Virus record (IMG/VR): IMGVR_UViG_3300009184_000167
Span: 1-27,087 of that record
Length of the DNA stretch: 27,087 nt
Direction: 5' to 3' (one strand)
Source: a virus
Taxonomy: Duplodnaviria > Caudoviricetes
Of the stretch, positions 1 through 27,087 are shown piece after piece. A program made the position numbers and the translations under genes. A model generated the notes under the pieces. It made no database searches, was not told the origin of the DNA, and worked only from the letters and a program-made list of their open reading frames with translations. The first letter of the stretch is position 1, and each line of letters begins with the position of its first letter.

Positions 1-296
1 ACCTGAGCGGAAGCGAGGTGCGTCACCGTGTTGCGCGTCGTGCCCTTGCGGACACGCGTCGCCTCGAACGAAAGCTCAGGCTCGAGTGCACGCACGGATA
101 GCACCGCGTCCGCCTCGATCGAGAGCCCCTTGCACACCGTCTGCATGGCACGCTCGAGCGAGCTGTGCTTTGACGGTGGGCGGTTGACCATCTTGCCCCA
201 CCCCTGATTGTCGCAGGCTGTCTGCAACAGTGAGCGGAGATGCGGCTTGTTCTGCCCGAAGACAATCGCCGCAGAGCCAGCAATCTGAATCGTCAT
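1..296 (-). CDS. hypothetical protein, runs off the window start (MTIQIAGSAAIVFGQNKPHLRSLL...)
   Basis: Not in the ORF track. ATG at 296 preceded by GAAAGGGA; frame translated by hand is open to the window edge. Confidence 0.75.
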   Translation of the reverse strand, partial: MTIQIAGSAAIVFGQNKPHLRSLLQTACDNQGWGKMVNRPPSKHSSLERAMQTVCKGLSIEADAVLSVRALEPELSFEATRVRKGTTRNTVTHLASAQ

Positions 297-314
297 TGGA
301 TCCCTTTCGGTGTG

Positions 315-361
315 AAAAGCAGACGGGCCGCCCAGCCTTGCGACTAAAGCGGCCCGCCTGC
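315..361 (-). terminator. intrinsic terminator-like hairpin
   Basis: GCAGGCGGGCCGC/GCGGCCCGUCUGC 13-bp stem, extended by an inner stem with a GCAA tetraloop, followed by UUUUC on the - strand. Confidence 0.7.
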
Positions 362-396
362 CGGGAGGTGTACTAACGTACAGCACAGTGCTGCAC
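315..396 (-). ncRNA. candidate small RNA or leader exposing anti-SD sequence ACACCUCCCG
   Basis: Hairpin (378-396), single-stranded GUUAGUACACCUCCCG, then terminator hairpin; fills the intergenic space. Confidence 0.3.
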
Positions 397-405
397 TTGC
401 ATAGA

Positions 406-639
406 TCAGGTGTCGAGCATGATCTCCCAGAACTCTGCCTGCTCGAGCACCTTCGCCTGATGCCATGCCGCCTCGACGGCAGCGTCGGCATTGCGATACC
501 AACCGCGCGGCTTGTCGTCGCGCTCGTCGGTGAGAATGAAATAGAACCGTCGACCCACGCCGAATACCTGGCCGACAACCTTGCCCTCAAGCAAGACGTC
601 GATCACCTTCGGGCCATCATCCGTGACAGGATCAGCCAT
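406..639 (-). CDS. hypothetical protein, 77 aa (MADPVTDDGPKVIDV...)
   Basis: ORF track 406..690 trimmed to the ATG at 639, which has SD GGAGGUG. Confidence 0.8.
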   Translation of the reverse strand: MADPVTDDGPKVIDVLLEGKVVGQVFGVGRRFYFILTDERDDKPRGWYRNADAAVEAAWHQAKVLEQAEFWEIMLDT

Positions 640-698
640 CGAACACCTCCAGAATGGAGAGAAGAGATTGACGTGGGCCACACGACCCATGCGTCTGG

Positions 699-866
699 TC
701 AGATCCGCCGGCGGCGAAGGACCGTGAGAAACCTGGCACCTGCGATATACAGGGCACAGCAGGCAGTGACCTGGTCCGGGTGGGTTTGCACCATCCCAGC
801 CAGGCCGAACGCCAGCTTGAACGCCGGTTCAATGAGACCCAGCAATTCGCTGAAGTTGTAGTTCAT
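699..866 (-). CDS. small hydrophobic protein, 55 aa (MNYNFSELLGLIEPAFKLAFG...LTVLRRRRI)
   Basis: Not in the ORF track. ATG overlaps the upstream stop (TGATG); hydrophobic stretch and basic C-terminus. Confidence 0.7.
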   Translation of the reverse strand: MNYNFSELLGLIEPAFKLAFGLAGMVQTHPDQVTACCALYIAGARFLTVLRRRRI

Positions 867-1069
867 CACAGCTCCCCGAACTTCTCGGCGAGGAGCATGT
901 CAGCCACCTCGCGTCGTTCGCCGTTGGTGCAGCGAGCCAACGCACGGACAAAGGCAGACCGATCCACTGACACCGGGCCGGCGCACAGCCGGTTACGGCA
1001 CTCATCCAAACGGATGAACTGCATGGCCTCCACAGCTGGGGCCTCCGACTCATGGTTCTCGCTCGACAT
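866..1069 (-). CDS. hypothetical protein, 67 aa
   Basis: ORF track; SD GGGAGGUG before the ATG. Confidence 0.8.
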   Translation of the reverse strand: MSSENHESEAPAVEAMQFIRLDECRNRLCAGPVSVDRSAFVRALARCTNGERREVADMLLAEKFGEL

Positions 1070-1094
1070 GGGACACCTCCCTAAGCACGCCGGG

Positions 1095-1136
1095 AAAAAG
1101 AAAAGAGGGCTGACAGCCCGGCGCTGCCAGCCCTCT
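1095..1136 (-). terminator. terminator-like hairpin plus U tract directly after repeat copy 1
   Basis: 14-bp stem AGAGGGCUGGCAGC/GCUGUCAGCCCUCU followed by UUUCUUUUU. Confidence 0.7.
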
Positions 1137-1141
1137 ACAAG

Positions 1142-1168
1142 TAATCGCCGACCCCTGAAAACAAGGGG
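1142..1168 (-). promoter_or_regulatory. conserved intergenic element copy 1 (putative non-sigma70 promoter)
   Basis: + strand TAATCGCCGACCCCTGAAAACAAGGGG; one of six copies. Confidence 0.7.
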
Positions 1169-1174
1169 TTTTCG

Positions 1175-1420
1175 TCAGTCGCCGCAGGACACGTCGGCCA
1201 TGCGGTCGATTGCCTTCACAACAGCCAAGTGATCCTGCACTGCATTGAGTTGCGACAGGATCCGATGGCAGTGTGACTCTGCGTAGTCGAGCACGTTGCC
1301 AACCTCGTCGGCTGAGTAGCCGCGCTGGTGGTGGTAGATCACGTCAGCTACCAGCACTCGCAGTTGGAATGCCAACTCTGCTGATGCGAGTAGCGATGCA
1401 CCGATTGGGTCTTCGTTCAT
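1175..1420 (-). CDS. hypothetical protein, 81 aa (MNEDPIGASLL...)
   Basis: ORF track 1175..1444 trimmed to the ATG at 1420 with SD AGGAGG. Confidence 0.75.
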   Translation of the reverse strand: MNEDPIGASLLASAELAFQLRVLVADVIYHHQRGYSADEVGNVLDYAESHCHRILSQLNAVQDHLAVVKAIDRMADVSCGD

Positions 1421-1428
1421 CGTGCCTC

Positions 1429-1821
1429 CTATTGGTCGGGACAAACGGACAGCAGAGACTGAACCCGAAGCAGGTTGACCGCTTCGTCGATCAGCTCCTT
1501 TGCTCGAGTCAGGCTGTGCTGCAGGTCGCCGATGCTGTTTTGCAGCTGCTTAAACTCGAGCGCGATCTTGGCTTCCACTACGGCAAGCTCTTCTGCGTCG
1601 TGCTCTCGGCAGGGTTCGCAATTACAGTAGCCGTCAAGCTGCCGACGAAGGCGTGCGATAGCAGCTTTCTTTTTTTGGATGTGACCGAGCAGTGGGTGTG
1701 ATGCCACCAGCTTTGCCGTTGGCTCACCAAATGCGCGAGCCCCGCTCCTTGCAGCCCAAATAGTTTTGAGACACACCTCGTCAAGCACTTGCTTGGCGGG
1801 CACCTGTTTCACCGTGACCAT
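1429..1821 (-). CDS. hypothetical coiled-coil protein with CxCxxC motif
   Basis: ORF track; SD GGAAGGAGG; heptad-like C-terminal half. Confidence 0.75.
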   Translation of the reverse strand: MVTVKQVPAKQVLDEVCLKTIWAARSGARAFGEPTAKLVASHPLLGHIQKKKAAIARLRRQLDGYCNCEPCREHDAEELAVVEAKIALEFKQLQNSIGDLQHSLTRAKELIDEAVNLLRVQSLLSVCPDQ

Positions 1822-2129
1822 ACTGAGTAGCCCTCCTTCCTGAGTTGCTCGGCAAGCTGTGCCTCAGCCCGCTCGGCGTCCTGCCTTGTTGTGTACGTGC
1901 GGCCATCACTGAGGTCCGTCCTCAGTCCGCGCCCGTACTGTGTAACGTATCCCCTGTTCGCATGTACACCCTGCTTGTGCTGGGCGTACCGGTACTCGGG
2001 GTCATGGGCGGTGCTGCCTACATACAGGCAGCGGGCACCACCCTTAGGGTTGGCTCGCCGGACTCGGCCGTGATCAAGCACGGCGGGATCCAGCTCAACG
2101 ACATAGAGACTGAACACGTAACTCCCCAT
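1809..2129 (-). CDS. stand-alone GIY-YIG-like nuclease-domain protein
   Basis: SLYVVELD...CLYVGST...RYAQH...AERAE matches the GIY-YIG pattern; ATG at 2129 with SD GGGAGGUG. Confidence 0.75.
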   Translation of the reverse strand: MGSYVFSLYVVELDPAVLDHGRVRRANPKGGARCLYVGSTAHDPEYRYAQHKQGVHANRGYVTQYGRGLRTDLSDGRTYTTRQDAERAEAQLAEQLRKEGYSVWSR

Positions 2130-2143
2130 CGGAACACCTCCCG

Positions 2144-2186
2144 AAAAGAAAAGGGAGGCCGGCGCCACCATGGTCACCGGCCTCCC
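2144..2186 (-). terminator. terminator-like hairpin plus U tract directly after repeat copy 2
   Basis: GGGAGGCCGGUG/CGCCGGCCUCCC stem followed by UUUUCUUUU. Confidence 0.7.
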
Positions 2187-2191
2187 GAATT

Positions 2192-2217
2192 AACTCGCCG
2201 ACCCCTGAAATCAAGGG
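2192..2217 (-). promoter_or_regulatory. conserved intergenic element copy 2
   Basis: + strand AACTCGCCGACCCCTGAAATCAAGGG, abutting the stop codon at 2218. Confidence 0.7.
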
Positions 2218-2589
2218 TCAATCGCTGCAGAAATCCAGCACTGACTCAAGGCTCTTCGTTGCCCTGAACTCCACGAACGCAGCGTTGAGCTTGGCCAACT
2301 CCTGCTCCACTTCAGCCCACCACTCATGCCACAGCTCGCACTGCAGGCGGGCCCGAAGCAAGGCGATGTCTCGTTCGAGCTCCTGGACTGGGGTGTCTTC
2401 CTCTTTGGCAAACACCTTTGCGCCTGTGGCTACGCAACGCTTCGCGCTCTCGAGCCGGTCAGTACGCAGGTTGTGGAGGCTGTCGTGAAACGCAAGTGCA
2501 GCGTTCTGAAGCGTGTGGACCTGAGTCAACAGCTTCTCGACACGCACAAGATCCTGTGCCGTCACACGATTCCCTGTGGCTACGTTCAT
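2218..2589 (-). CDS. hypothetical alpha-helical protein, 123 aa
   Basis: ORF track; ATGA overlap with the upstream gene; SD GGAGGUG. Confidence 0.8.
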   Translation of the reverse strand: MNVATGNRVTAQDLVRVEKLLTQVHTLQNAALAFHDSLHNLRTDRLESAKRCVATGAKVFAKEEDTPVQELERDIALLRARLQCELWHEWWAEVEQELAKLNAAFVEFRATKSLESVLDFCSD

Positions 2590-2810
2590 TCAACCACCTC
2601 CTCTTCCGAGTCGGTGCCGATCTCAACGCCCAGATCGCGCATCAGTTGGACTGCGACCTCGACACGCTCGGAGATTAAGCCGAACGTCTCGTCGTCGAAG
2701 TCAGACACCATCAGCAGGTCGTGGTGCTCCTGCCTGTACCGATCAAGCGCATCCAGCACGACCTCGAGCTGGTCATTCGTCAAGGTCACAGTCGTAAGTG
2801 AGTCGCTCAC
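2586..2810 (-). CDS. acidic hypothetical protein, 74 aa
   Basis: ORF track; GTG start after AGGAGG; D/E-rich. Confidence 0.75.
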   Translation of the reverse strand: MSDSLTTVTLTNDQLEVVLDALDRYRQEHHDLLMVSDFDDETFGLISERVEVAVQLMRDLGVEIGTDSEEEVVE

Positions 2811-3027
2811 GAGTTTCCCTCCTGAGGGATTGCCCCTCTGTTGCGATCAGGATTGCAGTCCTGATCTTGGTGTAGAGACTGGTCACTGATTCCATGTGGG
2901 CGTCAGTGAACTCGCCCAATCCGTCCTTGCTAGAGACTAGCGCATCGAGCGCGTCGTCGTACGATCTCAGCTCGTCCATGAGGAATGACACTGTCACGCC
3001 TCGTGCGGCAACAGTGTGTCTTCTCAT
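2773..3027 (-). CDS. hypothetical protein, 84 aa
   Basis: ORF track; ATGA overlap; SD GGAGG. Confidence 0.7.
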   Translation of the reverse strand: MRRHTVAARGVTVSFLMDELRSYDDALDALVSSKDGLGEFTDAHMESVTSLYTKIRTAILIATEGQSLRRETRERLTYDCDLDE

Positions 3028-3410
3028 TCCTTTGGCCCCTCCTCCTTCTGCGCGGGAGCGGAAAGTGCCTGGCGATTCTGGGTCAGGAACTTGACCGACT
3101 CATCGCCCTCGTACATCCGAGCCACCTCGACAGGCATGAGGATCGGATGATCCTCGCCTTCCATGAGAACAATCTCACGGCCGGGATGGCACAGAGCGCC
3201 GACGAAGTACGTGTTGTCCGGGTCTCGTGCGGACTTGGGTCCGTCGATCACCACGTAGAACTCGTTCTCCTTGCGGCGCTTGACTGAGGCAGCAATCACG
3301 AGCGCCTTTGCCTCGCTCTTGTTGCGGACCAGAGCGTAGACACGATTCTTCTTGACCTTGCCGCACCGATACTGCATCACCAGGTAAGGGGGCCACGCTG
3401 GCATAGCCAT
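3024..3410 (-). CDS. hypothetical protein, 128 aa
   Basis: ORF track; SD GGAG; first gene after repeat copy 3. Confidence 0.8.
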   Translation of the reverse strand: MAMPAWPPYLVMQYRCGKVKKNRVYALVRNKSEAKALVIAASVKRRKENEFYVVIDGPKSARDPDNTYFVGALCHPGREIVLMEGEDHPILMPVEVARMYEGDESVKFLTQNRQALSAPAQKEEGPKE

Positions 3411-3428
3411 GTGAAACTCCGGGTTAGA

Positions 3429-3469
3429 GAAATGAAAAAGCCCCGCCGGGTAGGGTGCCCGGCAGGGCT
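3429..3469 (-). terminator. terminator-like hairpin plus U tract after repeat copy 3
   Basis: AGCCCUGCCGGG/CCCGGCGGGGCU stem followed by UUUUCAUUUC. Confidence 0.7.
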
Positions 3470-3486
3470 ATCGAACCGTCTACTAC

Positions 3487-3513
3487 TACTCGCCGACCCC
3501 TGAAATCAGGGGG
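3487..3513 (-). promoter_or_regulatory. conserved intergenic element copy 3
   Basis: + strand TACTCGCCGACCCCTGAAATCAGGGGG, containing the perfect inverted repeat CCCCTGA-AA-TCAGGGG. Confidence 0.7.
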
Positions 3514-3523
3514 TTTTCTGTGG

Positions 3524-4045
3524 CTACTTGCTCGCGTCCCGCGTCCGCTCCAGTAGCCACCGCAGCGTGGCTTGAATGCTAACGCCGTCAGCCGACAACG
3601 CTTCTCCGACTATCCACTGTATCGCCAACCGTTCATCGTCAGTAAGCGACGGCCCTCCGCACACTGGGCACTTCTCCACAGAACCAGCCGATGCAACGGA
3701 CGGCCCTGCTACTTCATGAGTCATGGTGAATCCTGTGGTGGCCGCCGTTGATCTTCCGTGTTCTGCAGCAGCCAGCTGCTCGCACAGTTTGTTGACGCTC
3801 CGCTGCAAAGCTTTGGCAGGTGCCAGAGAATTGCACAGCAAGAACAGTGCTCGGCCGCCCATTCGGGGGTCGTCTCCTCGCACCATAGTGCCGGGCTCAA
3901 CAGGCTCGGTGATCTCACGGAAGATGATTCCGTGATTGCCTTGCTTGTCCCTCGTGTACGCCAAAAGAACCTGGCCGCAACCGAGCGAGACGCGAGCAAG
4001 GCCTACGCCGTCGTCGCACGTTCCCATCTCAAAGCACTGGGTCAT
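3524..4045 (-). CDS. hypothetical protein, 173 aa, with C-terminal CPxCG and LTDDER...ATLRxLL module
   Basis: ORF track; SD GGAGGUG; overlaps the upstream stop. Confidence 0.75.
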   Translation of the reverse strand: MTQCFEMGTCDDGVGLARVSLGCGQVLLAYTRDKQGNHGIIFREITEPVEPGTMVRGDDPRMGGRALFLLCNSLAPAKALQRSVNKLCEQLAAAEHGRSTAATTGFTMTHEVAGPSVASAGSVEKCPVCGGPSLTDDERLAIQWIVGEALSADGVSIQATLRWLLERTRDASK

Positions 4046-4323
4046 TTAGCACCTCCGATCTTCTTCATCCGGACACGGGCCGCATCCAGCGTGCGGTCCT
4101 GTAACTTAGCCGCCAGCCGCTCGACCTGAGCAGACAGTGCGTCAACCTTCTGGCTCATGCCGTCTACCATCACGGACATGGCAGACTCGCGGTCGTCCAT
4201 GTCGTCCTTGAGCCAGTCGACCCGGTCTCGGGCAGACACGGCCATCTTCCAGGTCACGTACACGCTGGCTATCACAGCCAGGATGGCACAGCCTTGAGCT
4301 GCACTCAGGGTCACGAGCGTCAT
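4042..4323 (-). CDS. putative membrane-anchored coiled-coil protein, 93 aa
   Basis: N-terminal hydrophobic helix followed by heptads; SD GGGAGGA. Confidence 0.8.
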   Translation of the reverse strand: MTLVTLSAAQGCAILAVIASVYVTWKMAVSARDRVDWLKDDMDDRESAMSVMVDGMSQKVDALSAQVERLAAKLQDRTLDAARVRMKKIGGAK

Positions 4324-4365
4324 CTTTTATTCCTCCCAACAACTAGAACCTGCGGAACACGCAGG

Positions 4366-4424
4366 CCTGCAACGGCGCAGGAATGGTGGCCCAGCCGAAG
4401 CCAGGCCACCGATCGCGAGCCGTC
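4366..4424 (-). ncRNA. unassigned structured RNA motif, copy A
   Basis: GACGGC-UCGCGAUC-[GGUGGCCUGGC UUCG GCUGGGCCACC]-AUU-[CCUGC GCCGUU GCAGG]; homologous to 5750-5810. Confidence 0.6.
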
Positions 4425-4430
4425 TACCTT

Positions 4431-4456
4431 TACTCGCCGACCCCTGAAATCAGGGG
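4431..4456 (-). promoter_or_regulatory. conserved intergenic element copy 4
   Basis: + strand TACTCGCCGACCCCTGAAATCAGGGG; contains the stop codon of the upstream gene. Confidence 0.7.
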
Positions 4457-4626
4457 CGAACAGCAGGGGCCACCTTCCAGCGGCCCTTGTAGGTGTCATT
4501 CATCCATTGCCCGTACTTGGCACGGATAATGAGGGTCGCCTCCTTCTTGGTCCTGGCAGGGATGGCCTCGAACTGGAACCATCCAGGCACATACATCCAC
4601 AGGGCCCACATCTTTTTGCGTGCCAT
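4450..4626 (-). CDS. small basic/aromatic protein, 58 aa (MARKKMWALWMYVPGW...)
   Basis: ORF track trimmed to the ATG at 4626 with SD GGAGGUG; lies just 3' of the hammerhead. Confidence 0.75.
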   Translation of the reverse strand: MARKKMWALWMYVPGWFQFEAIPARTKKEATLIIRAKYGQWMNDTYKGRWKVAPAVRP

Positions 4627-4653
4627 CAAACACCTCCAAAGCACAGGGAAACT

Positions 4654-4705
4654 GCCCTCATCAGCTGCCGCCTAACGGCAGGACCCGCCGAAGCGGGTTT
4701 CGGGC
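4654..4705 (-). ncRNA. type II hammerhead ribozyme
   Basis: GCCC GAAA CCCGC UUCG GCGGG UC^ CUGCCG UUAGG CGGCAG CUGAUGA GGGC: all core nucleotides (CUGAUGA, GAAA, UH) and three perfect stems; predicted cut between 4682 and 4681. Confidence 0.93.
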
Positions 4706-5169
4706 TACTCTCCAGCCAGAACACTGGGCACGTCATTGCCCAGCTCGAGCAGCTGCTGGCACAGCGTGGCATGGCGGGAACGCAGCGAAGCCAGCTCAGC
4801 AAAGAGCCGGTCGCGTTCTCCCTCAGCCACAGCAATCTGTGCCTTCGCAGCATCCAGCACCTGCTGGTTACGCCGATCTGCCTCAATGGCCTGATCACGC
4901 TCCTGTTCCGCCACCGAGACCTGCCTCTGGCAAGCAGCCAGGACCTGCTGGTTGACGGCCTCAGTCGAAGTGATCTTCGCCATCAGCTGAGCCCGAGTCG
5001 GAGCATGCCACCAGTCAGAGACCGACTGGCCCAGCTCACCAAGAGGGCTCACCACGTACCGAGTGACGTAGTGAGACGGGCCGCCCGTAGACAGGAACAT
5101 CGACGCCATCGAACCAACGGCCACCAGGACACAGGCCGCAACAAACAGGTCACCCTTACGAAAGGACAT
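4705..5169 (-). CDS. putative membrane-anchored or exported coiled-coil protein, 154 aa
   Basis: N-terminal hydrophobic segment; internal repeat NQQVLxAxxxQxxVAExERD twice; SD GGAGGUG. Confidence 0.8.
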   Translation of the reverse strand: MSFRKGDLFVAACVLVAVGSMASMFLSTGGPSHYVTRYVVSPLGELGQSVSDWWHAPTRAQLMAKITSTEAVNQQVLAACQRQVSVAEQERDQAIEADRRNQQVLDAAKAQIAVAEGERDRLFAELASLRSRHATLCQQLLELGNDVPSVLAGE

Positions 5170-5272
5170 GGGACACCTCCACAGAACTCCCGCCCAGTCC
5201 GCCGGCTGACTGCCGACTAAAAGACTGAGCAGGAAATGCGGTTGGTGGTAGGTGCCGCTGACCTGCTACTGA

Positions 5273-5298
5273 TACTCGCCGACCCCTGAAAACAAGGG
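5273..5298 (-). promoter_or_regulatory. conserved intergenic element copy 5
   Basis: + strand TACTCGCCGACCCCTGAAAACAAGGG, abutting the stop codon at 5299. Confidence 0.7.
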
Positions 5299-5595
5299 TT
5301 ATTCGCAACAACCAGCCCTTTCTGGCTCGAGCCTAAAGACCATCGTCTTGCCGGCCCGGCGATTGCCGATCACGTCAAACCCGTCTGGCCGGATGCATCC
5401 GTAGAAGTCGCGGGTCATTCGCGGCCTGTAGTTCCAAGCGTTACGCACCTTCCACGCAATGTAGAACGTGCCGTCCCACGTGTTGATTAAGTCCTTCATG
5501 TAGATCTTGAGCTGCTTCCAGCCCTTGAGATCCATGTAGAACGAGTAACTGTCGCCACTGCTCTCGTAGACATCAACCAGTACAGTCTTGGCCAT
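5299..5595 (-). CDS. hypothetical protein, 98 aa
   Basis: ORF track; SD AAGGAGG. Confidence 0.85.
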   Translation of the reverse strand: MAKTVLVDVYESSGDSYSFYMDLKGWKQLKIYMKDLINTWDGTFYIAWKVRNAWNYRPRMTRDFYGCIRPDGFDVIGNRRAGKTMVFRLEPERAGCCE

Positions 5596-5607
5596 ATTGG
5601 CCTCCTT

Positions 5608-5718
5608 TCAGTGTGAAGCGACCCAAGCACGGAGCAGCGCCAGTACCACGTTGGCGGCGCAGTCCAAGAGCACAAGGACCAGCACAGCACGCATCGCTGC
5701 GCGTAGAAGCCAAAGCAT
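5608..5718 (-). CDS. small hydrophobic peptide, 36 aa (MLWLLRAAMRAVLVLVLLDCAANVVLALLRAWVASH)
   Basis: Not in the ORF track. SD GGAGGA 6 nt before the ATG; stop runs into the next SD. Confidence 0.7.
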   Translation of the reverse strand: MLWLLRAAMRAVLVLVLLDCAANVVLALLRAWVASH

Positions 5719-5749
5719 TTCCAATCCTCCAAGAGAAAGACCCGAACAA

Positions 5750-5810
5750 CCTGCAAAGGCGCAGGGTGGGTGGCACTTAGTCACTCCGTGCCACCGGACC
5801 GCGAGCCTTC
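5750..5810 (-). ncRNA. unassigned structured RNA motif, copy B
   Basis: GAAGGC-UCGCGGUCC-[GGUGGCAC..GUGCCACC]-CAC-[CCUGC GCCUUU GCAGG]. Confidence 0.6.
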
Positions 5811-5813
5811 AGC

Positions 5814-6149
5814 TCAAGCAGTGGCTCGCATGTAGAGCCCGTTGTCGCACCAGTCCGCAGCGAAGTCGGGAGCGCAGACTTCGTGCACCACTTCGGCCGA
5901 GTAGCCATTGGCATCAAAGCCATCCACCCGAGCCGCTAGGGCAAACGTCGGCCCAGCGGGAGAGTCAGCCACAAGGCTGTCCGCAAAGCTGCGAGCAGCG
6001 TCAATGCTCCTGAACCACTGAGAGACCTCAGGGTCTCCGAGACAGATCCTGTTGCCGTCCTGCTTGACAGCCCAGTAGGCCTCGACGCTGATGTGAGGCA
6101 GAACCCGAAAGAACCTGAGTGCGCCGATAACGCAATGCTTGACGTGCAT
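5814..6149 (-). CDS. hypothetical protein, about 111 aa
   Basis: ORF track 5814..6155; ATG at 6149 preferred, SD weak. Confidence 0.7.
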   Translation of the reverse strand: MHVKHCVIGALRFFRVLPHISVEAYWAVKQDGNRICLGDPEVSQWFRSIDAARSFADSLVADSPAGPTFALAARVDGFDANGYSAEVVHEVCAPDFAADWCDNGLYMRATA

Positions 6150-6207
6150 GACCAAATCCCATGCCAGTCAGTCCGGTGCGAAGTGCACTGGGTGCTGCTG
6201 ACACTGT

Positions 6208-6232
6208 TACTCGCCGGTGCCTGAAAACAGGG
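6208..6232 (-). promoter_or_regulatory. conserved intergenic element copy 6 (divergent)
   Basis: + strand TACTCGCCGGTGCCTGAAAACAGGG, with ACC>GTG in the core; heads the whole left arm. Confidence 0.6.
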
Positions 6233-6518
6233 TCGTTCGCAATTCGCGAACTGCGGACAGCGGGTGTTACGGAACCTATGCCGGGCGAGTGGATGGGTAG
6301 AGGTTTGGTAACAGGACCCAGATTTAATTGGCTCGGGCCACCTTCACGACCGCGTGTTCCTTGTCCGACAACGCAAGCCCGCGCTGGCAAAGGACTTACG
6401 GCGACAGATCAAAGGCCCCGAGCCCCCCCTTTCGCGCCCGCCCCTCATGTAAATGCAGCCCCTGGATTTTTTCCCGTTTTTGAAAGGCCCCGACCCATAA
6501 AACAAGCAAGGAGCCACC

Positions 6519-7067
6519 ATGCCAAAGACCAGTTCAGTCGAGTCCCGCATCCGAGACCTCCAGAGCGAGTTCAGCCCTCGCCGAAACCCGGAAGATCCCT
6601 TTGAGGAGGGTCCTTTTGCGGCCGACAATCTCCCGCCCCCAACGCCCATGCCGGAAGTCATTCGTCGGCGACGCCCAATGGACTTCGCGTACCCGCGCGG
6701 CGAAGACAAGCCAATGACGCTAGACAGGCACGCCGGAGACGGCGACCCAATGGTCCTTGACATGGACCCCAGCCAGGTGCCGCCAAGCAAGCTGCACACC
6801 CCAGCCGGCCGGGAGTCGGTTCTCGGCTTCCTGACGTCCGGCAGCTCAAGTCTGCTGCCTCGTCCGCCTGTAGCGGGTGACGAGCACAACCCGCTGGACA
6901 CTGGCTACGGGGCTGATCCGTACCTCAACGACTCCTGGAAGGACGTGCGCGGAGCCAATGCCAGCCAGGACAAGTTCATCGGCAACCAGATGCGCACCAA
7001 CTCCATGTGGAAGAACTACGGCAAACCGCAGTCTCCAGGTGGCCGCCCCGTCGGACTTGGTGGTTAG
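6519..7067 (+). CDS. hypothetical Pro-rich protein, 182 aa
   Basis: ORF track; SD AAGGAG. Confidence 0.8.
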   Translation: MPKTSSVESRIRDLQSEFSPRRNPEDPFEEGPFAADNLPPPTPMPEVIRRRRPMDFAYPRGEDKPMTLDRHAGDGDPMVLDMDPSQVPPSKLHTPAGRESVLGFLTSGSSSLLPRPPVAGDEHNPLDTGYGADPYLNDSWKDVRGANASQDKFIGNQMRTNSMWKNYGKPQSPGGRPVGLGG

Positions 7068-7102
7068 CCCGTTCTGGTTCTTGTTTGACGACGAGTTGGG
7101 CC

Positions 7103-7131
7103 TTGCGCGCTTTTCCTAAGGCGTGTACAAC
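7103..7131 (+). promoter_or_regulatory. sigma70-like promoter upstream of ssb
   Basis: TTGCGC-N17-TACAAC. Confidence 0.5.
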
Positions 7132-7170
7132 CGTGCGCTAGTTCGGTAACCCTAGCGCAAGGAGGCTCTC

Positions 7171-7527
7171 ATGATTGAGGCCACAGTCACAGGAAACGTA
7201 GGCCGCATGCCTGAGGTGCGGATGACCAAGACCGGCAAGCAGATGGCGAACTTCTCGGTTGCCTCTAGCTCCAAGACCCCAACCGGCGAGCAGACCACCT
7301 GGCTCGACGTCGTGGTGTTCGATGAGCAGGCCGACATCGTCGCCGAGTCGCTCCAGCCAGGAGACCGCGTGGTGATTCGCGGCAACCTGCAGCTCGAGCA
7401 GTACACCAAGAAGGACGGCACGACTGGCACGTCGCTGCGCTTGCTGGCCAACGAGGTCGGCAAGAGCCTGCGGTGGCGCAAGCGTGACCGCTCCGAGAAC
7501 CACGAAGAAGAGCTCGTGGGCTTCTAG
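7171..7527 (+). CDS. ssb: single-stranded DNA-binding protein
   Basis: GNVGRMPEVRMT..ANFSVA..TTWLDVVVF..GDRVVIRGNL..YTKKDG OB-fold signature; acidic tail ending in F; SD AAGGAGG. Confidence 0.95.
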   Translation: MIEATVTGNVGRMPEVRMTKTGKQMANFSVASSSKTPTGEQTTWLDVVVFDEQADIVAESLQPGDRVVIRGNLQLEQYTKKDGTTGTSLRLLANEVGKSLRWRKRDRSENHEEELVGF

Positions 7528-7635
7528 GCATTCTGCGCGGCTGACCGAATGGGAAGGGATGCCCGTTCGGCGGCTGCCAAGAATGCTTGATCGCGGCAAC
7601 CCAGTCTATTTCGTTAGAATCGCTACTACAGAGCG

Positions 7636-7665
7636 TTGACACCCCCAGACTGGGCGGGAGACAAT
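7636..7665 (+). promoter_or_regulatory. sigma70-like promoter
   Basis: TTGACA-N18-GACAAT, 44 nt before the ATG at 7710. Confidence 0.5.
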
Positions 7666-7709
7666 GTTAGCGTTGGCCTATCTAGTGGCAGCAGACAGGG
7701 AGCACCACA

Positions 7710-7925
7710 ATGAGTAGCGGACAAGAACAAGCCTGCTTGACATGCAGGTTTTTCGACAGGGCGACGAGCGACAGCGAGCAGGGGGAGTGCCGGCGTCACG
7801 CCCCCCTTCCGGCGGCGGTGGAAGACGCAGAGCTGCGCGTAGTTGACGCGCTCTGGCCACAAGTACTCATCGAGGAGTGGTGCGGAGAATGGGAACCAAA
7901 GACAGCGACATCGTCACGCGGCTAG
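7710..7925 (+). CDS. small Cys-rich, probably metal-binding protein
   Basis: CxxC...GECRRHAP...WP...WCGEW; SD GGGAG. Confidence 0.8.
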   Translation: MSSGQEQACLTCRFFDRATSDSEQGECRRHAPLPAAVEDAELRVVDALWPQVLIEEWCGEWEPKTATSSRG

Positions 7926-8317
7926 ATCGCTGGGCAATCGAAGCCGGCTCAGTGCCCGCATCCGACCTTATGGACGAGGCGGCGGCCGAGATTGAGCGGT
8001 TGCGCGAAGCCATCCGACGCCTCGCGGATCAAGACGCCACGTTGTCAGTGGTCAGCGGCAGTGTGATCGTCCAAATGGACTGTCAAGATTCCTCGCAAGA
8101 AAACTTTCCGGCACCGGAAAATGCGGCCAAGCAGGAAACCCCCTGCCCGCACGTCGTTGGCACTACAACACAGTACTGCTCCCTGACGCCGTTCGCGCTC
8201 ACCAACGAGGAGCGGGAGGCGGTGGAGGAGTGCATCAAGTTTGCGTTTCCGATGAGCCACCCCACAGCCGCTACGCTCCGCTCCCTGCTGGCCCGTCTGT
8301 CGCCACCAGCGACATGA
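7889..8317 (+). CDS. hypothetical protein (DIVTRL..EAAAEIERLR; C-terminal LTNEERE..ATLRSLL)
   Basis: ORF track 7877..8317; ATG at 7889 preferred. Confidence 0.75.
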   Translation: MGTKDSDIVTRLDRWAIEAGSVPASDLMDEAAAEIERLREAIRRLADQDATLSVVSGSVIVQMDCQDSSQENFPAPENAAKQETPCPHVVGTTTQYCSLTPFALTNEEREAVEECIKFAFPMSHPTAATLRSLLARLSPPAT

Positions 8318-8363
8318 GCCCCGAACGTATTTCAAAAGCAACGGAAAACGAACAGTTCCCAAT

Positions 8364-8507
8364 ATGAGTAGCCACCTCATAGCCCTGACCGGCTGCATCT
8401 ACGCCTACGTCTCAGCGGAGCAGTTCTTTCGCGGGAATCCAGGCTTAGGTATCGCGTACATGGGGTACGCCTTTGCGAATGTTGGGCTGTACCTGGTGGC
8501 CAAGTAG
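8364..8507 (+). CDS. small membrane protein, 47 aa (MSSHLIALTGCIYAYVSAEQFFRGNPGLGIAYMGYAFANVGLYLVAK)
   Basis: Not in the ORF track. Two hydrophobic segments; fills the gap between genes. Confidence 0.7.
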   Translation: MSSHLIALTGCIYAYVSAEQFFRGNPGLGIAYMGYAFANVGLYLVAK

Positions 8508-8540
8508 CCCTGTCGCCTGCCTGCGGGACATAAATCCTGC

Positions 8541-8939
8541 ATGGCTAACGAAGACAAGTACGGCGCAGTGCGCCCAGCGCCTCCCCAGCAGTTCACTCGC
8601 GGAGAAGTCCCGAGCATTGAAGGGTCGGTCAAGCGGCTGACCGGAGTGACGCTGCCGTTTGCGGACCTCTCTCGCGGGCCAGGTTCGCTCGCCGGCAACG
8701 CCGCCGTTATCGGCAGCAGCCCCTTACTGTCCGGCCTCATCTCACCTCCGGTATACGCCGAGAACGAGATCTTCCCGCGCAACCCGACTAGCCAGGACGT
8801 CGAGGTTCTGAGCAGTCCGGCGCGCTGGGAGCCAGATCCCGCCGGAGACATGCGCCAGCTTCTGAACAGGCGGCCAAGAGCGCTAGACGGCCTGCGTGCA
8901 TCGCGCGGCGGACCGATGATGCCAGGCGAAGGAGCCTAG
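8541..8939 (+). CDS. hypothetical protein, 132 aa
   Basis: ORF track; tightly packed with the next gene. Confidence 0.7.
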   Translation: MANEDKYGAVRPAPPQQFTRGEVPSIEGSVKRLTGVTLPFADLSRGPGSLAGNAAVIGSSPLLSGLISPPVYAENEIFPRNPTSQDVEVLSSPARWEPDPAGDMRQLLNRRPRALDGLRASRGGPMMPGEGA

Positions 8940-8941
8940 CG

Positions 8942-10273
8942 ATGAACGGACTCATCGAGGCTTACACGGAATCTCCCGACCCTGATGCAAAACGGCGCAT
9001 TGCTGAGGCCAAGAAGCTGGCCGCAAACTACATCTCTGCCGACATCTCCCGGCTGGCTGAGAATCAGCCCCACGTTGCGCAGACGCCGGACGAGATGGTG
9101 GGCAGGGCGGTGCCGGCCAGGATCCGACCAGAGATGGCCGACCAGGTGCGTTACGGATTCCAGCCTGGAGTCAATGAGTACGGCGAGCCCATGTCTCTCA
9201 TCGACGATAACGCCGCCAACCGCGTTGCCGACACGATCGAGAGGCGCTACGGCACGTTTGAGAACCAGCCAAGCTGGCGAAACGCAGACGACTACGCCAA
9301 AGCCGGTGCCGAGTACGCCAAGACCAACGCCGACCAGCACTACGGCTCAGCAGATGAGGCCTACACGGCGTCCAGGCAGCTGCTTTCCCCAGAGCGGTAC
9401 GCCTACATGCAGGATGTAGGGCGCACGGTCGACCTACTCAGGGGCCTAAAGGACACGCCGGTCACGTCCGTTGGAACCTACAAGAACAGCTACAAGCAGC
9501 CCCTCGCCAGAGACGGGCTGAATATCGCCAACTACAGGCGGTTCGGCGACGGGAGCGTGGCGCAGGATTTCTTTAGCGACCCAACGTCGCCAGTGGCCTG
9601 GTATCTGCGCACGTCCAACTATATTCCCACGACGATCCGCAGCACGTCGGACAGCGCCAGCACGGCACTGGTAAATGCTCTAGGCCAGACCAACTTTACC
9701 AACCGATTCCGGCTCGGTCCTGTGGCTGTCATGGACCTGCCGTCGAATGCCACGCCGGAGCAGTACAGGCAGCGTGCCGCTGAGGTGGAAAAGCTCGCTC
9801 GAGACGTTGCGCCACCTAGCTGGCAGCATGTGGTTGGGAAAGCGCCTCCCGTAGTGGCCGATGCCGTAGGTTTCTTCGGGGAAATGCTGGATCCGTCGCT
9901 ATTTGCGTCCTATGCGACCGGCGCTCCTGGAATGCTGGCAGGACTTAGGACGGCCCCAAGCCTGGCCTCCAAAGCGGCATCAGCAACAGGCGCGTTTTTA
10001 CGCAACGCAGTGGGGGAGCTGAAGCCTGAGGCCATGTTTGCAGCTCCGCAGTGGGCTGCGCAGGCTTCCATGCCGGCAGAGCGCACCTGGCAGGACTATC
10101 TGTTTGGTTCCGGGCAGCCAGAGCAGAGAAACCCTGAAGTCACGACACGGGCAGCCAACATCCTGGACGCACTGAGGCGCAACAGCCCTCAGGACATCTG
10201 GGATGCACGCAACCGACACTACCCGCTGCCAATGCCCGTAGCTCGAGAAGCCGACGTGGGGGCAATGTACTAA
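8942..10273 (+). CDS. hypothetical protein, 443 aa (possible internal virion protein)
   Basis: Long Ala-rich ORF with SD AAGGAG, upstream of the head genes; function inferred from position only. Confidence 0.75.
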   Translation: MNGLIEAYTESPDPDAKRRIAEAKKLAANYISADISRLAENQPHVAQTPDEMVGRAVPARIRPEMADQVRYGFQPGVNEYGEPMSLIDDNAANRVADTIERRYGTFENQPSWRNADDYAKAGAEYAKTNADQHYGSADEAYTASRQLLSPERYAYMQDVGRTVDLLRGLKDTPVTSVGTYKNSYKQPLARDGLNIANYRRFGDGSVAQDFFSDPTSPVAWYLRTSNYIPTTIRSTSDSASTALVNALGQTNFTNRFRLGPVAVMDLPSNATPEQYRQRAAEVEKLARDVAPPSWQHVVGKAPPVVADAVGFFGEMLDPSLFASYATGAPGMLAGLRTAPSLASKAASATGAFLRNAVGELKPEAMFAAPQWAAQASMPAERTWQDYLFGSGQPEQRNPEVTTRAANILDALRRNSPQDIWDARNRHYPLPMPVAREADVGAMY

Positions 10274-10342
10274 CGTCGCGCGCTGGCATGCACGCACGTA
10301 CACTATTTCGCAGGTCCAGCACACAAACCTGCGGAGAGTCGC

Positions 10343-11458
10343 ATGTCCGACGAAGCACTGCTCGAGTCCGACGCACCAGAATCACAGGTAACGCAAGATG
10401 TCGGCGGCGAGTCGCAAGCCAGCGAGCCCTCGACGTCGCAAGCCACTGCGCCGGCCGCGCAGGCCGAGCCGACCATCTGGACCTCCTTCCGTGCTCTGCC
10501 TGACTTCCAGGGGCAAGACGACCGTCAAATTGCTGGGAGGCTCTACGCTTCTCTCGAGCGAGAGAAAGCAGCAACAAAAGCTCTCCAGCAATACCAACAG
10601 CTCATCCCGTACGCCCAAGAGTACCTGACTCACCGACCGCAGTTCGAGGCGTTCCTTAAGAGTCAGCAGCAGCCCGCGCCACAGCCGCAGGCGCCCGCCC
10701 AGCCACAGCAGCCAGAGCAGTCCAAGTGGTGGAATCCCCCGCAGCTCCGCGACAGCTACAAGCGGTTCATCGTCAAGGACGAGCAGGGCCGCGAGACGAT
10801 CGACCAGAACGCACCGCCGTCGGCGCGCGAAGAACTGTACGAGTACATGAAGTACCGTGCGGACTTCGCCCAGAAGTTCCTCACCGACCCGCAGGCCGCC
10901 ATTGGCCCAATGGTCGAGCAGGTCGCCGCCGAGCGTGCCAAACAGATCGTTGAGCAGCAGCTCCGCGAAGTCGGCGAAGCCGGATACGTCTCCACTCTGG
11001 AGAAAGACAACTCCGACTGGCTCTATGAAAAAGACGGAACCACGCCCACGCGCGAAGGCTTGATGATTCAGAAGTACATCGAGCAGGCTGCGCAGAACGG
11101 ATACTCCACGCCGCAAGGACGTTGGCAGTACGCGTGCGACATGGTTGAGCGCGACCTGCTGCGAGAAGCGATGGACATTCAAAAGTCGCGACAGCAAGCG
11201 CCACAGTTCGCTGCGCCGCAGCAGCACGGCTTGCCAGCTCCTCAGCAACTTGCGCTTCCTGCGCCGACAGCATCTGCTGTGCCATCAGCAGCACCGCCGG
11301 CACAAAATCAAGCAGAGAAGGACATAGAATATTTGAGAAGGGAAGCGAGCAGGAACCCGAGTCGGTCACAGCCGGCAACGGACCCTCGAATTCCCAAAGG
11401 ACCAATGACCTTCGAACAACGCCTGCGCTCTCAAATGAGACGCGACGGCATCGAGTGA
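10343..11458 (+). CDS. putative capsid scaffolding protein
   Basis: Acidic disordered N-terminus, Q/A/P-rich helical protein with basic C-terminus, immediately before the MCP. Confidence 0.65.
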   Translation: MSDEALLESDAPESQVTQDVGGESQASEPSTSQATAPAAQAEPTIWTSFRALPDFQGQDDRQIAGRLYASLEREKAATKALQQYQQLIPYAQEYLTHRPQFEAFLKSQQQPAPQPQAPAQPQQPEQSKWWNPPQLRDSYKRFIVKDEQGRETIDQNAPPSAREELYEYMKYRADFAQKFLTDPQAAIGPMVEQVAAERAKQIVEQQLREVGEAGYVSTLEKDNSDWLYEKDGTTPTREGLMIQKYIEQAAQNGYSTPQGRWQYACDMVERDLLREAMDIQKSRQQAPQFAAPQQHGLPAPQQLALPAPTASAVPSAAPPAQNQAEKDIEYLRREASRNPSRSQPATDPRIPKGPMTFEQRLRSQMRRDGIE

Positions 11459-11468
11459 AAGGCAGCAA

Positions 11469-12641
11469 ATGGCCAGCAATACCGACTGGGCACGTACGAT
11501 CGGGACGACTCTCGTCAACCACCTCAAGGAAGAGGAGCTGACGACCTTCCGCAAGTTCAAGGTCTTTGCCGCTCTCGAAGCGAACGGCAAGGTCGCGATG
11601 AACCAGGGCGGGCGAGGCTTCGACTGGCAGGTTCGCTTTAAGAATCAGCCCGTGACCTCGAACAATGGTGAGTCGCCGCGTATCTTTGCTCGCCACAACC
11701 TGTGGCAGCGTGCCAACCTCCCCTATCGTGGCTACAGCGTCACGGATCAGGTGAGCAAGCGGGAAATGCTGGAAAATCGCGGCGCGCAGGCCCTGATCGA
11801 CGTGGCCGGCAAAATGGCGAGCCGGCTTCAGGAGTCGATGGAGCAGTACCTGTCGAGCGAGGTTTACGTCGACGGCAATGCTACCGGCAACGAGAACCGG
11901 TGGCACGGCCTCGAGTCCATTTTTGCGTACGACGGAACGATCAACGTGTCGACTGGCGCCAAGCGTGGCACCGGCACGTCGCCTGGCTCGAGCTCTGCTC
12001 CAGACCCGTTCGCTTACCCAAGCGACGTGTACGCTGGCCTGAACACCGATCTCGGCTACCTCGCCGGGTCGCTCAAGCCGATCACTCCGACGCCGTCGAA
12101 GAACTCGTGGCCGCTTGTTCCGGCTGACCCTGAGTACGACTACTATGCCCCGATCATCTGCAACTACACGAGCACCTACTTTGCTGGCTCAACCGGCACG
12201 AGTCTGGCTGCTTCGTGGCAGGGCAACTGCGTCGAGGCTATCCGCGAGGCAGTCAACCACGCGAAGCGGAACGACACGAAGGAAAACCAGATCGACATGA
12301 TCCTCCTGGATCGTGCGCTCTACATCCAGTTCCTCAACCGGCTGGACGCACGCGAGCGAGCCATCGTCTCGAAGAGCAACGGCCTCCGCAGCTATGGATT
12401 CGGGGACGTCGTGGAAATCGACGGAATCGAAGTCTCGACCGAGTATGCCGTTCCTCCGGGCGTCGGGTACGGCCTCTCGATCGGGAACATGGAGCTGAAG
12501 TGCATGGAAGGCCAGCTCATGACGGCGGAGGGCCCCTTCTACAACGAGGAGCTCCAAAGCCACCGGTACGCGGTGTCGGTCCTGGCAAACATCAAGATGA
12601 AGAGCCCGCGCAACTTCATCAAGTTCGCGGCTATCGCCTGA
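11469..12641 (+). CDS. major capsid protein
   Basis: 390 aa; HK97-fold-like layout (..LIDVAGKMASRLQESMEQYLSSEVYVDG..WHGLESI.., ..YGFGDVVEIDGIEV.., C-terminal MKSPRNF); follows the scaffold. Confidence 0.85.
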   Translation: MASNTDWARTIGTTLVNHLKEEELTTFRKFKVFAALEANGKVAMNQGGRGFDWQVRFKNQPVTSNNGESPRIFARHNLWQRANLPYRGYSVTDQVSKREMLENRGAQALIDVAGKMASRLQESMEQYLSSEVYVDGNATGNENRWHGLESIFAYDGTINVSTGAKRGTGTSPGSSSAPDPFAYPSDVYAGLNTDLGYLAGSLKPITPTPSKNSWPLVPADPEYDYYAPIICNYTSTYFAGSTGTSLAASWQGNCVEAIREAVNHAKRNDTKENQIDMILLDRALYIQFLNRLDARERAIVSKSNGLRSYGFGDVVEIDGIEVSTEYAVPPGVGYGLSIGNMELKCMEGQLMTAEGPFYNEELQSHRYAVSVLANIKMKSPRNFIKFAAIA

Positions 12642-12659
12642 TCTTAAGGAAAGGAACTC

Positions 12660-13193
12660 ATGAGCACTCTGACTGCTGATCCTGGATTTCCTCGTGGCTC
12701 GGTTCTGGGCATTCTCTGGAAGGCCTACGACGCCGAGAACGGCGACGGCTCGAACGTCACCGGCTGCTTCAAGGAATTCCTCGACACGTCCCCTTCGACC
12801 GGCAAGCTGAACTCGAATCGCGGTGTCATGTGCATCTGCGTGAAGAACTCCAGCGGCAGCGCCCTGCTGCCAGGCTCGGTGGCGAAGTTCAAGGACGGCT
12901 CTCTGACGGAAGTGGACGGCCTTGCCACCACGTCGACGCTGCGGATGGGTGTTGTTGACGAGTACCTCCCGGCCGCCGGCGTGGCGAACGGCGAGGTGTT
13001 CTGGCTGGTGGTGAAGGGTCCGTCGACGGTCACCAAGACGGCAACTTCCGTCTCGGCTGGGGCAGGCTTTGGCCTGTCGGCAACCGCCGGATCTGCCGCC
13101 GCCGTCAGCACCAACCCGCTGCTCGGCTACGCGCTCGAGACCAGCGCTACCACGAGCACTCGCATCCTGCTGCGGACGGTCGAAGGCTACTAA
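12660..13193 (+). CDS. putative capsid decoration/cement protein
   Basis: G/S/T/A-rich 177 aa right after the MCP; GVVDEYL..GEVFWLVVKGP. Confidence 0.6.
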   Translation: MSTLTADPGFPRGSVLGILWKAYDAENGDGSNVTGCFKEFLDTSPSTGKLNSNRGVMCICVKNSSGSALLPGSVAKFKDGSLTEVDGLATTSTLRMGVVDEYLPAAGVANGEVFWLVVKGPSTVTKTATSVSAGAGFGLSATAGSAAAVSTNPLLGYALETSATTSTRILLRTVEGY

Positions 13194-13219
13194 GCAGTAG
13201 CGCAAGCATGGTTCGAATG

Positions 13220-13261
13220 CGGGGCGCATGGGGGCGAGTTTCCCATGCGCCCCGTCTCGTT
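13220..13261 (+). terminator. hairpin after the capsid operon
   Basis: CGGGGCGCATGGGG/TCCCATGCGCCCCG 14-bp stem followed by TCTCGTT (weak U tract). Confidence 0.65.
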
Positions 13262-13298
13262 AGCAGCGGCGCTACAATAGTCCTGAGGGACTGAACAA

Positions 13299-13979
13299 AT
13301 GTGCGCTACAGACGGCACGGTGTGTCGAGACTGCGGAAAGGCCTATCCGGCTGAGGCATTCCAGTTACCAGAATCTGGTAAGTCCAGCACTCGCTGTGCC
13401 TCTTGTCGCAAGGAGAAGAAGGCCGTCAAGCGCAAGGCCGAGCGCTCCAAGACCATGCACGACATCGAGGCCGGCGCCATTACGGCGTTCACGGCCACCG
13501 CCATCGCAGGTGGGCAGAACATCCCGCACAGCTGCGAAGTGCTTGAGCGCGTCATGGAGTACTTCGGAGGCGTCTCCGGGTTCTCTTCGCTCCTAGTCAA
13601 GCAGTACTTCGACAGCCCTCCAGGAAGCTCCCAGAGGGCCAAGATGCTCGAGGCCATCCTTCGCCTGGTCGTGAAGAACACGGAGCAGGGAGGGGCAAAG
13701 AAGCCGCTTGGGCAGTGGTCTGACGACGAGCTGGAGTCCGAGCTGGACGCCCGGCTCAAGGTCATTGCCGTTCAGTATCAAGGGAGGATTGTCGATGGGA
13801 CGTTCACGGAAGAAGCCGCAGGCGCCTCCGCCCCTGCCGTCGGTCTCACGGATGAGCGGGTTCCAGGCGGACCAGCTGAAGGAGATCCAGGCCGAGCTCG
13901 CCGACCGAAGAATCGAGGCGCTAAAGCTGTACAGCCCGACGCCGCAGCAGGCGGAGATGCACAAATGCAAGGCGAGTGA
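13299..13979 (+). CDS. putative terminase small subunit with N-terminal CxxC..CxxC zinc finger
   Basis: Directly upstream of and overlapping TerL; WSDDELESEL motif is typical of TerS-like C-termini. Confidence 0.55.
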   Translation: MCATDGTVCRDCGKAYPAEAFQLPESGKSSTRCASCRKEKKAVKRKAERSKTMHDIEAGAITAFTATAIAGGQNIPHSCEVLERVMEYFGGVSGFSSLLVKQYFDSPPGSSQRAKMLEAILRLVVKNTEQGGAKKPLGQWSDDELESELDARLKVIAVQYQGRIVDGTFTEEAAGASAPAVGLTDERVPGGPAEGDPGRARRPKNRGAKAVQPDAAAGGDAQMQGE

Positions 13980-15492
13980 AGTAATCGTTTTGGGCGGCAA
14001 TAGGTCCGGAAAATCCCTGTCCACCTTTATGGAGGACGCCAGAGCCGTCACCGGTCAGGATCCTCACAACAAGTACCCACTCAAGGACGGGAACCTTGTG
14101 ATCGTGGGCCGCGACTGGAAGCACATCGGCATGGTGGTGTACCCCATGCTGTTTCGTGCCGGCGCATTCAAGATCATCAAGGACAAAACCACAGGACAGT
14201 GGCGCGCCTACAACCCTGCGCTGTTGGGAGACGTGGAGCGGTCGGCGCAAGCCAAGCCAGCCCCCCCGATGATCCCGCCCCGCATGATCAAGAAGATCTC
14301 TTGGCTTCTTAAAAGCGCCAGGTACATCCAGTCCTGCGAGCTGACCAACGGCTGGACGATCTACTTCTTCAGCTCAGAAGGCGAGCCTCCGCAGGGTTTC
14401 CAGGCCGACAGGGTGCACATCGACGAAGACTTGTCCTCTGAGGCGTGGCTCCCGGAAATGCAGGCGAGACTTGCCGACCGTAAGGGCTGCCTGTGCTGGT
14501 CGGCCATGCCGCACTCTAAGAACGACTCTTTGGCCGGATTGTCCGAGCGTGCCGACAACGAGATGCTGGCCGGCAAGGAAAAGCCAGACATCGTCAAGTT
14601 TGTCCTGCGGTTCCTGGACAACCCGCACATCGACCCGGACGAGAAACGCAAGAACCTCGAGCGCTGGGCGGCGCTCGGCGAGGACGTTCTCAGGATGCGC
14701 AGCGAGGGCGAGTTCGTTACAGACTCGATCCTGTGCTACCCCAGCTTCACGATGACTGTGCACGGATACGACAGGTCCGATCTGCCAAAGAACGTAGTTC
14801 CGGATGACTGGACAAGATACGCAGTCATTGACCCTGGACATGCAGTCACGTCCGTGCTGTTTGCGGCAGTACCTCCAGACGACTCCATGCTCCTGGTGTA
14901 CGACCAGCTGTACATCCGCCAGTGCAACGCCGTCATTTTCGGGGAAAAGTTCGCAGAGAAGGTGAAGGCGCAGTCGTTTCACGCATTCATCATCGACATG
15001 CACGGCGGCCGGCTCAGGGACATCGGCTCTGGTCGGCTTCCTGTGGAGCAGTACACCGAGCAGCTGCGAAATCGGTCCATTACCAGCGAGGTGACCGGGT
15101 CAAGTTTTCTTGCTGGCTGTGATGACATTCCGGCCCGCATGTCGGCGACCCAGACCTACATGCACATCCGCCCGTGCGGCACCCCAACCCTGCGGCTACT
15201 CAGGGGCGCGGTCCCTGACCTGGAGCGCGAACTCAAGCGCTACAAGAAGAAGGTCAATTACATGGCTGGTGCCTACATTGTGACCGACGTGCCCAACACG
15301 CGCGGCGAAGTCCATGCCTGCCAGTGCCTGGAGTATTTGTGCGCGTACAGGCCGAAGTACCACAAACCTAAGGTCGTGATTAGGGATGAGCCTTGGTACG
15401 TTGAGTGGGTCAAACGCCGAAAAAAGCGGGCCGGCGGCGACGGATTCATCTATCTGGGCCCGCGCACAGGAGACTCCGATGGCAACCGATAG
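13795..15492 (+). CDS. terL: terminase large subunit
   Basis: Walker A LGGNRSGKS, Walker B VHIDE, nuclease motif YAVIDPG; ATG at 13795 with SD GGGAGG. Confidence 0.92.
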   Translation: MGRSRKKPQAPPPLPSVSRMSGFQADQLKEIQAELADRRIEALKLYSPTPQQAEMHKCKASEVIVLGGNRSGKSLSTFMEDARAVTGQDPHNKYPLKDGNLVIVGRDWKHIGMVVYPMLFRAGAFKIIKDKTTGQWRAYNPALLGDVERSAQAKPAPPMIPPRMIKKISWLLKSARYIQSCELTNGWTIYFFSSEGEPPQGFQADRVHIDEDLSSEAWLPEMQARLADRKGCLCWSAMPHSKNDSLAGLSERADNEMLAGKEKPDIVKFVLRFLDNPHIDPDEKRKNLERWAALGEDVLRMRSEGEFVTDSILCYPSFTMTVHGYDRSDLPKNVVPDDWTRYAVIDPGHAVTSVLFAAVPPDDSMLLVYDQLYIRQCNAVIFGEKFAEKVKAQSFHAFIIDMHGGRLRDIGSGRLPVEQYTEQLRNRSITSEVTGSSFLAGCDDIPARMSATQTYMHIRPCGTPTLRLLRGAVPDLERELKRYKKKVNYMAGAYIVTDVPNTRGEVHACQCLEYLCAYRPKYHKPKVVIRDEPWYVEWVKRRKKRAGGDGFIYLGPRTGDSDGNR

Positions 15493-15811
15493 CAAGCAGC
15501 ACGGCGCCCGTCTTGGCGACCAGGTTTACTGGTACGCCGACACCGTCACCCAGACCAGTCCGCTGGTCGGCTGGATCAGCCGTACACCAGGCGAATACAC
15601 CGTAAACATCCTGGTTTTTGCGCCAGACGTTGGGTTCATGGAGAAGGCCAGCGTCCGCCACAAGGACGATCCTGGCCTGCTTGAGAACCCCGCCTGGAGA
15701 TCTTGGGGCTGCTGGGACTTCAGTCCGGCCCATAAAGACATGCAGAGGGCTGTGTCTGCGGCTTCGACGGTCGCCATCGCCCACGAGCGGAGCAAGGTAA
15801 ACAAGGGGTAG
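15479..15811 (+). CDS. hypothetical protein, 110 aa (MATDSKQHGARLGDQVYWY...)
   Basis: ORF track trimmed to the ATG at 15479 with SD AGGAG. Confidence 0.75.
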   Translation: MATDSKQHGARLGDQVYWYADTVTQTSPLVGWISRTPGEYTVNILVFAPDVGFMEKASVRHKDDPGLLENPAWRSWGCWDFSPAHKDMQRAVSAASTVAIAHERSKVNKG

Positions 15812-15814
15812 TAG

Positions 15815-17869
15815 ATGGCCGAGAACGACACTGGAGAAGACGTCCTCAAGTCGATCTCAGGGAGCTGGCTCCGGAAGATCGAGCTCGGCCTGAAGCACAA
15901 GCGTCCGTTCACTGACGACGCTCGTGAGGCAATGGACTTCTTTGACGGGCCGCATAACTGGTTCTGGAAGGACGAGTACTCCAGGAACGAGTACGGCTAC
16001 AACCGCTCGATCTCGCCGCCGGGATTCCGGATGCAGATCAATCGTGTGTTCGAGGCCGTCAAGCTGTTTGCCAGCGTCATTTATCACCGCAACCCAGTTC
16101 GGGAGGTGACGCCAAAGAAGTTCCCGTCCATCCCGCCGGAGGCTCTCGGCGTGGACGTGAACGACCCCGCAATGGCGCAGCAGTACGACCAGATCATGAT
16201 GGAGGCCGGGCTCAGGGACAGCATTCGGGGAGTGGTCTCCAAGCTGATGGCTGCGTACCTCAACTACACGCCCAACGAGCTGAACCTCAAGACGCACAGC
16301 CGTCGCGTCGTGGACGAGGCGATCATCAAAGGCGCCGGCATCTGGTGGACAGAGCTTGTGCAGGATCCGGGCTCCGGGATGCGGGCTGTAGGAAGCTTTG
16401 CCGACAGCGTAGACAACCTGGTGCTGGACCCGGACGCCACCGAGATTGAGGACATCATGTGGTGCGCCAGGCGCTGCGTGCACCCGATCGACGTGGTCGC
16501 CAAGCAGTACGGCATCGACGCAGAAGAGCTTCGCAAGAACCTTGAAGGCAAGGAGTCGATGCGTGCCGACGACGCCAACTTGGGAGCCAGGTATGCCGAC
16601 GAAGGCAATCGCGGAATTCGTCAGGTCGGACGTACCAACGACCTGATCACGTACTGGAAGATCTGGTCCAAGACCGGATTCGGCGATCGGCTTAAGGGGT
16701 CGCCTAAGGATCAGCGAGGATCCTTTGATGCCATCGGCGACAACGCCTACATCGTCGTGGCGGACGGGGTGCCGTACCCGCTGAACGCTCCTCCGGCGAT
16801 CCTCGAAGAGCAAGTGGACGAGCAGACCGGCTTGCCGCAGTCTCTGTTCCGCGCCGTGCAGTGGCCGATCCCGTTCTGGGCCGAGTCGGCTGGCTGGCCG
16901 TTCGAGATGCTGTCGTTCCACCGCAAGCCGAACTACGTGTGGCCGATCTCGCACATCAAGCCCGGCATCCCTGAATTGCGGTTCCTGTGCTGGGCGTTTT
17001 CGTTCCTGGCGCAGCGTGTGGCCGTCAGCTGCGAGACGATTATCGGCGTGAGTAAGGCCGCCGACCAGGACATTAAAGATCAGATCCTGTCCCAGTCGCA
17101 GGGCGGGTTCAAGATCGTGGAGCTGAGCGAGATTCTGGGGCGCAGCGTCAGCGACGTCATCTCCGTGTTCCAGCTGCCCAACGCAACAAACGAAATCTGG
17201 CAGGTCATCGACGCCGTCACGACCATGCTCGAGAAGCGTCTCGGCCTGACCGAGCTCGTGTACGGCATGACCAATACACAGATCAGGTCGGCAACAGAGG
17301 CCAGCGTCCGCAGTGAGCAGATCAGCATCCGTCCTGATGACATGGCGGAGTGCGTCGAGAACAGCATGTCGAACATCGCACGCAAGGAGGCGATGGCCGC
17401 CAGGTGGCTGCTAACGGCTGAGGACGTGGCCCCGATCGTCGGGCCGCTCGGAGCTATGGCCTGGCAGGCGCACGTCATGCCGCAGGAGCCCATCCAGATT
17501 GCCCGTGAGTACGACTACCGAATTGAGTCCGGAAGCGCCAGAAAACCCAACAAGGCCACAAGAGCCGAGCAGATGTCGGCGGCCCTGCAGAATCTTGGGC
17601 CAGTGCTTAGCGGCTTGATCGGCTCCGGGATCGTTGACCCGTTTAACGCCCTGATCACCGACTGGGCCGACTCGCTGGACCTAGACGCTTCGCCGTACCT
17701 GGTTCCGCCTCCACCGCCGCCGCCACCAATGGCCCCTCCAGGAATGCCGCCAGGAGACCCTAGCGCGCCGCCTGAGGCTATGCCGCCTGACGTGCCTCCT
17801 CCTGCCGCAGAGCAGATGCCGCCCGCTCAGGGCCCGCAGATCCCCGTAGAGATGATGCCGCAAGCATGA
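15815..17869 (+). CDS. portal protein (probable)
   Basis: 684 aa after TerL; podovirus-portal-like features (QIRSATEASVR, YDYRIESGS, Pro-rich tail). Confidence 0.75.
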   Translation: MAENDTGEDVLKSISGSWLRKIELGLKHKRPFTDDAREAMDFFDGPHNWFWKDEYSRNEYGYNRSISPPGFRMQINRVFEAVKLFASVIYHRNPVREVTPKKFPSIPPEALGVDVNDPAMAQQYDQIMMEAGLRDSIRGVVSKLMAAYLNYTPNELNLKTHSRRVVDEAIIKGAGIWWTELVQDPGSGMRAVGSFADSVDNLVLDPDATEIEDIMWCARRCVHPIDVVAKQYGIDAEELRKNLEGKESMRADDANLGARYADEGNRGIRQVGRTNDLITYWKIWSKTGFGDRLKGSPKDQRGSFDAIGDNAYIVVADGVPYPLNAPPAILEEQVDEQTGLPQSLFRAVQWPIPFWAESAGWPFEMLSFHRKPNYVWPISHIKPGIPELRFLCWAFSFLAQRVAVSCETIIGVSKAADQDIKDQILSQSQGGFKIVELSEILGRSVSDVISVFQLPNATNEIWQVIDAVTTMLEKRLGLTELVYGMTNTQIRSATEASVRSEQISIRPDDMAECVENSMSNIARKEAMAARWLLTAEDVAPIVGPLGAMAWQAHVMPQEPIQIAREYDYRIESGSARKPNKATRAEQMSAALQNLGPVLSGLIGSGIVDPFNALITDWADSLDLDASPYLVPPPPPPPPMAPPGMPPGDPSAPPEAMPPDVPPPAAEQMPPAQGPQIPVEMMPQA

Positions 17870-18408
17870 ACGAACTACCTTTTGACCTGCAGTCAGCCAG
17901 CAAAGACGCTCAAGACCACTACCGCAAGATGGTGGCGGATGGGCAGAATCCGCGCTTTGCCGAGATGTGCGCCCTCCAAGCCCCGCCTGGAACTCGAGGC
18001 ACCGACCGCTCCTTCATGGAAGGGCGCCTAAACAGCCAGTTTTTCGACAGCATGCCGGTCCCACTAGCCAGGCGGATGATTCGAGAGGCAAAGGCCGCCG
18101 GGATCAATGTAGCCGGAAAATTCTACATGGGCGGGCTGGCTGACAAGCGAGCGCACCGCGACCCGGCCGCGTGGATCGACAGCGTGGCAGACATAAAGAG
18201 GGTAGCGCAGCAGCGCGACCTCCACGTCACCGGGATCGTGGAGCACACGCCTCCGGAGAAGCCGCCACGCAAGAGCGTCGACATCGCGCCAGACATCCTT
18301 CGGGAGAACGTCCGGAAGGAAATGCTGGCCAATCCGACCCTTAAGAAGGGCGACGCCATCGAGCGAGTCAAGGACCGGATCGTACCCCGCTGGAAAAGGA
18401 AGAAATAA
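17866..18408 (+). CDS. hypothetical protein, 180 aa
   Basis: ORF track; ATGA overlap. Confidence 0.8.
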   Translation: MNELPFDLQSASKDAQDHYRKMVADGQNPRFAEMCALQAPPGTRGTDRSFMEGRLNSQFFDSMPVPLARRMIREAKAAGINVAGKFYMGGLADKRAHRDPAAWIDSVADIKRVAQQRDLHVTGIVEHTPPEKPPRKSVDIAPDILRENVRKEMLANPTLKKGDAIERVKDRIVPRWKRKK

Positions 18409-18740
18409 TGGGCAGGCAAATAGAGCGAGTCTCGGCAGTCACCAACACCTACACGCTGACTGCGTCGGCCAGCACCAGCCCAAAGATCCCGTTTGGCGGC
18501 GCCGCTGGCGGCGTGTTTGTGGTAGACGCCGTCACCGGATCGCCGACGTCCGTCAGCTGGTACGCGGCGTTTGGGCCGGAAGGCACCCCAGCGCAGCTCA
18601 ACGATGGGTCTGCTGACGTCTCCAGCACGATCACGACCGGCAAGGCGTACCCGCTCCCGGATGCGCTGTACGGCTGTCAGTTCATCGTAGGCGTCGCCAA
18701 CTCGGGCACCGCCACCATCCGCCTCTGCGTAAAGAGCTAG
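18408..18740 (+). CDS. small beta-rich putative virion protein
   Basis: ORF track; TAATG overlap; G/S/T/A-rich. Confidence 0.75.
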   Translation: MGRQIERVSAVTNTYTLTASASTSPKIPFGGAAGGVFVVDAVTGSPTSVSWYAAFGPEGTPAQLNDGSADVSSTITTGKAYPLPDALYGCQFIVGVANSGTATIRLCVKS

Positions 18741-18743
18741 CGA

Positions 18744-21700
18744 ATGCCAACTCAGGCGTTAGTGCGATTTCGTGTCCGGCAGGATTCGGCGGTCAACTGG
18801 TCGGCGTCTAATCCCGTACTGGCTGCTGGAGAGCCGGGCCTCGAGCTCGACACCGGCAAGATCAAGTACGGCGACGGCGTCCGCAACTGGGCGACCCTTC
18901 CGTACTCGTCAGGTGTTGCATTAGGCACAACAACTCCGCCTGCTGCTGGGACTGGGGCTGTCGGAATTAGCACGCTGGCTGCACGGGCAGACCACACGCA
19001 CTCACTGCCGACCGCACCAGCCTTTGAGTCCATCTCTACTACTGGCAACGCAACCGTAGGCGGGTCGCTTACCGTGACCGGCGCGTTGGTGGGCGGCTCG
19101 CACCGGCACACCACTGCCGAGATCAATGACTTCTCGGCGGCGGTGTTTGCGCAGATCAGTGCTTCCATCAAGGCTGGCTCTAACGTCACGGCGGCGATTG
19201 ATCCCGTCGCCAAAACCATCACGATCAGTAGCACGACCGCCGGAACGACGCCGCTCACGATCTCGTTTGATCCGGGAGACGCCACGTCCACTGATGGCTC
19301 GGCACTGTTCGTGTCAAAGGCTATCGGCGGATCTGGTGCCATCTCGTATCAGTGGCAGTCGTCGTCCGATAGCGGCACAACGTGGAGCGACGTGAGCGGC
19401 TCTACTGGCACGTCTCTCGCTCTCTCTGGACTGTCGGGTGCGGATGACGGTCGGAAGTACCGGCTCAAGGCTATGTCTGGCACTGAGACGGTGTACTCGC
19501 TCCCGGCCACTCTTCGCCTCCCCGCCATCGTGATTACCGCCCAGCCGCCTGACATCTCTGTTACGGTCGGTCAGTTGGTGACACTCGCCGTGTCGGCCAC
19601 CGCAGGGTCGTCCGCTATTTCGTACCAGTGGCAATCGCGACCTGACTCCACTGTGGATTGGTCGTCTATCAGCAATGCCACGCAGGCCACGTATTCCTTT
19701 GTGCCCTCATCGGCCTCGACTGGCACGCAATATCGCGCCGCCGTTTCCGCACTTGGTCTGGTTCAGTATTCACGAACAGCGACCGTCTCGGCGCGGCCGC
19801 CGTCGATTGCGTTCACGTCGCAGCCAGAAGACGCTACCAGTTCTGGTGGCGCCGCCGACTTCAGTGCGTCTGCATCCGGAGGCACAGGGGCGATTGCCTA
19901 CCGCTGGCAGAAGGCCAACGCCACAGGTGACTTCGCGGACATTGCTGACGGCACCTCTGGGGCGTCTGGGCAGGCAACGATCCTGCTATCGCTTACTGGG
20001 CTGGGGTCTTCTAATCACCTGTCCCGATACCGACTCAAGGCCACTGACTCCACCGGATTCGTCGCGTACAGTGCATTCGCAACTCTCCAGACGCTTACCC
20101 TAGTCATCACGACACAGCCAATCGACGTGTCGGCTGCGAACGGCGCCACGCTTGCAAGCTCCGCGTTCTCGGTAGCAGGAACCGCAGGCGGAACCATAAC
20201 GTATCAGTGGCAGAAGTCTACTGACGCAGGCGCAACGTGGACAAACATTTCTGGCGCCACGTCCGCGACCTACGGCTCGATCACGGTCAATTATAGTGGT
20301 GGCACCCACAACGACGGCAACCTGTTTAGGTGTGGCCTTTCGTACAGCGGCCAGACCCTCTACAGCAACGCCGCCGCTTTGTCAGTTGCCCCTGCTGCAC
20401 TCACGATCTCTGCACACCCGTCCGACGCCACTTCCAATAACGGCAGTGCGGCATTCTCGCTGACCTACAGCGGTGGACCTTCCGGCGCCGCGACGGTTTA
20501 CTGGCAGTGGCGCCCGGCGGGTTCTGGGGCCGACGGATGGCTGACTATCGCGGGCTCGACCACCACAAGCAGCACTACCACTAGGTCTTATTCGTTTTCT
20601 GGACTCCAGGCGTTCTTGGGCCTGTCGGCAACTGGATACGATGGCGCGCGAGTGAGGGGCGTCGTGACAAAGGGCGCCGCTTCGGTATTCACAAACGCCG
20701 CCACGCTCACGGTTCCGGGAGTCGGACTAAGCGGCTCGCTTCCTGCGGACGCTACTGCAACGACGGGATCTGCCTCCTTCACAACTGTGTACTCGTTGAC
20801 GTCCTGCTCGTCTTCGGCTTCCATCCAGTGGCAATATAAGGCACCAGCGGACTCTTCGTGGACGAACATTTCCGGTGCCACGAGCGCCACCTACAGCATC
20901 GCATCTGGGCTTACATCGGCCTACAACAACTACAAGTATCGCGCTGTTGTGTCGGCGTGCAACGTCACGGCGTACACGCGAGAGGCCACGCTGACGGTCG
21001 TGCCGCCGCCTCTCGTCATCACAACCCAGCCGCTCGACGTTTCCACCTCCACGACAACCGCGACGCTTACGTTTGCGTACAGTGGCGGCGACGGCAGCAC
21101 CGCCTCCATCACGTGGGAAAGGCAGGTTGCTGGACTTTCTGGATCCACGTGGACAACGGTGAGCGGCGCCACGCAGACGTCTCTGGTAATCTCCAGCCTG
21201 ACATCGCAACTCAGCGGTTCACAATATCGCGCCACCGTCACGGTTGGCACGCAAACAGTGACCACGCGATCCGCAGTGCTTACGGTTGGCGGTGCGACCA
21301 TCACGCTCAACCCATCCGATGCACGGGCCGTGAATGGTTCGGCGTCCTTCTCGTTTGACTTCTCCAGCACGGGGTGCTCTAGCCCGTCCATTTCATGGGA
21401 GAGGCGGCCACCGTCAAATACTGCTTGGGGGCCAGTAGCGGGAGCGACCGGCAAACTTCTATCTCTCGTGGGGCTGACCTCTGCAAGCAGCGGGTGGCTG
21501 TATCGGGCATCCGTCACGTGCAGTGACGTAACGCTGTATACGAGCGAGGCCACGCTCACCGTGCCGTCGTATGACTTCTTCACTTCTCAGCCCGCAAGCC
21601 AGAGCGTGCAGGCCGATGCCACCGTGACGCTTTCATATCAGGGGGTGTTTTCCGCGTCAGCGTATCCCGCCCGATGGCAGATGCGACGAGTCGGCAGTAC

Positions 21701-22784
21701 GAACTGGTCGTACTACACGGAGGCCGGAAAATCCCAGCAGTCCATTTCCTTTACAGCCGTCGCCGCACAGCACCACAACACAGAGTGGCGAGTCGAAGTC
21801 TCGTTTCCCAACGACACGCTGTACAGCAACATTGCTTTGCTGACCGTGAACAAGGCAACCTCGATCAAGGTGGTCAACTCTCTGTCCGGTACCGCTGACC
21901 TTATTGGCGTTGCCTACGCACGAGGCGCATACATCGCGCTCCCGTCAGACCAAACGAACGTGGCTCGACGGTCTACGGATGGCGGCAACACTTGGTCGAT
22001 CAGTTGGCTTCCGGCTGCTAGGTACTGGGACGGGATCGTCGCAACCTCACAGGGAGTGCTGATTGCCTACAGCAGCGGCGACAGCGGAACGTACTGGCCC
22101 ACCATCACATACAAAAACTCGACAGCAACCTACTCGTGGCGTGTAGATCAACCAGAGTCGCCTGCGCTCGTGGCTCGCAGTTTTGACGGTGGCTTGACGT
22201 GGGACACCGCCGTGCCGCCCTTTTTCATGGGGTCGATGGTTCGCATGTGGTCGTTCCCATGGAACAACGTGCTTATTGCCACGTACCGAGACATTTCCTC
22301 CACCTCCATCCCCGCCGCAACTCAGGGGACGGTGCAAAGTGCGCAGTACGGTGAGTTTGTGGGCAAAAGATTTGGCCGACACTACATCGCGTACAACTAC
22401 AACAATGGCTCTGGCGACTCGTGGGCGCGGTACGAACTGCCTGCATCTGCACGGCAAACGCTTGTTTCTGTAGAAGATACAGCTTGCCCAGCCATCACCA
22501 GCATGGCTATGAGTCCTTCCGGGCTGCTAGTCTGCACGTCCCGCTATCAAGGCTTCACGTACAAGGCTGCGCAAGACGGTAGCGGTCTTGGATCTCCTGG
22601 CAGCGTCACTGGCGTATATGACCGCAAGGGGTATCTGCTTTATCGCGACCTGTCCGCAGGTCTTGGTGCGCTTCAAATAGCAGACACGACCGCAACTGGC
22701 GTTTCGAGCGGCGCATCGCTCCGCACTGTTACGCGGAGCACCGGAGGCGGCATCGTCCCATACCCATGGCGTCCAAGAGTTTAA
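18744..22784 (+). CDS. fibre/adhesin: Mtd-N/hyaluronidase-N-like anchor, nine Ig-like repeats, Asp-box (BNR) region
   Basis: N-terminal NW..SNPVLAAGEPGLELDTGKIKYGDG..W..LPY; repeats xITxQPxD..YQWQ..W..ISGAT..YR; STDGGNTW and SFDGGLTW. Confidence 0.85.
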   Translation: MPTQALVRFRVRQDSAVNWSASNPVLAAGEPGLELDTGKIKYGDGVRNWATLPYSSGVALGTTTPPAAGTGAVGISTLAARADHTHSLPTAPAFESISTTGNATVGGSLTVTGALVGGSHRHTTAEINDFSAAVFAQISASIKAGSNVTAAIDPVAKTITISSTTAGTTPLTISFDPGDATSTDGSALFVSKAIGGSGAISYQWQSSSDSGTTWSDVSGSTGTSLALSGLSGADDGRKYRLKAMSGTETVYSLPATLRLPAIVITAQPPDISVTVGQLVTLAVSATAGSSAISYQWQSRPDSTVDWSSISNATQATYSFVPSSASTGTQYRAAVSALGLVQYSRTATVSARPPSIAFTSQPEDATSSGGAADFSASASGGTGAIAYRWQKANATGDFADIADGTSGASGQATILLSLTGLGSSNHLSRYRLKATDSTGFVAYSAFATLQTLTLVITTQPIDVSAANGATLASSAFSVAGTAGGTITYQWQKSTDAGATWTNISGATSATYGSITVNYSGGTHNDGNLFRCGLSYSGQTLYSNAAALSVAPAALTISAHPSDATSNNGSAAFSLTYSGGPSGAATVYWQWRPAGSGADGWLTIAGSTTTSSTTTRSYSFSGLQAFLGLSATGYDGARVRGVVTKGAASVFTNAATLTVPGVGLSGSLPADATATTGSASFTTVYSLTSCSSSASIQWQYKAPADSSWTNISGATSATYSIASGLTSAYNNYKYRAVVSACNVTAYTREATLTVVPPPLVITTQPLDVSTSTTTATLTFAYSGGDGSTASITWERQVAGLSGSTWTTVSGATQTSLVISSLTSQLSGSQYRATVTVGTQTVTTRSAVLTVGGATITLNPSDARAVNGSASFSFDFSSTGCSSPSISWERRPPSNTAWGPVAGATGKLLSLVGLTSASSGWLYRASVTCSDVTLYTSEATLTVPSYDFFTSQPASQSVQADATVTLSYQGVFSASAYPARWQMRRVGSTNWSYYTEAGKSQQSISFTAVAAQHHNTEWRVEVSFPNDTLYSNIALLTVNKATSIKVVNSLSGTADLIGVAYARGAYIALPSDQTNVARRSTDGGNTWSISWLPAARYWDGIVATSQGVLIAYSSGDSGTYWPTITYKNSTATYSWRVDQPESPALVARSFDGGLTWDTAVPPFFMGSMVRMWSFPWNNVLIATYRDISSTSIPAATQGTVQSAQYGEFVGKRFGRHYIAYNYNNGSGDSWARYELPASARQTLVSVEDTACPAITSMAMSPSGLLVCTSRYQGFTYKAAQDGSGLGSPGSVTGVYDRKGYLLYRDLSAGLGALQIADTTATGVSSGASLRTVTRSTGGGIVPYPWRPRV

Positions 22785-22800
22785 TACACGAGGGCAAGAG

Positions 22801-23919
22801 ATGGCACTAGCAGGCGACGATTATCGCTCGGGATTCCGAAGCTCCGGTGGATTTTCGGTGGGTGGCGGCGGCTCTGCTGTTACAAATCATGAAATGAACT
22901 CAGTGGCCTACGTGCCAAACGTGGGCTTTGTGGCCTTTCACGACAGCCAGGCAGTCGCGTGCATTTCGCAAAACGGGAAGACGTGGGGTGGTTACGGCAC
23001 GCAGCGTGTGCTGGGCGAAATCCCGCTGTTCGTGAACGGCGGCACAGTATGGGGAGTAGACACTCAGATCACGACCTACGAGAAGATCGTGGCCGGTGAT
23101 GTTGGCACGTATCCGGAGTTCGTGAATCAAAAGCTGGGCGTGACCCGACTGACGGACGCTGTCAATCCATGGGCGTCGAGCGGTACGGAAATCCTGCTAC
23201 TTGAGCAGGGCGGCCAGGTGACGTGCATACCGATTGACGTCGCGTCGGATGCCGCGCCATCAGGCTCTCCGTCGGCTCCTCAAAACGTCGGCGCTTTGGC
23301 GCTAAATGCGCGTGTTCGCGTTTGGTGGACTCCCCCAGCGTCTTCTGGCACATCGCCTATCTCGGATTATGTGATTCAGTATAGCCCTAACAATGGCTCC
23401 ACGTGGACACAGGCGACGTCGTTTGGGGTAGGAACTGGCGATCCGTACTCCAAAACGGTAACTGGCCTCGCCAACGGAGCCACGTATGTCTTTCGCGTAG
23501 CCGCAGTCAACGCCAGCGGCACCGGCTCTTGGTCGCAAGTGACCATCCCGGTAACCCCCGCCATTCAGCCAGCGTCCGCCCCCTACAACCTGACTGTGAC
23601 TCCGACCAACTACATCGTCAGCAGCGGGTCGTCTGGCGGTGGCTACAACACGGCATACGCCCTGTCTTGGTCTGCGCCGACCGGCAACGGTGGCGGGTCC
23701 ATCACGGGGTACAGGATCGAGAGCATGGTGGGGTCTACCGCATATCTCGTTGGCACAACGACCACACCCTCCACCAGCGCGGTCGTTGGCATCGGACAGC
23801 CGTCCACGTTCACGTTTGCCATGCGAGTTGGGTTTGTCTACGCCTTCCGCGTGTCTGCCGTGAACTCCGCTGGCGTGGGCGATCCAAGTGCTACGTCCGC
23901 TGGCGTCCAACTGAAGTAG
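22801..23919 (+). CDS. virion protein with two fibronectin type III domains
   Basis: PSAPQNV..VWWTPP..YVIQYS..GLANGATYVFRVAAVN and PASAPYNL..LSWSAP..YAFRVSAVNSAGVG. Confidence 0.85.
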   Translation: MALAGDDYRSGFRSSGGFSVGGGGSAVTNHEMNSVAYVPNVGFVAFHDSQAVACISQNGKTWGGYGTQRVLGEIPLFVNGGTVWGVDTQITTYEKIVAGDVGTYPEFVNQKLGVTRLTDAVNPWASSGTEILLLEQGGQVTCIPIDVASDAAPSGSPSAPQNVGALALNARVRVWWTPPASSGTSPISDYVIQYSPNNGSTWTQATSFGVGTGDPYSKTVTGLANGATYVFRVAAVNASGTGSWSQVTIPVTPAIQPASAPYNLTVTPTNYIVSSGSSGGGYNTAYALSWSAPTGNGGGSITGYRIESMVGSTAYLVGTTTTPSTSAVVGIGQPSTFTFAMRVGFVYAFRVSAVNSAGVGDPSATSAGVQLK

Positions 23920-23926
23920 GGACACC

Positions 23927-24817
23927 GTGTACTACGCAGCACAAGACATCATCGAGTACCTCATGGCGTCCGTTGGCGGCGGTGCGCAGGACAGCGAACA
24001 CGCTGCACTGCGGGCGGCGGCACACAGCGCGTATCGAGATGTGATCAACGCTCGCGACTGGCACTGGCACGTATCCGAAGCCACTCTTGCGGACGACCCT
24101 AACCCAAGTCTTGGGAGCGGAGACGGGGTAACGTCCTTTACGCTGCCGGAGAACGTCAAAAACTTAGACGCGCTAATTACGCCACAGTCGTCAGCTGTGC
24201 CGACCGTGTACCTTACGCCGACAGAGTGGTTGCGTATTGAGGTTAAGTTTCCGCAAGTCAACGCTCCGGTGTACTGGACGGCCCTTAGGGACCCTGCGGC
24301 GCCAGATCGGTGGCTCGTAAAACTTGCTGGCGTGCCTGCACCTGCTGCCTACAAATACACGTTTCGCAGACGACCGCCTGCATTGCGGTACATGGGCTTT
24401 GAGGCTACGTGCCAGAAGCCCGACACAATGCTTCCTGGCGTAGTTGTGCGGTACGGGTCTGCCACAGAGTTTCCGACTTCTTCGTTTGGGCGCAATCCGT
24501 ATCTCGGCGAAGAGCTGTGGCAGGTTCCCGGAAGCGCCAGAGGGCTTGTCGGTGAAGGAAAGGTCGTATGGTCTGACTACCTAGACGTGTCAGACTCGAT
24601 GTACACAGCCGTGCTTTCCGGCGCCGAGATGTGGCTCGCAAGACTGCTTGGCAAAAACATTGAAGGCGCAACTGCGGTTTTTAACAAAGACCTCCGACTT
24701 GCATTTGAGGCCGACACGCCAGCTCCAGTCAGTGGCACTCGGCGTGGGTGGTCATTGCTTGGTGCGGCTCGGGCGCTTGGGTACTACACGCCATCCGGCC
24801 CAGACACGGGAGTGTGA
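23927..24817 (+). CDS. putative head-tail adaptor / tail tubular protein
   Basis: GTG start; AYRDVINARDWHWH..FTLPENVK pattern and position resemble podovirus adaptors; function inferred. Confidence 0.55.
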   Translation: MYYAAQDIIEYLMASVGGGAQDSEHAALRAAAHSAYRDVINARDWHWHVSEATLADDPNPSLGSGDGVTSFTLPENVKNLDALITPQSSAVPTVYLTPTEWLRIEVKFPQVNAPVYWTALRDPAAPDRWLVKLAGVPAPAAYKYTFRRRPPALRYMGFEATCQKPDTMLPGVVVRYGSATEFPTSSFGRNPYLGEELWQVPGSARGLVGEGKVVWSDYLDVSDSMYTAVLSGAEMWLARLLGKNIEGATAVFNKDLRLAFEADTPAPVSGTRRGWSLLGAARALGYYTPSGPDTGV

Positions 24818-24820
24818 CCC

Positions 24821-25378
24821 ATGAAAGCCGATCAGTGGGCAGGCCTTGTCACGAAGGCAAGTCCGTACATCCTGCCTCCCGGAGCGGCGGTCGAGCAGGT
24901 CAACCTGGCGCTGACCATTCCAGGCCAGCTAACGACCCGCGACGGGATGCGGAAAGTTGTCTGCACAGCATCAGCTAGTGACGTCCTCGACTGCTTCCCG
25001 TATGCCTACGGCGGCTCCACTGTCTTGCTTGCGTTGACTGCCAGCGGAGAGCTGGTGGCGTTGCCTAGTCCAGCATATGGGCCAGAAACTGCCGCCCCGA
25101 GCGAACCCCCGTTGACGCTCACGACTAGCCAGACCGGAACAACGTACACGCAGCGATTTGTGGTTGGTCAGGTTTCCGAAGTGTCGCCGCCATCTCCGCC
25201 AGACACGGACTACGTCAACGAGCTGTACGGAGCTACTGCCTCAACGACCGCATGGCCGTACCTCGCAAGGGCGGGGTCCGCTGCATCTCAGCCAACCGAC
25301 AACGACTACTTCGGCGGATACGCCGCAACGCCGGACTACCCGCCATCACTGCTGAGATCAGGCATCCCGACGTCATGA
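24821..25378 (+). CDS. putative tail protein, 185 aa
   Basis: ORF track; N-terminus WAGLVT..P..LPPGAA..N..PGQL..R resembles nozzle-protein N-termini. Confidence 0.65.
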   Translation: MKADQWAGLVTKASPYILPPGAAVEQVNLALTIPGQLTTRDGMRKVVCTASASDVLDCFPYAYGGSTVLLALTASGELVALPSPAYGPETAAPSEPPLTLTTSQTGTTYTQRFVVGQVSEVSPPSPPDTDYVNELYGATASTTAWPYLARAGSAASQPTDNDYFGGYAATPDYPPSLLRSGIPTS

Positions 25379-27087
25379 TTACTACACGCTTTTCACCCGA
25401 CCGCCCAGTGTCCTGCGTGCAGGGTCGCAACGGAGAGCTTCTTGTTGTGCAGGGCTGCGGCGTTCGTCCGGCGCGCGTGTACGGAACAGATGCCGCTGTA
25501 GATGCTGGCATGGACGCACCGACAGCTGCGCCTACCGTAACGGCCGTAACGCCGGCCTGCTACTACATTGCTCGAGCGGACGTATACAAGTCTGGCGCGT
25601 GCTATTACGCACCCCCAACAGTCACTTTCACGTCAGACAATGGTCGCGACCCCCTGCTTGGCAAGGAGGCCACAGCCCAATCGTTTCTTGGGCAGTCCTC
25701 TGTGTCTGAGGTTCGCATTGACAACGGTGGCAAATACTACCTCGACCCGCCGTCCGTTGAGTTGGGCGACACGTATGGCAAAGGAGCGGAACTCACTGCC
25801 ACGCTCGATGGCTCACCAACGGCTCCCAACGGTGGCGACCCGTACACCGGCATCACAGAATGGAAGATTGTGCAGGCTCCGGATTACCTCGATGCTGCTG
25901 GGCAAGATGACGGCTTGACGTGGTACTACGGGGCCGGATCCACCACTGTGCCAGCAGCCAGCAGCACCGCCAAGTTTGACTTTAATTTTGCCGTGCCTGC
26001 CGGTGGCACGTGGGACGGGATTGCCACTTGCGCTCTTGCGAATACGAGGACGGGATTTTCCTACAGCGTCTCTGGCGGCACTGGCTCTGGGGCGACCGTG
26101 AAGTTGACGTTTGGTGCTGCAACTTTCGCGTGCTCTGCCTCCAGTGTGGGATCGCTCGGTGGATCGACGTTCATAATGGTTCGCGGTGCCCGCCAGCTTC
26201 TCTCGGCGGAGCCAATGAACTACGGCTCCAAGTACAGCGACGGAGAGACGGTAGTCCTTCGCATCCCTTCCGGCAGCGGGAATGCGTCCCGAGACATCAT
26301 CCTGCATGGCATCTCGTCCGGAAATCCGCAGAACACCACCGCCCAGCGATTTGGCGTCGGAGCCATTGCCATCACTAATAAGGGAAGTGGCTTTCTTGTT
26401 GCGCCGCAACTGAAGATCACGTCCTCTAGCGGTTTCGGTGCCTACGCCACCTGCACCGTAAAGAACGGCTCAATTGACACCGTCACACTGGAGAACGGCG
26501 GTGGTGGCTACAAGAAGCCACCTGTCGTGGAGGTGCTGGCAGGCGGTGCGGAAGTGTTTGCTGTGTCTCGACCTCACTTGCGTGGCAAGTATCAGTGCTA
26601 CCTGCGGTACGTCGATAACACACCGGAGGATCGTGGCGGACCAATCCCCAGCAATCTCTCCCCAGTGCTGGAAGTGGACGCAGGCGAAGGTGCGAAGTCT
26701 CTTTCATGGGCAGTTCCGCAGCCAGCCGGACGGGCTGTGGCCTGCGAGCTTTGGCGCACGTCCAGCAACCAAGCCACAACGCTCTACAGGGTCGCCACTC
26801 TCGATGCCGCCAATGCCGCATTTGTGGACGACCTGACCGACGACGAGATCCGCAACCCTGACCGCGTTGGCTATTCGGCCATGCCCATCGTGCTGCCGAA
26901 TGGGCAACTCAATGCCAATCGGTTCGGCGTTCCGCCCAGCGACAAGTCGGCTATCGTGCGTTTTCAAGATCGCTACTGGTACGGCGTGGACACGTCTGGC
27001 AAGCAGCCCAACACGATCCTGTACTCAGAGGTGGACGAGCCCGAGAGCGTCCCGGACATTAACGAACTCATCCTTCAGCAGAACGAG
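25375..27087 (+). CDS. large tail/nozzle-like protein, runs off the window end (MITTRFSPDRPV...)
   Basis: Not in the ORF track. ATGA overlap; segments read by hand are in one frame to the window end; NxG(S/G)G(Y/F)xxP repeats, then RYWYG..ILYSEVDEPESVP. Confidence 0.8.
   Translation, partial: MITTRFSPDRPVSCVQGRNGELLVVQGCGVRPARVYGTDAAVDAGMDAPTAAPTVTAVTPACYYIARADVYKSGACYYAPPTVTFTSDNGRDPLLGKEATAQSFLGQSSVSEVRIDNGGKYYLDPPSVELGDTYGKGAELTATLDGSPTAPNGGDPYTGITEWKIVQAPDYLDAAGQDDGLTWYYGAGSTTVPAASSTAKFDFNFAVPAGGTWDGIATCALANTRTGFSYSVSGGTGSGATVKLTFGAATFACSASSVGSLGGSTFIMVRGARQLLSAEPMNYGSKYSDGETVVLRIPSGSGNASRDIILHGISSGNPQNTTAQRFGVGAIAITNKGSGFLVAPQLKITSSSGFGAYATCTVKNGSIDTVTLENGGGGYKKPPVVEVLAGGAEVFAVSRPHLRGKYQCYLRYVDNTPEDRGGPIPSNLSPVLEVDAGEGAKSLSWAVPQPAGRAVACELWRTSSNQATTLYRVATLDAANAAFVDDLTDDEIRNPDRVGYSAMPIVLPNGQLNANRFGVPPSDKSAIVRFQDRYWYGVDTSGKQPNTILYSEVDEPESVPDINELILQQNE

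Follow-up and report, generated by a model that had tools for sequence, protein, structure and literature searches.

How is a block of phage genes read when every sizeable space between them is occupied by a structured element? The question is raised by the left arm (296-6232) of the window, as we call the whole 27,087-nt stretch of caudoviral DNA analysed here, in which 18 arm genes were placed by open reading frame and ribosome site. All ten gaps of at least 59 nt, at the sites picked out by the first-pass annotation (84, 95, 129, 78, 126, 113, 88, 105, 59 and 109 nt), hold an element, and the other eight junctions are indeed short or overlapping (-38 to +12 nt). That the elements are structured on the minus strand, where all the arm elements below lie except one palindrome, stands for eight of the ten, which fold with z of -2.5 or lower (coding controls average -0.6, and 5 of 60 reach -2 or lower). 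Two do not, the hammerhead (z -1.8) and the element at 6163-6232 (z -0.6); with fold scores this weak, their support comes from motif and conservation. The stretch 4349-5810 contains, as had been described, copies 2 and 3 of a repeat (R), the hammerhead and both window copies of an uncatalogued pseudoknot, motif X (4366-4424 and 5750-5810).

We put at roughly 0.6 the probability that the arm is made up of short gene units, with repeat promoters, 5' hairpins, a hammerhead cut, a shield formed by motif X and silencing by one leader (Z). This is our best explanation of the observed positions, conservation, covariation and spacing, from which we infer transcription, cleavage, shielding, the reader of the repeat and timing. 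Each device would provide the downstream gene with the same type of mRNA, paired at its 5' end and carrying a spacer rich in pyrimidines and a strong ribosome site; the hammerhead and motif X, too, are followed by pyrimidine tracts. That all the devices build protected 5' ends is a directly testable idea, since promoters with 5' hairpins, hammerheads and the pseudoknot share the same intergenic slots.

It had been proposed that the elements should persist among relatives while the genes vary. The element types do recur, while gene content and order change between the arms, so the proposal does not fail for want of elements in relatives. The accompanying label of 'early or host-takeover' genes is unproven, as the arm proteins all stay below the curated Pfam cut-offs and repeat R does not resemble the sigma-70 promoters used elsewhere in these phages. 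The genomes carry terminal repeats of 99 or 127 nt, which are probably assembly overlaps and so give no ground for locating the arm at a physical end. One gap is filled by a hairpin with a pyrimidine tract and no repeat before it (645-695, from the fold); at the matching junction, relative G001 has a different hairpin.

Repeat R and the hairpins behind it

Units of about 1 kb, cut by a dedicated promoter, had been envisaged, and the spacing agrees: six copies of the promoter-like repeat R follow one another at 842-1295 nt (1050, 1295, 944, 842 and 935 nt), at 1144-1167 (copy 6, predicted +1 at 1136), 2194-2217 (copy 5, +1 at 2186), 3489-3512 (copy 4, +1 at 3481), 4433-4456 (copy 3, overlapping a stop codon, +1 at 4425), 5275-5298 (copy 2, +1 at 5267) and 6210-6233 (copy 1, +1 at 6202), and these would serve as the promoters of the units. 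Repeat R likely acts as a DNA promoter, to judge from its two conserved boxes around a variable middle, from a pyrimidine-purine step 7 or 8 nt behind it in 30 of 30 copies, and from its profile matches, 33 of 34 of which lie on the arm strand. In a sister clade a different repeat replaces R, with the pyrimidine-purine step at one offset in 49 of 50 copies, and some repeat copies lead directly into a ribosome site without a hairpin (G004 15430, G002 6253, G003 4938). The suggestion that the repeat is an RNA element loses ground here: it reads as a DNA box, and its palindrome, paired in 15 to 25 of 25 distinct copies per position, has no two-sided change. Sigma-70-like -35/-10 boxes are absent from R, which on its sequence is not a housekeeping promoter. 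By analogy with the PeSLs discussed below, the repeats may double as recombination linkers.

The predicted transcripts would mostly open with a hairpin, and a strong hairpin stands within 2 nt of the predicted +1 at 55 of 80 repeat copies, against 195 of 600 random positions. The first in the arm, leader Y (6163-6202), has an internal loop and keeps its position in relatives of both clades; covariation in its inner stem was judged by eye and is uncounted. The description of the leaders as terminator-like is apt for three of the six leaders that follow a repeat in the window, two of which also pass a separate terminator scan. At 3429-3469 a hairpin with a U-rich tract precedes the ribosome site, and at 2144-2186 and 1095-1136 a folded hairpin running from the predicted +1 is followed by a U-rich tract. 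Most hairpins, however, lie downstream of the predicted start and have no U-tract; four or fewer U occur in the next 8 nt behind 49 of 70 strong hairpins, and five or more behind the other 21, which include the three terminator-like ones. Because they begin at the start and 49 of 70 are without a U-tract, the leader hairpins are better read as 5' caps than as terminators. The earlier view that promoter, self-cleavage and hairpins set the RNA ends is partly supported, by the promoter-like repeat and a real hammerhead, and weakened where the hairpins are concerned. The U-rich 21 of 70 would resemble working terminators just behind a promoter, which counts against the 5'-cap reading.

The leaders might instead be attenuators, at which a phage factor on the repeat RNA permits read-through in a nut- or put-like manner. 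The strong-terminator look of the three window leaders fits this, as do a possible 6-bp sense-strand hairpin in R and a boxA-like run after the repeat in some relatives. We consider it quite unlikely all the same: the boxA-like run is missing from the window, a search of the same strand ahead of the first repeat revealed no sigma-70-like promoter, and the repeats with no hairpin behind them, the prevalence of hairpins without U and the palindrome's lack of two-sided changes all speak against it.

Hammerhead and pseudoknot at gene ends

The ribozyme reported in the arm is a real type II hammerhead, with an intact core and covarying homologues. It lies at 4654-4705, overlapping the stop codon of the gene at 4705-5169, and its predicted cut falls between 4682 and 4681. 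The match to Rfam RF02276 reaches 30.2 bits, under the gathering score of 37 (E 0.018 in the window, 0.0013 in 2 kb); the core (CUGANGA, GAAA, NUH) and the three stems, with stem II open, are all present, and 9 distinct copies keep the core intact, with paired changes in each of the stems. All 9 also have U at position 1.7 and A immediately ahead of stem II, resembling a contact described in PMC11875169 and thereby a possible tertiary contact between stems I and II. The hammerhead likely cuts the message between the two genes, and the upstream message would then end in a hairpin. Since RNase J degrades 5'-OH RNA after glmS cleavage (PMC3997798), cutting could destabilise the RNA rather than stabilise it.

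Motif X is a pseudoknot of 60-75 nt. One window copy (5750-5810) lies 3 nt behind the stop codon of the gene at 5814-6155; the other (4366-4424) runs from a predicted +2 and has an extra hairpin behind it (4349-4365), as X also does in L014 and L018. Thirty-eight copies from 26 contigs, another phage group included, were kept: 27 of 63 and 11 of 51 model matches, being distinct, intergenic and in possession of the middle hairpin, while duplicates, chance pattern matches and weak ones were dropped. In the alignment 97.8% of cells are paired, 4 pairs have two-sided changes and 0 of 500 shuffles reach the covariation score, a result that is partly circular in that the 21 aligned copies were picked by a descriptor demanding pairing and a further 11 by a pattern in which four of the pairs are fixed; five copies found without a pairing demand have 5 or 6 of the 6 pairs. 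As a control, the descriptor gave 1 match in 1.36 Mb versus 5 in 0.45 Mb. A covarying motif of this size in at least two phage groups, X has no Rfam match in the window; among relatives, 7 loci gave nothing at gathering score and 12 only a weak hammerhead and a chance miRNA match. Four pattern matches in bacterial genomes, none of them intergenic with a long middle hairpin, were judged to be chance.

We regard motif X as likely to shield the 5' end of the message of the gene behind it. It starts at the exact predicted +1 in 4 of 5 promoter-led copies, the window copy starting at +2, and RppH requires unpaired 5' nucleotides (PMC3997798). In G001 and L007 a promoter follows X, and the last hairpin of the motif is degenerate; in L021 an intact X stands before a promoter, where a 5' shield seems redundant. 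The xrRNAs of eukaryotic RNA viruses are compact pseudoknots at gene boundaries with their 5'-most bases paired, and the position of X at the predicted +1 would fit a comparable stall of an exoribonuclease, for which X is a candidate; it differs from xrRNAs in helix order and in its bacterial setting, and has no sequence or Rfam match to them.

Could X be a new class of small self-cleaving ribozyme doing the hammerhead's job? It replaces the hammerhead behind one orthologous gene (family F3, with a hammerhead in the window and X in G001 and G004, the orthology being drawn through weak BLAST links, 39% over 79 aa from the window to G004), and like hammerheads it sits at or near stop codons, overlapping an in-frame one in 14 of 27 copies and lying at most 5 nt away in 7 more. 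Its first pair is G-U or G-C, as is the pair with which HDV-like ribozymes begin after cleavage. Ribozymes near phage genes are to be expected, their purpose being described as still open (PMC6765202). We nevertheless hold this rather unlikely, and think no better of the wider version in which several phage groups would use ribozyme X interchangeably with hammerheads and promoter-hairpin modules, giving accessory genes capped mRNAs. Motif X has few invariant unpaired bases and no Rfam match; its first base is the predicted +1 in 4 copies, leaving nothing to cut off, and cleavage immediately 5' of the first helix would break up the stop codon upstream. The defining features of HDV-like, twister and pistol ribozymes are missing, a twister-like loop being swapped for others in most copies, and the helix order is not known from any ribozyme class. 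Motif X stands directly before a hammerhead in 0 cases.

That X drives read-through or frameshifting at the upstream stop codon is very improbable. A TGA or TAA triplet does overlap the first helix in 25 of 38 copies, but frame preference is absent (in 5 of 23 scored copies the next start shares the frame and the frame is open), and five copies stand at promoters with no stop involved. The 5' shield is our preferred reading of X; if X proved either to block bacterial exonucleases or to be a new kind of ribozyme, that would be new.

Two leaders with anti-SD sequence

A trans-acting anti-SD RNA had also been proposed, and for both candidates examined, 315-396 and 5186-5298, it is the weaker reading. 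The latter belongs to leader Z (5170-5267), a long irregular hairpin present in four distinct phages. Its anti-SD strand (5245-5256) would, on prediction, pair with bases 5176-5180, the ribosome site of the gene at 4705-5169; the ribosome site is predicted to be paired in 4 of 4 homologues. In the folding model, the anti-SD at 5170-5267 is a cis leader hiding its own ribosome site. It would silence a membrane-protein gene until the hairpin is opened or cut, and leader Z could be an RNase III site.

In the 315-396 element, the palindrome TGTAC-N4-GTACA (369-382), which 6 of the 9 genomes scanned carry at the orthologous site, shares bases with a -10-like hexamer (367-372) and an anti-SD-like 8-mer (364-371), and is probably an operator. 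A long hairpin with four U (315-362, from the fold) immediately precedes the ribosome site of the gene that starts at 296. Were the element a trans-acting small RNA, its 8-mer would block arm ribosome sites, five of which (5180, 4637, 2141, 1080 and 650) are complementary to it; the 8-mer is unpaired in the predicted fold and kept in the window, G001 and G004. Such pairing is generic to every anti-SD sequence, however, and the 8-mer overlaps the palindrome, whose 4-nt centre varies freely. The seed is lost in 3 of 6 orthologous sites, and in G003 and G006, where the 8-mer is gone, a canonical sigma-70 promoter has its -10 box covered by the palindrome. With the 5' 'hairpin' missing in G001 and neither a repeat nor a sigma-70 site upstream of 315-396 as its own promoter, we judge a small RNA unlikely here and retain the operator.

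Known systems and the reader of the repeat

The combination had been thought not to be a described system. A literature search, which had most subscription papers and supplementary catalogues of candidate RNAs outside its scope, gave no account of motif X or of the arm layout; the parts, however, have precedents, in PeSLs and in hammerheads flanking phage genes. In the T7 early region, with its RNase III hairpins, and in the SPO1 host-takeover module, repeated promoters together with structured intergenic RNAs divide host-takeover genes among short mRNAs; processing there falls to a host nuclease, whereas the devices of our arm include a ribozyme and an uncatalogued pseudoknot. The PeSLs of T4-type phages place a repeated promoter, a stem-loop and a ribosome site between small, variable, unknown genes, with neighbouring genes exchanged and reordered (Arbiol 2010, PMC2839356; Comeau 2014, PMC4122927). 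Here, too, a repeated promoter-like motif and a ribosome site lie between variable ORFans; in the PeSLs as these papers describe them, however, the stem-loop terminates and stands upstream of a sigma-70-like promoter, whereas in our arm the hairpin starts where transcription is predicted to begin, the likely promoter does not resemble sigma-70 ones, and the same slots are also taken by ribozymes and pseudoknots. Prophage type II hammerheads flank genes and were proposed to process long transcripts into short mRNAs (Perreault 2011, PMC3088659). Those in these phages share their class, permutation and place between phage genes, but number one or two per arm and are mixed with promoters and motif X, and the loop I-tail pseudoknot common in the prophage set is, by eye, not consistent here. 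In the podoviruses phiEco32 and 7-11, likewise, a cluster of small, variable genes lies opposite the late ones, the phage encodes a sigma, and other genes have sigma-70 promoters; their early cluster, however, is driven from a few sigma-70 promoters at its start (PMC8948821), whereas a third class of promoter recurs all along our arm.

All 5 of the complete relatives, and 7 of the 10 records overall, encode a sigma-70-family protein, whose gene is absent from the window itself. A second non-housekeeping motif, GGACATA(A/G)A, is identical in all clades and occurs 35 times on the late strand versus 3 on the other, with 9 expected per strand. We lean towards the phage sigma of the complete relatives reading this late motif rather than R, so that R would need another specificity factor or a host alternative sigma. 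That the phage's own sigma reads R, making the arm a block of middle rather than early genes, is a tentative and somewhat doubtful alternative. The protein is present in every complete relative, and one repeat gives way to another between clades whose sigmas share 37-50% identity (64-70% within a clade), but two clades amount to one contrast only; the late motif, by comparison, is constant across clades and strongly strand-biased, and the promoters read by the phage sigma of phiEco32 and 7-11 are middle/late ones (PMC8948821). Three promoter classes and a phage sigma bear on the transcription programme of an uncultured phage family.

No second sigma-like gene was found among 30 G001 proteins compared with PHROGs or 42 compared with Pfam. 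In a search for the host, the MCP had no relative among annotated phages or GTDB genomes. A virion RNA polymerase of N4- or crAss-like type was considered and set aside, as proteins above 500 aa gave no conserved motif, in scans that can miss diverged enzymes, and no solved relatives. A 1210-aa protein resembles unnamed or LPD38 clusters.

Composition and persistence of the left arm

The record (27 kb, linear, completeness ~44%) carries genes for SSB, major capsid, terminase and portal on the + strand from 6519 onward, and 18 small genes on the - strand of the left arm, none of whose products matched Pfam at the curated cut-off and only three of which gave PHROG matches, all weak. Scans recovered 36 capsid relatives, five of them complete (60-63 kb), and searches with the major capsid protein found no cultured relative among annotated phages and no prophage in GTDB genomes. 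As the first-pass annotation had claimed for every sizeable gap, a structured element fills all ten arm gaps of 59-129 nt, the other eight junctions being at most 12 nt; z is <= -2.5 in eight of the ten folded elements, compared with z <= -2 in 5 of 60 coding controls. That annotation located the repeat, the hammerhead and both copies of the unassigned motif correctly. In the test it proposed, of whether elements persist while cassette genes vary, the arms of relatives keep the element types and differ in genes. Simple gene calling and BLAST, which can miss homologues, found homologues outside the near-identical contig L131 for eight of the 16 complete window genes, in a different gene order. 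All six repeats of the complete relative G001 lie within its arm; in a sister clade (G002, G003, G006, G007) the same slot is occupied by another repeat, CCGCTGCGGAGTC. The distal arm of G001 (30577-34588, -), absent from the window, encodes DUF6744, DUF4314, an AAA ATPase and a VWA/metallopeptidase gene, and window 18744-22784 (+) encodes a structural protein of 1346 aa with internal repeats.

The early regions of T7 and SPO1 are parallels to this array. It also works like PeSL cassettes, but departs from them in two defining features, promoter type and hairpin position (PMC2839356, PMC4122927). The array carries one uncatalogued RNA fold, motif X; a literature search of partial coverage found no published description of X or of the array layout.

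The probable promoter repeat, its candidate readers and its leaders

The arm repeat R is likely to be a promoter, judging by its sequence: two conserved blocks flank a variable middle, 33 of 34 profile matches lie on the arm strand, and a pyrimidine-purine step occurs 7 or 8 nt behind 30 of 30 copies (in the sister-clade repeat, at one offset in 49 of 50). Depending on the position, the palindrome of R is paired in 15-25 of 25 distinct copies, and no pair changes on both sides; because pairing is thus incomplete and uncompensated we read R as a DNA box and not an RNA stem.

Elsewhere in their genomes phages of this group use canonical TTGAC-17-TAnnnT promoters, and a sigma-70-like one precedes the gene at 7710 (window 7636-7665, +). 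Nine genomes together carry a late-promoter-like motif, GGACATA(A/G)A, at 35 sites on the late strand and 3 on the opposite one (window 8526, 11320 and 15728, +, with a weak GGC box ~20 nt upstream); the motif is invariant across clades. A phage sigma-70-family gene, present in all five complete relatives and in seven of ten records (G001 27706-28353, +; orthologues in L071-L074 and L090-L092), closes the + strand block and is convergent with a small serine resolvase gene at the arm's far end. Given the invariance of the late motif, and the precedent of phage sigma factors reading middle/late promoters in phiEco32 and 7-11 (PMC8948821, in part), the phage sigma would by analogy probably read the late motif; that it reads repeat R is less likely. 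Neither a virion polymerase (conserved motifs, proteins >500 aa) nor a second phage sigma (G001 proteins against PHROGs and Pfam) was found, so that 'early', as in the first-pass annotation, is at most a tentative label for the arm genes. A single repeat-like match on the late strand (G004 3731, +) lies just upstream of a late motif.

A strong hairpin begins within 2 nt of the predicted transcription start (+1) at 55 of 80 repeat copies, versus 195 of 600 random positions. The description of these leaders as terminator-like suits the 21 of 70 strong hairpins followed by at least five U, three of them in the window, but not the 49 followed by at most four. A ribosome site lies directly behind the leader in every gap, so that efficient termination would silence the gene. 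We read the leaders as putative 5' caps with pyrimidine-rich spacers; the U-rich ones could act in partial attenuation. RppH requires unpaired 5' bases, but RNA with a 5'-OH end is open to RNase J (PMC3997798, in part). Loop classes recur among leader hairpins of both clades (e.g. CACGUUG and CAUGGUG, G001-G007) and are possible protein sites.

Motif X and the hammerhead

Motif X (4366-4424 and 5750-5810, -) opens with a 6-nt strand and a 4-nt linker. A long hairpin follows, variable except for its closing G-C pair, which is nearly invariant, and last comes a 4-bp hairpin; the 6 nt of its loop base-pair with the opening strand, forming a pseudoknot. In an alignment of 21 copies 97.8% of cells are paired, with two-sided changes at four pairs (slid controls 29-52%), a count made partly circular by a descriptor that demanded pairing; five copies were recovered without the pseudoknot demand. 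After model searches 38 copies were retained on 26 contigs, some near-identical, with six of six pairs in 25 and five of six in 13. X has no Rfam match in the window or in the relatives' loci searched and no convincing match in a pattern search of GTDB genomes; X also occurs in phages that have sigma-70 early promoters and no repeat.

Among 27 copies checked for position, 14 overlap an in-frame stop, seven lie within 5 nt of one, one had no assignable position, and five stand behind a promoter repeat, four beginning exactly at +1 and the window copy at +2. This exact register, and how few unpaired bases are invariant, speak for a 5'-end shield, to which we give a probability of about 0.5. Gene family F3 is followed by the hammerhead in the window and by X in G001 and G004, a swap that would suit a new ribozyme class, but the same register and scarcity of invariant unpaired bases make such a class unlikely. 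Most of the remaining probability falls to a 3'-end protector or protein site. No frame bias indicative of read-through was found at X.

An 11-nt loop, G(G/A)(A/G)GURACUAA, which resembles a UAA/GAN motif, caps the long hairpin in ~7 copies (window 5777-5787 and six homologues), other copies having different loops in its place. Sister-clade X-like leaders (G002 50613, 51527; G003 35493, 34627; G006 59609, 59051; G007 658) have a last loop (ACUC/ACUUC) complementary to GAGU of the promoter repeat itself, a pairing possible only in read-through RNA.

The type II hammerhead (4654..4705, -) has an intact core and an Rfam score below gathering. Each of the three stems has paired changes among nine distinct copies, and in every copy U1.7 is present and an A stands immediately before stem II, resembling a contact described in PMC11875169 (in part). 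Hammerheads flanking phage genes are known, with cleavage shown in vitro (PMC3088659, in part). The predicted cut at 4682/4681 would give the upstream message a hairpin at its 3' end and the downstream message one at its 5' end.

Leader Z and a candidate operator

The leader before gene 4705-5169 (Z, 5170-5267, -) is a long hairpin, variable in its upper stem, whose own ribosome site is predicted to be paired in four of four homologues. It is a predicted cis switch, which cleavage may open, ahead of genes for proteins with a hydrophobic N-terminus.

Beside leader Z, the element at 315-396 is the second candidate for the anti-SD RNA of the first-pass annotation, and its 8-mer (364-371) is complementary to five arm ribosome sites. 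However, the 8-mer overlaps a palindrome (369-382) with a variable centre that is kept at the orthologous site in six of nine genomes, and it is lost in G003 and G006, where the palindrome spans a sigma-70 -10 box; an operator is the better reading. The half-site GTACAGCAC occurs beside this palindrome (378-386) and in the spacer of sigma-70-like replication-block promoters in G002, G003, G006 and G007, and a one-mismatch palindrome precedes the gene at 10343 (10289-10302) and the G001 sigma gene; half-site and palindromes may together mark a repressor operator. Where arm and late genes diverge, GGAAAAAATCCAGG followed by G-runs (6458-6474, -) is conserved in seven of nine genomes, possibly as a packaging or origin site.

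Follow-up and report, generated by a model that had tools for sequence, protein, structure and literature searches.

A family of RNA elements between phage early genes, with two predicted and mutually exclusive folds

Two copies of a short motif lie in the early region of a tailed-phage contig, and comparative analysis indicates that they belong to an uncatalogued two-state RNA family, conserved between the genes of phage early operons and able to adopt either of two folds. One base of the element covaries with two partners that exclude each other; comparative evidence for a natural RNA with two states is rarely this clear. In the reading that we prefer, and to which we give a probability of about one in two, an RNase III-type cut would fall just before a short 3′ hairpin and leave both messages with a terminal hairpin. 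If so, a single 60-nt element would cut a polycistronic phage message, and both pieces would gain a protective hairpin by strand exchange.

The window copies and their early-gene setting

The window, i.e., the whole stretch of DNA that was analysed, is a 27-kb tailed-phage fragment according to its gene annotation. Its plus strand carries capsid, terminase, portal and tail genes from about 8.9 kb onwards, and its minus strand, from about 6.2 kb down to the window start, carries a row of small genes without known function. This minus-strand run contains six 35-nt promoter-like repeats (at 1132, 2182, 3477, 4421, 5263 and 6198), one type II hammerhead and the two motif copies (Table 1). The repeats are presumed to act as promoters; they were rejected as sigma-70 promoters, the window promoter scan having given no match to the sigma-70 consensus. 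The hammerhead has a stop codon at its 5′ edge and a ribosome-binding site downstream, which is the same type of slot as that of the motif, and the 3′ product of its cleavage would begin with stem I.

Table 1. Features of the window discussed in the text.
Feature	Positions	Strand	Remarks
Motif copy A (motif positions 3-64)	4366..4424	-	55.3 bits, covariance model trained on copy A
Copy A, hexamer X	4424-4419	-	
Copy A, linker	4418-4414	-	
Copy A, upper arm	4413-4382	-	
Copy A, CCUGC	4381-4377	-	
Copy A, hexamer X′	4376-4371	-	
Copy A, GCAGG	4370-4366	-	
Copy A, predicted cut	between 4382 and 4381	-	
Motif copy B	5750..5810	-	62.1 bits, covariance model trained on copy B
Copy B, hexamer X	5810-5805	-	
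Copy B, linker	5804-5800	-	
Copy B, upper arm	5799-5766	-	
Copy B, CCUGC	5765-5761	-	
Copy B, hexamer X′	5760-5755	-	
Copy B, GCAGG	5754-5750	-	
Copy B, predicted cut	between 5766 and 5765	-	
Promoter-like repeat adjoining copy A upstream	4421..4455	-	repeat search; 1 of 6 copies
Type II hammerhead	4646..4705	-	RF02276, 30.2 bits, E 0.006, below the gathering score of 37
93-aa ORF 3′ of copy A	4042..4323	-	start 42 nt past GCAGG, GGAGG before it; hydrophobic stretch at N terminus; no protein family above cut-off
36-aa hydrophobic ORF 3′ of copy B	5608..5718	-	start 31 nt past GCAGG, GGAGG before it
ORF upstream of copy B	5814..6155	-	stop codon ends 3 nt before the hexamer
ORF between hammerhead and copy A	4450..4644	-	ends within the promoter-like repeat

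The original prediction, made from the sequence of the window, had placed the two copies on the minus strand on either side of a hammerhead, and its letters match both places exactly. The complementarity it had described between the 5′ hexamer and the loop hexamer of the last hairpin, with a C-G to A-U change between the copies, is readily seen in the sequence, and the hammerhead is recovered as a type II match, although below the gathering score. A strict descriptor of the motif finds copies A and B as the only sites in the window and gives 5 matches in 150 dinucleotide shuffles; a relaxed structure descriptor was dropped because its matches were mostly due to chance. The minimum-energy folds (-35.3 kcal/mol, z -4.15, for copy A; -29.1 kcal/mol, z -2.38, for copy B) are each a single hairpin, long and irregular: the hexamer is paired to its complement and the linker to CCUGC. 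Since the linker is engaged in this way, the predicted ground state is one long hairpin and not a pseudoknot.

A family of 78 copies and its two folds

The family was assembled from pattern scans of viral contigs, from relatives of the capsid protein and from two covariance-model rounds. The model search of 47 stretches gave 95 matches, 82 of them distinct; four (L215, L230, L244 and L346:4065) were dropped for want of a proper arm, and the 78 copies kept fall into 37 clusters at 85% similarity. A retrieval pattern fits 44 of the 78, and the other 34 were found by the model alone. The structured motif with covariation that had been proposed is supported by paired changes across the family, and the statement that only two copies support it is superseded. 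Of the dropped matches, L346:4065 lies in an authentic slot and could be a copy that has decayed.

In the numbering used here, hexamer X occupies positions 3-8, the linker 9-13, the upper arm 14-48, CCNGC 49-53, hexamer X′ 54-59 and GCNGG 60-64. Fold 1 is a long irregular hairpin made of a lower stem of 11 positions, fixed in length and with two fixed mismatches, and of a variable upper arm. Fold 2 is a short 3′ hairpin of 5 bp (CCNGC/GCNGG) that reuses the same five bases 49-53. In fold 1, pairs 4-58 (always A-U), 6-56, 10-52 and 14-48 (five pair types) form in 78/78 copies, 13-49 in 77/78, 5-57 in 74/78 (four pair types), 11-51 in 72/78 and 7-55 in 63/78; the weakest are 8-54 (45/78) and 9-53 (19/78). 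Positions 12 and 50 are paired in 8/78 copies and keep a C.C or A.C mismatch in 70/78. Altogether, 91.6% of 872 cells of fold 1 are paired, with 136 double changes (82 rows), and slid registers are all at or below 45%. In fold 2, each of the positions 49-53 is paired with its partner among 60-64 in 73-75/78 copies; 95.1% of 410 cells are paired, with 12 double changes. For either fold, 0/500 shuffles equal the observed values, a count that is not a probability because shuffle tests ignore relatedness.

The evidence that the two folds exclude each other comes from position 51. In ten copies, belonging to 7 similarity clusters, this base is A, C or G instead of U; position 62 is complementary to it in 10/10 and position 11 in 9/10. 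As one base cannot hold two Watson-Crick partners at once, these changes support two mutually exclusive folds under selection, the short 3′ hairpin also being selected. The original prediction had offered either a pseudoknot or two mutually exclusive folds: the second option stands, and the pseudoknot as the resting fold gives way to the predicted long hairpin. Among 32 copies found by the model alone (34 minus two rows of a short subtype), 51-62 is paired in 31 and 11-51 in 26, and in L128 positions 13, 49 and 64 are swapped together. The two copies of the short subtype (L059:304 and L358:2187), which is 2 nt shorter and uncertain in register, were left out of the three-way covariation and wobble counts and of the cut-register scoring, nor is the A13-U49 change that they seem to show taken as covariation.

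Energy calculations agree in favouring fold 1 in the intact RNA. ViennaRNA, which cannot score a kissing pseudoknot and whose counts therefore cover fold 1 versus fold 2 only, puts fold 1 ahead in 68/78 full-length copies and fold 2 in 6/78; trimming of the 5′ strand reverses the order, fold 2 being favoured in 60/78 copies after removal through position 6, in 67/78 through position 9 and in 72/78 through position 13. Three bases (A4, G52 and U58) are invariant in 78/78 copies, all of them paired in fold 1, and the conserved linker bases are accounted for by their Watson-Crick partners. The sequence of the short hairpin is conserved beyond the need for pairing (C50-G63, C53-G60), and its canonical form is broken in five copies (three in L035 and one each in L059 and L358); both points count against the preferred reading. 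The L035 copy at 2237-2174, which keeps fold 1, has lost its GCNGG arm and is followed by a promoter-like repeat, counts in its favour.

Wobble pairs number 86 G-U versus 21 A-C, which favours the sense strand, so the structure resides in the mRNA. The same counts bear on a DNA-level element, i.e., an attC-like or repeat-based recombination site that would shuffle early genes. Integron attC sites are imperfect palindromes that follow each gene, carry a stop codon in their left arm, fold as a bottom-strand hairpin and are recognised by the IntI integrase. The motif shares with them the palindrome after each gene and the stop codon in the left arm, and it occurs in gene-motif-gene arrays, with up to eight copies in a single record (G039). 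However, it folds on the sense strand with no R-box pairing of the flanks, a tyrosine integrase (PF00589) is found above the cut-off in 0/14 records (three weak matches lie below it), and recombination would leave the short hairpin without a role. An attC site was rejected on the wobble and integrase counts, and the DNA-level reading as a whole is very improbable.

Candidate cleavage before the short hairpin

The sequence, the family, both pairings and the context are observed, and the preferred reading adds to them an inferred folding order, enzyme, cut site and stabilising effect. In this reading, the nascent transcript would adopt fold 1 first and expose some 22 helical positions with 48|49 at their centre. 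There, immediately 5′ of CCNGC, the long hairpin would be nicked once by a host RNase III-type enzyme, after which GCNGG would displace the weakly paired 5′ linker and establish fold 2. The downstream message would start with a hairpin, with no unpaired 5′ base, while the upstream message would end in the upper-arm hairpin, just past its own stop codon. The outcome would be that achieved by the neighbouring hammerhead through self-cleavage. The exact predictions of this reading are new 5′ ends at window positions 4381 and 5765.

RNase III is described as binding about 22 bp, needing an 11-bp helix beside the cut and preferring defined pairs (PMC1540722, PMC6212723, PMC3074117). Six candidate cut registers on the 3′ strand were scored in 76 copies against the box rules of E. 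coli RNase III, from which the enzyme of the phage host may differ. Only 48|49 agrees with several of these rules. It has 11 helical positions below it (two of them mismatches) and 11 or more above, in line with the duplex of about 22 positions; +4 is G-C in 89% of the copies, G52 being invariant, and +10 is U-A in 76/76, as the rules prescribe, the placement of +10 following the deletion series reported in PMC1540722 and PMC8708148. Position +3 is a paired non-GC in 87% (strictly A-U or U-A in 47%, mostly U-G in the rest), and the pair at -1 is G-C or C-G in 86%. Three E. coli rules do not hold at this register: +1 is A-U or U-A in 0/76 copies and nearly always C-G, +2 is paired in 8% and otherwise a C.C or C.A mismatch, and +9 is U-G in 7%. 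The site is therefore not filed as a canonical E. coli-type site; the claim goes no further than that it most likely acts in a similar way. With a C-G pair at +1, cleavage is reported to be 7-fold slower for the E. coli enzyme and 10-fold slower for that of Aquifex, and the latter is described as having no need of the db sequence (PMC3074117). The register 48|49 coincides exactly with the first base of the short hairpin; as it was picked after the data had been seen, its fit to the rules is suggestive and is not a blind test. A phage-encoded RNase III (PF14622) was found in 0/14 records, with 8/14 control genomes positive.

The early mRNA of phage T7 provides a precedent, in which single-strand nicks by RNase III mature and protect the messages and leave stabilising hairpins (PMC8708148, PMC3867540). 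Like the R1.1 RNA among these signals, the motif is an irregular hairpin of about two turns located between early genes, with G-C at +4, U-A at +10 and, less clearly, a non-GC pair at +3 in its best register (rules from PMC1540722). Unlike R1.1, it carries a C-G pair at +1, is mismatched at +2 and lacks U-G at +9; it embeds the upstream stop codon in its stem, its cut is a prediction only, and it has a second fold, also covarying, that by prediction would cap the 5′ end newly made. A built-in refolding arm at RNase III sites is not described in the T7 and RNase III literature considered, a search that was not exhaustive. A second parallel is provided by clustered phage type II hammerheads, which flank single genes and for which a role in reducing long transcripts to gene length has been proposed (Perreault et al. 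2011, PMC3088659). The motif shares their genomic slot and proposed purpose, one of them sits between copies A and B, and the 3′ product of that hammerhead would likewise start with a stem, but the motif alignment has neither the CUGANGA/GAAA core nor the three-way junction, and the motif has no Rfam match. Were the preferred reading true, the element and a hammerhead of the same operon would be able to replace each other, and why phages place ribozymes between genes would become testable by swaps.

The position of the upstream stop codon suggests another way of switching between the folds. In 52/78 copies the stop codon of the best upstream ORF coincides with motif positions 2-4 and is UGA or UAA, never UAG; in 12 others the ORF ends 2-8 nt earlier. 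In the former 52 copies the stop codon is thus part of the lower stem, and a ribosome terminating there would open the helix at the proposed cut site, which counts against the preferred reading. The footprint of a terminating ribosome reaches about +15; a ribosome terminating at positions 2-4 would cover the RNA to about position 13 and open the pairing of the 5′ strand, upon which the RNA would switch to fold 2, and loss of that strand through position 9 is already sufficient for fold 2 in the 67 copies mentioned above. Translation of the upstream gene would thereby be tied to the fate of the downstream message (cutting, stability or re-initiation), whether or not a cut is made. We nevertheless find such a ribosome-operated switch rather unlikely. 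Hammerhead-like matches in motif-bearing loci abut stop codons too (9/9 within 2-8 nt), so stop overlap alone is no proof of coupling to translation and may reflect simple compaction. Moreover, the purine at position 3 and A4 are kept even in copies where they are not part of a stop codon, copy A comes after a promoter-like repeat with no ORF ending at it, and the downstream ribosome-binding site is hidden by neither fold.

Downstream of the motif, the next start codon lies 10-64 nt past GCNGG, mostly 24-47 (72 copies with a start found), and the genes that follow are diverse (RecT, ERF, DUF932, GATase and mostly unknowns). The small hydrophobic protein noted by the original prediction behind each copy holds for the window (93 and 36 aa) but does not extend to the family, in which 3/72 downstream ORFs are hydrophobic, two of them those of the window. 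Regulation specific to hydrophobic proteins was rejected on this count, and the hydrophobic neighbours of the window copies are incidental.

The conservation of the lower stem raises the question of whether fold 1 might be read by another protein, such as a different host nuclease or a phage RNA-binding protein or nuclease, through the C.C/A.C mismatch and the invariant G52. Retention of the 12/50 mismatch (70/78) and of G52, A4 and U58 (78/78) would fit such a reader, and exceeds what is usual at RNase III sites, which are described in PMC8708148 as having no strong consensus. Against this, the motif has the two-turn geometry that RNase III gauges, no protein came to light as a candidate reader, and phage groups that differ in their capsid proteins share the motif, an observation in favour of a host factor. 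The ACC^U motif of Mini-III (PMC6212723) is not kept, position 48 being A in 2/78 copies, and a Mini-III site was rejected for this reason. Recognition of fold 1 by a protein other than an RNase III-type enzyme accordingly ranks as quite improbable.

The length of the upper arm bears on the choice between an enzyme and self-cleavage. The stretch 13-49 measures 28-40 nt in all 78 copies, the shortest having 11 or more pair-equivalents above position 48. As the retrieval patterns imposed a length range, a tight pattern, which fits 29/78 members, was run again on the viral contigs with the gap set to 6-26 and to 39-69 nt. The short-gap scan of viral contigs gave 9 loci and no genuine short-armed copy, three of these loci being shifted matches to long-armed copies, and the long-gap scan gave 31 loci, one of them genuine (L405, 44 nt). 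The upper arm appears never to fall below a certain length, unlike ribozyme stems that are dispensable and can shrink, the length limit and the fixed stem being partly shaped by the search patterns (44/78 copies match one). This length could instead reflect the need for a strong 3′-end hairpin. The short-gap locus L388 could form a lower stem; it has no stop or ribosome-site context and, by eye, reads as coding on the opposite strand.

If the RNA cut itself instead, it would constitute a new ribozyme class. The hexamer would then kiss the loop of the short hairpin and the linker would dock on the CCNGC/GCNGG helix, the long hairpin serving as a folding intermediate or off state. The motif does occupy the hammerhead slot, its short helix is conserved in sequence, 8-54 and 9-53 are its weakest pairs, as a strained loop crossing would allow, and its stem opens with a purine-pyrimidine or G-U pair in 68/73 copies. 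A 6-bp loop pseudoknot also occurs in pistol (PMC6154101), and such contexts have yielded new ribozyme classes before (PMC4604425). Self-cleavage is nonetheless unlikely. Just three bases are invariant, all paired in fold 1, as against 10 highly conserved bases in pistol (PMC4604425); position 11 tracks 51 by Watson-Crick rules in 9/10 variants, which fits strand exchange better than triples; short upper arms were not found in the viral-contig scan; no ribozyme family matches any scanned copy; and type II hammerheads were detected in only 4/16 motif-bearing records, and in 0/5 of the 36-38 kb-type records checked. A similarly small chance is given to a ribozyme with a built-in off state, in which the long hairpin would form first and the RNA would become active once GCNGG has invaded and the hexamer has made its kissing contact with the new loop; arrival of a ribosome at the embedded stop codon may be the trigger.

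Relation to catalogued elements and occurrence

The original prediction had not matched the motif to ribozyme or riboswitch consensuses, and the Rfam scan agrees, both window copies being blank at the gathering score and up to E 10, and 21 further loci also having no match. Individual classes were compared by architecture. HDV-like ribozymes follow the strand order P1-P2-P3-L3-P3-P1-P1.1-P4-J4/2-P2. The motif shares with them only a purine-pyrimidine or G-U first pair; just 8 nt separate its arm from X′, too few for P2-P3-L3-P3, and an HDV-like ribozyme was rejected on this ground and for lack of an Rfam match. Pistol has three stems and a pseudoknot, a fixed 2-nt junction and its conserved bases (PMC4604425). 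The motif resembles it in its phage association and in having a short stem with a loop capable of a 6-bp pseudoknot (PMC4604425, PMC6154101), but its hairpin helix competes with a covarying alternative pairing and it has no conserved G-U junction between two stems. A pistol ribozyme was rejected because an equivalent of P2 is absent, three bases are invariant and Rfam gives no match. Twister, twister sister and hatchet have a double pseudoknot, or a multi-stem core with conserved unpaired bases (PMC6154101), and they were rejected because the conserved bases of the motif are paired and Rfam gives no match. An intrinsic terminator was also rejected: neither copy was called, the call at 4367-4347 corresponds to the next hairpin, and the 3′ flanks of the family are mostly A/C-rich.

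No description of the motif was found in the literature searched, which did not include the alignment files of PMC10690425. The motif string is absent from the four supplements of that study that were searched (Fremin et al. 2023, PMC10690425), a result that does not cover these alignment files, and one of the study's 8,495 unnamed candidates may correspond to the motif.

Copies are present in the phage group of the window (about 60 kb) and in phages of 36-38 kb; the capsid protein of the window has a match in 0/5 records of the 36-38 kb type, in a search run without a positive control. The second covariance model matches 43/50 records at E up to 0.05, a proportion that is not a prevalence, these records having been picked by pattern hit or capsid kinship. 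Among the records picked by capsid kinship alone, 5/23 match at E below 0.001, and two complete genomes among the capsid-kin records have no good match. Cultured phages include no relative of the window capsid and gave only chance motif matches to pieces of 18-28 nt. In cellular genomes, 9 pattern loci were obtained, six of which have a model E below 0.1, although they had been selected by the pattern; no locus was confirmed there, and L378, the one alignment inspected, has no proper upper arm. In metagenomes, 119 pattern loci in 24/64 parts are mostly due to chance, and a few are genuine (L210, L240, L255, L273, L274, L289, L308 and L313).

Loop and hairpin variants of the two-fold element

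The two-fold RNA element occurs in subtypes that lack the canonical GCNGG arm of the short 3′ hairpin, in which the same CC bases can pair in a shifted hairpin of 4-7 bp. The lower stem is 2 nt shorter in the subtype found in L059 and L358, two loci from other viral records. Seven copies of the element, with differing stems, carry a near-identical terminal loop of 11 nt that is confined to the phage group of the window and includes, in most of the seven, a Shine-Dalgarno-like GGAG or GAGG.

Features of the early region and their counterparts in loci from other viral records (coordinates within each locus)
Feature	Window	Window strand	Other loci
Element without canonical GCNGG arm			L035 1569-1632, 1143-1206; L059 304-367; L358 2187-2250
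Element with shared 11-nt loop	5787-5777 (copy B loop)		L035 1569-1632; L059 304-367; L143 347-411, 1551-1615; L358 1551-1615, 2187-2250
Second conserved leader hairpin	6204-6160	minus	L035 ~3497-3455; L059 ~1456-1415; L091 ~1472-1432
Third conserved leader, ~100 nt	5270-5165	minus	L035 ~2143-2050; L091 ~185-90
Promoter-like repeat, 35 nt, six copies	1132-1166, 2182-2216, 3477-3511, 4421-4455, 5263-5297, 6198-6232	minus	
A-tract/G-tract pair	~6478-6462	minus	L139-L145
122-aa ORF	1809-2177	minus	

Promoter-like repeats and two further leaders

The promoter-like repeat of the early region holds a short palindrome and has kin in L035, L059, L063, L091 and L037; no match was found when the window copies were checked against the sigma-70 consensus. 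Three of the six copies are immediately followed by a GC-rich hairpin and a U run, which could represent either 5′-end hairpins or terminators under antitermination control. In the related locus L048 (1-3300, minus strand), the repeat of the window gives way to a different short one, which precedes almost all of the early genes, and the two-fold element is still present despite this replacement.

Directly 3′ of the first promoter-like repeat lies a second conserved leader hairpin, whose outer stem is constant and whose inner stem covaries among the window and its three counterparts; Rfam returned no match for it. The third conserved leader (folding z = -4.18) opens with a single-stranded C-rich stretch and continues into a long, branched hairpin that extends to the ribosome-binding site.

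Other features of the early region

The A-tract/G-tract pair, which precedes the first early repeat by approximately 250 nt and is conserved in seven viral records, is possibly a genome-end or packaging signal. The 122-aa early ORF had no Pfam match at E 0.001, and its resemblance to a GIY-YIG-type nuclease is an impression only. Beyond the window, type II hammerhead-like sequences are also found in L342 (two sites) and L086, each immediately 3′ of a stop codon.
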